From sequence record KX009778: a stretch of 64,000 nucleotides of DNA. The stretch is one strand, 5' to 3'. The stretch's first letter is position 1; the number at the start of each line of letters is the position of its first letter. The notes beneath the pieces were generated by a model, which was not told the origin of the DNA, searched no databases, and worked only from the letters and a program-made list of their open reading frames with translations. Source of the DNA: Escherichia phage UFV-AREG1. Of the stretch, positions 1 through 64,000 are shown piece after piece. A program made the position numbers and the translations under genes.

Positions 1-1122
1 ATCAAATACCTTAACCCAGATAACGAATTTACGTTTAAAACTGGTGCTACTTACGCTGGCGAAGCTGGATATGTAGACCGAGAACAAATCACAGAATTAA
101 CAGAAGAGTCTAAATTAACTCTCAATAAAGGCGATTTATTCAAATATAATAATATCGTTTATAAAGTATTAGAAGATACACCATTTGCTGATATTGAAGA
201 AAGCGATTTAGAATTAGCTCTTCAGATTGCAATCGTTCTTTTAAAGGTTCGTCTATTTTCTGATGCTGCAGTAACAAGCAAATTTGAAAGCTCTGATAGT
301 GAAATTGCGGATGCTAGATTCCAGATTAATAAATGGCAAACCGCAGTTAAATCTCGTAAACTTAAAACTGGTATCACAGTTGAATTAGCACAAGATTTAG
401 AAGCAAATGGATTCGATGCTCCTAATTTCTTAGAAGATTTGCTTGCAACTGAAATGGCAGATGAAATCAATAAAGATATTCTGCAGTCTTTGATTACAGT
501 GTCAAAACGCTATAAAGTTACAGGAATTACTGACACTGGATTCATTGATTTGAGTTATGCATCTGCACCTGAAGCTGGTCGTTCATTATACCGAATGGTA
601 TGTGAAATGGTTTCACATATCCAAAAAGAATCAACTTACACAGCAACGTTCTGTGTTGCTTCAGCTCGTGCCGCCGCGATTCTTGCTGCATCAGGTTGGT
701 TAAAACATAAACCAGAAGATGACAAATATCTTTCACAAAATGCCTATGGATTCTTAGCTAATGGTTTACCGCTTTATTGCGATACTAACAGCCCATTAGA
801 TTATGTAATCGTTGGTGTAGTAGAAAATATTGGCGAAAAAGAAATTGTTGGGTCAATTTTCTATGCTCCGTATACAGAAGGTCTCGACTTAGATGACCCT
901 GAACATGTAGGTGCATTTAAAGTTGTAGTTGATCCAGAAAGTTTGCAGCCATCTATCGGTTTATTGGTTAGATATGCTTTATCTGCAAATCCTTACACTG
1001 TAGCAAAAGATGAAAAAGAAGCAAGAATAATTGATGGTGGAGACATGGATAAAATGGCGGGTCGTTCAGATTTGTCTGTTTTATTAGGTGTTAAGCTACC
1101 AAAAATTATTGTTGATGAATAA
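1..1122 (+). CDS. 24: Head vertex protein gp24, 5'-truncated at window edge (gp23 paralogue)
   Basis: Open frame from nt 1 to stop at 1120-1122 (374 codons in window); sits directly upstream of rnlB as in T4; capsid-protein-like sequence. Confidence 0.75.
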   Translation: MKYLNPDNEFTFKTGATYAGEAGYVDREQITELTEESKLTLNKGDLFKYNNIVYKVLEDTPFADIEESDLELALQIAIVLLKVRLFSDAAVTSKFESSDSEIADARFQINKWQTAVKSRKLKTGITVELAQDLEANGFDAPNFLEDLLATEMADEINKDILQSLITVSKRYKVTGITDTGFIDLSYASAPEAGRSLYRMVCEMVSHIQKESTYTATFCVASARAAAILAASGWLKHKPEDDKYLSQNAYGFLANGLPLYCDTNSPLDYVIVGVVENIGEKEIVGSIFYAPYTEGLDLDDPEHVGAFKVVVDPESLQPSIGLLVRYALSANPYTVAKDEKEARIIDGGDMDKMAGRSDLSVLLGVKLPKIIVDE

Positions 1123-1125
1123 AAC

Positions 1126-1150
1126 AAAGGGACCTTTCGGTCCCTTTTTA
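1126..1150. terminator. Bidirectional rho-independent terminator between convergent gene 24 and rnlB
   Basis: Hairpin aaagggacc-tttc-ggtcccttt flanked by A-run and T-run. Confidence 0.6.
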
Positions 1151-1151
1151 T

Positions 1152-2156
1152 TTAACTTACCAATTCAATCCAAGCCGGACGAAGTACATCTTGTACCATT
1201 TTAACTAATTCCTTTTTAATCAAAGAAGGATTATCCGCTTGAGTTAGAGTAATACCTTCACGAGAAGTTTCTTCCAAAATATCTTGAACAGTTAGTCCCA
1301 TCACCTTTCCAAAATCTTTTGGACCAATTTCACCAATTTTAGAAATAACGTTATTTACTCGGTTCAGTGTAACGTAGCAAGCTAAAATTCCCAGCAATTT
1401 ATTATCAGCTTCTGACAGCTCAACTTTAGCTTTAATAGGCTTATCAGACTTTTTCTTTTCGCTAAATTTAGAGTTCTTGCATTTGATGGCTACACGATTG
1501 CCATTAGGCATCCAAGAAGGATAACAAGGTTTCAATACATATCCTTCAGCGGTAAATACTTCGCCTTTGGCTTCGGCATTCCAAACGCATTTATTTGCAT
1601 CAACTAATCCAGCATGGTCTACTGTAAAATTATAATCTTGGACAACAGAATCTAAATCATTTGGCAATTTAATAAGCTCTTCAAATTTACCGCGGCCTAA
1701 AAGTGGAGCCATTTTAAATTTAAATGTATTACAGAATGATTCCATCATATAATCATCGACATAAGTCACATCACCACTTTCTGTAGTGACAATAATGTCA
1801 AATACATAAAAATCTTTATCACCATAATCAACATTCTTCTGAATGCCAGGTCCAGCGAATTCACCAAAGACTTGATAAGATACAACTGCTGAAGTTTCCA
1901 TAATATCTTGTACTGCTTTAATGGAATCAGCGTAATTCTTCAAAATAATTTCATACCCAAAGAAATCTTCAGCAGGAAGAATAGGACCAGTACGTTTAGC
2001 GCAAGTTACTTTATCACGCTCAATAATCAACGAGAAATTTGTGCCATGAATCTTTTCACGAGCTACCCACTCCCCACCAGTCAATCCCAAGCTATAAAGT
2101 TTTTCAATAAATTTAGAGTTGTAATGATTTTCAAGACTGCTATACTTTTTAAACAT
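1152..2156 (-). CDS. rnlB: RNA ligase 2 (Rnl2)
   Basis: 334 aa; nucleotidyltransferase motif I KIHGTN; matches T4 Rnl2 length and sequence. Confidence 0.95.
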
Positions 2157-2165
2157 AATTAATCC

Positions 2166-2444
2166 TCAAAATGTAATTTCTAACCAATCACCATCACGCT
2201 GATCACTATTAACTTTAAAGCTAAATCCTTCTTTTCTCAGCCAATCACCAATTTCTTCAGTAATCAATTTATCACGAGCAATGCAATAATAACTAAAATG
2301 TGTTTTACCTTGTTCAGCTGCTTTATTAGCAAGTTCTGAAAAATCTTTAATAAAGCACTCTAGCTTAAACTGTTTACTTTTTAATGCTTTTTCGCGCAAT
2401 TGATTAGCAAAAGATTCATTTTCATAAAGATCATACTGTTCCAT
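2166..2444 (-). CDS. Hypothetical protein, 24.2-like
   Basis: 92-aa ORF in operon with rnlB; position syntenic with T4 24.2. Confidence 0.5.
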   Translation of the reverse strand: MEQYDLYENESFANQLREKALKSKQFKLECFIKDFSELANKAAEQGKTHFSYYCIARDKLITEEIGDWLRKEGFSFKVNSDQRDGDWLEITF

Positions 2445-2646
2445 TTTTCACCTTTTTATTGATATGTCTTTTTCTATAGACAACTTTTTCTCGAGTTTCA
2501 AATTTATTCTTAGCAGTCATAGCTCGAGCCCATAATACAGCCACTTCTTTTGCCTGTAAGTTTAATTCACGAGCAATTTCAATGAATGACTTTCCAGACT
2601 CATGAAGAGTAAACACCACAACCTCAGTTCTCATAATCAATCTCAT
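2431..2646 (-). CDS. Hypothetical protein, 24.3-like
   Basis: 71-aa ORF overlapping downstream gene start; syntenic with T4 24.3. Confidence 0.5.
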   Translation of the reverse strand: MRLIMRTEVVVFTLHESGKSFIEIARELNLQAKEVAVLWARAMTAKNKFETREKVVYRKRHINKKVKNGTV

Positions 2647-2699
2647 GTTATCGAGTTGGTGCCATTATATACATCATTTTCTGATTGTGTTTTGTGTGC

Positions 2700-2730
2700 T
2701 TTCAAAATGAAGAAAGGGGCCGAAGCCCCT
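2700..2730 (-). terminator. Rho-independent terminator downstream of hoc
   Basis: Hairpin aggggc-cgaa-gcccct followed by T-rich run on minus strand. Confidence 0.5.
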
Positions 2731-2735
2731 TACGA

Positions 2736-3866
2736 TTATGGATAGGTATAGATGATACCAGTTTCTAAAGCAGTTTTATGAATGATGTATCCATTACGTG
2801 ATTCTTGAACATCAACTTCTGGATAGTCTTTCATCATCTTCTGAAGAGTATAACGATGCAAGTAGTATTTACTATCTGGATCGTCAGTTTTCCAATCTTT
2901 ACCTTCTTCGGTCATTTTTTGGATTTCATCCATAACCCACCAACCGCACCAGATGTAAGCTGAAGTACGATGTGGAAGAGGATGAACATAAGGTAATTCA
3001 CCTTCTGGTTCTGGAGCAACTTTATCAGTTACCTGAACTTGACCTTCTGCTGTAATAGTTTTGCTATCATAATCAGTAGCAGTAACAGTTGCAGTAACTT
3101 CAATAGTTTGACTTCCAATAGATGAGGTATCAACGGTATATACATTAGTTGACCCTTCTACAGGAGAAGAATCTTTCTTCCATGAATATTCAATTTGCGC
3201 TTCTTCTGGAGCATCCGTAACATTAGCCGTAAATGTAGCCGAAGCATCTTGCTGAACGTTAATAGAAGGAGGAGTCAATGTAATCTGTGGATTCATTGTC
3301 TTCTTATTAACAGTCAGTGATACTTCATTAGAAGTAACTTCTTTTGCATCATAATCTGTTGCCGTCACTTGGGCTACACATTTAATTCTTTTTACTCCAC
3401 TTGTAGTTGGAGTATAGCTAAATGTAGCGTTAGTTGCTTCGCTCACAGGAGAATCATCTACATGCCACTGATACGTAGCAGATGCGCCTGATGGTTGAGA
3501 AGCTAAAGCAGCAGTAAATTCAACAGCTGTTCCGATTACTCCAGCAGCAGGGCTATCAGGAGTTACAGCCAATGTAGTTGTCTGAGTTTTATTTTGAACT
3601 GTGATAGTAGTTGACGCTTGAGCTGTTTCAGCTTCAGTATCAGGAACTGGATTTGTTGCAACTACCTTAATAGTCTTTTGACCGGCAGGTCCTTTTAACA
3701 CATAATCAAAAGTTGCCTCTGATCCTTCCTGAGGAACATCATCTACAGTCCAAGCATATGTAATAGGTCCATCTCCAGTTTGACCACTGGGCGTAGCAGT
3801 AAACTGCTGAGTCTGATCTATAACTCCAGTAGGTGTTTTAGGAGTTATATCAACTGTAAAAGCCAT
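2736..3866 (-). CDS. hoc: Highly immunogenic outer capsid protein Hoc
   Basis: 376 aa; tandem Ig-like domain repeats rich in T, S and V; T4 Hoc length. Confidence 0.9.
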   Translation of the reverse strand: MAFTVDITPKTPTGVIDQTQQFTATPSGQTGDGPITYAWTVDDVPQEGSEATFDYVLKGPAGQKTIKVVATNPVPDTEAETAQASTTITVQNKTQTTTLAVTPDSPAAGVIGTAVEFTAALASQPSGASATYQWHVDDSPVSEATNATFSYTPTTSGVKRIKCVAQVTATDYDAKEVTSNEVSLTVNKKTMNPQITLTPPSINVQQDASATFTANVTDAPEEAQIEYSWKKDSSPVEGSTNVYTVDTSSIGSQTIEVTATVTATDYDSKTITAEGQVQVTDKVAPEPEGELPYVHPLPHRTSAYIWCGWWVMDEIQKMTEEGKDWKTDDPDSKYYLHRYTLQKMMKDYPEVDVQESRNGYIIHKTALETGIIYTYP

Positions 3867-3875
3867 AAGTTATCC

Positions 3876-4556
3876 TTATTTTAATGTTACGAAAGAAGAA
3901 TTGCGTGTTTCACGAATTAAAACTGATCCGTCACGGTTAATGTAATAAATTAAGCTAAATAAAGTTTGGTGTGCTGACGCGTGTTCAAAACTAGTTGGGT
4001 GAGATTTCCAATCCGGAGTTTCAGCAATCCATTGATAAATCCACCAAGGAACAGTACAGAATCCTGGATTTTTTCCAATCAGCTGAAGATTCGGACTAAA
4101 GTTTTCCGGAAGAGTAAATACAGACGGCTTTTCAGATTCAATAATCTCAGCTACGGCCTGCTCGAATTTTTCTTCAACAAAAGGAGTATCTTCAATCAAA
4201 ACATCGGTATTTTCGGGAATTTTATCCGTTTCGACTACTTCAATTTTAATGTCAGATTTAACCGGAGAATCAATCAGAAGTGCTGCTTCTGGATTGACTT
4301 CTTCATCGTCATATTTTAATCCCTCTGCGGCATCAGCAGCATTGATTAAGTCTTTAATAGATAACCCATCAGTCTCTGGCATAGGTTCACTAGCGAGCTT
4401 CTGGAGGGCTTCTTCAATATCAATAACGATATTATCAAAAGATTTATTCTTTTTGACCTTTATACCAAACTGTTCAGCATATTCAGCTAATTTAGCTTTA
4501 GCTTCTTTATTATCATCAAGAGCCTTCAGCTCTGCAATATAATCTTTATCTATCAT
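3876..4556 (-). CDS. inh: Inhibitor of prohead protease Inh
   Basis: 226 aa acidic protein; position after hoc as in T4. Confidence 0.7.
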   Translation of the reverse strand: MIDKDYIAELKALDDNKEAKAKLAEYAEQFGIKVKKNKSFDNIVIDIEEALQKLASEPMPETDGLSIKDLINAADAAEGLKYDDEEVNPEAALLIDSPVKSDIKIEVVETDKIPENTDVLIEDTPFVEEKFEQAVAEIIESEKPSVFTLPENFSPNLQLIGKNPGFCTVPWWIYQWIAETPDWKSHPTSFEHASAHQTLFSLIYYINRDGSVLIRETRNSSFVTLK

Positions 4557-4569
4557 AATATTTCCTCAG

Positions 4570-4577
4570 TATAAATA
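4570..4577 (+). promoter_or_regulatory. T4 late promoter TATAAATA upstream of uvsW
   Basis: Exact TATAAATA about 30 nt upstream of uvsW ATG. Confidence 0.5.
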
Positions 4578-4606
4578 TAGATATATTTATTACATGGTAT
4601 TTAGAC

Positions 4607-6118
4607 ATGACTGACATTAAAGTACATTTTTATGATTTTAGTCACGTGAGAATTGATTGTGAAGAAAGTACATTTCATGAACTCCGTGATTTCTTTAGCT
4701 TTGAAGCTGATGGGTATCGTTTTAATCCTCGCTTCAGATATGGCAACTGGGATGGGCGAATCCGTCTTTTAGATTATAATCGACTTCTTCCATTCGGCTT
4801 AGTCGGGCAAATTAAAAAGTTCTGTGATAACTTTGGCTATAAAGCCTGGATTGACCCGCAGATTAACGAAAAAGAAGAATTATCAAGAAAAGATTTTGAT
4901 GAATGGCTTTCTAAATTAGAAATCTATTCAGGAAATAAAAGAATTGAACCGCATTGGTATCAAAAAGATGCAGTGTTCGAAGGATTAGTTAATCGTCGTA
5001 GAATTCTTAATCTTCCAACATCCGCAGGTAAATCCTTAATTCAAGCTTTGCTTGCACGTTATTATTTGGAAAATTATGAAGGTAAAATTCTTATCATTGT
5101 TCCAACAACTGCTTTGACAACTCAGATGGCTGATGACTTTGTTGACTATCGTTTATTCAGTCATGCAATGATAAAGAAAATCGGTGGTGGAGCATCAAAA
5201 GATGATAAATATAAAAATGATGCACCAGTCGTTGTTGGTACATGGCAAACTGTAGTAAAACAACCAAAAGAATGGTTTTCCCAATTTGGTATGATGATGA
5301 ATGATGAATGCCATCTTGCTACAGGAAAAAGTATTTCATCTATCATATCAGGTTTAAATAACTGCATGTTCAAATTTGGTCTATCGGGTTCATTACGTGA
5401 TGGCAAAGCTAATATCATGCAGTATGTTGGAATGTTTGGTGAAATATTTAAGCCAGTAACGACTTCTAAATTAATGGAAGATGGACAAGTAACTGAGTTA
5501 AAAATTAATAGTATTTTTCTTCGTTATCCTGATGAGTTCACTACTAAATTAAAGGGAAAAACTTACCAAGAAGAAATAAAAATTATTACTGGGCTCAGTA
5601 AAAGAAATAAATGGATCGCTAAATTAGCTATTAAACTTGCGCAAAAAGATGAAAACGCTTTTGTCATGTTTAAGCATGTATCACATGGTAAAGCTATTTT
5701 CGATTTAATTAAAAATGAATACGATAAAGTTTATTACGTATCAGGGGAAGTTGATACCGAAACCCGTAATGTAATGAAAACATTAGCTGAAAACGGTAAA
5801 GGAATAATTATAGTAGCTAGTTATGGTGTATTTTCTACTGGTATTTCAGTTAAAAATCTGCATCACGTTGTTTTAGCGCACGGTGTTAAATCTAAAATTA
5901 TTGTATTGCAAACAATAGGTCGTGTATTACGTAAGCATGGTTCTAAGACAATAGCAACAGTCTGGGACCTCATAGATGACGCGGGCGTGGTTTCTAAATC
6001 AAAAACATCTTCTAAAAAATACTCGCATTTAAACTATCTTTTAAAACATGGACTTGATCGTATTCAGCGTTATGCTGATGAAAAGTTTAATTATGTGATG
6101 AAAGAGGTTAAACTTTGA
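4607..6118 (+). CDS. uvsW: UvsW SF2 DNA helicase
   Basis: 503 aa; Walker A TSAGKS and DECH box NDECH; T4 UvsW length. Confidence 0.95.
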   Translation: MTDIKVHFYDFSHVRIDCEESTFHELRDFFSFEADGYRFNPRFRYGNWDGRIRLLDYNRLLPFGLVGQIKKFCDNFGYKAWIDPQINEKEELSRKDFDEWLSKLEIYSGNKRIEPHWYQKDAVFEGLVNRRRILNLPTSAGKSLIQALLARYYLENYEGKILIIVPTTALTTQMADDFVDYRLFSHAMIKKIGGGASKDDKYKNDAPVVVGTWQTVVKQPKEWFSQFGMMMNDECHLATGKSISSIISGLNNCMFKFGLSGSLRDGKANIMQYVGMFGEIFKPVTTSKLMEDGQVTELKINSIFLRYPDEFTTKLKGKTYQEEIKIITGLSKRNKWIAKLAIKLAQKDENAFVMFKHVSHGKAIFDLIKNEYDKVYYVSGEVDTETRNVMKTLAENGKGIIIVASYGVFSTGISVKNLHHVVLAHGVKSKIIVLQTIGRVLRKHGSKTIATVWDLIDDAGVVSKSKTSSKKYSHLNYLLKHGLDRIQRYADEKFNYVMKEVKL

Positions 6119-6807
6119 ATTATAAATTAATATATGATAATTTAATTAATAGAGCCCAGAATCGGGCTCGCCTTAATGGATACACTGAAACTCATCATAT
6201 AATTCCTAGATGTATGGGTGGTACAGATGATAGGTGTAATTTAGTAGAACTAACAGCTGAAGAACATTTTATAGCCCATAAACTTTTAGCTAAAATTCAT
6301 CCAAATCATTACGGTATAATTAAAGCCGTTATATGTATGGGAATGAACTCAAAGACTCATGAAAGACACGTTAATAAATCTTACGCATGGGAACGTCGTA
6401 AAATGGCAGAACTTCAATCCGGTGAAGGTAATCCATTTTACGGAAAACACCATACGGAAGAACATAAACAATATATGTCAAAACTCATGAAAAGTCGTCC
6501 AATTACATGGGGAAATAAAATTAGTAAAACTAAAAGAATGAACCCAACAAAATGGACCGAAGAAGCTAAAAGATTACATTCAATCAATCAATCGGGTAAA
6601 AATAATGGCATGTATGGAAGGAAACATTCCGCTAAATCTATTCAGAAAATTAAAGATAACATGCCAGATAATTCAGGAGCTAATAACCCAGCTGCTAAAC
6701 CTATAGAAGTAAATGGTGTTAAATATAAATGTATGAAAGACGCTTCTAAAGCTGCTGGATTATCAATGTACAAACTAAGAATACTCAGAAAAACAGTTAA
6801 TTTATAA
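6115..6807 (+). CDS. HNH homing endonuclease (Mob-like) with NUMOD-type C-terminal DNA-binding motifs
   Basis: 230 aa; HNH motif HHIIPRCMGG...NLVELTAEEHFIAH; repeated G(K/R)xHSxE motifs; TTG start overlapping uvsW stop (TTGA) with RBS aagagg. Confidence 0.85.
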   Translation: MNYKLIYDNLINRAQNRARLNGYTETHHIIPRCMGGTDDRCNLVELTAEEHFIAHKLLAKIHPNHYGIIKAVICMGMNSKTHERHVNKSYAWERRKMAELQSGEGNPFYGKHHTEEHKQYMSKLMKSRPITWGNKISKTKRMNPTKWTEEAKRLHSINQSGKNNGMYGRKHSAKSIQKIKDNMPDNSGANNPAAKPIEVNGVKYKCMKDASKAAGLSMYKLRILRKTVNL

Positions 6808-6819
6808 GGGCTTCGGCCC
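6808..6819 (+). terminator. Stem-loop immediately 3' of the HNH ORF
   Basis: gggc-ttcg-gccc hairpin between HNH stop and uvsW.1 RBS; weak T tract. Confidence 0.35.
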
Positions 6820-6832
6820 TTTGGAGAAAAAG

Positions 6833-7063
6833 ATGTTACTAGAATTTAAACAATTTCTTTATGAAGCTTCTATTGATGAATTTATGGGTAAAATTGCCTC
6901 TTGCCAAACGATAGAAGGTTTAGAAGAACTTGAAGCTTATTATAAGAAAAGAGTTAAAGAAACTGAATTAAAAGATACTGATGACATCTCAGTCAGAGAT
7001 GCTTTGGCAGGAAAAAGAGCTGAATTAGAAGATTCAGACGATGAAGTAGAAGAAAGCTTTTAA
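6833..7063 (+). CDS. uvsW.1: UvsW.1 small acidic protein
   Basis: 76 aa from ATG at 6833 (ORF track begins at upstream TTG 6821); syntenic with T4 uvsW.1. Confidence 0.7.
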   Translation: MLLEFKQFLYEASIDEFMGKIASCQTIEGLEELEAYYKKRVKETELKDTDDISVRDALAGKRAELEDSDDEVEESF

Positions 7064-7118
7064 ATTAAAAAAGGCCCAACCAAAAAGGAAGGGCCAAAAC
7101 TATAGACTAAAGGTCACA

Positions 7119-7286
7119 CTATAGCAAAAGTTGTGTTTCATTTAATTGTTCTTCAGAACTTTCTGAAACTGGTAGTTCTTTAATGTAATTATAGCAAGGC
7201 CCAGGATGTACAGGACCTTTGTCTGTTTCAACAACCAATGCAGAATCGATTGGAGTTTTACAGACAACACAAATCTTATCTGACAT
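7119..7286 (-). CDS. Small CxxC protein, uvsY.-2-like (not in ORF track, 55 aa)
   Basis: Hand-translated ORF MSDKICVVCKTPIDS...; strong RBS gaggag 6 nt upstream of ATG; stop TAG at 7119. Confidence 0.55.
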   Translation of the reverse strand: MSDKICVVCKTPIDSALVVETDKGPVHPGPCYNYIKELPVSESSEEQLNETQLLL

Positions 7287-7314
7287 GATTGTCTCCTCTA
7301 AATTATATATCTAT

Positions 7315-7539
7315 TTATATAACTCTCATATGCATATCAATACCCATATCTTTAGAATAAAAATATTCATCAAGATATCCGGCAAATTTTCCTTTAATAT
7401 AAAGTACATCTTCACCGCATGGGTGGTCGGCCAGGATACGAATATCCTGACGCTTGAGATTATACTTTTTCATTAAGAATTGAATTTCCGTTTCGAATTC
7501 TTCTTCATAATTAAAAGCATCATCAATGCTATATTTCAT
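7315..7539 (-). CDS. Hypothetical protein, uvsY.-1-like
   Basis: 74-aa ORF immediately downstream of uvsY with start/stop overlap. Confidence 0.6.
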   Translation of the reverse strand: MKYSIDDAFNYEEEFETEIQFLMKKYNLKRQDIRILADHPCGEDVLYIKGKFAGYLDEYFYSKDMGIDMHMRVI

Positions 7540-7952
7540 TATTTTCCAGCCTCAAATGCTCGCATGTCTTGAATATGCTTAATAGCAAATCCACGTGATT
7601 TAATAGCATCAAGAGCTCCGCTACAGAAATCCAATAAAATTCCCCAATATTGTAATGAAGTATCAACTTTTAAAACATCCTTATCAGCTGATAGAACTGT
7701 CTTCATTTCTGATTTCTCATAACGATCCATACTAAATTCATCACCATCTCCTCGTCCCGAGTAGTAGTCTAATTTAGCTTTAAGAGCAACTTTTTTCTGT
7801 GCTTCAATTCTAAGCATTTCCTTTTTAATACTTGAATGCTTATTAAGCCATTTACTATATAACATCACATTATTAGCTGCTTCATATTGCAATTTAGTCG
7901 AATCTATAAACACATCTTTCTTCAATTCTTCTTGAAGATCTTCTAATCTCAT
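7539..7952 (-). CDS. uvsY: UvsY recombination mediator
   Basis: 137 aa; matches T4 UvsY length and N-terminus MRLEDLQEELKKD. Confidence 0.92.
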   Translation of the reverse strand: MRLEDLQEELKKDVFIDSTKLQYEAANNVMLYSKWLNKHSSIKKEMLRIEAQKKVALKAKLDYYSGRGDGDEFSMDRYEKSEMKTVLSADKDVLKVDTSLQYWGILLDFCSGALDAIKSRGFAIKHIQDMRAFEAGK

Positions 7953-8018
7953 ATTGTTCTCTATTCAATTGTTATTGGATGGACTTAGATTCATTATACC
8001 ACGTTTATACGTGAAGCA

Positions 8019-8417
8019 TTATACTCTATTACTGGAAGCCAGTTGCAGTTTTATCTGCTCAATATCATCAGGGTTATCGATGACCGAAAAGCGTATTTCT
8101 ACTATCAGAGTATAATCATCATAAACTGGTATTACATTAACTGCTAATTTATCAATACGTGGCTCGTAGTTTCTTACTGCGCTTTCAATGTTACGCTCAA
8201 CGGTATCAGCAGTAAGAGGAGTCATATTCTCAAAAAGTTGATCAGATAAATCGCATCCAAATTCTGGGTCAAATGGCCTTGACCCTTTCCTGGTTGTAAT
8301 AATTCCCAAAAGGCTATTTTTAATTGACCTTAATCCAAGGGATCTAGAAACATCTTTATCCCAATCCATTTTCATTTCTGGGTCAATGTCAGAATAAAGC
8401 TTATTAATATTTGCCAT
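8019..8417 (-). CDS. 25: Baseplate wedge protein gp25
   Basis: 132 aa; T4 gp25 length and synteny. Confidence 0.9.
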   Translation of the reverse strand: MANINKLYSDIDPEMKMDWDKDVSRSLGLRSIKNSLLGIITTRKGSRPFDPEFGCDLSDQLFENMTPLTADTVERNIESAVRNYEPRIDKLAVNVIPVYDDYTLIVEIRFSVIDNPDDIEQIKLQLASSNRV

Positions 8418-9043
8418 TACAATAGCTCAAAGAATTCTTTGAGCCCTCTTATTACATGAGCGTGAGTTTTTCCACACTCTGGACACTTAATTGGAACAGC
8501 CAAATAAACAGTAGGCTTTAAAAGCATATCTTTTATAGCTACAATATCTGACTCTGTGATGATAGAATATAAATCTTCCAACTCTTTTTCATTCAAGTCT
8601 TCAATTGGAATGCTTTCCCCGTTAGCATGAATCGTTTCTATGCATGATACTATCATGTGGGCTATATTTTTATCATCAAAAATTTTAGGGTAATGGAACT
8701 TAATTTTGATGTCACCCAGTGTATACCAGAGGTCTTCTGGTGCATCTATTTGCGTATGTAATAGATTTATATGGGTTGGTATTTCAGTTCCACAGGTGCA
8801 CTTCCAGGAGTTTTCGTGATTAACTTCCCCAAGAGAATGTGCCCATAAATGAATCAACAAGAGTTCTGATTCTTGGCGGTTTAAATCTTTTGCATTTGTA
8901 CAGTCTTTGATTAGCTTTTTAACAATCTCTTCTACTGAACCATTCTTTTTAGCAGTAATAAGTTCTAGATATTCTTTAAGAGTAAATGCGCGACAGTTGA
9001 TTATTTTAGAACCAACTCTCACATCAAATTTGTATTCATACAT
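8417..9043 (-). CDS. 26: Baseplate hub protein gp26
   Basis: 208 aa; Cys/His-rich; synteny with 25 and 51. Confidence 0.85.
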
Positions 9044-9064
9044 ATTTAGCTCCTTTATTTATCA

Positions 9065-9076
9065 TATTTATAAATA
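9065..9076. promoter_or_regulatory. Overlapping divergent late promoters for genes 26 (-) and 51 (+)
   Basis: TATAAATA readable on both strands in tatttataaata; about 20 nt from each start codon. Confidence 0.5.
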
Positions 9077-9093
9077 GAATAAAAGGAGCATCT

Positions 9094-9846
9094 ATGGCAA
9101 ACATTATTCGTTGTAAATTACCAGATGGTGTTCATCGTTTTAAACCATTTACGGTAGAAGATTATCGAGATTTTTTGTTAGTTCGAAACGATATAGAACA
9201 TCGGTCACCACAAGAACAAAAAGAAGTAATTGCTGATTTAATTGCTGATTATTTTGGAGACTATCCAAAGACTTGGCAACCATTTATATTTTTGCAGGTA
9301 TTTGTAGGTTCAATAGGTAAAACTAAAGTACCAGTCACATTCATATGTCCAAAATGTAAAAAAGAAAAGACAGTTCCATTTGAAATATATCAAAAAGAAT
9401 TAAAGGAACCTATTTTTGATGTAGCTAATGTTAAAATTAAATTAAATTTTCCTTCTGAGTTTTATGAAAATAAAGCAAAGATGATTACTGAAAATATTCA
9501 TTCTGTTCAAGTAGATGAAATGTGGTATGATTGGAAGGAAATTAGTGAATCAAGTCAAATAGAACTTGTTGACGCCATCGAGATAGAAACATTAGAAAAA
9601 ATTCTCGATGCAATGAATCCTATTAATTTAACATTGCACATGTCGTGTTGTGATAAGTACATTAAAAAATACACTGATATAGTAGATGTGTTTAAGCTAT
9701 TAGTTAATCCAGATGAGATATTTACTTTTTATCAAATTAATCACACACTTGTAAAAAGTAATTATAGCTTAAATTCAATAATGAAAATGATTCCTGCCGA
9801 GCGCGGATTCGTATTAAAACTGATTGAGAAGGATAAACATCAATGA
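9094..9846 (+). CDS. 51: Baseplate hub assembly protein gp51
   Basis: 250 aa; synteny. Confidence 0.85.
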
Positions 9847-11015
9847 GTATGTTACAACGTCCTGGATATCCAAATCTCAGCGTTAAATTATTTGAGAGTT
9901 ATGACGCTTGGAGTAATAATAGATTTGTTGAATTAGCTGCTACTATTACCACATTAACTATGCGTGACTCTCTTTATGGTCGAAATGAAGGAATGCTACA
10001 ATTTTATGATTCTAAAAACATTCATACAAAAATGGATGGAAATGAAATAATTCAGATTTCTGTAGCTAATGCAAACGATATTAATAATGTTAAAACACGA
10101 ATTTATGGATGCAAGCATTTTTCCGTGTCAGTAGATTCAAAAGGCGATAACATCATTGCTATTGAATTAGGAACTATTCATTCTATAGAAAATCTTAAAT
10201 TTGGTAGACCATTTTTCCCTGATGCCGGTGAATCTATAAAGGAAATGCTTGGCGTCATTTATCAAGACCGTACATTATTAACGCCAGCGATAAATGCTAT
10301 TAATGCTTATGTTCCTGATATTCCATGGACTAGCACATTTGAAAACTATTTGTCATATGTAAGAGAAGTTGCTCTAGCGGTAGGAAGCGATAAGTTCGTA
10401 TTTGTATGGCAAGACATCATGGGAGTTAACATGATGGACTATGATATGATGATAAATCAAGAACCATATCCAATGATTGTAGGTGAGCCAACTTTAATAG
10501 GTCAATTTGTCCAAGAATTGAAATATCCATTAGCATATGATTTTGTTTGGTTGACTAAATCAAATCCGCATAAACGTGATCCAATGAAAAATGCTACTAT
10601 CTATGCTCATTCATTTTTAGATTCTTCATTACCAATGATTACTACAGGAAAGGGTGAAAACTCTATTGTAGTGTCAAGGTCAGGTGCTTATTCTGAAATG
10701 ACTTATAGAAATGGATATGAAGAAGCTATTCGTCTTCAGACTATGGCGCAGTATGATGGTTACGCTAAATGTTCTACTGTCGGTAATTTTAACTTGACTC
10801 CTGGCGTTAAAATTATTTTTAATGATAGTAAAAACCAATTTAAAACAGAATTTTACGTTGATGAAGTTATTCACGAATTATCAAATAATAATTCCGTAAC
10901 TCATCTTTATATGTTCACTAATGCAACGAAACTGGAAACAATCGACCCAGTTAAGGTTAAAAATGAATTTAAAACTGATACTACCACTGAAGAAAGTAGT
11001 TCTTCCGATAAGTAA
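9843..11015 (+). CDS. 27: Baseplate hub protein gp27
   Basis: 390 aa; ATGA overlap with gene 51 stop. Confidence 0.9.
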
Positions 11016-11496
11016 TAAAGAAGTTTCTATTCCTAAGATGGGTCTTAAACATTATAACATTTTAAAAGATGTTAAAGGTCCTGATGAAAATTTAAAGCTT
11101 CTTATTGATTCTATTTGTCCAAATTTATCACCGGCAGAAGTTGATTTCGTTTCTATTCATTTATTGGAATTTAATGGAAAGATTAAATCTCGTAAAGAAA
11201 TAGATGGTTATACTTATGATATTAATGACGTTTATGTATGTCAAAGATTGGAATTTCAATACCAAGGAAATACATTTTATTTTAGACCTCCTGGAAAATT
11301 TGAACAATTTTTAACTGTAAGCGATATGTTATCCAAATGCTTGCTTAAGGTCAATGATGAAGTTAAAGAAATTAATTTTCTTGAGATGCCAGCATTTGTT
11401 TTAAAATGGGCAAATGATATTTCTACAACTTTAGCAATTCCTGGCCCTAATGGTCCAATAACCGGAATTGGCAATATTATTGGATTATTTGAATGA
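10963..11496 (+). CDS. 28: Baseplate hub distal subunit gp28
   Basis: 177 aa from internal Met of the 191-aa ORF; overlaps end of gene 27. Confidence 0.75.
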
Positions 11497-13265
11497 AAAA
11501 GCCACAAGAAATGCAAACGATGCGTAGAAAAGTTATTTCAGATAATAAACCAACACAGGAAGCGGCTAAATCCGCTTCTAATACTTTATCTGGTCTTAAT
11601 GACATTTCTACAAAATTAGATGATGCTCAAGCTGCCTCTGAATTAATAGCTCAGACTGTTGAAGAAAAATCAAATGAAATAGTTGGAGCAATTGATAACG
11701 TTGAAAGCGCAGTAAGTGATACTACTGCCGGTTCTGAGTTAATTGCTGAAACTGTTGAAATTGGAAACAATATTAATAAAGAAATCGGTGAATCGCTCGG
11801 AAGCAAATTAGATAAATTAACAAGTTTACTGGAACAAAAAATTCAGACAGCTGGAATTCAGCAAACTGGAACGAGTTTAGCAGTAGTCGAAAATGCTATT
11901 CCTGTTAAAGTCGTCGAGGATGATACGGCTGAATCTGTGGGTCCTTTATTACCGGCTCCTGAAGCAGTTAATAATGATCCTGATGCTGATTTTTTCCCTA
12001 CTCCTCAGCCAATTGAACCAAAACAAGAGTCTCCAGAAGAGAAGCAAAAAAGAGACGCATTTAACTTAAAATTATCTCAAGCTTTAGATAAATTAACAAA
12101 GACAGTTGATTTCGGATTTAAGAAATCTATTTCAATTACTGATAAAATATCTAGCATGCTATTTAAGTATACCGTCAGTGCTGCTATTGAAGCTGCTAAA
12201 ATGGTTGCATTGATAATGGCTGTTGTTATTGGAATAGACCTGCTGATGGTTCATTTTAAATACTGGTCAGATAAATTTTCAAAAGCCTGGGATTTATTTA
12301 GCACTGATTTTAAAACTTTCTCAAGCGAAACAGGAACTTGGGGCCCTTTATTACAAAGCATCTTTGAATCTATTGATGAAATTAAAAAGTTCTGGGAAGC
12401 TGGAGATTGGGGCGGATTAACAGTAGCTATTGTTGAAGGGCTTGGAAGTGTTCTTTATAATTTAGGAGAGCTTATTCAATTAGGTATGGCTAAATTATCT
12501 GCTGCAATTCTTCGAGTCATTCCTGGCATGAAGGATACTGCTGATGAAGTAGAAGGAAGAGCATTAGAAAATTTCCAAAATTCTACTGGAGCATCTCTTA
12601 ATAAAGAAGACCAAGAAAAAGTAGCAAATTATCAAGATAAACGAATGAATGACGATCTTGGCCCAATAGCAAAAGGATTAGACAAAATTGCGAACTGGAA
12701 AACTCGTGCATCTAACTGGATTCGTGGTGTAGATAATAAAGAAGCATTGACTACTGACGAAGAACGTGCAGCAGAAGAAGAAAAATTAAAACAACTTTCA
12801 CCGGAAGAAAGAAAAAATGCTTTAATGAAAGCTAATGAAGCTCGTGCTGCGATGATTCGTTTTGAAAAATACGCTGATTCAGCTGATATGAGCAAAGACT
12901 CGACAGTTAAATCAATTGAAGCTGCTCATGAAGACCTTAAAAAACGAATGAATGATCCGGATTTAAATAATTCACCAGCGGTTAAAAAAGAACTTGCTTC
13001 TAGATTTGCTAAAATTGATGCCACTTATCAAGAGCTCAAGAAAAATCAACCTGAAGCAAAACCTGAAACTTCTGCTAAATCACCAGAAGCAAAACAGGTC
13101 CAGGTGATTGAAAAGAACAAAGCACAACAAGCTCCTGTTCAACAAGCATCTCCTTCAATCAATAATACTAATAATGTTATTAAGAAAAATACTGTCGTTC
13201 ATAATATGACACCTGTCACAAGCACAACTGCTCCTGGTGTATTTGGTGCGACGGGAGTTAATTAA
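11493..13265 (+). CDS. 29: Baseplate hub / tail length determinator gp29
   Basis: 590 aa; coiled-coil-rich; T4 gp29 length. Confidence 0.9.
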   Translation: MKKPQEMQTMRRKVISDNKPTQEAAKSASNTLSGLNDISTKLDDAQAASELIAQTVEEKSNEIVGAIDNVESAVSDTTAGSELIAETVEIGNNINKEIGESLGSKLDKLTSLLEQKIQTAGIQQTGTSLAVVENAIPVKVVEDDTAESVGPLLPAPEAVNNDPDADFFPTPQPIEPKQESPEEKQKRDAFNLKLSQALDKLTKTVDFGFKKSISITDKISSMLFKYTVSAAIEAAKMVALIMAVVIGIDLLMVHFKYWSDKFSKAWDLFSTDFKTFSSETGTWGPLLQSIFESIDEIKKFWEAGDWGGLTVAIVEGLGSVLYNLGELIQLGMAKLSAAILRVIPGMKDTADEVEGRALENFQNSTGASLNKEDQEKVANYQDKRMNDDLGPIAKGLDKIANWKTRASNWIRGVDNKEALTTDEERAAEEEKLKQLSPEERKNALMKANEARAAMIRFEKYADSADMSKDSTVKSIEAAHEDLKKRMNDPDLNNSPAVKKELASRFAKIDATYQELKKNQPEAKPETSAKSPEAKQVQVIEKNKAQQAPVQQASPSINNTNNVIKKNTVVHNMTPVTSTTAPGVFGATGVN

Positions 13266-13273
13266 GGAATAAT

Positions 13274-14368
13274 ATGGCAATTGTTAAAGAAATAACTGCT
13301 GATTTAATTAAAAAGTCCGGTGAAACAATTTCAGCCGGACAGAGTACTAAATCAGAAGTAGGAACTAAAACATACACAGCCCAGTTTCCAACTGGGCGTG
13401 CTAGTGGTAATGACACTACAGGGGACTTCCAGGTAACAGATCTATATAAGAATGGATTATTATTTACTGCATACAATATGTCATCTAGGGATTCTGGAAG
13501 TCTTAGAACGATGAGATCTAACTACTCTTCTTCATCTTCGAGTATTTTACGTACAGCCAGAAACACTATCAGTAATACAGTATCAAAACTATCAAATGGA
13601 CTAATATCAGATAATAATTCAGGAACAATAAGTAAAGTTCCTGTTGCAAATATTCTTTTACCTAGATCTAAATCTGACGTCGATACGTCATCACATAGAT
13701 TTAATGATGTTCAAGATAGTCTTATTACAAAAGGCGGAGGAACTGCTACGGGCGTATTAAGTAATATGGCTTCAACTGCAGTATTTGGAGCGTTGGAAAG
13801 TATAACACAAGGTATAATGGCTGATAATAATGAACAGATTTATACGACAGCCAGAAGCATGTACGGCGGTGCTGAAAATAGAACTAAAGTGTTCACCTGG
13901 GATTTGACTCCGCGCTCAACAGAAGATTTAATGGCTATTATTAATATCTATCAGTATTTTAACTATTTTTCTTACGGTGAAACTGGTAAATCTCAATATG
14001 CTGCTGAAATAAAAGGATATCTAGATGAGTGGTACCGTTCTACTTTTATTGAGCCGTTAACTCCAGAAGATGCAGTTAAAAATAAGACGTTATTTGAGAA
14101 AATGACATCGAGTTTAACTAACGTTCTTGTAGTTTCAAACCCGACAATTTGGATGGTGAAAAACTTTGGTGCAACATCTAAGTTTGATGGAAAAACGGAA
14201 ATATTCGGTCCATGTCAAATCCAGAGTATCAGATTTGATAAAACACCTAATGGTAACTTTAACGGATTAGCTATTGCTCCAAATCTCCCTAGTACATTTA
14301 CTCTCGAGATTACTATGAGAGAAATTATCACGTTAAACCGTGCTTCTTTATATGCGGGGACTTTTTAA
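13274..14368 (+). CDS. 48: Baseplate tail-tube cap gp48
   Basis: 364 aa; synteny. Confidence 0.88.
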   Translation: MAIVKEITADLIKKSGETISAGQSTKSEVGTKTYTAQFPTGRASGNDTTGDFQVTDLYKNGLLFTAYNMSSRDSGSLRTMRSNYSSSSSSILRTARNTISNTVSKLSNGLISDNNSGTISKVPVANILLPRSKSDVDTSSHRFNDVQDSLITKGGGTATGVLSNMASTAVFGALESITQGIMADNNEQIYTTARSMYGGAENRTKVFTWDLTPRSTEDLMAIINIYQYFNYFSYGETGKSQYAAEIKGYLDEWYRSTFIEPLTPEDAVKNKTLFEKMTSSLTNVLVVSNPTIWMVKNFGATSKFDGKTEIFGPCQIQSIRFDKTPNGNFNGLAIAPNLPSTFTLEITMREIITLNRASLYAGTF

Positions 14369-15333
14369 TGTATTCTTTAGAGGAATTTAATAATCAAGCA
14401 ATAAACGCAGATTTCCAACGTAATAATATGTTTAGCTGCGTTTTTGCAACAACTCCATCAACTAAAAGCTCTTCGTTGATAAGTTCAATTAGCAACTTTT
14501 CTTATAATAACTTGGGCCTAAATTCAGATTGGTTAGGATTAACTCAAGGTGATATTAATCAGGGAATTACCACGCTAATTACAGCTGGCACACAAAAACT
14601 GATAAGAAAATCGGGAGTCAGTAAATATCTTATTGGTGCCATGAGTCAACGTACAGTTCAAAGTTTATTAGGTTCATTTACAGTTGGTACATATTTAATT
14701 GACTTCTTTAACATGGCATATAACGCATCTGGATTGATGATATATTCTGTAAAAATGCCAGAGAATAGATTATCCTATGAAACTGACTGGAACTATAATT
14801 CTCCTAATATTCGTATAACTGGGAGAGAATTAGACCCTTTGGTTATTTCATTTAGAATGGATTCAGAAGCATGTAATTATCGTGCAATGCAAGACTGGGT
14901 TAACGCTGTTCAAGACCCAGTAACTGGACTGCGTGCTTTGCCACAAGATGTCGAGGCAGACATTCAGGTTAATCTTCATGCTCGTAATGGATTACCTCAT
15001 ACTGCTGTGATGTTCACTGGATGCATTCCAGTGTCAGTGAGCGCTCCTGAGTTATCATACGATGGAGATAACCAAATAACTACATTTGATGTTACTTTTG
15101 CATATAGAGTCATGCAGGCTGGAGCGGTTGATAGACAAGCTGCTCTTGAATGGCTTGAATCTGCTACTATAAACGGTATTCAAAGCGTTCTCGGAAATAG
15201 TGGAGGTGTTACTGGACTATCTAATTCGCTTTCACGACTTAGTAGATTAGGAGGAACTGCAGGAAGCATTTCAAACATTAATACTATGACAGGAATTGTC
15301 AATTCGCAAAGTAAAATATTAGGAGCAATATAA
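14368..15333 (+). CDS. 54: Baseplate tail-tube initiator gp54
   Basis: 321 aa; synteny. Confidence 0.88.
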   Translation: MYSLEEFNNQAINADFQRNNMFSCVFATTPSTKSSSLISSISNFSYNNLGLNSDWLGLTQGDINQGITTLITAGTQKLIRKSGVSKYLIGAMSQRTVQSLLGSFTVGTYLIDFFNMAYNASGLMIYSVKMPENRLSYETDWNYNSPNIRITGRELDPLVISFRMDSEACNYRAMQDWVNAVQDPVTGLRALPQDVEADIQVNLHARNGLPHTAVMFTGCIPVSVSAPELSYDGDNQITTFDVTFAYRVMQAGAVDRQAALEWLESATINGIQSVLGNSGGVTGLSNSLSRLSRLGGTAGSISNINTMTGIVNSQSKILGAI

Positions 15334-15337
15334 CAAT

Positions 15338-15368
15338 GGGGACCGAAAGGTCCCCATATTTTTATTTA
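15338..15368. terminator. Bidirectional terminator after gene 54
   Basis: Hairpin ggggacc-gaaa-ggtcccc followed by T-run; A-rich on the other side. Confidence 0.6.
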
Positions 15369-15652
15369 CGGAATGAAATAAAAGCAGCAACTGAAGCAAC
15401 AGAGGTTTCTTCAATATAAACCTCAATTTTTACCGGAGCTTCTGACTCAAATTTACCTGTTACTACACCTTGGAAAATACTTTCAGTCTGTTCTGGCTTT
15501 GAAAAATTTTCAGAAGGAAAAATTCCAAACTTTTTATCGGTTCCGAAAATTTTAATAAATTCATCATAAACTGCTTCATTGAAAGCGTTATCAGCGGGAA
15601 TAACGCCTTCAACGACGAGTTCTTGACCTAAAAAGCGCAAAGAAGATTTCAT
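15362..15652 (-). CDS. Hypothetical protein, alt.-3-like
   Basis: 96-aa ORF with own early promoter. Confidence 0.55.
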   Translation of the reverse strand: MKSSLRFLGQELVVEGVIPADNAFNEAVYDEFIKIFGTDKKFGIFPSENFSKPEQTESIFQGVVTGKFESEAPVKIEVYIEETSVASVAAFISFRK

Positions 15653-15683
15653 TTTGTGTTCCTCATGTTATGTCAGTAAAACT

Positions 15684-15713
15684 ACTATAACACAATACGA
15701 GGGACTTGTAAAC
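15684..15713 (-). promoter_or_regulatory. Early sigma70-type promoter (GTTTACA-17-TATAGT)
   Basis: Minus-strand GTTTACA, 17-bp spacer, TATAGT upstream of ORF 15362..15652. Confidence 0.5.
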
Positions 15714-17770
15714 TACATTTTGAACTTTTTAGACATTCTGTTGATGTTAACCAAAGAAGCTAAGATTTGAGAAACTTCGCTTTCCTCTTCTTTTGATTCT
15801 TCTACAAGGAATTGATTAAATCCAGCCATTGGACGAACTTCACCAGTTTCCATCAGATGGTCGCCATCATATACTGATTCTTCTAATTGTTCAGAAGGAG
15901 GAACGATTGTACCTTCGATTAGATACTTATTATAAGCAGTTTCTTTCATCATGTACGTACTTACTTTATTAATCTTCAGTAAAATTCCACGTGGTAGAAT
16001 AACTTCAGCTTCTGATGGAAATCCTGATAAATGACCCGGAACGATAACTTTAACTCGTTCAGCTCCTTTAATTACCATACCTACATTAGTTTCAGCGTCT
16101 TCATTCGCATATGTAGAATGACTACCCATATGCATTAAATCTTCAGCATCAACTGAACCTTCTCCTTCACCAGAAAATACTGCTCCGGAATCATCTAAGG
16201 CCATATAATTTTTACCATATTCACCGAAGATATTTGGCTTGAGTGAAGTAGATACAAAGTTCTTGAAATAGAACATTTTATTTTCTATATTATGACGCAA
16301 AGTTTTAAAGGTAACTTCTTGCCCACGATAAAGAGTAGTTCCTGGAGGAAGAACTGAACCTTTAGAAAATGCAGAATCCAGCGTCTCAATATGTTTAATA
16401 GCTCGTTCCATATATTCTTCACGGGTAGAATCAGGTTTACCTAAAAGGAATGAGTTCATTTCAACATATGAATCTGCACAATAATCTTCAATTACATCAG
16501 ATTCAGCCTGAGTTAATCCTTTTGGAGTTACTTCAGTGCTTGCATATTCATATGCCTGAGCAGCAGATTCATCAATTAATTTATAAATTCCATTCATTAC
16601 AAATTGAATAATAGCTGTCTTTTCATCTGGTGTAGCTTTAGAACCTTTAACTAAATCATTGATAATTTTCTTAATAACATCAAAACTATTAGAAATATTA
16701 ATGTCAGCAAGATCGCTTAAAATTTTATCAGTTTTATAATCAAAGAATTCTTTATTCTTTAAATATTCTTGAGAACCTTGATATGTTATATCGCTCTGCA
16801 GCTTGATAGATGGATCGCGTAAACGTGCATGGGCCAATGCAATATGATTTCGGAAGCTTTCTAGTTCATAATCGCTAGATTTAAAACGAGAAGCACTTCT
16901 CATACCACCGATAGCTCCTTTGCTAAAGTTTGAACCAATCTGAATAACGCCAGAGTTCATTGATCCTTCTGCTTTATATACCGGAACTTTAGATTCAAAC
17001 TCTTGATATTTCTTAGCAGCGAAGCTATCACCCTGGAGTGAAGCGTCAACAGTAGAATATTGAGCTTGGGCTGCTAATCGACGACTGATTTTAGTTTTCT
17101 GAATAACAGCTTGATCCGTGCGCTTATCATTTTCTAAAGCAATAGAAGCAGCAACAGCAACAGCTTTAGGAACAGCATTACCTGTTTTAACGTCTACATA
17201 AACATCACCAACCTTTGATTCAACTTTTGTGAATAACTCGGTTGAAATAGGAGGTACACCTGGAATGTCTTCTAATTTGGCATTTTTACGGTAAACCATA
17301 ATATATGCGTACTTTTTATCATAATCCCAGATTTCCTTTAAAAGAACATATCGACCTGCTCCTTTAGTACGTACTAAACGGTCAGCAATAACTTGCATTT
17401 GCCGAGCAGCGCCATTTGTTTTACTTTTTAGTACGCGGAATAGGCATGCATCAATTTTATACTGTTTCATTGTTTGAAGAGCAGTATCAAAAACAGCATT
17501 AATGACGCCAATTGGATTTCCACCCAAGTTTTTAAGCTTAACTAATGATAGTTTCTCATTAACACCTATCATTACGATATGCATCATTTTGTCGCCTGGC
17601 TTAACGTTTTTATTCGTATCACCGCCAGAGGTGTATGTACAAAATCTAAATCCAGGAAGCACGCTTTCTTCACCTGCTTGAATAGCAAAAATTTGAGGTA
17701 TTTTATGCTTAGGATTTAAGTTAACAACCGGCGCCGAAGCGCCGTCAAATAATTCTGTAATAAGTTCCAT
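15713..17770 (-). CDS. Alt-family mono-ADP-ribosyltransferase paralogue (685 aa)
   Basis: N-terminus MELITELFD... homologous to adjacent alt; ART motifs YRGQ (Arg), FVSTSL (STS), EAEVILPRG (ExE). Confidence 0.85.
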   Translation of the reverse strand: MELITELFDGASAPVVNLNPKHKIPQIFAIQAGEESVLPGFRFCTYTSGGDTNKNVKPGDKMMHIVMIGVNEKLSLVKLKNLGGNPIGVINAVFDTALQTMKQYKIDACLFRVLKSKTNGAARQMQVIADRLVRTKGAGRYVLLKEIWDYDKKYAYIMVYRKNAKLEDIPGVPPISTELFTKVESKVGDVYVDVKTGNAVPKAVAVAASIALENDKRTDQAVIQKTKISRRLAAQAQYSTVDASLQGDSFAAKKYQEFESKVPVYKAEGSMNSGVIQIGSNFSKGAIGGMRSASRFKSSDYELESFRNHIALAHARLRDPSIKLQSDITYQGSQEYLKNKEFFDYKTDKILSDLADINISNSFDVIKKIINDLVKGSKATPDEKTAIIQFVMNGIYKLIDESAAQAYEYASTEVTPKGLTQAESDVIEDYCADSYVEMNSFLLGKPDSTREEYMERAIKHIETLDSAFSKGSVLPPGTTLYRGQEVTFKTLRHNIENKMFYFKNFVSTSLKPNIFGEYGKNYMALDDSGAVFSGEGEGSVDAEDLMHMGSHSTYANEDAETNVGMVIKGAERVKVIVPGHLSGFPSEAEVILPRGILLKINKVSTYMMKETAYNKYLIEGTIVPPSEQLEESVYDGDHLMETGEVRPMAGFNQFLVEESKEEESEVSQILASLVNINRMSKKFKM

Positions 17771-17773
17771 GAT

Positions 17774-19867
17774 TTATCCTTGAACGAACTTGTAAGGCAT
17801 GTTTGTAATATCTATGCAAGACGCAATAATTCCAAGAGATGATTCTACTTTCTGTTTAATATTTGATGAAACAAATGATGCAAAGTCAACTCTGTCTTCT
17901 ATTTCAATATCACCTGTCATTGCAACCAATTCACCAGTTTCCATTAAATGGTCTCCATCATAGATTACCGATTCGGTGAGCTCTTCCGTGGTCATAACTT
18001 CAGCTTGAATGAGTTTTGTATTATTAGATGTTGTTCCGTCATTATTAGAAGCATCGATTATTTTATTAACTTTGACCATCAATCCACGCGGTAGAATAAC
18101 TTCAGCTTCTGTTGCTATTCCGAGACTTCCTGGATATACAACATTAACTTTATGAGCTCCATCAATTGCCCATCCTATTTGAACTTTAACATATTCAGGA
18201 TTTTCTTTATACGCTCTTATTTCGTTTGGATTAATAGTTATTCCTTCTTCATTTTTATCAACTGTTAATTCATTGCGAGCTCCTGGTTCTAAAAGACCAA
18301 TACCAGCATGTGTGATTCCAAAACGTCCAAAAATGATAGGAGTTAAAGAAGTAGATACAAAATTTCTGAAGTAGAACACTTTATTTTTAACTAACGCTTC
18401 ATATATAGGAGCAGTCATACTTTGAGCACGATAAACTGTAATGCCTTCTGGTATACGGTCACCATTTTCAAAAGCTGAATCTAAGTTATTTATAGCAGAT
18501 TCAATTTCTTTTTCACTCATTACATCATATCGTTCTGGATTGTAACGACCTAAAAGAAGATTATTGATGTCAGTATATCCTGAACCGCAATATTCTCTAA
18601 TGCCACGCTTTTGTGATGGAGTATATTTAGAACCATCGCGGGCAATAGTAATATCAATCATTGGACCAGCACCAATTCCAGAAAAACTGTAAATCATTCG
18701 TTTGAGGAATTTAGTTTTTGCTGCGTTCCAGGAATTTTTAGTTATTTCTTCCCAGACTTCATCTGGTTGTCCTTTACGATTTTTATTATGATTAGCAAGC
18801 CATTTATCTTTATAATCTTCAAAGAATTGATTTACAGCTGCTGCGTATTTCTCTAAACATTTTATTGAAGTAGTTGGTTCATTTTTAATTGCATTAAAAA
18901 TTACTTCTTTAATTTTTTCTGAAACTTCACCGACTTGACTCATTGGAAAGAATTTATAATCATAGTGAAGTTCATCTGCCGTTCCTTCAGCAATAATTTT
19001 TGCTGCCTTTGTTTTAGAAGCTAATGAATTAATTCCAATTTTCATTTCTTCTGCTTCGGGAATTAAAGGTGCAGTAGCTGGTTTATTAAAATTAGCTGCT
19101 GTAGATTCATACTTCTGGAATAATTCACTTTCAAATCTAGAAGATTCCAATGACTGACTTTGTGCAATTGCTCTACGGGAAATTTTAACTTTAACGATTA
19201 CAGCTTGGTCAGAACGTTTATCATTTTCTTGCGCAATAGATGCTGCAATTGCTTCATTTTTAGTTACTTGAGCTCCAGTATCTTTATTGATATAAACATC
19301 ACCGACCTTCGATTCAACTTTAGTAAAGAGTTCAGTGCTAATTTCTGGAACTCCTGGAATGTCTTCTAGTGATACATTTTTGCGATGTATAAGAATATAT
19401 GCATACTTTTTATCATAATCCCAGAGTTCCTTAAGAAGGACGTATCTGCCACCTGAACGACTACGGATAAGTCTATCAGCAATAACTTGAATTTGTCGAG
19501 CTTGGCCAGCAGTTTTAGACTTAAGAATACGAAGCATACAAGCATCAATTTTATACTGACGCATTGTTTGCATTGCAACAGTAAAAACTGAATTGATATA
19601 ATTAATTGGGCTTGGCCCAAGACCTTTCAATTTAGCAATTGAACCTTTAGCAGTTAATGTAAAAGGAACAATATGCATCATTTTATCGCCCATCTTTAAA
19701 TCACGATTAGTATCACCTCCAGATGTATAGGTACATAAACGAAAGCCTGGTTGTTCAATTGCGTCATCGACATGAACTGAAAAAATTTGTGGTATCTTCT
19801 TCTTTGGATTTAAGTTTGTAATCGGAAGAGTAGTATCTTCGTCAAATAATTCTGTAATAAGTTCCAT
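17774..19867 (-). CDS. alt: Alt ADP-ribosyltransferase (packaged, injected ART; 697 aa)
   Basis: ART motifs YRAQ, FVSTSL, EAEVILPRG; adjacent to gene 30 as in T4; late promoter upstream. Confidence 0.85.
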   Translation of the reverse strand: MELITELFDEDTTLPITNLNPKKKIPQIFSVHVDDAIEQPGFRLCTYTSGGDTNRDLKMGDKMMHIVPFTLTAKGSIAKLKGLGPSPINYINSVFTVAMQTMRQYKIDACMLRILKSKTAGQARQIQVIADRLIRSRSGGRYVLLKELWDYDKKYAYILIHRKNVSLEDIPGVPEISTELFTKVESKVGDVYINKDTGAQVTKNEAIAASIAQENDKRSDQAVIVKVKISRRAIAQSQSLESSRFESELFQKYESTAANFNKPATAPLIPEAEEMKIGINSLASKTKAAKIIAEGTADELHYDYKFFPMSQVGEVSEKIKEVIFNAIKNEPTTSIKCLEKYAAAVNQFFEDYKDKWLANHNKNRKGQPDEVWEEITKNSWNAAKTKFLKRMIYSFSGIGAGPMIDITIARDGSKYTPSQKRGIREYCGSGYTDINNLLLGRYNPERYDVMSEKEIESAINNLDSAFENGDRIPEGITVYRAQSMTAPIYEALVKNKVFYFRNFVSTSLTPIIFGRFGITHAGIGLLEPGARNELTVDKNEEGITINPNEIRAYKENPEYVKVQIGWAIDGAHKVNVVYPGSLGIATEAEVILPRGLMVKVNKIIDASNNDGTTSNNTKLIQAEVMTTEELTESVIYDGDHLMETGELVAMTGDIEIEDRVDFASFVSSNIKQKVESSLGIIASCIDITNMPYKFVQG

Positions 19868-19890
19868 GTTATCCTCTCTAGTGTTTATTC

Positions 19891-19898
19891 TATTTATA
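19891..19898 (-). promoter_or_regulatory. Late promoter TATAAATA upstream of alt
   Basis: Minus-strand TATAAATA about 23 nt before alt ATG; RBS gagagg. Confidence 0.5.
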
Positions 19899-19903
19899 AA
19901 ATT

Positions 19904-19921
19904 AAAGGCCCGAAGGCCTTT
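19904..19921 (-). terminator. Hairpin terminator downstream of the 61-aa ORF
   Basis: aaaggcc-cgaa-ggccttt. Confidence 0.45.
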
Positions 19922-19923
19922 AA

Positions 19924-20109
19924 TTAATAGAGAGCTAAAAGAGTACGATATACTTCAAACTTTGGACCTTTTTCATATGGATCAAATCTTTCCGTGAATT
20001 CATCATATGCTAGTTTATCTGGGAATTCAAGAATAACCTGCGATACCGCAGTGGAAACATCTCCACCTTCTTTTTGAGCCACGACAATTGTTTCTAAGTA
20101 AGCTTTCAT
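19924..20109 (-). CDS. Hypothetical small protein
   Basis: 61-aa ORF; start overlaps gene 30 stop (ATGA coupling). Confidence 0.5.
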   Translation of the reverse strand: MKAYLETIVVAQKEGGDVSTAVSQVILEFPDKLAYDEFTERFDPYEKGPKFEVYRTLLALY

Positions 20110-21569
20110 AAACCAGTTACCTCATGAAAATCGCCAAATACATCTTCGAACGTATTAGCTTTAGTTTTATCTTCACGTAAACGAATTGCAATTGGAAGAA
20201 ATAGCTTAACGTAATCAGTACGTCCATCTAATTTTACCCAGCCGTTGCATTCGCACTCTAGAATTTTTCCAATATAATAATTTTGGTTTTCCATAATGCG
20301 AGTACGATCAAGTTCATGCGATTTTATACCGGCTTTATCTTTTAAGCCTGAACCAGCATTTACTTTAATTTTTCCACACTCTGATTCAAGAATGAAACCA
20401 CCTGCTTTAGTAGGGTCTTTACGGTGAGGATAAATTCCTACAATTTTTAAATCAACATCAATTACTTCTTTAAATTTATAAAGATTTTTTGAACGAGCAT
20501 TTTCCCATAATCCATCGATATTTTTGAGAATAATACCTTCAAGACCTTGGTCAATATACTTTTTGTAAATAACCTTAGCTTCATCTAGGTTATTTACTAC
20601 TTGGTTTTCAATTAAAATTACTTTATCATAGCCTGATGTCATTTGTTCTAGTTTAGAAAAACGTACATCATATTTTAAACGAAATGCTGGAAGACCATAT
20701 ATTTCTACTAATGGAACATAGTCCCAGACCTGAAACTTCATGCATTGTGCTTCTTTTTCAGAAATGGTTCCCTTTAAAGATTTATTAGCGATTCCATTAG
20801 AAGTAGTACGTGATTCAGCTACTTCGGCGAATTCTTTAGCTTTACTAATTTCAGGATAAGCATCAAAAAGAAAATCTAGGCCTTCTGGCTCCTTTTTAAC
20901 TTGCTCATGGTATACCAATTCGCCATCAATTAACACACCTTCTGGATGAATCTGGCGAGCTTCTGCAGTCATTTTGATTAACTCTTCTTTGAGAAGGTCT
21001 AATCCTAGATATTCATTACCAGCTCGTGATAAAAGACGAACATCATCTAATTCATCACCTCTGACTTCGGCAAAGCACCGAGCTCCATCAGCTTTTAATT
21101 GGGCAAAGGCTGGAAATTTGATATTCTTATTAATGCCTTTTTCATCATAAGAACTTGCCAGCATTTGAGGTTGTTCAGGAATTAAACCTGGCCAAACTTT
21201 GTTTGCAATAGATACTGATGCACCGCATTCAAGGTCTCGCATCATCACCCGACGCAAAACTTCAACATCATCTTTTTTACCGTCAGCAATATATCCAGTC
21301 AATTCCTCAATTGCCGCATTTCCAGTCAATTTCCGAGTAGCTAATGTGAATTCAATGAAGTCAAGCATATCGGTAAGAGTCAACATTCCAAAACTCTGGG
21401 TAGCAATACCAGGTTTAGGCCATTTCTTGATATAATACTGTAACCCACGAGAATAAGTTAGACGATATACTCGTTTAAGCAATTCATTATCTTTATTCTT
21501 TTCAAGAATTGCTTGCTTCTGCTTAGTTGAACCAATAGATGCTATTTCATTCAGAATTTTAAGAATCAT
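20106..21569 (-). CDS. 30: ATP-dependent DNA ligase gp30
   Basis: 487 aa; adenylation motif I KADGAR. Confidence 0.95.
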   Translation of the reverse strand: MILKILNEIASIGSTKQKQAILEKNKDNELLKRVYRLTYSRGLQYYIKKWPKPGIATQSFGMLTLTDMLDFIEFTLATRKLTGNAAIEELTGYIADGKKDDVEVLRRVMMRDLECGASVSIANKVWPGLIPEQPQMLASSYDEKGINKNIKFPAFAQLKADGARCFAEVRGDELDDVRLLSRAGNEYLGLDLLKEELIKMTAEARQIHPEGVLIDGELVYHEQVKKEPEGLDFLFDAYPEISKAKEFAEVAESRTTSNGIANKSLKGTISEKEAQCMKFQVWDYVPLVEIYGLPAFRLKYDVRFSKLEQMTSGYDKVILIENQVVNNLDEAKVIYKKYIDQGLEGIILKNIDGLWENARSKNLYKFKEVIDVDLKIVGIYPHRKDPTKAGGFILESECGKIKVNAGSGLKDKAGIKSHELDRTRIMENQNYYIGKILECECNGWVKLDGRTDYVKLFLPIAIRLREDKTKANTFEDVFGDFHEVTGL

Positions 21570-21835
21570 TGTTCATCCTTTAGAGTTTGGTTTACAGCTC
21601 TATTATAAATCAATTCATCATTAAGCTCAGTCAAAGACCTGTGGTACGTGGTTCTAACTTTATTTCCTTGCATCCAGTGCTTGACGTAAATGAAACCTTG
21701 CTCTACACATTTTTTAAAAATTCGTTCGTCTTTTTGAGCTCGGAATTCTGGATTGCATCTAAAAAATTGATTTACGTGACCGTAATCACGTGTAGTATTA
21801 CCTTCATTTTCATAAATAGTGTGAACGACAAACAT
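21566..21835 (-). CDS. Hypothetical protein, 30.1-like
   Basis: 89-aa ORF coupled to gene 30. Confidence 0.6.
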   Translation of the reverse strand: MFVVHTIYENEGNTTRDYGHVNQFFRCNPEFRAQKDERIFKKCVEQGFIYVKHWMQGNKVRTTYHRSLTELNDELIYNRAVNQTLKDEQ

Positions 21836-22671
21836 TAGAATGCTCCTTGGAAAATATTATCACCACTAGTAGGTCTATTATACAAATACTCTATGCCACC
21901 GGGTTTAATATAGTTCCATGTCTGAAACGGATGTGTATAATATGGATGATATGGATTATAAGGATTAAATCCAGGAGTTCTCCAGGTAGTATTCCAACGA
22001 AAAGAATCGTTTTTAATCATCTTTTCAATTACATCTTTTATAGCTTTTTCACTATCAAAACTTTCTTTATTTTCCTTCGATGGAAAAAGCTTATTCTCTA
22101 CATCATTCCATGTATAAACTCGCTGTGCAGTTTTTGGAATACTATCACGCTCCCCTCGAGCCATCCAATAAACAGGAACATTTAATATTTCACTCGCGTG
22201 ATCGCAGTGGTGAGCGAGATCGTCAATATAACAAATTACGTTATATTTCTCTTTTGCCTTTTTGAACAACTCTTCTTTTGAAGAATCATGACCACACATC
22301 AATACTTCTGAAAAGGCACCAGGAAAAAGAGCATTCAAATTAAATTGACGATTCAGCAGAGCGTCAATAGAATCACCCAATGCTGTAACAGCTACAAAAT
22401 TATAATCTTCTTTTAATTTGTTAATTACGCACAGAGCATCTTTATATGGAGACAAGTAACGAATAAAATCTGAACGATTGTATTTTTCAATTAACTTGAC
22501 GCCAAGTTCTTCATCACAATTAAAGAGTTTACCTGGAGAAATAAATTTCTCATCTTGGATCATTTTTAAAATATGTTCCAACGGAAGATTATATTTCTGA
22601 GCAAAATAAGGAAGACCTGATTGCCAGCTTAAACATACTCCATCAATATCAGTTAAAATAGTAGGCTTCAT
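21835..22671 (-). CDS. HAD-superfamily phosphatase-like protein, 30.2-like
   Basis: 278 aa; N-terminal DxDG motif LTDIDGV. Confidence 0.6.
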   Translation of the reverse strand: MKPTILTDIDGVCLSWQSGLPYFAQKYNLPLEHILKMIQDEKFISPGKLFNCDEELGVKLIEKYNRSDFIRYLSPYKDALCVINKLKEDYNFVAVTALGDSIDALLNRQFNLNALFPGAFSEVLMCGHDSSKEELFKKAKEKYNVICYIDDLAHHCDHASEILNVPVYWMARGERDSIPKTAQRVYTWNDVENKLFPSKENKESFDSEKAIKDVIEKMIKNDSFRWNTTWRTPGFNPYNPYHPYYTHPFQTWNYIKPGGIEYLYNRPTSGDNIFQGAF

Positions 22672-23132
22672 AAAGAGTCTCTTAATAAGTTTAACACATC
22701 AATAAATTCAGCTTCGGTTAGTATTGTATCATCTTTTGTTAGACCACTAGCCATGCTGTGCTTCAAAATTTTTCCTTTAGAGGCTTGTAAGGCATCACGA
22801 AACCCCTTGTTTTGGATCGCGGCTTCAAAATATGCATTTGTGTATAATTCTTTCCACGCCGGGGAGTATCTTGAAAACGGAACTCCAAGCCAAAAGAGGG
22901 TCCCACGGTCCTGAGCTCTAGCATAAGACCTTCCAGCTTGTTGGGCGGCAAGCCCGGATAACCCAAATATACGACGTTGTTGTTCAACATTTTTCACCTT
23001 ACACCCTTGGAGGAATCCTTCAAGACCTCCAAATTGAATACCATCCATAACGAAAGGCCATTGGGCGAAATTACTTAATGCACATGATGGCCATCTAAAA
23101 TTACTTCTAATCTCTAACTCAGACATTTTCAA
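22668..23132 (-). CDS. NADAR (YbiA-like) domain protein, 30.3-like
   Basis: 154 aa; conserved SNF element (CALSNFAQWPF) and overall YbiA-like composition. Confidence 0.6.
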   Translation of the reverse strand: MKMSELEIRSNFRWPSCALSNFAQWPFVMDGIQFGGLEGFLQGCKVKNVEQQRRIFGLSGLAAQQAGRSYARAQDRGTLFWLGVPFSRYSPAWKELYTNAYFEAAIQNKGFRDALQASKGKILKHSMASGLTKDDTILTEAEFIDVLNLLRDSL

Positions 23133-23325
23133 TGCTTATAATTTCAACATCAGCCCAATGACCATAGCAAGGAAGACGAAATTCAACTGGCCAGTTAGGG
23201 TCCTTTTCTAATATAATAGACTCAACTTGTGGTTCTTCATGTTCATCAGTATATGGATTTTTATATGTTACTTTATATGTGACCTTAATGTACTGAATTC
23301 CAAAAATCTTATTAATTATATTCAT
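23119..23325 (-). CDS. Hypothetical protein
   Basis: 68-aa ORF in 30.x operon. Confidence 0.45.
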   Translation of the reverse strand: MNIINKIFGIQYIKVTYKVTYKNPYTDEHEEPQVESIILEKDPNWPVEFRLPCYGHWADVEIISIENV

Positions 23326-23519
23326 ACTAATTCCTTTAATCCGTAGATAGGAGATAATTCATCACCCATACGAAGGTCTTCATTTCCATCTACCCAGGAA
23401 ACAATATAAGCCTCTTTTATTTGAATACCACTCCATTTAAATGGAGGTAGAACCTTAGAAATTAATCCAGGTATACCAACTCCCTTTAATTCAACAGTTT
23501 GACCTAAAAAGAATTTCAT
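23322..23519 (-). CDS. Hypothetical protein
   Basis: 65-aa ORF in 30.x operon. Confidence 0.45.
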   Translation of the reverse strand: MKFFLGQTVELKGVGIPGLISKVLPPFKWSGIQIKEAYIVSWVDGNEDLRMGDELSPIYGLKELV

Positions 23520-23806
23520 TAGAACCTCATCTGAAAACCATGCGATTTAACATTACCACCACCAATGTCAGAAATATTAATTTCACGCGCAATTGAAGGG
23601 TCAATGTCAATTTCGCGATTGAGTTTAGTGATAGCTAAAGTATCACGCCCATTTACTGTACGGAATTCTAAAGGACAAACCACATCAACGTAATTTTTAA
23701 TCGATTCACTAGTAGGCTGCAAATGAGCAGGAAGGTCTTTAGGCGCCTTTGAGAAAACAACTTCACAGAAATTTTTGCGGGTATCAAAATAAGTAGTCAT
23801 AAACAT
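23519..23806 (-). CDS. Hypothetical protein
   Basis: 95-aa ORF in 30.x operon. Confidence 0.5.
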   Translation of the reverse strand: MFMTTYFDTRKNFCEVVFSKAPKDLPAHLQPTSESIKNYVDVVCPLEFRTVNGRDTLAITKLNREIDIDPSIAREINISDIGGGNVKSHGFQMRF

Positions 23807-23847
23807 AATATTTTCCTCAGTAAGGGGCCGAAGCCCCTCATTTTATT

Positions 23848-24213
23848 TTAAATATCAAATTCGTTAAGAACTACATCAAAGATTGCTTCAAGATGCTCAG
23901 GTTTAGCTCTGTTACTCAGAATATGACGAATCCAAGTTTTAACTAGAAGCTTGCGATTAGCACCATTCCAGCAAGGATGAGTCCCTAAATCGCGTTGACG
24001 GAAATCATCATCTAATGCGATTTTGAAGTTGGAACCTTCCATCGTGATGGAAACTGTAATACCATTTTCAAATCGCATATAAACGTAGTTAGGAGTCATA
24101 TACTGTTCAATTTCGCATACTGATCCATTTTGATGTTTCCAAAGGCAGATGGTATCAATAGAACCTGCAATACCATTAGAAACATATTTACGTTCAAAGT
24201 TGATGTAGTTCAT
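23848..24213 (-). CDS. Hypothetical protein
   Basis: 121-aa ORF. Confidence 0.5.
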   Translation of the reverse strand: MNYINFERKYVSNGIAGSIDTICLWKHQNGSVCEIEQYMTPNYVYMRFENGITVSITMEGSNFKIALDDDFRQRDLGTHPCWNGANRKLLVKTWIRHILSNRAKPEHLEAIFDVVLNEFDI

Positions 24214-24281
24214 TTTTATTCTCCGAGATGTTTAATTGCGGTACAGGTATATAATATCATATCCTGTACCAAAGTAAACAA

Positions 24282-24614
24282 TTATTTTACTACTTTCCAA
24301 TGCTTCATGTCAAGTTTACCAACTTTTTTCATCTTCTCAATTAAGCGTTCGGCACGTTGGCGAGCTGTAACATAATGCCATTCGCCTAATTCATTTTGTT
24401 CAATTTTTCCAACGATTACTGTATTCAATTCATAAATCCAACCAGTAAAGAAATTATGAACTTGAATTGTAAAGGTGAAATCTGTTCCCATACCTTCTGT
24501 TGTTTCTACTTCAATAATATCACCTTCAACTGCCATTAAGAACCACATAGTTTCATCATATTTACCATTGAAGCATTTAGTTTTAACTGTAGCGTTCAGA
24601 TTAATCGTTTTCAT
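24282..24614 (-). CDS. Hypothetical protein, 30.8-like
   Basis: 110-aa ORF with early promoter and RBS aaggag. Confidence 0.55.
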   Translation of the reverse strand: MKTINLNATVKTKCFNGKYDETMWFLMAVEGDIIEVETTEGMGTDFTFTIQVHNFFTGWIYELNTVIVGKIEQNELGEWHYVTARQRAERLIEKMKKVGKLDMKHWKVVK

Positions 24615-24641
24615 TTTATTCTCCTTTGTTTGTGTAAGATA

Positions 24642-24671
24642 ATACTATCACAAAGGAACTATACTGTAAAC
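24642..24671 (-). promoter_or_regulatory. Early promoter (GTTTACA-17-TAGTAT)
   Basis: Minus-strand -35/-10 with 17-bp spacer upstream of ORF 24282..24614. Confidence 0.5.
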
Positions 24672-24690
24672 AACTTTATGCAATCTTTGG

Positions 24691-24720
24691 AAAATAAAAA
24701 AGGACTCCCGAAGGAGTCCT
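24691..24720 (-). terminator. Rho-independent terminator after 30.9-like ORF
   Basis: Hairpin ggactcc-cgaa-ggagtcc followed by T-run on minus strand. Confidence 0.6.
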
Positions 24721-24724
24721 CAAC

Positions 24725-24943
24725 TTATGCTTTCTGCTTACCAAAACGAGAAGCATCATCTCGAAGAACCGCACGTGCTCGGCGCATGATCTTCTCAACA
24801 GTTTGATTGATACGAGAGTTCGACCCACGCTTGTAGCCAGCGCGTTTAGAATCACCAACTTTCTTTTCAACTGCTTTCTTTGCTTTAACTTGTTTTGCCA
24901 TTATAAATTCTCTTTTAAATGAAAATGCAGGACTTATTGGCAT
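24725..24943 (-). CDS. Small basic protein, 30.9-like
   Basis: 72 aa, Lys/Arg-rich. Confidence 0.55.
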   Translation of the reverse strand: MPISPAFSFKREFIMAKQVKAKKAVEKKVGDSKRAGYKRGSNSRINQTVEKIMRRARAVLRDDASRFGKQKA

Positions 24944-25146
24944 TGCCTGCGCAAGCCCTCAAGGGGAACATAGGTTTTTGGGTATTTAACGACCAGGATA
25001 ACCATAAACCCGTCATCATTCACATTCAAGAGGTACACCATAAAACTGCCGGGGTCTTAAAACTATAATGATTCGCAAATCATTAATCAGACAGTTCGAT
25101 GGCTCCTCGATTTTAGCTCACACTAAGGCAGTGAATCTCCAATAAA

Positions 25147-25395
25147 TTACTTCAATGTTACCACAAAGTGACGAACTGCTTTTCGTGCAGCAGAAGCCAG
25201 AGGCTTAGCATACTTAAGTTCATCTTTTTCCTGAAGCTCAGCGGCTAATGCAGTTTGAGCAGGATTCAGATGTTTGAAATAACGCAAGATTTCAAGAGCT
25301 TCGGCTTCAACATCAATAGATGCGCCATAGTTTTCGTGACCATTATTCCATGCGTTTCGTTGCAGTTCAAGAGCGTGTTGTAATTGTTTAATCAT
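25147..25395 (-). CDS. rIII: Lysis inhibition accessory protein rIII
   Basis: 82 aa; T4 RIII length; synteny before gene 31. Confidence 0.85.
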   Translation of the reverse strand: MIKQLQHALELQRNAWNNGHENYGASIDVEAEALEILRYFKHLNPAQTALAAELQEKDELKYAKPLASAARKAVRHFVVTLK

Positions 25396-25542
25396 TTAAA
25401 AATTCTCGTTAGAGATTAAAACCCGGTAGTCACGTTCTTCTGAATTTCATCTTCTTTCGACAGATCTCTCAGTTGTAGACTACCACATAGAATTGTTCGG
25501 TTAACTTATTATTCCGACACCCAATTCATATTATTATTTATA

Positions 25543-25878
25543 TCACTTATAAAGACACGGAATAGCTTTATAGTGACAGGTAACAAATTTTTGTTTAATT
25601 TCCTTTGGCTGCTTAAGACCCAGAGCTACAAAAGGATGCGGAACGTTTCGAATTTGACCAACTGGAAGAGAAGTCAAATCACCAACTTCGCAGAAACCTT
25701 CAGGAACATCAGGACCAACAGAGTGAACTACACACAGTTCAGGAACTTCACCTTGGACACGTTTACCAATAATAAGTCCTGATTCTGTAACTTCTTCATC
25801 ACCGGCTTGCGCAGGTTCAGAAACTAAAATAACATATTCACCGACAGCACGAATTGGTAGCTGTTGTACTTCAGACAT
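25543..25878 (-). CDS. 31: Co-chaperonin gp31 (GroES analogue)
   Basis: 111 aa; T4 gp31 length and sequence. Confidence 0.9.
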
Positions 25879-25934
25879 CGTTTTTCCTTTTTGTTAACAG
25901 ATGAATTAATAATAACAAATAATTCTTAAAGCAT

Positions 25935-26243
25935 TTATTTACCAATAAATTGAAGCAAATGCTCAACTTTCATACCATTAACGGAAATCAATTTGTCAAT
26001 AGAAAAACCTCGCCATGCACCAAGCTCAACATCAAATACTGGAATCATGTCAGTAGATTCTTTCCGAGTAGATTCAGTCAATTTACCAGTTTGCATGGTT
26101 GGCATAAAGTCTGCATCACGAGTACCTTTCATAGTACGAATAGTACCATCAGACTTTTCAAAAACTACGTTTGAAATACCCATGGACAATTTAGTTTTCA
26201 AAATTTCACGAATTGCTACTTTCTGTTCAGTTGTCAGTTTCAT
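25935..26243 (-). CDS. Hypothetical protein, 31.1-like
   Basis: 102-aa ORF. Confidence 0.55.
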   Translation of the reverse strand: MKLTTEQKVAIREILKTKLSMGISNVVFEKSDGTIRTMKGTRDADFMPTMQTGKLTESTRKESTDMIPVFDVELGAWRGFSIDKLISVNGMKVEHLLQFIGK

Positions 26244-26480
26244 TTATTTACCTATTACAGTTTTAATATGAGTTGTTCCACGTTCTTTAAGAGTGGAAAG
26301 CAACTTTTGGCATTTTTCTAAATCAGATTTCCAACTATACGGCCTATCAATACAAACCCATTCTGACTTATAGTACTGTTTCCATTTAGAGAAAAAATAT
26401 TTCTTATACTCTACAGCAAATGAAATGTTCTCGTTAGAATAAGAACTAATTGCTGTGAGCTGTACCAAACGAAATTTCAT
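26244..26480 (-). CDS. Hypothetical protein, 31.2-like
   Basis: 78-aa ORF. Confidence 0.5.
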   Translation of the reverse strand: MKFRLVQLTAISSYSNENISFAVEYKKYFFSKWKQYYKSEWVCIDRPYSWKSDLEKCQKLLSTLKERGTTHIKTVIGK

Positions 26481-27061
26481 TATTCACCACAGAATTCGTT
26501 GATATTTTCCCAATTTAACTTATTCAAGTTTTTCTTAGGAACATTAAACACTTCAATACCCGCATTTCGCAGAATATCATCCCAGCCAGGTTTATTTTTA
26601 TCGTATGTTTCGCAATAAACCAACTTTTTAATTCCAGATTGAGCTATCGCTTTTGCACAATCTGGGCAAGGAGAAAGTGTTACATACATAGTAGCGCCTT
26701 CAATAGAAGAACCATTTCGCGCAGCAAACAAAATTGCATTTAGTTCAGCATGAATTTCATTTTTAGATGACCATTTCGAGTGGGCGCTGCGGTGTTCTTT
26801 CGCCAAGACAAAACGATCAGTTGAACCAAATGATACACATTCAGGCTTATGGCCTTGGATGATAGTATGTTTAGGTTTATTCAGCAACCAACCTTGCTCA
26901 GCGGCATAATCACAACAGTTCACACCACCAGCAGGTGAACCGTTATATCCGGTAGAAATAATACGTCCATTCTTTTCAATTACTGCTCCTACCTTCCAGG
27001 AGCAACATTTTGATTCTTGTGATACTAAATATGCAATTTGAAGTACTGTACTCGCTTTCAT
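26480..27061 (-). CDS. cd: dCMP deaminase
   Basis: 193 aa; zinc-binding HAE (HAELNAI) and PCxxC (PCPDCAKAI) motifs. Confidence 0.92.
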   Translation of the reverse strand: MKASTVLQIAYLVSQESKCCSWKVGAVIEKNGRIISTGYNGSPAGGVNCCDYAAEQGWLLNKPKHTIIQGHKPECVSFGSTDRFVLAKEHRSAHSKWSSKNEIHAELNAILFAARNGSSIEGATMYVTLSPCPDCAKAIAQSGIKKLVYCETYDKNKPGWDDILRNAGIEVFNVPKKNLNKLNWENINEFCGE

Positions 27062-27396
27062 TTCATAATCACCAGATAAGCAGATTTAGCAGTTTCAACA
27101 CGATAAATTTCGTGACGAAGTTTAGTTATACTTTTAATAACAGAACTAATTATATTCTGCCCATCTTTAAAGCGGTTTTTCTTATCAATAAAAATTGCAC
27201 CAGCCATCTTTTTGTGAAGCTCAACCGGGTACTTCGTCACAATAATAGCATCATACACAGAAGGATGAATACTATTCACTAGAGTATCGTTCATTAAAGT
27301 TATTCTAATGAACTGTGCTGTTTCAGAATCAAGCGCTCTATGATCGCCAGTATCATTTTCAAGACAATTATCAATTATATCAGTTAAATTCATCAT
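27058..27396 (-). CDS. Hypothetical protein, cd.1-like
   Basis: 112-aa ORF coupled to cd. Confidence 0.5.
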   Translation of the reverse strand: MMNLTDIIDNCLENDTGDHRALDSETAQFIRITLMNDTLVNSIHPSVYDAIIVTKYPVELHKKMAGAIFIDKKNRFKDGQNIISSVIKSITKLRHEIYRVETAKSAYLVIMK

Positions 27397-27632
27397 AGTA
27401 CGCCATACACCCTTTGTGCTTCAACTAATCCATCAAAATCCAGTTTAAGATGCGATATTTGGTCACCATCACCTGGATTCACAATTACTAATACTGAACG
27501 AGGAGTTTCGGTAATAACACGAACCGATGTTTCAGGAAATCGTTCAGAAACCTTATTTACCAATTCCTGAGCAAATAGTTTAACTTTTTCTTGGAATTCT
27601 TTAACAGTAATTGGTTTTTCACTTAGCAGCAT
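27393..27632 (-). CDS. Hypothetical protein
   Basis: 79-aa ORF. Confidence 0.5.
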   Translation of the reverse strand: MLLSEKPITVKEFQEKVKLFAQELVNKVSERFPETSVRVITETPRSVLVIVNPGDGDQISHLKLDFDGLVEAQRVYGVL

Positions 27633-27693
27633 TTTGTTTTCCTCATTTGTTTGGTAGAGCTATAATATCACAACTCTACCGTAAAGTAAACTA

Positions 27694-27975
27694 TTAAATT
27701 GCTTTGAATTCTGCTGTCTGCGATTCAAAACGAATATCGCCTTTGATGACTAGCTCAGCATCAAGACCAAATACGACAATGATATGCGCGGAACCCGGAT
27801 ACAGCGTAATTGCAATAGAATCCACCTGGTCTGGAAGCAAAGTATTCAATACATGAGTCACTTGAGCATGAATTCGAAGCTCGGCTGCGTTATCAAGCTT
27901 TTCAAACATATTATTAGCGATAATTTGACTAAACACTACTTCTACGATTTTAGAATAAGTCGGAAACATATTCAC
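27694..27975 (-). CDS. Hypothetical protein
   Basis: 93-aa ORF. Confidence 0.5.
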   Translation of the reverse strand: MNMFPTYSKIVEVVFSQIIANNMFEKLDNAAELRIHAQVTHVLNTLLPDQVDSIAITLYPGSAHIIVVFGLDAELVIKGDIRFESQTAEFKAI

Positions 27976-28164
27976 CTCACATAATTTTCTTCAAGCCAAT
28001 TAATAACATCCAACGCATTATCAAAAGTTGAACCATCTACTATTTCTTCTGTTTCATAATCAAGAATATCTAAGTCTACTCTTCCATCAACAATAGGCCA
28101 TAAACAAAATAGATATTTCTTTTCTTTTTCAATTTTATCACAAAGTTGATAAATCTTTTCTATG

Positions 28165-28172
<8 letters not shown>
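27972..28172 (-). CDS. Hypothetical protein
   Basis: 66-aa ORF. Confidence 0.45.
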
Positions 28173-29587
<1,415 letters not shown>

Positions 29588-29821
29588 TTATTTTTTCTCA
29601 ACCAATGATTGAATATAATCATGCAGGTCTTTAGATGCTTTACCCCATTTATTTTGATATTCATTTTTAAGATTAGCCCGAGATTGAGCTAATAAAACAT
29701 CATTAGTTGGAGGTAAAGATTCTAATCGTTGAATCTGGCGACCATAAATCATTGCAGCCATCTCGGATTCATAAATCAATCCTTTGAGATGTTCAAATTG
29801 ATGCCAAGAAATCATTTGCAT
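29588..29821 (-). CDS. Hypothetical protein
   Basis: 77-aa ORF. Confidence 0.45.
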   Translation of the reverse strand: MQMISWHQFEHLKGLIYESEMAAMIYGRQIQRLESLPPTNDVLLAQSRANLKNEYQNKWGKASKDLHDYIQSLVEKK

Positions 29822-30111
29822 TTATCCTCTTTTAACTCTTGACGATAATAACATATCATAGTTTTCTGGTCATGTACATATCGTTTTACATCATTAAGCC
29901 AAATACGAAATTCCTGGGAATCTTCAAATGGCATACCAACCCAAGCTTTACCATCAATAACTTTAACTTGCCAAGATAGTTTAGCTTGGTCATATGACTT
30001 TATTTGTACAGGCCAATTAGGATGAACTGTTTCTTTCTTTACTTCTAGAGGCTTTGTAGAACAACCAACTAGAAGACCAATAGATAATATTACTGCGGAT
30101 AGTTTAATCAT
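29812..30111 (-). CDS. Outer-membrane spanin lipoprotein (o-spanin, pseT.2-like)
   Basis: 99 aa; signal peptide with lipobox LLVGC; start overlaps i-spanin stop. Confidence 0.7.
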   Translation of the reverse strand: MIKLSAVILSIGLLVGCSTKPLEVKKETVHPNWPVQIKSYDQAKLSWQVKVIDGKAWVGMPFEDSQEFRIWLNDVKRYVHDQKTMICYYRQELKEDKCK

Positions 30112-30461
30112 TTAGAAAGATCCTGGATGTCTTCTGCGAACTTGCTAAAGGAACTGTTGATTTGTTTTTCAACCAATCCTGGCTTACTAGCCACCACATC
30201 CGCCTTCTTTGCGTCTTTGCGCAGCTTTTCATTTTCACGCTCAATAGCAGCAATTGCCTCACGATTTTTATTATTCATTGCATCAATATAATTATATTGA
30301 TTTTTTAAATCATTTAATGCTAAAGCGTTTTCATTGGCCGTTTTTGTAATTTCTACAACAGACGTCTCTAATCTTTCAATTTTATTTTTTAAAATTAAAG
30401 AAGTTCCGCCTAATGCAATTACAATTAATAGCAAACCTGCTGTCGTATTACTTAATTGCAT
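30108..30461 (-). CDS. Inner-membrane spanin (i-spanin, pseT.3-like)
   Basis: 117 aa; N-terminal TM helix then coiled-coil. Confidence 0.7.
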   Translation of the reverse strand: MQLSNTTAGLLLIVIALGGTSLILKNKIERLETSVVEITKTANENALALNDLKNQYNYIDAMNNKNREAIAAIERENEKLRKDAKKADVVASKPGLVEKQINSSFSKFAEDIQDLSK

Positions 30462-30955
30462 AAAGTTTTAATAACCTCTATAATATCGTCTTGAGAAAGA
30501 CCGTTAATTAAAATATGATGTTCAGCTGGAGATTTAGAAATTTTAAAGCATGCCGCAACATCTTCTGCCATATCTGATGCACTACGATTTGGATTACTAA
30601 TTCCAAGACGATGTTTTCCTGTCAAAGGATTAACGATGATATAGCATTTGCAGCTATTGATATGAACATTAGGCTGAGTCTGATTAATGAATACTTCACA
30701 ATCATACTTAGCGAGTTGATTTTCTAAAAAGACTTTCATCTCCTCAACCGCATCAGGAAGCATATCACGGGCTTGCTCAAGACGACGATTTCGATATTCT
30801 TTAACGGTCGTTTTCCGCTTGACTTGCTTAGCTAAATCTTTCTTAAGATCGGTGATATATCCAACTCGACGATTTCCTTTGAATACAGAAATCCCATCTG
30901 TAGTATCACCGTATGCTTCAACGACCATTTCAGTAGTAATAAGCTGCAAATCCAT
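30452..30955 (-). CDS. alc: Alc, inhibitor of host transcription on dC-DNA
   Basis: 167 aa from MDLQLITTEM; T4 Alc length. Confidence 0.85.
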   Translation of the reverse strand: MDLQLITTEMVVEAYGDTTDGISVFKGNRRVGYITDLKKDLAKQVKRKTTVKEYRNRRLEQARDMLPDAVEEMKVFLENQLAKYDCEVFINQTQPNVHINSCKCYIIVNPLTGKHRLGISNPNRSASDMAEDVAACFKISKSPAEHHILINGLSQDDIIEVIKTLCN

Positions 30956-30986
30956 CATAAAGTCCTCATGTTATGTCAGTAAGTCT

Positions 30987-31016
30987 ACTGTAACACAACA
31001 CGAGAGACTTGTAAAC
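30987..31016 (-). promoter_or_regulatory. Early promoter upstream of alc (GTTTACA-17-TACAGT)
   Basis: Minus-strand -35/-10 with 17-bp spacer. Confidence 0.5.
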
Positions 31017-31019
31017 AGC

Positions 31020-32607
<1,588 letters not shown>

Positions 32608-32634
32608 AATAAAATGGGCCTTGCGGCCCACTCC

Positions 32635-33813
32635 TTAAAAATATTTTTTAAAACTCATCATAACTTTATCATCAACATCATTATCAATCTGTGCAACAAG
32701 GTAAGATGACAGTTCTACTTCTTGCGGCGCGGATTGAACATTATCAGAATTAAGATATTCACGAATCCAAGGATATGGGTGTTTAACCGGAGCATCGGTA
32801 ATTGGGCATGGAAGACCACACTGTTTCATACGAGATACAGTTAAGTAATCAATAAAGCTCCACATGCTATTTGTATTTAATCCAGGAACATCGCCATCTT
32901 TAAATAAATGAACTGCCCAATCTTTTTCTTGGCGGTTAACTTCCATGAAAATATCAACTGCTTCTTGTTCACACTCTTGAGCAATTTTAACCCATTCATC
33001 GCCGTCAGTGCCAAGTTGAAGTTGACGAATAATATATTGGGTGCCTTTAAGGTGAAGCTGCTCATCACGTGCAATGAACTTCATAATCTTGGCATTACCT
33101 TCCATAATTTCCATGTTCTTATGGAAGTTAAAGGTACATGCGAAAGATACATAAAAACGAATAGCTTCCAATGCGTTGATTACATGCAAACAGAGGTAAA
33201 GAGATTTCATTAGCTCACGCTTCCAATATGTCTCATGCTCAATAGCATCTTCAATAACGTCTTCGTCTGCATTAATTTCTTTTTGGTATTCGATATCAGC
33301 TTTAGCGTTTTCCCAATAACGAGTTTTAATCAGAACATCATCATAATAACGTCCAATTGATTCAGCACGTTTCATAATAGCTTCATCTAATACAATCTCA
33401 TCAAACACCTTCGATGGATCAGTATAAAGATTTCGCATGATATGTGTATATGAACGGCTGTGAATAGTTTCACTAAAAGTCCACGTAGCAACCCATGTAT
33501 CAAGGCTTGGGTCTGAAATTAATGACATAAGTACAGCAGATGGCGCGCGACCCTGAATGCTATCCAAAAGTGATTGATACTTCAGGTTATTAGTAAAAAT
33601 ATTCTGCTGATACTGAGGAAGTTTATTAAATTGCGCAGCATCCATCATCAAGTTTACTTCTTCAGGACGCCAGAAAAATGATAATTGCTTTTCAGTCAAA
33701 TCTTCAAAAACTTTATGGCGTTGAATATCATAACGCGCAATACCAAGACCTGAACCGAAGAACATAGGTTCTTTTAAAACATCAACTGGATTTGTATTAA
33801 AAACTGTGCTCAT
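32635..33813 (-). CDS. nrdB: Ribonucleotide reductase small subunit NrdB, uninterrupted
   Basis: 392-aa continuous ORF with di-iron ferritin-like composition; no intron gap. Confidence 0.92.
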   Translation of the reverse strand: MSTVFNTNPVDVLKEPMFFGSGLGIARYDIQRHKVFEDLTEKQLSFFWRPEEVNLMMDAAQFNKLPQYQQNIFTNNLKYQSLLDSIQGRAPSAVLMSLISDPSLDTWVATWTFSETIHSRSYTHIMRNLYTDPSKVFDEIVLDEAIMKRAESIGRYYDDVLIKTRYWENAKADIEYQKEINADEDVIEDAIEHETYWKRELMKSLYLCLHVINALEAIRFYVSFACTFNFHKNMEIMEGNAKIMKFIARDEQLHLKGTQYIIRQLQLGTDGDEWVKIAQECEQEAVDIFMEVNRQEKDWAVHLFKDGDVPGLNTNSMWSFIDYLTVSRMKQCGLPCPITDAPVKHPYPWIREYLNSDNVQSAPQEVELSSYLVAQIDNDVDDKVMMSFKKYF

Positions 33814-33864
33814 AAATTTTCCACTTAGTTAATAGATAGTGACTCGTCCATGAGTCAAATTATA

Positions 33865-34854
33865 TCATAATTTACAGGATGAACAATCTTCAGCTTTTGG
33901 AGTTTCTATTTCATAATCATCAGTACCAGAACCATCGCGGGTATTATGATAATAGAAATTTTTTCCACCAAAATACCAAAAATACAAAAGGTCATCAATC
34001 ATTATTGACATTGGAACCTTTCCTTTTGGAAAAATCTGCGGGTCATAGTATGTATTCGCCGAAGCTGATTGACATACCCATTTCAGCATAATAGCTACCT
34101 GCGTGAGATAAGGTTTATTACCTTTCTTAGCTAATTTCCATGTATAATCATAGAGGTCTATGTTATGCTCAATATTGGGCACGACTTGATTAAAGGAGCC
34201 CTCTTTTGATTCTTTAACAGAGACTGGTCCACGTGGAGGCTCGATACCGTTTGTACTGTTAGAAACTTGGGAAGATGACTCACATGGCATAAGTGCTGAT
34301 AATGTGCTATTACGGATGCCAAAGAGCTTAAGGTCTTCCCGCAGCGACGACCAGTCACAAACGTATTTTGGAGCTGCGATTTGGTCAATCTTTTTATTGT
34401 ACCAGTCGATAGGTAATTCGCCTCGAGACCAACGAGTGTCTGAATAATATTCGCAAGGTCCTTTTTCTTTGGCGAGCTTAATGGATGCTTTAATGAGTCC
34501 ATACTGTAATCTCTCAAATAGTTCATGTGTTAAATCGTTAGCATCTTCATAAGAAGCAAAGTTACTTGCCAGCCAAGCTGCATAGTTGGTAACACCTACA
34601 CCGAGGTTACGACGCTTTTTAGCTTTTTCTGCTTCAGGAACTGGATATCCTTGGTAATCCAACAGATTATCAAGAGCACGAACTTGAACTTCTGCCAATT
34701 CATTAATTTTATCTTGGTCTTGCCAGTCAAAATTATCCAGTACGAATGCAGAGAGAGTACAAAGGCCCACTTCACCTTTGTTTTCAATAACTTGTATTGT
34801 TGTATACTCATCATCTTCGTAAAATTCATCTACAAATTCATAATCAATATTCAT
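33865..34854 (-). CDS. nrdA: Ribonucleotide reductase large subunit, C-terminal fragment (nrdA-b)
   Basis: 329 aa; NrdA C-terminus incl. CTLSAF (E. coli C462 region) and C-terminal CxxxxC tail (EDCSSCKL); own ATG overlapping HNH stop. Confidence 0.85.
   Translation of the reverse strand: MNIDYEFVDEFYEDDEYTTIQVIENKGEVGLCTLSAFVLDNFDWQDQDKINELAEVQVRALDNLLDYQGYPVPEAEKAKKRRNLGVGVTNYAAWLASNFASYEDANDLTHELFERLQYGLIKASIKLAKEKGPCEYYSDTRWSRGELPIDWYNKKIDQIAAPKYVCDWSSLREDLKLFGIRNSTLSALMPCESSSQVSNSTNGIEPPRGPVSVKESKEGSFNQVVPNIEHNIDLYDYTWKLAKKGNKPYLTQVAIMLKWVCQSASANTYYDPQIFPKGKVPMSIMIDDLLYFWYFGGKNFYYHNTRDGSGTDDYEIETPKAEDCSSCKL
34649..34761. repeat. Direct repeat A, copy 1 (113 bp, inside nrdA-b)
   Basis: Identical to 35776..35888; encodes GLCTLSAFVLDNFDWQDQDKINELAEVQVRALDNLLDYQG. 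Confidence 0.85.
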
Positions 34855-35687
34855 TTAATTCTTCTACCTTTTTTCGAGATATTCCTAGAGCTTTAGATGC
34901 TCGATGTATTGATTGATATTCTATACCGTTTATTTTTACAGCAATTAAGTTATGGGGTTTTAATCCCTTTGGATGAGGTTTACTGACGTATTCTTGATTA
35001 TCGTTTTCAGAGATGTTATCAAGCTTTCGACACTTAAAGCCTTTATGTTGAGACCTTTTGCCTTTGCATACGGCCGACATTGCCGAAGCATTGAGTGAAT
35101 GTAGTTCGCAAAATTCTCTTAGGCCTTTATGGATTTCTTCATGACCGTCCGGGAAAGTAAATACCCAAGTTGTTTGAAGTTTTTCTCTATGCTCGTCAGT
35201 TACCGGAATACCTTTGTTCCAAGCTGGTTTGCCTTTATTATTTTCAGATACAGAAATAGCCAATTTTCTTCTAAGCCACCCATGGCGTTTATTGGTGTTC
35301 TTTCGTTCAATATTATCTTCAGAATAAACACACATCATATTAGCGGCAAATACCAATTTATGATTATCTGGATATATCTTTACTAATAATTGATGAGCTA
35401 TGTAATGCTCTTCGGGTGTCAAATCTACCAGGTTTTCCTTTGTATCAGAACCACCAATACACAGAGGTATAATATGGTGTGATTCGGTATAGCAATCTAA
35501 TTTTCTGTTCTTAGCTTTAGAAATAAGGTTATTGTAAATTTTAGAATAATCCATAACTTTTCCTCTTGTTATGGATTATTTATTAACGGACTGTGTACTT
35601 TATTTGCTTTGAATTATACCGCCAGGATTAGCTTCATAAAACTTAGCTACATCCGACTTCTTAATTTTGATTAAACGGGTTTGTTGG
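34762..35687 (-). mobile_element. HNH homing-endonuclease insertion cassette splitting nrdA
   Basis: About 0.9 kb between duplicated nrdA segments, containing the HNH ORF plus a new N-terminal extension for nrdA-b. Confidence 0.7.
34844..35554 (-). CDS. HNH homing endonuclease (Mob-like) inserted in nrdA
   Basis: 236 aa; HNH motif HHIIPLCIGG...NLVDLTPEEHYIAH; C-terminal NUMOD-like GISRKKV; paralogue of ORF 6115..6807. Confidence 0.85.
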   Translation of the reverse strand: MDYSKIYNNLISKAKNRKLDCYTESHHIIPLCIGGSDTKENLVDLTPEEHYIAHQLLVKIYPDNHKLVFAANMMCVYSEDNIERKNTNKRHGWLRRKLAISVSENNKGKPAWNKGIPVTDEHREKLQTTWVFTFPDGHEEIHKGLREFCELHSLNASAMSAVCKGKRSQHKGFKCRKLDNISENDNQEYVSKPHPKGLKPHNLIAVKINGIEYQSIHRASKALGISRKKVEELNEY

Positions 35688-35774
35688 CTATTCACATCAT
35701 TTGTTGGAATAGCAATTTCACAGCACAAGTTACTCTGACGAATAGGTGCCTTTTCACGAATAAACGGAGTATAG
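35688..35774. repeat. Direct repeat B, copy 1 (87 bp)
   Basis: Identical to 35911..35997; encodes YTPFIREKAPIRQSNLCCEIAIPTNDVNS. Confidence 0.85.
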
Positions 35775-37256
35775 ACCTTGGTAATCCAACAGATTATCAA
35801 GAGCACGAACTTGAACTTCTGCCAATTCATTAATTTTATCTTGGTCTTGCCAGTCAAAATTATCCAGTACGAATGCAGAGAGAGTACACAATCCAATTTC
35901 AGCATCAGGACTATTCACATCATTTGTTGGAATAGCAATTTCACAGCACAAGTTACTCTGACGAATAGGTGCCTTTTCACGAATAAACGGAGTATAGTTA
36001 TTCGTATTATCAATGAACTGCACATAAATCCTTGCTGTTCCTGAGCGTTCAGTCATGAGCAATTCAAATAGTTCACGGGCTTTAATACGCTTTTTACGAA
36101 TATTAGGGTCTTTTTCTGCTGCTTCGTATAATTCACGGAAACGGTCTTGGTCTTTAAAATAAGAATAATAAAGCTCGCCACCCATTTCATGTGGACTGAA
36201 CAAAGTAATATAATCGTTCTTTCCGAATCGTTCCATCATCAAATCATTCAGTTGAACACCATAATCCATATGACGAATGCGGTTTTCTTCTACGCCTTTG
36301 TTATTTTTCAAAACGAGAAGATTTTCAACTTCCAAATGCCAAATAGGATAATAAGCAGTAGCAGCGCCGCCACGAATTCCACCCTGTGAACATGATTTAA
36401 CTGCAGTCTGAAAATGTTTCCAAAAAGGAATAACACCAGTATGACGTACTTCACCCATGCCAATTTTAGAACCTTCAGCACGAATCATACCAACATTAAT
36501 ACCAATTCCAGCGCGTTTAGAGATATATTCAACAATTGAAGCGGAAGCCTTATTGATAGACTTCAATGAATCTCCTGCCTCAATAACGACGCATGAACTA
36601 AACTGCCGAGTTGGAGTACGACAGCCAGCCATAATAGGAGTTGGTAATGAAATCTGTCGAGTAGATACCGCTTCATAAAAACGAATAACGTGTTTTAATC
36701 TATCAACAGGTTCATCTTGATGCAATGCCATTCCAATAGTCATAAATGCAAACTGTGGAGTTTCATAAATTTGACCAGTGGTTTTATCTTTAACGAGATA
36801 TTTTTCTTTTAATTGCATCGCCCCGGAATAAGTAAATTCCATATCCCGCTCGTGCTTAATTTTTGATTCTAAAAATGTAATTTCTTCTGCTGAATATTTT
36901 GACAGCAGTTCAGGGTCATATTTACCTTCATTTACACAGTAAGAAATATGGTCAATAAATGAACGTGGTTCATATTGTCCGTAAACATGCTTACGAAGAG
37001 CAAACATTAAACAGCGTGCAGCTACATATTGATAATCAGGTTCTTCAACCGAAATAGAATTCGCAGCGGCCTTAATGACAATAGTCTGAATATCATCAGT
37101 GGTCATTCCATCACGGAGATATGATTTAATATTTTCATATAATTCATAAGGATCTACAGATGTTCCTTCAGCTGCCCAAGATAAAACTTTAATAATTTTT
37201 TGTGGGTCAAAGCTCTGAGAAACACCACTACTTTTGATAACATTAATTAATTGCAT
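35754..37256 (-). CDS. nrdA: Ribonucleotide reductase large subunit, N-terminal fragment (nrdA-a)
   Basis: 500 aa; N-terminal ATP-cone and catalytic core incl. NLCCEIAIP (E. coli N437/C439/E441 equivalent); ends 6 codons after repeat A. Confidence 0.85.
   Translation of the reverse strand: MQLINVIKSSGVSQSFDPQKIIKVLSWAAEGTSVDPYELYENIKSYLRDGMTTDDIQTIVIKAAANSISVEEPDYQYVAARCLMFALRKHVYGQYEPRSFIDHISYCVNEGKYDPELLSKYSAEEITFLESKIKHERDMEFTYSGAMQLKEKYLVKDKTTGQIYETPQFAFMTIGMALHQDEPVDRLKHVIRFYEAVSTRQISLPTPIMAGCRTPTRQFSSCVVIEAGDSLKSINKASASIVEYISKRAGIGINVGMIRAEGSKIGMGEVRHTGVIPFWKHFQTAVKSCSQGGIRGGAATAYYPIWHLEVENLLVLKNNKGVEENRIRHMDYGVQLNDLMMERFGKNDYITLFSPHEMGGELYYSYFKDQDRFRELYEAAEKDPNIRKKRIKARELFELLMTERSGTARIYVQFIDNTNNYTPFIREKAPIRQSNLCCEIAIPTNDVNSPDAEIGLCTLSAFVLDNFDWQDQDKINELAEVQVRALDNLLDYQGLYSVYS
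35776..35888. repeat. Direct repeat A, copy 2 (113 bp, inside nrdA-a)
   Basis: Identical to 34649..34761. Confidence 0.85.
35911..35997. repeat. Direct repeat B, copy 2 (87 bp, inside nrdA-a)
   Basis: Identical to 35688..35774. Confidence 0.85.
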
Positions 37257-37573
37257 AAGTCCTCAACTTGAAAATCGTCTTTAAACAATCGGTTAACTAT
37301 ATGAGCTATTATATCACCATGACACGGCTTTGGTTTACATGTGCATCCTAGCCTCATTCCACGTAAAGGCTCTAAATGTGCTTTAGTTATTTCTCCGGAT
37401 TTAATTCGACGTATAAAATCTTTTTTGAATAATTCAATGGCAGCCTCCCGGCTGCCAGCATCTTTACCGACGTAATTTCCCCAAAATGTACCACGGTGAA
37501 TATTAACATCAAAGTCGGATTTATATTTATTCACTACCTGGCATAGACGGCCCGCGCGGTGATAATTCGTCAT
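37247..37573 (-). CDS. Hypothetical Cys-rich protein, nrdA.1-like
   Basis: 108-aa ORF; [12 protein letters not shown] motif. Confidence 0.55.
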
Positions 37574-37790
37574 ATTGTTTTTCCGTTAATACAGTAATAT
37601 CATAGTAACAATCTGAAGAAGTTTTAACTGTGGAAATTTTATTATCAAAATACTCACGAGTCATTTTATGAGTATAATATTTTTTACCATAAATGATAAT
37701 AGGCTGTTCTGGTCCTGGAACTTCTAACTCGCTTGGGTTAGGAAGTGTAAAAAGAACAACGCCAGAAGTATCTTTAAATCGTAAAATCAT
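37527..37790 (-). CDS. Hypothetical protein, nrdA.2-like
   Basis: 87-aa ORF; start overlaps td stop. Confidence 0.45.
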
Positions 37791-38647
37791 ATTGCCATTT
37801 TCCCTTTAATTGCCGGATGCGATTCATAATTTTCAAGGATAAAATCTTTCGGTTTCATGTATTCAGTTAACCAGTAAAGCTGTGTTTCGGTGTCACAATT
37901 TTCAAACTCTATAGGCCAATCAATTTTAAGTTCGCACAGTTCTTTAGGCTCACGACGTAAAATTTCTTTACATTGTTCTACGTGATTCATATAGATATGA
38001 GTATTACCACCAGAAAATATCAAATCTCCTGGGATAAGATTACACATCTTAGCCATAATATGCGTCAAGGCAGCGTACGAGGCAATGTTGAATGGCAAGC
38101 CCAAGAAAACATCTACACTTCTTTGGTACCACTGTAAATCAAGATAACCATTACGCACATTAAACTGATAGAACATATGACAGGGTGGTAATGCCATTTG
38201 ATTGATTTCAGCTGGATTCCATGCTGAAACGATTTGACGTCGATCAGTTGGTAATTTTTTAATACGATCAATAGTTTCAACTAATTGATCCACACCACCG
38301 AAATCACGCCATTGTTTACCATATATAGGACCCAGTTCACCACTATGATATCCTAGGTCTTTAGCTTGGTTTTCATAATTGTCATCCCAGATAGTTTTAC
38401 CTTGAATAAGACTACCGTGAGTAAGAAGACGTAAATCATTAACATTGGTAGAACCGGAAATAAACCATAAAAGCTCAGCAATGCATGCATTCCAGGCGAG
38501 CTTCTTAGTTGTTACTGCAGGAAAACCTTTACTTAAATCCCAGCGTAATTTAGTACCGAACAAAGCAATTGTTCCTGTGCCCGTTCGGTCATCGGTTTCA
38601 TAGCCATTTTCAAAAATGTCTTTAATTAAATCTTGGTATTGTTTCAT
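37787..38647 (-). CDS. td: Thymidylate synthase, intron-less
   Basis: 286-aa continuous ORF; active-site [10 protein letters not shown]; full T4 TS length without the intron. Confidence 0.95.
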
Positions 38648-38692
38648 TTAGTACCTTATATAAATTATAATACATTTTATGAAGCTAAATAA

Positions 38693-39040
38693 TCAATACG
38701 GTTTAGCATCAAATTTTCTCTCAATTTCAGGCGTGAAATATAATTCTTTACCGCGTTTGGAAAAGCGACCAATAATATGATAATTATTCTCATCAAACGT
38801 GATATTACCAATATCCATAGCTTTCAACCAAATATCGATATTTCTATCCAACTTTATGTCAAAATTCCAATACGGAGAACTATTACCGAAAATACTGCAA
38901 GCGGATTCAGTAAAACAACTACTATAAATCTTATCTTTAGGAACTACTAATTGATAGACACCTTTAATAAACTGAGGACCCTGCCATTTTGGTTGTTTCG
39001 TGTCTTTTTCTAATAGAATAGGGTAATAATTAAAATTCAT
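38693..39040 (-). CDS. Hypothetical protein inserted between frd and td
   Basis: 115-aa ORF with no recognisable motif; in T4 frd and td overlap with no gene between them. Confidence 0.55.
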   Translation of the reverse strand: MNFNYYPILLEKDTKQPKWQGPQFIKGVYQLVVPKDKIYSSCFTESACSIFGNSSPYWNFDIKLDRNIDIWLKAMDIGNITFDENNYHIIGRFSKRGKELYFTPEIERKFDAKPY

Positions 39041-39059
39041 ATTTCCGCCACGCGTTATT

Positions 39060-39886
<827 letters not shown>

Positions 39887-39896
39887 ATTATTTTCC

Positions 39897-40139
39897 TTAA
39901 ACAGACTTTTTCACATTTTTCCAATCAGCTTTAAACTGCTCGACGTCAGAATGGTAAATCCAAAATCCTGCGCTTTCTCCATCTTCATAAAGAGGACATC
40001 CATCGCATTCATCTTCCCATCCCATATCACGTAAAAGATGTTCAGCTTTTTCAACAAGTTCAGAATCTTTACCGATGATATTAAAATACCATTTACCTTT
40101 AACTTGTGAATCTTTGATGCTCTGGCGTTGTAATCTCAT
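39897..40139 (-). CDS. Hypothetical protein, frd.2-like
   Basis: 80-aa ORF. Confidence 0.5.
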   Translation of the reverse strand: MRLQRQSIKDSQVKGKWYFNIIGKDSELVEKAEHLLRDMGWEDECDGCPLYEDGESAGFWIYHSDVEQFKADWKNVKKSV

Positions 40140-40193
40140 TTTATTCTCCTTAGTTGATAGGGTAATAGTATCACACTACTACCCTGATGTAAA

Positions 40194-40559
40194 CTACTTT
40201 TTGAAAGTTTTTCGCAAAAGTTCAATAATTTCATCTACATTGTTTTCGTCAACAATGCAGTGAATTTTCGTTACGCCGGAAACCTTGTCTTCGACTTCAT
40301 CTTCTTCAGAAGTAGGTTCTTTATACTCACGAAAACAATGAAATTCGTCTTCACAAACGTTAAAGTAAAAATGCTTTCCATTTGCGCATTCAATGTGTTT
40401 TATTACTCTAAATCCATCAGCAGAGAAAGCTTCTTTAACTTCAAACCATCCGCCATTTTCTTGAATAATTTTAACTATTGCTGAATTAGAACGTGGGCGA
40501 TAATTAATAAATGTATCAATAAGTCTTGGAACAAGTTCATACTTTTTACCGATATACAT
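40194..40559 (-). CDS. Hypothetical protein, frd.3-like
   Basis: 121-aa ORF; RBS gaggaaaag. Confidence 0.5.
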   Translation of the reverse strand: MYIGKKYELVPRLIDTFINYRPRSNSAIVKIIQENGGWFEVKEAFSADGFRVIKHIECANGKHFYFNVCEDEFHCFREYKEPTSEEDEVEDKVSGVTKIHCIVDENNVDEIIELLRKTFKK

Positions 40560-40603
40560 TTTCTTTTCCTCATTTTAATAGGGGCTTGATAGCCCCTTAA
40601 TAA

Positions 40604-40831
40604 TTACTGTTCAATAAATCCTGTGTAAAATTCTACATCTTCAGCATCCATACCGTCACAGTATTCATTAACCATAAACTGTTTAAGACGATCTAAAGGA
40701 CCTTCAATAACAACTGAAACATTACAATTAGGATCATTTAGTGCGCTTATGATACTAAGTTCAGGATAACGATTACGAATAATTTCTTCAATATATTCAA
40801 AATCAACAACATCAATATCAATTTTAGCCAT
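40604..40831 (-). CDS. Hypothetical acidic protein
   Basis: 75-aa ORF downstream of a conserved early promoter. Confidence 0.5.
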
Positions 40832-40874
40832 ATTATTTTCCTCTTTAATTATCAGCAGTATTGCCGATAGTTGT

Positions 40875-40904
40875 ATAGTACCACATTATGCTTTGGTTGT
40901 AAAC
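40875..40904 (-). promoter_or_regulatory. Conserved early promoter module (GTTTACA-17-TACTAT)
   Basis: One of four near-identical ~70-bp elements (also near 58130, 61426, 62150). Confidence 0.5.
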
Positions 40905-40921
40905 AGTTTTGTGAAAAATTT

Positions 40922-40953
40922 TTAAAATAAAAAAGGGGACCCTAGAGGTCCCC
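40922..40953 (-). terminator. Rho-independent terminator downstream of gene 32
   Basis: Hairpin ggggacc-ctaga-ggtcccc followed by T-run on minus strand. Confidence 0.65.
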
Positions 40954-40975
40954 AATTAATTAGTAATATAATCTA

Positions 40976-41881
40976 TTAAAGGTCATTCAAAAGGTCATCC
41001 AGGTCCGTGTCATCAGCACTAGATGAACTGCCAGAGCTTGAGCTCATAAAATCATCTTCAGTTTTTGTTTTGAAGTCATCAACATTGAATGCATCCAAAT
41101 CATCAGCAACTTTATCAGCTTTCTTAGCGGCAGTTGCAGCGGCACCGCCCATCACAGCAGTTCCCATAACTTGACCGAATTTAGTATTCAGTTCTTCAAA
41201 CGATTTGAATTTATCTTTAGAAGTCATTTCAGAAAGGTCAACCATTTGTTCGAACAGTTCTTTCTGGAAAGATTCATCGTCAATGTTTGGAATCGCAGAT
41301 TGATTCAGGAATTTAGATTCGTCGTAGTTACTAAATCCAGAAACTTGTTTAACTTTTAGTACAAAGTTAGCACCTTCCCACGGACAAGTTACATCAACCG
41401 GAGTTTCACCCATTTCAACATCAACCGCAATCATTGCATTGATTTTATCCCAGATTTTCTTACCGAAACGGTATTTAAATACTTTACCTTCGTTTTCTGG
41501 AGCAGCCGGGTCTTTTACTACAAGAATGTTAGCCCAGTAAGAAGTTTTGCGTTTAACAAGACTGTACTCTTTATTGTCAGTGTTGTACAAATCATTTTTA
41601 CTGATGTACTGACATACTGGGCAAGAATCGTAATCACCGTGGGTAGATGAACATGTTTCAATATACCATTTACCATTTTTCTTGAAACCGTGATTTACAA
41701 GAATTGCGAATGGTGCTTGTTCATCATTTTTAGACGGAAGAAAACGAATTACTGCTTGACCGTTACCCGCATTATCGAGTTTCAGTTTCCACTCGCCTTT
41801 ATCTTCAGAAGAAAAACCTTTATTGCCATTCAGTTTAGCCATTTGTGCAGCAAGTTCAGCAGTAGATTTACGTTTAAACAT
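40976..41881 (-). CDS. 32: Single-stranded DNA-binding protein gp32
   Basis: 301 aa; zinc-binding [10 protein letters not shown]; acidic C-terminal tail. Confidence 0.95.
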
Positions 41882-41930
41882 TTTATTTCCTTTTTAATTT
41901 AATTAACAGTTGGTGCTATGACACTTTACC

Positions 41931-42560
41931 TCATAGCTGGCATAATTTGCAATACTCTGGGTCTTCGAGAGGTATCCAACCTGAGTTGAAATACTTTACC
42001 ATCGATTTAGCAGTTGTATCAGTTATATTTATATTACCTTTAACTCTTCGCCATCCAGGAGTTTTACCGTACAGATTAGAGGATAATAACACATAATTCT
42101 CGTAAGCAATATGAGATAATTTCCAAGACTCTATATTAGCTCGTGATGTTTTCCAAGGTCTAAAATCATCACGGTTCATATAATTAGCCAATCTCATATG
42201 CTCTCTAACTTCCGGGTCTTTGGCTGGATGAGTTTCACCACTCACACCAAATCCACCACCAGCATATACCAGATTAAAATAGTCTGGATTATCTCTGGCA
42301 TTTACTTCAAGTTGGTATTTTCGTTCTGCTTCAATAACATCCAAGTCATCATCAATTTGAATTATTTTAACGCTCGGTTTTTGAAGCATTACCGCATTCA
42401 AAAATCTTTTTTGTTTACATGAGCTCCAGTATTCCTTTCCGGAAGAGTCATATATTATTCCGTTCTCAAATGAGCAATTTAATTTACTACCGATATAGTA
42501 GTATGGCGGAGTCTTATTTTTGACACGGTCTTCAAATGTAAACCAATATACTATATTCAT
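41931..42560 (-). CDS. GIY-YIG homing endonuclease, Seg-like (segG position)
   Basis: 209 aa; N-terminal IVYWFTF...YYYIGSK GIY-YIG motif; located between 32 and 59. Confidence 0.65.
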   Translation of the reverse strand: MNIVYWFTFEDRVKNKTPPYYYIGSKLNCSFENGIIYDSSGKEYWSSCKQKRFLNAVMLQKPSVKIIQIDDDLDVIEAERKYQLEVNARDNPDYFNLVYAGGGFGVSGETHPAKDPEVREHMRLANYMNRDDFRPWKTSRANIESWKLSHIAYENYVLLSSNLYGKTPGWRRVKGNINITDTTAKSMVKYFNSGWIPLEDPEYCKLCQL

Positions 42561-42561
42561 A

Positions 42562-43215
42562 TTAATACTTGCAAGATTTCACAGTTTCAATAAAAACTTT
42601 TTTAGCTTCCTGTGAATCAATATTTAAAATTTTTCTATAAGCCTTTAACTTTATAGAATAATTATTCCAGACTAAATTATCAGTCTGTTCATCATGTTTA
42701 TCAATTATATTTAAAAACGAATCAAGCAAGATAAACGTCTCAAACGAAATTATGTTCGATTGCAGAAGTTTAAAAATATAACTTGATTGAACTTTTGGAT
42801 TATATTCAAAAATTTCTTTAAAAGCAGAAACTTCAACTTTTTTACTAAAATAATAAATGTTGCGAATATCTTCTTCAAACTTAAATTTAATTTGCTTTAA
42901 GCGTCCGATATATTCACGATAAAACACAAGTGCATCAGCGTCAGAGATGTCACCAATCCAAGCATCCTGGTTAGCAACCAGATTGCTTATAAAGATTAAA
43001 GCAAGTTCCTTTAATTTATATTTTTCTGATAACTTCTGGAAAAAATACTTATCCCTTCGCTTTTGATAAGCGGCATCAGACACCCGCATGCACCAATTGT
43101 ACTTAATAACATCATATTTTCCATTCATATGTTGTTTTATCATTAAGTATAATTTATAAACTGATTTACCATCAATATATCTTTCACCACCAGCAGGCAT
43201 GCGGAGTTTAATCAT
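42562..43215 (-). CDS. 59: Helicase loader gp59
   Basis: 217 aa; T4 gp59 length and sequence. Confidence 0.9.
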   Translation of the reverse strand: MIKLRMPAGGERYIDGKSVYKLYLMIKQHMNGKYDVIKYNWCMRVSDAAYQKRRDKYFFQKLSEKYKLKELALIFISNLVANQDAWIGDISDADALVFYREYIGRLKQIKFKFEEDIRNIYYFSKKVEVSAFKEIFEYNPKVQSSYIFKLLQSNIISFETFILLDSFLNIIDKHDEQTDNLVWNNYSIKLKAYRKILNIDSQEAKKVFIETVKSCKY

Positions 43216-43550
43216 AGTAGAAAATCTAATGTATTAGTTTTTTCACAACGAACAACAGAAGGACGTAAAAGATTTTCGTCAATAGCTTCTGACTGAATTT
43301 TTTCAATTATACCCGAAGGAATAAATTTAGCAAATTGAGTTTCAGGAATAGAATTTTCTTCCAAGAATGCTGTTGTAGCTTCAAGATAACTCATTCCAAA
43401 CTCTTCTACCATTTTTTCAATAATAAATCCATTTTCTTGACGATCAAGAAGCTTTGCTATTTCATCCTTTTCTTTCTTAATTGAAAGTTCTTTTTCTGAA
43501 AGACCGGTCTCATCGACCGGACGAATATCATTTAGAGAAAACTGTGTCAT
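43212..43550 (-). CDS. 33: Late transcription co-activator gp33
   Basis: 112 aa from MTQFSL. Confidence 0.85.
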   Translation of the reverse strand: MTQFSLNDIRPVDETGLSEKELSIKKEKDEIAKLLDRQENGFIIEKMVEEFGMSYLEATTAFLEENSIPETQFAKFIPSGIIEKIQSEAIDENLLRPSVVRCEKTNTLDFLL

Positions 43551-43797
43551 AAAGTTCAACTACCTCTTCAGTTTCAGCTTCAAACACATCACGATTATCT
43601 TTATGATACAAAGCTAATAGACGATTAAACATCTTACCATCAACACCAAGTTCATCTTTGGCACGAATTCGAATATCTTTAATCAGTTCATTATAACCGG
43701 AAATTTTCAGTTTATGATCAGATGCTTCTTTAATAAATTTAGCCAAGTCTTCGCCATGGATAGCTTCATCAAATTCAACCACTTCTTTTTTAGCCAT
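43528..43797 (-). CDS. dsbA: Double-stranded DNA-binding protein DsbA
   Basis: 89 aa; synteny. Confidence 0.8.
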   Translation of the reverse strand: MAKKEVVEFDEAIHGEDLAKFIKEASDHKLKISGYNELIKDIRIRAKDELGVDGKMFNRLLALYHKDNRDVFEAETEEVVELYDTVFSK

Positions 43798-43805
43798 TAT
43801 TCACC

Positions 43806-44723
43806 TCAAAATTCATTAATGCTATTAGTTAATTTAGAAAGACCCGCTTTTACAAAATATGAATAAATTTTGCCACGCGGTGGTAATTTATATGAATTAT
43901 AGTAATTCACAATGTTTGAAGCAATATTATCAGGAATATAATCAAAATCAATTAGAACTAAATTTTCTTTATAACGATTATATTCAGATTCTGTGAGAAG
44001 CACCTTAGCTTGCTCACGGTCATTAGCAATAGCTTCAACGATTGAAGTTTTCATTGAAGGAGTTCGTTCACCTTCAACTCTGGTAAACCAAAAGTCAGAT
44101 CGTACTTTAACTGAAGCAACGTTATCCTTTTTGTCACCTTTAAGGATTTTAGTCATACAGTCAATTTCAGCAGAACCGCTTTTAATTTTAACCCATTTCT
44201 TATGCATCGGTGACCATTGCTTAACATTTGGATATTTGTGAAGCTGTGTAAAGTCACCATCCGATGAAATGATTAAAATCTTATGTCCTTCTAAAGAGAA
44301 CTTTTTAACAAGAACAGCAATGTGGTCATCCGCTTCATACTTATCAATATCCATAACAATGTATGGCATATAAGCTTTCAATTCATCTATAACTTTATGG
44401 CTGGATTCAAAATAACCTTCCCAGTCCCAAGTAGATTCTTCTCGTGCTTTTCCGCGGTTTTTCTTATAATAATACGCGAAATCACGACGCCAGTATCCAG
44501 ATTTCGCATTATCGATACACAGTACAATTTTAGTGTATCCAAGAGCTTTTGCTTTTTTGACATTAAACTTAATTGAGTTCAATATCAAATGACGAACCAT
44601 TGATAAATTAATTTTTTCTTTATCTGGGAAGTTTACCAAAGCAGTTGAAAGCGCAATTTGACTAAAGTCAATTAAGCAAATTCCTTCTTTGTAATCTTCA
44701 TCCAGCATCATTTCTAAATCCAT
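43806..44723 (-). CDS. rnh: RNase H (5'-3' exonuclease, FEN family)
   Basis: 305 aa from MDLEMMLDEDY. Confidence 0.9.
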   Translation of the reverse strand: MDLEMMLDEDYKEGICLIDFSQIALSTALVNFPDKEKINLSMVRHLILNSIKFNVKKAKALGYTKIVLCIDNAKSGYWRRDFAYYYKKNRGKAREESTWDWEGYFESSHKVIDELKAYMPYIVMDIDKYEADDHIAVLVKKFSLEGHKILIISSDGDFTQLHKYPNVKQWSPMHKKWVKIKSGSAEIDCMTKILKGDKKDNVASVKVRSDFWFTRVEGERTPSMKTSIVEAIANDREQAKVLLTESEYNRYKENLVLIDFDYIPDNIASNIVNYYNSYKLPPRGKIYSYFVKAGLSKLTNSINEF

Positions 44724-44785
44724 ATGAACCTCGTTCAATTAGTGAGATTTCTATTATATACCATCCAAATCTTAAAGTAAACAAG

Positions 44786-44793
44786 TATAAATA
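44786..44793 (+). promoter_or_regulatory. Late promoter TATAAATA for gene 34
   Basis: TATAAATA about 33 nt upstream of ATG; RBS aggag. Confidence 0.5.
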
Positions 44794-44826
44794 CTTATTA
44801 TTGAAAACACAATAGGAGCCGGGAGA

Positions 44827-47800
44827 ATGGCCGAGATTAAAAGAAAGTTCAGAGCAGAAGATGGTCTGGACGCAGGTGGTGATAAAATAATCAACGTAGC
44901 TTTAGCTGATCGTACCGTAGGAACTGACGGCGTTAACGTTGATTACTTAATTCAAGAAAACACAGTTCAACAATATGATCCAACTCGTGGATATTTAAAA
45001 GATTTTGTAATCATTTATGATAACCGCTTTTGGGCTGCTATAAATGATATTCCAAAACCAGCAGGAGCTTTTAATAGCGGACGCTGGAGAGCATTACGTA
45101 CCAATGCTAACTGGATTACGGTTTCATCTGGTTCATACCAATTAAAATCTGGTGAAGCTATTTCGGTTAACACCGCAGCTGGTAATGATATTACATTTAC
45201 TTTACCATCTACCCCAATTGATGGTGATACTATCGTTCTCCAAGATATTGGAGGAAAACCTGGAGTTAACCAAGTTTTAATTGTAGCTCCGGTGCAAAGT
45301 ATTGTAAACTTCAGAGGTCAACAAGTACGTTCAGTACTAATGACTCATCCAAAGTCACAGCTAGTTTTAATTTTTAGTAATCGTCTGTGGCAAATGTATG
45401 TAGCTGATTATAGTAGAGAAGCTGTAGTTGTAACACCGGCAAGTCTTTATCAGGCGCAATCTAACGATTTTATCGTGCGTAGATTTACTTCTGCTGCACC
45501 AATAAATATTAAACTTCCAAGATTTGCTAATCATGGCGATATTATTAATTTCGTCGATTTAGATAAACTAAATCCACTTTATCATACAATTGTTACTACA
45601 TACGATGAAACTACTTCAATACAAGAAGATGGAACTCATTCTATTGAAGGACGTACATCGATTGACGGTTTCTTGATGTATGATGATAATGAAAAATTGT
45701 GGAGATTGTTTGACGGGGATAGTAAAGCACGTTTACGTATTATAACAACTAATTCTAATATTCGTCCAAACGAAGAAGTCATGGTATTTGGTGCGAATAA
45801 CGGAACAACTCAAACAATTGAGCTTCAGCTTCCAACTAATATTTCTGTTGGTGATACTGTTAAAATTTCCATGAATTACATGAGAAAAGGACAAACAGTT
45901 AAAATCAAAGCTGCCGGTGAAGATAAAATTGCTTCTTCAGTTCAATTGCTGCAATTCCCAAAACGTTCAGAATATCCGCCTGAAACTAAATGGGTTACAG
46001 TTCAAGAATTAGTTTTTAACGGTGAAACTAATTATGTTCCAGTTTTACAGCTTGCTTATATAGAAGATTCTGATGGAAAATATTGGGTTGTACAGCAAAA
46101 CGTTCCAACTGTAGAAAGAGTTGATTCTTTAAATGATTCTACTAGAGCAAGATTAGGCGTAATTGCTTTAGCTACGCAAGCTCAAGCTAATGCCGATTTA
46201 GAAAATTCTCCACAGAAAGAATTAGCAATTACACCAGAAACATTAGCTAACCGTACTGCTACAGAAACTCGTAGAGGTATCGCAAGAATAGCAACCACTG
46301 CCCAAGTGAACCAGGATACTACATTCTCTTTTGCTGATGATATTATCGTCACTCCTAAAAAGCTGAATGAAAGAACTGCCACAGAAACCCGTAGAGGTGT
46401 TGCTGAAATTGCTACACAGCAAGAAACTAATGCAGGTACTGATGATACTACAATCATCACTCCTAAAAAGCTTCAAGCTCGACAAGGTTCTGAATCATTA
46501 TCTGGTATTGTAACCTTTGTATCTACCGCAGGAGCTACTCCAGCTTCTAGTCGTGAATTAAATGGTACAAATGTTTACAATAAAAACACTAATAATTTAG
46601 TTGTTTCGCCTAAAGCTTTGGATCAGTATAAAGCTACTCCAACGCAACAAGGTGCAGTAATTTTAGCAGTTGAAAGTGAAGTAATTGCTGGACAAAGTCA
46701 AGAAGGATGGGCAAATGCGGTTGTAACGCCAGAAACGTTACATAAAAAGACATCAACTGATGCAAGAATTGGTTTAATTGAAATTGCTACGCAAAGTGAA
46801 GTTAATACAGGAACTGATTATACTCGTGCAGTCACTCCTAAAACTTTAAATGACCGTAAAGCAACTGAAGGTTTAAGTGGTATAGCTGAAATTGCTACAC
46901 AAGTTGAATTCGACGCAGGCGTCGACGATACTCGTATCTCTACACCATTAAAAATTAAAACCAGATTTAATAGTACTGATCGTACTTCTGTTGTTGCTCT
47001 ATCTGGATTAGTTGAATCAGGAACTCTCTGGGACCATTATACCCTTAATATTCTTGAAGCAAATGAGACACAACGTGGTACACTTCGTGTAGCTACACAA
47101 GTTGAAGCTGCTGCAGGAACATTGGATAATGTTCTAATAACTCCTAAAAAGCTTTTAGGTACTAAATCTACCGAATCGCAAGAAGGCGTTATTAAAGTTG
47201 CAACTCAGGCTGAAACTGTAGCTGGAACGTCAGCAAATACTGCTGTATCTCCAAAAAATTTAAAATGGGTTGTACAGAGTGAACCTACTTGGGCAGCTAC
47301 TACTTTGGTAAGAGGTTTTGTTAAAACTTCATCTGGTTCAATTACATTCGTTGGTAATGATATAGTTGGTTCAACACAGTCATTAGAATTATATGAGAAA
47401 AATAGCTATGCAGTATCGCCATATGAATTAAACCGCGTATTAGCAAATTATTTGCCGTTAAAAGCAAAAGCTGCAGATAGTAATTTATTAGATGGTCTAG
47501 ATTCATCTCAGTTCATTCGTAGGGATATTGCACAGACAGTTAATGGTTCACTAACCTTAACTCAACAAACGAATCTGAGTGCCCCTCTTGTATCATCTAG
47601 TACTGCTACGTTTGGTGGATCAGTTTCAGCAAATAGTACACTAACCATTTCTAATACTGATGGAACAGCAACTCGTCTGATTTTTGAGAAAGGACCTCAA
47701 ACTGGAACGAACCCGGCTCAAACGATGACAGTCAGCGTGTGGGGGAATCAATTTAGTGGGGAATCAAACACAACACGTTCTACCGTATTTGAAGTTAGTG

Positions 47801-48699
47801 ATGAAACATCTTATCACTTTTATTCTCAACGCGATAAAGATGGTAATATAGCATTTAGCATTAATGGTACTGTAATGCCAATAAATGTGAATGCTTTAGG
47901 TTCTTTGAATGCGAATGGCATTGCAACATTCGGTAGTTCAGTTACTGCTAATGGCGAATTTATCAGTAAATCATCGAATGCTTTCAGAGCAATAAATGGT
48001 AATTATGGATTCTTTATTCGTAACGCTGGTAATGACACCTATTTTATGCTCACTGCAGCCGGTGATCAGAGCGGTGGATTTAATGGATTACGTCCATTAT
48101 CAATTAATAATCAATCTGGTCAAGTAACGATTGGTGAAAGCTTAATCATTGCCAAAGGTGCTACTATAAGTTCAGGTGGTTTAACTGTTAACTCGAGAAT
48201 TCGTTCTCAGGGTACTAAAACCTCTGATTTATATACCCGTGCGCCAACATCTGATACTGTAGGATTCTGGTCAATCGATATTAATGATTCAGCCACTTAT
48301 AACCAGTTCCCGGGTTATTTTGAAATGGTTGAAAAAACTAATGAAGTGACTGGACTTCCATACTTAGAACGTGGCGAAGAGGTTAAATCTCCTGGTACAT
48401 TGACTCAGTTTGGTAACACACTCGATTCGCTTTACCAAGATTGGATTACTTATCCAACGACCCCAGAAGCGCGCACCACTCGCTGGACGCGTACATGGCA
48501 GAAAACCAAAAACTCTTGGTCAAGTTTTGTTCAGGTATTTGATGGGGGTAACCCTCCTCAGCCATCTGATATCGGTGCTTTACCATCTGATAATGCTACA
48601 ATGGGGAATCTTACTATTCGTGATTTCTTACGAATTGGTAATGTTCGCATTATTCCTGACCCAGTGAATAAATCTGTTAAATTTGAATGGATTGAATAA
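44827..48699 (+). CDS. 34: Long tail fibre proximal subunit gp34
   Basis: 1290 aa; internal repeated IATQ/TPKKL motifs. Confidence 0.92.
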   Translation: MAEIKRKFRAEDGLDAGGDKIINVALADRTVGTDGVNVDYLIQENTVQQYDPTRGYLKDFVIIYDNRFWAAINDIPKPAGAFNSGRWRALRTNANWITVSSGSYQLKSGEAISVNTAAGNDITFTLPSTPIDGDTIVLQDIGGKPGVNQVLIVAPVQSIVNFRGQQVRSVLMTHPKSQLVLIFSNRLWQMYVADYSREAVVVTPASLYQAQSNDFIVRRFTSAAPINIKLPRFANHGDIINFVDLDKLNPLYHTIVTTYDETTSIQEDGTHSIEGRTSIDGFLMYDDNEKLWRLFDGDSKARLRIITTNSNIRPNEEVMVFGANNGTTQTIELQLPTNISVGDTVKISMNYMRKGQTVKIKAAGEDKIASSVQLLQFPKRSEYPPETKWVTVQELVFNGETNYVPVLQLAYIEDSDGKYWVVQQNVPTVERVDSLNDSTRARLGVIALATQAQANADLENSPQKELAITPETLANRTATETRRGIARIATTAQVNQDTTFSFADDIIVTPKKLNERTATETRRGVAEIATQQETNAGTDDTTIITPKKLQARQGSESLSGIVTFVSTAGATPASSRELNGTNVYNKNTNNLVVSPKALDQYKATPTQQGAVILAVESEVIAGQSQEGWANAVVTPETLHKKTSTDARIGLIEIATQSEVNTGTDYTRAVTPKTLNDRKATEGLSGIAEIATQVEFDAGVDDTRISTPLKIKTRFNSTDRTSVVALSGLVESGTLWDHYTLNILEANETQRGTLRVATQVEAAAGTLDNVLITPKKLLGTKSTESQEGVIKVATQAETVAGTSANTAVSPKNLKWVVQSEPTWAATTLVRGFVKTSSGSITFVGNDIVGSTQSLELYEKNSYAVSPYELNRVLANYLPLKAKAADSNLLDGLDSSQFIRRDIAQTVNGSLTLTQQTNLSAPLVSSSTATFGGSVSANSTLTISNTDGTATRLIFEKGPQTGTNPAQTMTVSVWGNQFSGESNTTRSTVFEVSDETSYHFYSQRDKDGNIAFSINGTVMPINVNALGSLNANGIATFGSSVTANGEFISKSSNAFRAINGNYGFFIRNAGNDTYFMLTAAGDQSGGFNGLRPLSINNQSGQVTIGESLIIAKGATISSGGLTVNSRIRSQGTKTSDLYTRAPTSDTVGFWSIDINDSATYNQFPGYFEMVEKTNEVTGLPYLERGEEVKSPGTLTQFGNTLDSLYQDWITYPTTPEARTTRWTRTWQKTKNSWSSFVQVFDGGNPPQPSDIGALPSDNATMGNLTIRDFLRIGNVRIIPDPVNKSVKFEWIE

Positions 48700-48707
48700 G
48701 AGGTATT

Positions 48708-49826
48708 ATGGAAAAATTTATGGCAGAGTTTGGACAAGGATATGTCCAAACGCCATTTTTATCGGAAAGCAATTCAGTAAGATATAAAATAAGTATAGCG
48801 GGTTCTTGCCCGCTTTCTACTGCAGAAGGACCATACGTTAAATTTCAGGATAATCCTGTCGGAAGTCAAACATTTAGCGCAGGACTTCATTTAAGAGTTT
48901 TTGACCCTTCTACAGGAGCATTAGTTGATAGTAAGTCATATGCTTTTTCGACTTCAAATGATACTACATCAGCTGCTTTTGTTAGTTTCATGAATTCTTT
49001 GACGAATAATAGACTTGTTGCTATATTAACTAACGGAAAAGTTAATTTTCCTCCTGAAGTAGTATCTTGGATAAGAACCGCAGGAACGTCTGCTTTTCCA
49101 TCTGATTCTGTATTGTCAAGATTCGACGTATCATATGCTGCTTTTTACACTTCTTCTAAAAGAGCTATTGCATTAGAGCATGTTAAACTAAGTAATAGAA
49201 AAAGCACAGATGACTATCAAACTATTTTAGATGTTGTATTTGATAGTTTAGAAGACGTTGGAGCTACAGGATTTCCTAAAAGAACATACGAAAGCGTTGA
49301 GCAATTTATGTCAGCGGTTGGTGGAACTAATAACGAAATTGCACGTTTACCAACTTCATCCGCGATAAGTAAACTCTCTGATTATAATTTAATTCCTGGC
49401 GATGTTCTTTATCTTAAAGCACAGCTATATGCTGATGCCGATTTACTTGCGCTTGGAACTACAAATATATCTATCCGTTTTTATGATGAATCGAATGGAT
49501 ATATTTCTTCAACACATGCTGAGTTTACTGGACAAGCTGGGTCATGGGAATTAAAGGAAGATTATGTAGTTATTCCAGAAAATGCAGTAGGATTTACGAT
49601 ATACGCACAAAGAACTGCACAAGCTGGTCAAGGTGGCATGAGAAATTTAAGCTTTTCTGAAGTGTCAAGAAATGGAGGTATTTCGAAACCTGCTGAATTT
49701 GGTATCAACGGCATTCGTGTTAATTATATCTGTGAATCTGCTTCACCTCCGGATATAATGGTACTTCCTACGCAAGCATCGTCTAAAGCTGGTAAAGTAT
49801 TTGGGCAAGAATTTAGAGAAGTATAA
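48708..49826 (+). CDS. 35: Long tail fibre hinge gp35
   Basis: 372 aa. Confidence 0.88.
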   Translation: MEKFMAEFGQGYVQTPFLSESNSVRYKISIAGSCPLSTAEGPYVKFQDNPVGSQTFSAGLHLRVFDPSTGALVDSKSYAFSTSNDTTSAAFVSFMNSLTNNRLVAILTNGKVNFPPEVVSWIRTAGTSAFPSDSVLSRFDVSYAAFYTSSKRAIALEHVKLSNRKSTDDYQTILDVVFDSLEDVGATGFPKRTYESVEQFMSAVGGTNNEIARLPTSSAISKLSDYNLIPGDVLYLKAQLYADADLLALGTTNISIRFYDESNGYISSTHAEFTGQAGSWELKEDYVVIPENAVGFTIYAQRTAQAGQGGMRNLSFSEVSRNGGISKPAEFGINGIRVNYICESASPPDIMVLPTQASSKAGKVFGQEFREV

Positions 49827-49831
49827 ATTGA

Positions 49832-49857
49832 GGGAGCCTTCGGGTTCCCTTTTTCTT
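49832..49857 (+). terminator. Rho-independent terminator after gene 35
   Basis: Hairpin gggagcc-ttcg-ggttccc followed by T-run. Confidence 0.6.
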
Positions 49858-49865
49858 TATAAATA
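49858..49865 (+). promoter_or_regulatory. Late promoter TATAAATA for gene 36
   Basis: TATAAATA 24 nt upstream of ATG. Confidence 0.5.
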
Positions 49866-49888
49866 CTATTAAAATAAAGGGGCATACA

Positions 49889-50545
49889 ATGGCTGATTTA
49901 AAAGTAGGTTCAACAACTGGAGGCTCTGTCATTTGGCATCAAGGAAATTTTCCATTGAATCCAGCCGGTGACGATGTACTCTATAAATCATTTAAAATAT
50001 ATTCAGAATACAATAAGCCACAGGCAACTGATAACGATTTCGTTTCTAAAGCTAATGGCGGTACGTATTTAAATAAAGTAATTTTTAATAAAGGAATGAC
50101 TGTTCCTGGTGCAGGGTCAGGTGACAATGGTATTTTTGCTGGTCCTGGTGATAATGCCACGTATGATACTACAAATATGGATATCGTTTCGTGGTATGGT
50201 ATTGGTTTTAAATCATCACAAGGAACAGCAGGTAGAACTGTAGTAATTAACACGCGAAATGGAGATATTAGCTCAAAGGGCGTAATTGAAGCATCACAAA
50301 TACGCGCAACTTCATTATCACCAGTAAATAATTATGACCTTACACGGAAAGATTATGTTGATGGAGCAATAAATATTGTTACAGCAAACGCAAACTCTAG
50401 AGTATTACGCTCTGGAGACACTATGACAGGAAATTTGACTGCGCCAAACCTTTTTTCACAGAATCCTGCATCTCAACCCTCACATGTTCCACGATTTGAT
50501 CAAATTGTTATTAAGGATTCTGTTCAAGATTTCGGCTATTATTAA
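49889..50545 (+). CDS. 36: Long tail fibre distal connector gp36
   Basis: 218 aa. Confidence 0.85.
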   Translation: MADLKVGSTTGGSVIWHQGNFPLNPAGDDVLYKSFKIYSEYNKPQATDNDFVSKANGGTYLNKVIFNKGMTVPGAGSGDNGIFAGPGDNATYDTTNMDIVSWYGIGFKSSQGTAGRTVVINTRNGDISSKGVIEASQIRATSLSPVNNYDLTRKDYVDGAINIVTANANSRVLRSGDTMTGNLTAPNLFSQNPASQPSHVPRFDQIVIKDSVQDFGYY

Positions 50546-50553
50546 GAGGACTT

Positions 50554-54673
<4,120 letters not shown>

Positions 54674-54703
54674 TTTGAATAAATATCCTTAAAAGGAGGG
54701 TCT

Positions 54704-55360
54704 ATGGCAGCACCTAGAATATCATTTTCGCCCTCTGATATTCTGTTGGGTGTTCTAGATCGCTTGTTCAAAGATAACGCTACCGGGAAGGTTCTTGCTT
54801 CCCGAGTAGCTGTCGTAATTCTTTTGTTTATAATGGCGATTGTTTGGTATAGGGGAGATAGTTTCTTTGAGTACTATAAGCAATCAAAGTATGAAACATA
54901 CCGTGAAATTATTGAAAAGGAAAGAAATGCACGCTTTGAATCTGTCGCCCTGGAACAACTCCAGATAGTTCATATATCATCTGAGGCAGACTTTAGTGCG
55001 GTGTATTCTTTCCGCCCTAAAAACTTAAACTATTTTGTTGATATTATAGCATATGAAGGAAAATTACCTTCAACAATAAGCGAAAAATCACTTGGAGGAT
55101 ATCCTGTTGATAAAACTATGGATGAATATACAGTTCATTTAAATGGACGTCATTATTATTCCGATTCAAAATTTGCTTTTTTACCAACTAAAAAGCCTAC
55201 TCCCGAAATAAATTACATGTACAGTTGTCCATATTTCAATTTGGATAACATCTATGCTGGAACAATAACCATGTACTGGTATAGAAATGATCATATAAGT
55301 AATGACCGCCTTGAATCAATATGTTCTCAGGCGGCCAGAATATTAGGAAGGGCTAAATAA
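54704..55360 (+). CDS. t: Holin / lysis-inhibition sensor T
   Basis: 218 aa; single N-terminal TM helix; T4 T length. Confidence 0.92.
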   Translation: MAAPRISFSPSDILLGVLDRLFKDNATGKVLASRVAVVILLFIMAIVWYRGDSFFEYYKQSKYETYREIIEKERNARFESVALEQLQIVHISSEADFSAVYSFRPKNLNYFVDIIAYEGKLPSTISEKSLGGYPVDKTMDEYTVHLNGRHYYSDSKFAFLPTKKPTPEINYMYSCPYFNLDNIYAGTITMYWYRNDHISNDRLESICSQAARILGRAK

Positions 55361-55633
55361 TTATTTGTTCGTATACATCTCTAGATATCGATATACACTC
55401 TCAAAACCCTCGTTGAATTCGTCGATGAGGGTTTTCTTATCTTCTTGGGTTAATTCAGAAACAATTTTACGGAATGAATTCTGATTTAATTTTCTACCTT
55501 CATGCGTTACTCCAATCTCATTCAGAAATGCAATAAAATTAGCACGATTTTCAACAATATCTTCTCTGGAAAATTTAATCAAAATAGACGCAACAGTAAT
55601 AATTTCACGAACTGTATCAATGTTTTTATTCAT
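55361..55633 (-). CDS. asiA: Anti-sigma70 factor AsiA
   Basis: 90 aa; T4 AsiA sequence. Confidence 0.92.
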   Translation of the reverse strand: MNKNIDTVREIITVASILIKFSREDIVENRANFIAFLNEIGVTHEGRKLNQNSFRKIVSELTQEDKKTLIDEFNEGFESVYRYLEMYTNK

Positions 55634-55794
55634 TAACTATACCACTCAATTAGTTGACTTTATTATAATATCATCAGACGCTTGATTTGTAAACTGATCT
55701 GTGTTGTTTTCTTCAAAAATTTTTTCTACGAATTCCTTGAACGACTCACGTTCCTGAGCTACATTATGCTCGATTACCATTTCAAGATTATGAC

Positions 55795-56073
55795 TCATTC
55801 GAAATAATCTTCAATTTCGTAATCATGGACATAAATCATTATAGTTTTTAATACATCATCAATACTTTTTCCTGGAGCTGGAATTATGTAAAAATATCCC
55901 GCCTTTGAGTTATCTTTATAAGTTCCAACCAAGAAATCATTATTCTCGAGATGTAATTCTTCAACTAATTCATTGACAATTGAGTGGTATAAATTTGGTA
56001 GAAACTTGTATAGCTTTTCTAGAATATCAATTTTGATTGTATATTGAACCACAGATTGAGAATCAATAATCAT
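55795..56073 (-). CDS. arn: Arn, anti-restriction nuclease protein
   Basis: 92 aa; synteny. Confidence 0.8.
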   Translation of the reverse strand: MIIDSQSVVQYTIKIDILEKLYKFLPNLYHSIVNELVEELHLENNDFLVGTYKDNSKAGYFYIIPAPGKSIDDVLKTIMIYVHDYEIEDYFE

Positions 56074-56156
56074 AGACCTTCCCCTTATGTTTCTGTTTAC
56101 GATTAGAATCTTTAAACGCTTTCTTCTTATCTTTATGAACAGAAGCTTTATTAAAA

Positions 56157-56375
56157 TTATGTTTTGCGACTAAATTGTTCATAGTGCTGAATTACCTCTC
56201 TTAAACATTTGCATGTGAATGAGAACTTTTTAGCTACACCACACTCAAATATATGTTCTCTTAAATCACGTGTATCGGTATATCCCATCTCAACAATAAA
56301 ATGCCTTATTAGATTTTTATCTTTATCATTGAGAGAATTAAAATAATCAGATTTTGAATTAATTTCCCTAGCCAA
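56157..56375 (-). CDS. Hypothetical protein, arn.x-like
   Basis: 72-aa ORF. Confidence 0.45.
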   Translation of the reverse strand: MAREINSKSDYFNSLNDKDKNLIRHFIVEMGYTDTRDLREHIFECGVAKKFSFTCKCLREVIQHYEQFSRKT

Positions 56376-56655
56376 ATTGAATCACCTTCAGTTGACGTTT
56401 TAATTCTTTTATCATTTCTTCGTTCATCGCAATATAAAGATCGCGTAAAGCAGGTTTTAGCATTCCATTTACTGGAGAACTAAATGGACATACATAATCT
56501 TTTCCTACAAGCTTTTTGGTAAATTCCATATCACAAAATTTAAATGCCGGCTCATTCGCATAAATTCCCCAATTAGTTGACATCATTTTATTGGCATATT
56601 CCAGTGCCTGAATTTGATTCATAATTCCATCAATTTGAAACTTTTTAATATTCAT
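56368..56655 (-). CDS. Hypothetical protein
   Basis: 95-aa ORF. Confidence 0.45.
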   Translation of the reverse strand: MNIKKFQIDGIMNQIQALEYANKMMSTNWGIYANEPAFKFCDMEFTKKLVGKDYVCPFSSPVNGMLKPALRDLYIAMNEEMIKELKRQLKVIQFG

Positions 56656-57116
56656 TAGTAAAGGTCCTCAGAGTAAAGTTCTTTTTCACTACCACCACGT
56701 TCAATACGTACTTGTCCAGCGTAAGTTGCAATAATCATTGCTTCTTCGCGTGTCCAATAATTACTGTATTGGTCAATAAACCCTTGGTCATCATCACAAA
56801 CTTGTTGAGTAACTAATTGAGGTTTAACTACATCTAAAACTTCTGCCATATCTTTAGAATAATGACGAGCACCTGGAATAACGAGAGTTCGTCCATCTTT
56901 TAATTTAAAACGGTTGGCTGCACAGACAATTCGTCGTTGATACTTTTGGTTTTCATCCCAATACGCAGTCTGCCAACAGATTTCAGGAACTTCTGCAAGA
57001 ATATCTTCTTCTGTGCATTTATAACCGTGTGCTTTAAATTTTTGAACAAGACTTTCTGGAGTCTCACGAGATAAAGGAACATTCAGCATTTTTAAACGAT
57101 TAATAAATGGGTTCAT
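56655..57116 (-). CDS. Hypothetical protein
   Basis: 153-aa ORF. Confidence 0.5.
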
Positions 57117-57442
57117 TTAAACCATCCTTTAATACGTTGCCACAAAGTTTTCTGTTGAGCTTTGTTAACACCAATTGAACGAATAACCGGTTGAGATTCC
57201 TGGAATTCTTTATAATCAGCAAGGTAAATTTCGTAAGCTGCATCCGTAAATGAACTTATCGCTGCCATAAAATTATTGCGAATACCTACTGGAGCATCTT
57301 TACTTTCACGAATAATCATGTATTTACCAGTCTTAATCTTTACGATAGTTCCAAGATAAGCTCCATGATACCAGATATCCCAACCTTCTTGTGTAGGTTC
57401 TGCACAACGACGAAGTTCATTAACAATTTCTAACTTGTTCAT
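57113..57442 (-). CDS. Hypothetical protein, motA.1-like
   Basis: 109-aa ORF. Confidence 0.5.
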
Positions 57443-57452
57443 TATTTATTCC

Positions 57453-58088
57453 TCACAGTTCAGATGCTACAGTGATTACAGCTTCAATGTTTTCTTCCGA
57501 GCGTTTAATGTCAAGATACACATTACCGTTTTTAGCGATTTTACATGACATTCCGATATCAGTAAATTTCTGAATATGATGTTCCATCATTTTGTATCCA
57601 AAAATTCGCATGTTTCCATTGTTGTTAATTTCAAAATTGCGAATTCCATGAGTACGTTTTTCTAAAATGGCAAGATAATTACTACGATAAGTTTCAACCT
57701 TTTTAAGAACAAATCCATTTTCATCTAGCAGTTTTAACATGAGGTCTTTATCTTCTTCCATATCAGAAGTAATCTCACGAGCTTTACGAGTAGCACGTTT
57801 TTTCAGCAGTTCCGGAGCATTTTCCTGTGCATATAAAGTTGCTGCATTTGAAATAATATCCTGAGCTTCACCAGTAATGATTAATCCATCACCAGATTTC
57901 TCCACCAGGCCTTTTTTAATCAATACCCCAATATTACTATTAACTACTGCGTTACCTAAATCTGGATGCACCTCACGAACTTCTGCAGCTGTAATGAAAT
58001 CTTTCTTAGCAATAGTAATTAAAATCGCAGCAGTTTTTTCATTCAGAACATCGTTAGAAGCTTTGATGATGTAAGTTACTTTAGACAT
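57453..58088 (-). CDS. motA: Middle transcription activator MotA
   Basis: 211 aa; T4 MotA sequence. Confidence 0.92.
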   Translation of the reverse strand: MSKVTYIIKASNDVLNEKTAAILITIAKKDFITAAEVREVHPDLGNAVVNSNIGVLIKKGLVEKSGDGLIITGEAQDIISNAATLYAQENAPELLKKRATRKAREITSDMEEDKDLMLKLLDENGFVLKKVETYRSNYLAILEKRTHGIRNFEINNNGNMRIFGYKMMEHHIQKFTDIGMSCKIAKNGNVYLDIKRSEENIEAVITVASEL

Positions 58089-58129
58089 TTTCTAATCTCC
58101 GTAATTCTGTATCAGTAGTTGATAGTTGT

Positions 58130-58159
58130 ATAGTACCACAGTATGCTTTGGTTGTAAAC
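58130..58159 (-). promoter_or_regulatory. Conserved early promoter module upstream of motA
   Basis: GTTTACA-17-TACTAT on minus strand; near-identical to elements at 40875, 61426, 62150. Confidence 0.55.
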
Positions 58160-58180
58160 CGTTTTGTGAAAAAATTTTTG

Positions 58181-58208
58181 AAATAAAAAAGGGGAGCCGA
58201 AGCTCCCC
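58181..58208 (-). terminator. Rho-independent terminator upstream of motA promoter
   Basis: Hairpin ggggagc-cgaa-gctcccc followed by T-run on minus strand. Confidence 0.6.
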
Positions 58209-58210
58209 AA

Positions 58211-58355
58211 AAATTACTGTTCAAACGCGATAACTATCGTGATAACACGCTGAATACCAAAAGCAAGAAGACCTCCTGCTACGGCTGGAACAACACCTAC
58301 CCCCGCTAGTAAAATGCCGCCAGATACTAATGCCGCGCTTGTAATACCTATGAAT
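58211..58355 (-). CDS. Small hydrophobic membrane protein (52.1-like, 48 aa, not in ORF track)
   Basis: Hand-translated ORF MSPFIGITSAALVSGGILLAGVGVVPAV...; start overlaps gene 52 stop. Confidence 0.4.
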
Positions 58356-58359
58356 GGAC

Positions 58360-59688
58360 TCATTTGATTTCCTCTAAATCTTTGGTGTATTCTGTAACTA
58401 CATCAGTAGTTTTCCAATATTCGTTTTCTTCTTTCTTAGCTTTAGCTTCTTCAGCAAGTTTCTTCGCTTCATCGGAAGTCATATGAAAAATATTCATTCC
58501 AACCAGTTTATCAACATAAGAAGAATATATATCAATTTTAGAAAGTTCTTCTGTCAGTTCTTTGCGAGTTTTACCCTGTACAACAATTTCACCTGAAATT
58601 ACTTTCTTAATGAAATGTGCCTTGGCAAAAGCTAAACGAAAAGCTGACTCAGTTTCTTTGATTTTGTTATCAATTCGTTTTTGAACATAAGTTTTACGAA
58701 CTTCAACAAAGTCTTTAATTAAATCAACTACGTTATCGTAAACTTGTAGCTTTCCTTTCTCATTAATAACCGTAATATTCTGAGAACGACGCTCAATCAA
58801 CCCGAAGTCTTTCATAATTTTTGCATGGCGTTCTTCTTCATTATCGCTCAAAGAATATTCTTTACGGAATTTAACTTTAAAGCCAAAACCATGCTCACCA
58901 CAAGCATCATCCCATGTAATGAAGCCTTTATCTTCAAGTGGGTCTAAGATTTTACTCACATAAGTTTCACGATCATACTTATACGGAATCTCAGTGATAT
59001 GCATTTGAGTTCGTGAAGTAAACTTATATGTTCCACGAATTTCATATTGTCCATCAATTTCAACGACTTCACCACGAAATTCTGGGAATTCTACCTTCGG
59101 TTTAGTTACTTTCTTTCCTTGAAGAGCTTGTAGTACAGCTTTCTTGACAGAACAAACACTATGAGGAAGAATGTAAGTTGCATAACCAGTTGCAATACCG
59201 GAAACACCATTAAGAAGAACAGTAGGAATAATAGGCAAATAGAAAGCAGGAGGAATGTGTTCTTTATCTTGATGTACCGGAGCATATTCAGTATCTTTAT
59301 ATACGTTATAGAAATTTTTACTTACACGAGCAAAAATATAACGACTTGCCGCTGCTTTTTGGACGGTACGAGAACCAAAGTTTCCTTGACCATCTAACAG
59401 AGGAAAATTATTATTCCAAGTGTTAGCCATCAAAGCCCCCGCATCTTGTGCAGAGTTTTCACCATGATGATATCCAAGGTCAGCTACACCACCTGCAATA
59501 GAAGCGAGTTTGTGAAACTTATCTTTATTTCCTCGCGCCAAATCAAGAGCTCGAGCAATAACAAATCGTTGAACTGGCTTAAATCCATCAATCATATTTG
59601 GAATAGCACGATTTTCAACCGTGTACATAGCATAAGCCAATGCTTCATTATCAATGATACTTTTTAAATCGCGATTATTCAGTTGCAT
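58360..59688 (-). CDS. 52: DNA topoisomerase II medium subunit gp52
   Basis: 442 aa; GyrA-like breakage-reunion region. Confidence 0.92.
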   Translation of the reverse strand: MQLNNRDLKSIIDNEALAYAMYTVENRAIPNMIDGFKPVQRFVIARALDLARGNKDKFHKLASIAGGVADLGYHHGENSAQDAGALMANTWNNNFPLLDGQGNFGSRTVQKAAASRYIFARVSKNFYNVYKDTEYAPVHQDKEHIPPAFYLPIIPTVLLNGVSGIATGYATYILPHSVCSVKKAVLQALQGKKVTKPKVEFPEFRGEVVEIDGQYEIRGTYKFTSRTQMHITEIPYKYDRETYVSKILDPLEDKGFITWDDACGEHGFGFKVKFRKEYSLSDNEEERHAKIMKDFGLIERRSQNITVINEKGKLQVYDNVVDLIKDFVEVRKTYVQKRIDNKIKETESAFRLAFAKAHFIKKVISGEIVVQGKTRKELTEELSKIDIYSSYVDKLVGMNIFHMTSDEAKKLAEEAKAKKEENEYWKTTDVVTEYTKDLEEIK

Positions 59689-60231
59689 AAATTTACCATA
59701 CTAGTGAATGTAGTGCCATAATAACATCAGAAATGAAAAGCACGACTTGAATTAATCCGAACATTACTCCATAATATAGTGCTACCAATAAAGTAGCAAG
59801 GGCTAATGAATAGCCCAAGATTTTCTTAATCATTTTTATTTAATAGCCAAAACAATGATAAAACTGCTAATACGCCTTGAGCGGTTGCTTGTAAAAATAC
59901 TGAAGTTTCTCCAGTTATTACTGTTCCGATGCATAAAACAGACCAACAGAAAAAGGCTACACCATAAACAAATTTCATATTTTCCTCACTGGCGTCCGAA
60001 GACGCCTTTAGTTTTAAGATTATTACGATAGAACTGCATTACATGTTCGTTATGGAAATTACTCATACACACCACACATTTTGCATAAACGTTCAAAACA
60101 GATAAATCCGCCACCTACACACATCACGACAGCCACATTATCATTAAGAGGTAGACCTAAAGCCGTAAAGATTCCAGTCAATGTGAATAAGGCTAAAACT
60201 AATAGGTAACCCATTACAAATAGAGCTTTCA

Positions 60232-60687
60232 TTAGTATGCCTGCAAAACAAATTTAAAGTTATCAGCCAACATACGGTTCATTTCTTCAAGTGTTTGATA
60301 CTCAGAATGATGATTACGAGTAAACGCCAAAGCTAACTGACCTTTTCCAAATCCCGTCGTAAGAGGTTTCATCTTAGAAGCAGGTAAATAAAATACCGTG
60401 TATGGAACATTGTTATTTGCAATAGTACACGCAAGCTGAGACCGACGCTGACGAATATGACTTAGAACTGCACTGAATCCTTGCTTAGAACGCTGATTAC
60501 CTACATAAAATCGTGCAGATACACACGGACTATCAAATGGACCACCAAATTTGCTTACTAAAAAGTAAAATCCAGGTTTAGATAAAATATCTTTATGCGG
60601 AGTTCCAAAAACCCATTCACCGCCCTTGATTGTACCAATAACAGTAGCACCTGCATTATTCAGATCAGTAACAGTCATGTATTTCAT
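60232..60687 (-). CDS. ndd: Nucleoid disruption protein Ndd
   Basis: 151 aa from MKYMTVTDL. Confidence 0.85.
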
Positions 60688-60747
60688 ATTAATTTCCTCT
60701 AAATTATTTTCTACTCCAAGGCCGCATGAATACACACGGCCGATAAA

Positions 60748-60963
60748 TTAATCGTCGCAGTCGACGCTCAATTCCCAGAACTCTTCTACAGTATAAGTTT
60801 CAGTATCATTTTCAATACAGAAACGTTCATTACTGTTATTTGCTAAAGTAGCGTTAACTGTCATTTTCTCGCTAGTGCTCTTAAGAGGTGAAATACGAAT
60901 TAACTGATCACCACTATCTAAGCAAAAAATTTCACCAACTTTTACATCTTTAAAGATTTTCAT
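60748..60963 (-). CDS. Hypothetical protein, ndd.x-like
   Basis: 71-aa ORF. Confidence 0.45.
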   Translation of the reverse strand: MKIFKDVKVGEIFCLDSGDQLIRISPLKSTSEKMTVNATLANNSNERFCIENDTETYTVEEFWELSVDCDD

Positions 60964-61078
60964 AATTCACCTCAAGGAGTATAAAATCCGAATGCAGTTG
61001 TTGACCATCCCATCCAATATGGAAAATTTGCACCAATGTAAAACATAAGAATATAAAACCAAATGTTTAGTAAATTCA

Positions 61079-61297
61079 TCATTTTACACCATTCCAAATT
61101 GTTTCAACCACAGATTTTAAGCCATTTTGGTGAATATCCATTCCGACAACTGCCATCAAATAGATTCCAACTACAACTGAACCTAAGGCAAAAATCAGCA
61201 TGAAAATGAATAAAGCTGGAAAAATATTATCGAAAAACCATTCAATAAATGTAAAAGCACTGCGTTTACGCTTCATATTTTCCTCACATAAATCCAA
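61079..61297 (-). CDS. Small membrane protein
   Basis: 72-aa ORF with two predicted TM segments. Confidence 0.45.
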   Translation of the reverse strand: MDLCEENMKRKRSAFTFIEWFFDNIFPALFIFMLIFALGSVVVGIYLMAVVGMDIHQNGLKSVVETIWNGVK

Positions 61298-61397
61298 AGT
61301 AAGCGTTTAATACATCAATCATTAAAACGATTGGGAATATACTCAAAACTACTAGTATTATAACTACATTCCATATAGCTTTAACAATCTTTTTCAT
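61284..61397 (-). CDS. Small membrane protein (37 aa from internal Met)
   Basis: ORF-track ORF 61284..61493 runs through the promoter; real start likely MKKIVKAIW. Confidence 0.4.
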   Translation of the reverse strand: MKKIVKAIWNVVIILVVLSIFPIVLMIDVLNAYFGFM

Positions 61398-61425
61398 TTT
61401 CTGTTCCTCCGTAGTTGATAGTTGT

Positions 61426-61455
61426 ATAGTACCACAGAGGAACAGTCTTGTAAAC
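61426..61455 (-). promoter_or_regulatory. Conserved early promoter module
   Basis: GTTTACA-17-TACTAT; 9-bp inverted repeat ctgttcctc/gaggaacag flanks the -10. Confidence 0.45.
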
Positions 61456-61639
61456 AACTTTTTAAAAATATTCGTAATAAATGTGAATACCAACTACTAC
61501 CGCTGAAACTTGTGCAACCCACCACGCACAAGCAATAAGTACAGAATTCAAAATTTTCATAATAACCTCATCACAAAAGTAAATGCTAAACAAATCAATG
61601 GAATACTAATTAACCAAACGAAACACCACCATAATGAAC

Positions 61640-61912
61640 TCATAGTTCAATCTCAGCGATTTTCATTTCATTACTATTAATAGCCGCTTTAAGACTATCT
61701 GAAAGAATTACATTCCAGTGGTCATTCATATGACCATTAACTAAACGTGTAATTTCTTCGGGAGTTGAAAAATAAGGCGTATCAGACTCCCAGTGCGATA
61801 ACCCTAAGCGAGTATAAATCATACCTTCATCATCGCTAGAATATTCAACTGACACAAACTCATCAGTTATTTTATGTTTAGCGTAATAAAATTTAAATTT
61901 CATTTTACTCAA
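61640..61912 (-). CDS. Hypothetical protein
   Basis: 90-aa ORF. Confidence 0.5.
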   Translation of the reverse strand: MSKMKFKFYYAKHKITDEFVSVEYSSDDEGMIYTRLGLSHWESDTPYFSTPEEITRLVNGHMNDHWNVILSDSLKAAINSNEMKIAEIEL

Positions 61913-62115
61913 TAATCCGCTAAAAGATCGACGATTGCATCACGAAGACACTTATTCGCAATACGCTTAAGAGCAATTTCAGTTTCTGGAGCATTTTGAA
62001 TAATCATTGAATTCAATTCAGCCTCAGCAAACTGAAGTTCTTTAACTAATTCAGCTTTATATTTTCCTTGCCCTTTCTTAGCTTTTGCTCGTTTTAATTC
62101 AGCTGTAGTAAACAT
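61909..62115 (-). CDS. Hypothetical protein (68 aa from internal Met)
   Basis: ORF-track ORF extends upstream through the promoter; real start likely MFTTAELKRAK. Confidence 0.45.
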   Translation of the reverse strand: MFTTAELKRAKAKKGQGKYKAELVKELQFAEAELNSMIIQNAPETEIALKRIANKCLRDAIVDLLADY

Positions 62116-62149
62116 TTTATTCTCCAAATCCGTATCAGTTGATAGTTGT

Positions 62150-62179
62150 ATAGTACCACAGTCCTTGTGGTATGTAAAC
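62150..62179 (-). promoter_or_regulatory. Conserved early promoter module
   Basis: GTTTACA-17-TACTAT. Confidence 0.45.
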
Positions 62180-62195
62180 CGTTTTGTGAAAATTT

Positions 62196-62753
62196 TTAAA
62201 TGGAAAGATACCATCCGTTGTAGTTGCTTTTTCTTACAACTTTACGAAGGTCTTCTTTATCACCGATGAACTTCGGAGTGTACTGGATGACACCTGGATG
62301 AATTTCTTTAGTGTTGAATATAATTATACAGTCAGCGACCTGATGATTCAGAATGGGCCCTAGATTTATTCCAGAACCGTATGGATACTCTCCGCTGCAT
62401 CCGGTTGTTACCGAAATCCAGCGTGAGTCAGTTTGGTGTGTTTTGACTTCTACACGAAGCCCGCAATATCTTGGATGCGCCAATACATCCCATGCGTATG
62501 TATACGGGTCATTAACATCCTCTTGGCCTTTGTTAACATACCCGCTCAGCCAATCTGCTACAAAAAACTCTGCATACACAGCGATACGGCATCTTTCGAT
62601 GACTTCTGCTTTATCCTGATTAGGATTTTGTTTTAAAGAGTATCTTGCTGTATCAGCAATTTTGACCTTCATTTCACTAGTCAAGTCATTGTTCGATAGG
62701 GTAAATGTCGGAATCTGAAATAGTCTCTGTAAACCCGGATTCGTTTTCTGCAT
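62196..62753 (-). CDS. denB: Endonuclease IV
   Basis: 185 aa; synteny between ndd cluster and rIIB. Confidence 0.8.
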   Translation of the reverse strand: MQKTNPGLQRLFQIPTFTLSNNDLTSEMKVKIADTARYSLKQNPNQDKAEVIERCRIAVYAEFFVADWLSGYVNKGQEDVNDPYTYAWDVLAHPRYCGLRVEVKTHQTDSRWISVTTGCSGEYPYGSGINLGPILNHQVADCIIIFNTKEIHPGVIQYTPKFIGDKEDLRKVVRKSNYNGWYLSI

Positions 62754-62810
62754 TGAACTTTCCTTTTACGTCGGAATCACTGATATTCATACAATAAATC
62801 ATAGTTTCCC

Positions 62811-62834
62811 TTAAAACAAAAGGGCCGAAGCCCT
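62811..62834 (-). terminator. Rho-independent terminator
   Basis: Hairpin agggc-cgaa-gccct followed by T-run on minus strand. Confidence 0.5.
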
Positions 62835-62839
62835 TTACT

Positions 62840-63034
62840 TTATTTGAATTGTGCAATTCTTTTCTCTAAACAATCTGCGTAAGATTTCATTGAGATAAAC
62901 TGCGAAAGCAACAGTTCTTGCTCAACTGCATTAACCGTTGAAAACTTTTCACTTTCTAAAAATTTGCTCAGTGCATTAATTTTGAGCATTAATTGATCGT
63001 ATTCTTCTTTTACTCGTGCTTGATAACCTAACAT
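62840..63034 (-). CDS. Hypothetical protein, denB.1-like
   Basis: 64-aa ORF. Confidence 0.45.
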   Translation of the reverse strand: MLGYQARVKEEYDQLMLKINALSKFLESEKFSTVNAVEQELLLSQFISMKSYADCLEKRIAQFK

Positions 63035-63061
63035 AATTTTCCTTAGTTAAGGGCCGAAGCC

Positions 63062-64000
63062 TTATTTAAATTGTTCAGTAACGTCTTCAACTACTTCGTA
63101 TTGGCAGGTACGCATTTTAGCGTCGTTGTAATCAATCGGAATTGATACTACATCACGTGGATGTACTTTAACTTTTACAACTCGGCTGGTTGAACTACCA
63201 AAGTGACGAATATAAGATTTAGAACACACATGCAGACCACGAGAACAAGTTTGTGTATCATCATCATTCACACGAGTACGCGGCATTTTAACTACTTTAC
63301 CAGGACTGTTATCAAAGGTATTTGAGTGACAGTCAAAGTAATTACTACGAACTACTTTCCAAGCATAGAAGTAACCATCTTCTGTAATTTCAATATCGTT
63401 TGCTACCAAGAAATCAAAGAGTCGAGATACCGCTTTTTGGCTTGGGTTTTCCAACAGATTTTCCAAGAACGGAAAATAAAATTCAAAGTTTTCACCTTTT
63501 TCCATCGAGTCAAGAATACGATCAACCAGACCAGACCGTAATTCGATATTTTGATAGAACAAGCTTCCGCCTTCAATTCGAACATCGCCGGAAATATATT
63601 TTTCAACAGCGCGTCGAACATTAATTTTTTGTGCCGCTTCTTCCAATTTATCCGCAACAAGCAGATTAAGAATTTCCTGGAAGTTTGAATGAGTATTAGG
63701 TGTTGCGTTATAAGTTACACCGTCAACAGTAATTGAAATGAATTTTTTAGATGCATTCCAAATAATATCAGATTTAGCAACTGGAGCAATAACTGCATCG
63801 CTATTAACTTTAACTGTAATGTCACCGCTAATGGTAACTTTGGAGCGCTCAGCTTCTTCAGCATTTTTCAAAACACGACGGATTGTGTCCACCGATACAC
63901 CTTGCCAATCAGCCAATTCCTGCTGGGTATAATTACCGCTTGAATACAGTTTAACAATTTCAGCTTGTTCGTTTTTGGTCAGGCATTTAATATTGTACAT
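63062..64000 (-). CDS. rIIB: rIIB protein (complete; start codon at window edge)
   Basis: 312 aa; N-terminus MYNIKCLTKNEQ. Confidence 0.9.
   Translation of the reverse strand: MYNIKCLTKNEQAEIVKLYSSGNYTQQELADWQGVSVDTIRRVLKNAEEAERSKVTISGDITVKVNSDAVIAPVAKSDIIWNASKKFISITVDGVTYNATPNTHSNFQEILNLLVADKLEEAAQKINVRRAVEKYISGDVRIEGGSLFYQNIELRSGLVDRILDSMEKGENFEFYFPFLENLLENPSQKAVSRLFDFLVANDIEITEDGYFYAWKVVRSNYFDCHSNTFDNSPGKVVKMPRTRVNDDDTQTCSRGLHVCSKSYIRHFGSSTSRVVKVKVHPRDVVSIPIDYNDAKMRTCQYEVVEDVTEQFK

Follow-up and report, generated by a model that had tools for sequence, protein, structure and literature searches.

The open reading frame (ORF) at positions 34844 to 35554 of the window, i.e., the whole 64-kb stretch of DNA from Escherichia phage UFV-AREG1 that we analyzed, belongs to an already known type of selfish nuclease gene that splits the nrdA gene of T4-like phages. 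Sequence comparisons make it probable, as part of the best explanation for the locus, that this ORF is the nuclease gene of a free-standing homing cassette of the MobE type (specifically the Aeh1 type) in the gene encoding the large subunit of a class Ia RNR. In the sequence as recorded, the locus also holds the recipient and the donor allele of nrdA in cis, as a heteroallelic tandem duplication.

The endonuclease gene and its cassette

The cassette and the coding sequences associated with it are listed here by their positions in the window.

34762..35687, minus strand: mobile cassette, 926 bp, which by comparison with intact nrdA replaces a 22-nt spacer
35600..35687, minus strand: codons for the basic tail of NrdA-a, QQTRLIKIKKSDVAKFYEANPGGIIQSK and stop, pI 10.0, out of the nrdA-a frame in the window
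34844..35554, minus strand: mobE-type HNH homing endonuclease ORF, 236 aa, ATG start
33865..34854, minus strand: nrdA-b, 329 aa, beginning with the acidic leader MNIDYEFVDEFYEDDEYTTIQVIENKGEV

The nuclease ORF, the strand of which was left unstated in the first-pass annotation of this DNA, lies on the minus strand. It is not a chance ORF, since it matches the "homing endonuclease" family phrog_655 (2.8e-60), contains the Pfam domain PF22083 (I-HmuI_NUMOD-like; 32.2 bits against a gathering score of 27) at residues 135-173, and encodes a protein that is 100% identical to the homing endonuclease of phage HY01. The annotation had assigned it to the HNH homing endonucleases of the I-HmuI/MobE type, and this assignment is upheld by its catalytic residues, by I-HmuI as the top structural match and by 48% identity to Aeh1 MobE. 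The HNH motif quoted there, HHIIPLCIGGSD...NLVDLTPEEHYIAH, corresponds to residues 26-54, and the quoted segment ALGISRKKVEELNEY is found at the C-terminus; the NUMOD-like module that had been described as C-terminal is also present, but in the middle of the protein, at residues 135-173. The layout consists of an HNH domain (residues 1 to ~75), the NUMOD-like module and a putative C-terminal helix-turn-helix (~205-233). The conservation of the His and Asn residues, which had been left to a closer alignment, is evident among 22 homologues, where H26 and H27 are invariant and N41, H50 and H54 are each at least 90% conserved.

A search of PDB sequences, in which the matches were otherwise weak, aligned the motif with the HNH motif of McrA, and zinc-binding Cys pairs are absent from this HNH subfamily. 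Two Pfam models scored under their thresholds for the ORF, namely HNH (PF01844; 17.9 vs 21.4 bits, E 0.0035) and I-TevI_DNA-bd (PF20987; 16.3 bits, cutoff 27), and an NCBIfam search of the protein gave no match. In the AlphaFold model (pLDDT 88), strands 24-27 and 42-45 and then helix 47-60 make up a beta-beta-alpha core, and the C-terminal part is modeled as a small beta hairpin followed by helices 216-223 and 227-233. The structural matches of this model are I-HmuI, which ranks first with a Foldseek alignment of 173 columns to a 174-residue chain, AcrVA3 HNH, Cas8-HNH and GVE2 HNH.

The cassette is made up of tail codons, a hairpin with a Shine-Dalgarno (SD) sequence, the endonuclease gene and leader codons, and is inserted in the active-site region of nrdA, with the codons for ...NLCCEIAIPTNDVNS on one side and those for ...GLCTLSAF on the other. 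The gap between the nrdA segments on its two sides (A and B, described further below) is 926 nt in 16 split alleles vs 22 nt in 3 intact alleles. The proposal of the annotation that the nuclease gene splits nrdA is borne out by the insertion point and the tails, which match those of Aeh1. The basic tail and the acidic leader (34768-34854, pI 4.05) align with their counterparts in Aeh1 and in four metagenomic lineages, and the order nrdA-a, HNH gene, nrdA-b was found in all eight homologues inspected (51-67% identity). We considered, and rejected, that the cassette derives from a group I intron or an intein: no Rfam family reached its gathering score anywhere in the 64-kb window and an intein domain is absent from both NrdA halves, so the nuclease gene of the cassette is free-standing.

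By homology with the Aeh1 and T4 systems, the nuclease would nick or cut cassette-free nrdA in mixed infections, and recombinational repair would then copy the cassette into the broken gene. The oppositely charged tails would, as in Aeh1, let the two NrdA halves reassemble, and insertion would then be nearly neutral. Near-identical copies of the cassette are found in mosaic flanks of differing relatedness, which is indirect support, at the sequence level, for preferential inheritance (homing). In T4-like phages of Aeromonas and Escherichia and in metagenomic ones, tails of the Aeh1 type are conserved along with the nuclease, and this supports the view that they travel with the element as its "antidote".

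The hairpin and the translation of nrdA-b

Two predicted control elements lie at the start of the nuclease ORF.

35545..35580, minus strand: predicted RNA hairpin with a 13-bp perfect stem, AAUAAUCCAUAAC / GUUAUGGAUUAUU
35577..35584, minus strand: box resembling a T4 late promoter, AATAAATA, which overlaps the hairpin's 5' arm

The SD sequence lies in the hairpin loop (35558-35567, AAGAGGAAAA) and the AUG (35554-35552) in the 3' arm. None of 200 shuffled sequences folded as well (z -3.85), and three of the 13 pairs show compensatory double changes (six lineages). We infer a promoter function for the box from the T4 late consensus and the I-TevI paradigm (PMC2988022); the window's AATAAATA is one base off the consensus, and the exact box, TATAAATA, occurs in three orthologous loci (L005, L007 and L018). 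Arrangements in which a hairpin hides the AUG keep T4-type homing endonucleases untranslated in early and middle transcripts (PMC2988022). Structure-based repression of nuclease translation, which is predicted only, would here result from burial of the nuclease AUG in read-through transcripts of the early and middle periods, and would be relieved in late transcripts that start from the box inside the 5' arm. A scan for sigma-70 promoters and terminators gave counts at the shuffle expectation and is uninformative for a T4-type phage.

These elements bear on how nrdA-b is translated. The annotation had noted an 11-nt overlap between the endonuclease ORF and nrdA-b, which is exact (34844-34854), and had proposed that nrdA-b is translated by coupling, or by re-initiation of ribosomes that finish on the endonuclease ORF. 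An overlap is kept in the orthologues (14 nt in Aeh1), and the best SD-like run in the window (AAGGT) lies 13-17 nt before the nrdA-b ATG, i.e., at more than the optimal distance, with nothing nearer but a weak GAAG; both observations favor coupling. We nevertheless regard it as unlikely, since the AUG of the endonuclease lies buried in a hairpin that is conserved and covaries, and such nucleases are poorly translated until late (PMC2988022), whereas RNR is made early and needs NrdA-a and NrdA-b in equal amounts. In addition, purine-rich, SD-like runs are found 5' of the nrdA-b ATG in every orthologous lineage, and in Aeh1, NrdA-b is reported to be independently translated, with MobE repressed (PMC3045599). 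The conserved hairpin and its late-promoter-like box thus argue against an obligatory coupling. With the nuclease AUG hidden until late transcripts appear, nrdA-b would start independently, from a ribosome-binding region of its own.

The 223-bp repeat in nrdA

The annotation had missed a duplication at this locus, where two copies are present of each of two nrdA segments, A (87 nt) and B (113 nt). Its parts are listed in the gene sense, from upstream to downstream, and are followed by the reading frame that they alter.

35911..35997, minus strand: repeat A, upstream copy in the intact segment, 87 nt, codons YTPFIREKAPIRQSNLCCEIAIPTNDVNS
35889..35910, minus strand: spacer x of the intact allele (TCCTGATGCTGAAATTGGATTG, codons (S)PDAEIGL), the uninterrupted insertion site
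35776..35888, minus strand: repeat B, after the intact spacer, 113 nt, codons CTLSAF...LLDYQG
35775..35775, no strand assigned: filler base, T in the gene sense and A on the plus strand, at the homology-free junction of B with A'
35688..35774, minus strand: repeat A', joined to the tail codons of the cassette, 87 nt, 100% identity with A
34649..34761, minus strand: repeat B', where the conserved part of nrdA-b begins, 113 nt, 100% identity with B
35754..37256, minus strand: aberrant nrdA-a' ORF, 500 aa, NrdA residues 1-494 (across the intact active-site region, as far as ...DYQG) and then LYSVYS and stop, without the basic tail

With the filler base, the repeat unit is 223 nt long instead of 222, and the junction reads GATTACCAAGG-T-CTATACTCC, without microhomology. 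The A-x-B segment is a 100% match to nrdA of T4 and T2 in two-piece alignments, and an intact copy of the putative target lies ~220 bp upstream of the cassette copy in the same genome. Related genomes are 223 bp shorter, and their alignments to the window break exactly at 35774/35911. As a result of the filler base at the junction, nrdA-a is frameshifted, and the 223-bp repeat detaches the basic tail from it; relative to the 500-aa nrdA-a', the tail codons are shifted to the +1 frame, the canonical half-gene being one of 477 aa. Since nrdA-a stops at 500 aa and lacks the basic tail, the split RNR encoded here is probably defective, as judged from the sequence. A programmed frameshift that rescues the tail was considered unlikely, as it would need a +1 shift at GGT-CTA-TAC, where we read no slippery or stimulatory feature. 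The tail frame contains a 101-aa ORF (35600-35905) that begins at an internal ATG and has no SD, for which homologues were found only for the nrdA-derived part.

The reading of this structure that we prefer, and to which we give about an even chance, is that a cassette-free genome and one bearing the cassette would recently have undergone an unequal exchange, independent of homology, that produced a "duplication heterozygote". One homologous exchange could then resolve this heterozygote to either a split or an intact nrdA. When carried out in silico, recombining A with A' deletes 223 bp and yields a canonical split gene with a 477-aa NrdA-a, the last 60 aa of which match REP3, and recombining B with B' deletes 1127 bp and yields an intact NrdA of 754 aa (745 of the 754 residues identical to T4). 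A more specific proposal, that the repeat is a real, trapped by-product of homing in which cassette-free nrdA, broken by the nuclease, became joined to a cassette-bearing genome with no homology involved, is tentative and in our estimate rather improbable. If it were true, the junction positions would report where enzymes of the MobE type break nrdA and, because one exchange restores either allele, the phage would allow self-immunity, and the gain and loss of the split-gene cassette, to be tested naturally in cis.

The reality of the duplication is itself doubtful, given its unique junction, identical copies, expected instability, probably defective enzyme and A-tail-like filler. The main competitor of an exchange in nature is that the 223-bp duplication is a chimera that arose in vitro or in silico and that the true genome has the canonical order of a 477-aa nrdA-a, then mobE, then nrdA-b, a possibility that we take seriously while leaning somewhat against it. 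Such a chimera might have come from an amplicon or contig of A'-cassette-B' joined beside a reference-like, intact A-x-B, or from a chimeric molecule out of a mixed lysate; both routes are possible. It is favored by the absence of the junction from all other public sequence searched (phages, IMG/VR, GTDB genomes and JGI metagenomes), by exact-product look-ups in the public gene index, which found neither the 500-aa nor the 101-aa product, and by the finding of a 474- or 477-aa NrdA-a in all 14 inspected contigs that carry an identical HNH or NrdA-b protein. It is also favored by the 100% identity of the repeat copies, in segments that vary by 1-8% among relatives, by an outcome that breaks a conserved gene, and by the form of the junction, which lacks microhomology and in which the filler A ends the plus-strand block CCTTGG...AGTATAG at its 3' end, as Taq A-tailing would. 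A single base fits A-tailing by chance in one case of four, however, and overlap or k-mer assemblers need junction-containing reads to make a homology-free junction. The A'/B' sequence variants of the window also occur in natural split alleles (locus L022), and the nearby sequence lacks signs of poor assembly: over the surrounding 24 kb, comparison with PTE-Eco15 reveals no scattered frameshift indels, the indels falling in divergent or intergenic sequence or else mutually compensating. Generally poor assembly was rejected on this indel pattern. SNP parentage of the two sides of the junction was uninformative, the flanks being mosaic and the collections containing no near-identical parent.

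The idea that a 223-bp tandem duplication of intact nrdA came first, and that the cassette later homed into the downstream copy only, accords with both A and both B copies being identical and of T4 type and with the upstream copy remaining an uninterrupted target, but is very improbable, as it needs two rare events, as an active nuclease should have converted the second target copy, and as homing normally co-converts flanks, whereas the cluster of donor-type changes found in the first ~36 nt of B' in most cassette alleles is missing here.

If real, the duplication would be a rarely seen trace of an illegitimate event at a homing site, and with it one could readily ask whether the nuclease leaves an intact target alone when both are in the same genome; if an artefact, the public source record mis-states nrdA-a.

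Comparison with known systems

The endonuclease gene is a further example of a selfish element that has been described, and the genes-in-pieces RNR held by cassette-borne tails was worked out in Aeh1; the conservation of the tails and the covarying hairpin with its late-promoter box go modestly beyond the searchable literature. The closest comparison is with Aeh1 MobE (Crona et al. 2010, PMC3045599), a full-length ortholog (48% identity over 229 aa, E 3e-61, 236 aa here vs 237 aa). The insertion point in nrdA is the same, between the two active-site Cys regions NLC(C)EIA and CTLSAF, with the active-site Cys of NrdA-b at Cys-32 here and Cys-31 in Aeh1. Homology extends to the basic tail (LIKIKKSDV-KFY vs LFKVKKSEVDKF) and to the acidic leader (YEFVDEFYEDDEYTT vs HERIYEVYEDEEYTT). 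The Aeh1 tails, for which no database matches were reported in 2010, are essential for RNR activity (PMC3045599), and the tail pI of 10.0 and leader pI of 4.05 match them. The nuclease stop overlaps the nrdA-b start in both phages (11 nt here, 14 nt in Aeh1), and in both, initiation of the nuclease is predicted or reported to be blocked by a hairpin, which sequesters the SD in Aeh1 but the AUG here, where it also overlaps the late-promoter-like box. The two phages differ in genus (Tequatrovirus here, Cinqassovirus for Aeh1), nrdA of the window being in the T4 position beside td and nrdB, and the extra 223-bp repeat parts NrdA-a from its tail here, unlike in Aeh1.

T4 MobE is also encoded by a free-standing gene of the nrd cluster, and both enzymes presumably make a nick or break at a specific site. 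Its N-terminal HNH half is 46% identical to that of the ORF over 127 aa, whereas the C-terminal, DNA-binding halves are unrelated, and its gene lies in the nrdA-nrdB intergenic region, which here, between nrdA-b and nrdB, is a geneless gap of 51 nt. Orthology to T4 MobE was rejected in favor of Aeh1 MobE, as only residues 1-126 align and the nrdA-b/nrdB gap holds no gene. The T4 enzyme nicks at nt 122-126 of nrdB, far from where its own gene is inserted, and in-vitro activity was never obtained for the T4 or the Aeh1 enzyme (Wilson & Edgell 2009, PMC2790892). The intact active-site sequence of nrdA, which the annotation had suggested as the likely target of the nuclease encoded by the ORF, is a candidate site. 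I-HmuI, the HNH nicking endonuclease of Bacillus phage SPO1 (PDB 1U3E), has only 18-19% identity to the ORF product and is intron-encoded, whereas the ORF is free-standing and no intron was detected. The predicted control resembles that of I-TevI (PMC2988022), in which a hairpin lies over the initiation region together with a late box, so that late transcripts would lose the 5' arm, with the differences that the evidence here is computational and that the box in the window is one base off the consensus.

The same cassette is carried by ~30 sequenced Tequatroviruses, including HY01, REP2/REP3, PEC04, e11/2 = vB_EcoM_112 (where it is annotated "MobE"), RPN226, fPS-2, fPS-90 and PTE-Eco15, and its DNA differs from that of REP3, HY01 and RPN226 by 0-2 mismatches per 100 nt. 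These carriers share the gene order td - nrdA.2 - nrdA.1 - nrdA-a - HNH - nrdA-b - nrdB - denA with the window; they differ from it in having a 477-aa (or 474-aa) NrdA-a with its basic tail, in being 223 bp shorter, and in having neither the intact A-x-B segment nor the junction.

An already-known nuclease in a split nrdA gene

The open reading frame that interrupts nrdA encodes a homing endonuclease of the MobE type. Both the nuclease and the genes-in-pieces arrangement of nrdA in which it sits were already known. Profile matches and homology to MobE of Aeromonas phage Aeh1 agree with the first-pass annotation, which had called it an HNH homing endonuclease splitting nrdA; the HNH motif it quoted (residues 26-54), the C-terminus (...ALGISRKKVEELNEY) and the 11-nt overlap with the nrdA-b ATG are likewise all present.

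Genes at the split nrdA locus
34844-35554, minus strand: HNH ORF, 236 aa, ATG start (ORF listing and sequence)
33865-34854, minus strand: nrdA-b, C-terminal portion of the large subunit of class Ia RNR (match to PF02867 at profile positions 219-523)
32635-33813, minus strand: nrdB, 392 aa, uninterrupted
37787-38647, minus strand: td, 286 aa, uninterrupted

The product matches PHROG 655 ("homing endonuclease") at 2.8e-60 and carries an I-HmuI NUMOD-like module at residues 135-173 above the Pfam gathering score, with only weak matches to the HNH and I-TevI DNA-binding domains of Pfam. The catalytic residues, whose possible loss on closer alignment had been raised, are retained among 22 homologues, with H26 and H27 invariant and N41, H50 and H54 at least 90% conserved. 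A protein of phage HY01, annotated as a homing endonuclease, matches it at 100% identity. The nuclease occurs at 80% identity or more in ~30 phage records and exactly in 58 blocks of a public assembly collection, and is already annotated "MobE" in phage e11/2. Its NUMOD-like middle module (35000-35199, residues ~119-185) is 27-30% diverged from those of PTE-Eco15, e11/2 and 236Ecol005PP and 0-2% from those of REP3, HY01 and RPN226, the remainder of the ORF differing by no more than 6% from all six, a pattern of alignment that suggests two allelic DNA-binding modules swapped inside one homing endonuclease gene.

The surrounding genes follow the T4 order (RNA ligase 1, denA-like GIY-YIG, nrdB, nrdA, DUF4326, DUF5496, td; the two DUF genes are small ORFs annotated nrdA.1 and nrdA.2 in T4T), and identity to Tequatroviruses such as PTE-Eco15, HY01 and PEC04 is ~95-96% across 24 kb. 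Unlike in T4, nrdB and td are whole, and the 51-nt gap between nrdA-b and nrdB, where T4 has mobE, holds no gene. Since an Rfam scan of the whole 64 kb found no family at gathering score, group I intron included, the HNH gene is free-standing.

A 223-bp duplication at the insertion site

The first-pass annotation missed a direct repeat that adds 223 bp to the locus: the region spans 3501 bp in the window and 3278 bp in all split-gene relatives.

Elements of the duplication
35997-35911, minus strand: A, 87 nt
35910-35889, minus strand: x, 22 nt, uninterrupted insertion site, encodes PDAEIGL
35888-35776, minus strand: B, 113 nt
35775: filler, one base, T in gene sense
35774-35688, minus strand: A', then tail codons, hairpin, HNH ORF and leader codons
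34761-34649, minus strand: B', then the remainder of nrdA
35754-37256, minus strand: nrdA-a' ORF, NrdA residues 1-494 plus LYSVYS and a stop, 500 aa

A and A', and B and B', are each 100% identical, and the 64 kb contain no other long perfect repeats. Diverged direct repeats ~2094 nt apart are explained by two adjoining paralogous ORFs (15713-19867, minus strand; 685 and 697 aa), each with an ADP-ribosyltransferase exoenzyme domain (Alt-like). There is also a repeated 60-90-nt intergenic element starting GATAGTTGTATAGTACCACA (40866-40955, 58121-58210, 62141-62230 and 61377-61437), in two copies ending with a GC-rich hairpin and A/T runs, which looks like a promoter/terminator module.

A-x-B is 100% identical to nrdA of T4 and T2. 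The tandem duplication is heteroallelic, an intact T4-identical insertion site lying directly upstream of the copy that bears the cassette (tail codons through leader codons). Because the repeat consists of 74 codons (222 nt) and one filler base, nrdA-a is frameshifted at the junction, and its 500-aa product closes with an acidic stretch (pI 4.05) in place of the basic tail. By analogy with Aeh1, in which tail deletions lose activity, this genome probably has an inactive or impaired split RNR. Such a defect need not be lethal, since T4 nrd mutants can grow on hosts that supply an RNR of their own. Exchange in silico between A and A' removes 223 bp and leaves an NrdA-a of 477 aa, its final 60 residues matching REP3; exchange between B and B' removes 1127 bp and gives an intact 754-aa NrdA (745/754 identical to T4); removal of the filler base alone gives a 551-aa in-frame protein.

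We see about an even chance that the duplication is real and arose when a cassette-free genome exchanged unequally with one bearing the cassette. In favor of a real molecule, tandem duplications do arise in T-even phages, and homing sites are hot spots of recombination; furthermore, an assembler needs reads containing a homology-free junction to produce one, and the adjoining 24 kb are free of scattered frameshift errors. The SNP patterns of the junction flanks are mosaic, and the available collections hold no near-identical parent genome. An artefact is only somewhat less likely than a real exchange. The junction GATTACCAAGG-T-CTATACTCCGTT is absent from 50,697 phage records (two-piece matches only) and from IMG/VR, GTDB genomes and JGI metagenomes, a looser pattern (NLCCEIA codons twice in 190-220 nt) likewise had no match, the 500-aa and 101-aa junction products are absent from the public gene index, and NrdA-a is normal in 14/14 inspected contigs with an identical HNH or NrdA-b protein. 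The repeat copies are perfectly identical though these segments differ by 1-8% among relatives, the structure is expected to be unstable, and a defective gene results. On the plus strand the filler reads A and closes the block CCTTGG...AGTATAG at its 3' end, as in an A-tailed amplicon, a likeness with a one in four chance of being coincidence. Duplication first, with homing afterwards, is improbable. The unique heteroallelic duplication is either an artefact relevant to annotation or a rare trapped product of homing-site recombination.

The hairpin and translation of nrdA-b

From the stop of the NrdA-a tail to the ATG of the HNH ORF there are 45 nt, which are predicted to form a perfect 13-bp hairpin.

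Predicted hairpin
35580-35545: AAUAAUCCAUAAC-(AAGAGGAAAA)-GUUAUGGAUUAUU, Shine-Dalgarno in loop, AUG in stem

Its z-score is -3.85, and 0/200 shuffles fold equally well. It recurs in divergent orthologous loci, where the RNAalifold consensus of six lineages has 13 pairs, with compensatory double changes at three of them; only the terminal pair is ever broken, and the changes follow ORF codon 2 (GAU, GAC or AAC). A T4 late-promoter-like box overlaps the 5' arm (AATAAATA in the window; the exact TATAAATA in L005, L007 and L018, loci of relatives). The I-TevI/segB/Aeh1-mobE scheme has the same arrangement of hairpin and late promoter (reviewed in PMC2988022): on read-through early or middle transcripts the inhibitory hairpin would form, and late transcripts beginning within it would leave the HNH ORF translatable. 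The Aeh1 hairpin is different, pairing with the Shine-Dalgarno rather than holding the AUG in its stem.

The translational coupling of nrdA-b to the nuclease ORF proposed at first pass is doubtful. Because RNR is an early function and the nuclease start lies in the hairpin, dependence is disfavored; Aeh1 NrdA-b is described as translated independently (PMC3045599), and in every lineage the nrdA-b ATG has purine-rich Shine-Dalgarno-like runs ahead of it.

Relation to MobE of T4 and Aeh1

T4 MobE aligns with the HNH ORF over the N-terminal 127 residues only (46% identity), its C-terminal half being unrelated. T4 MobE nicks nrdB on one specific strand, ~120 nt into that gene and away from its own insertion site, and an in-vitro assay was never achieved (PMC2790892); the intact nrdA active-site sequence is for that reason no more than a reasonable guess as the target here. 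In most cassette-bearing alleles silent changes cluster densely in the first ~36 nt 3' of the cassette (codons CTLSAFVLDNFDW; B', window equivalent 34726-34761; loci L009, L010, L012, L013 and L019-L027), and at this place the sequence is of T4 type in the window, in REP3 and in e11/2. The cluster could mark a tract of co-conversion or a polymorphism that confers resistance to cleavage.

In Aeh1, mobE splits nrdA between active-site cysteines and overlaps nrdA-b, and the enzyme needs the two tails, which are of opposite charge (pI 10.4 and 3.8), their deletion causing ~2000-fold loss of activity (Crona et al., PMC3045599). The more distant homologues of the HNH ORF whose surroundings were inspected (51-67% identity, eight loci) are flanked by nrdA-a of 474-485 aa and nrdA-b of 324-328 aa, except for contig-end truncations and one 614-aa nrdA-a with an intein. 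The latter, in a metagenomic locus (L018:607-4187; ENA ERZ14207129 NODE_16), has a PT-HINT/intein domain with the same HNH cassette and nrdA-b downstream, so that a single RNR gene houses selfish elements of two different kinds. Aeh1 MobE matches the HNH ORF over its full length (48% identity over 229 aa, E 3e-61), and the NrdA-a C-terminal and NrdA-b N-terminal extensions (basic tail QQTRLIKIKKSDVAKFYEANPGGIIQSK, pI 10.0; acidic leader MNIDYEFVDEFYEDDEYTTIQVIENKGEV, pI 4.05) align with the Aeh1 tails and with four metagenomic lineages. This full-length match, the homologous tails and the shared locus context identify the cassette as the element of Crona et al. (PMC3045599). To it the present analysis adds the 223-bp duplication, a covarying, AUG-sequestering hairpin and the finding that the tails carried by the cassette are homologous from Aeh1 to the coliphages.
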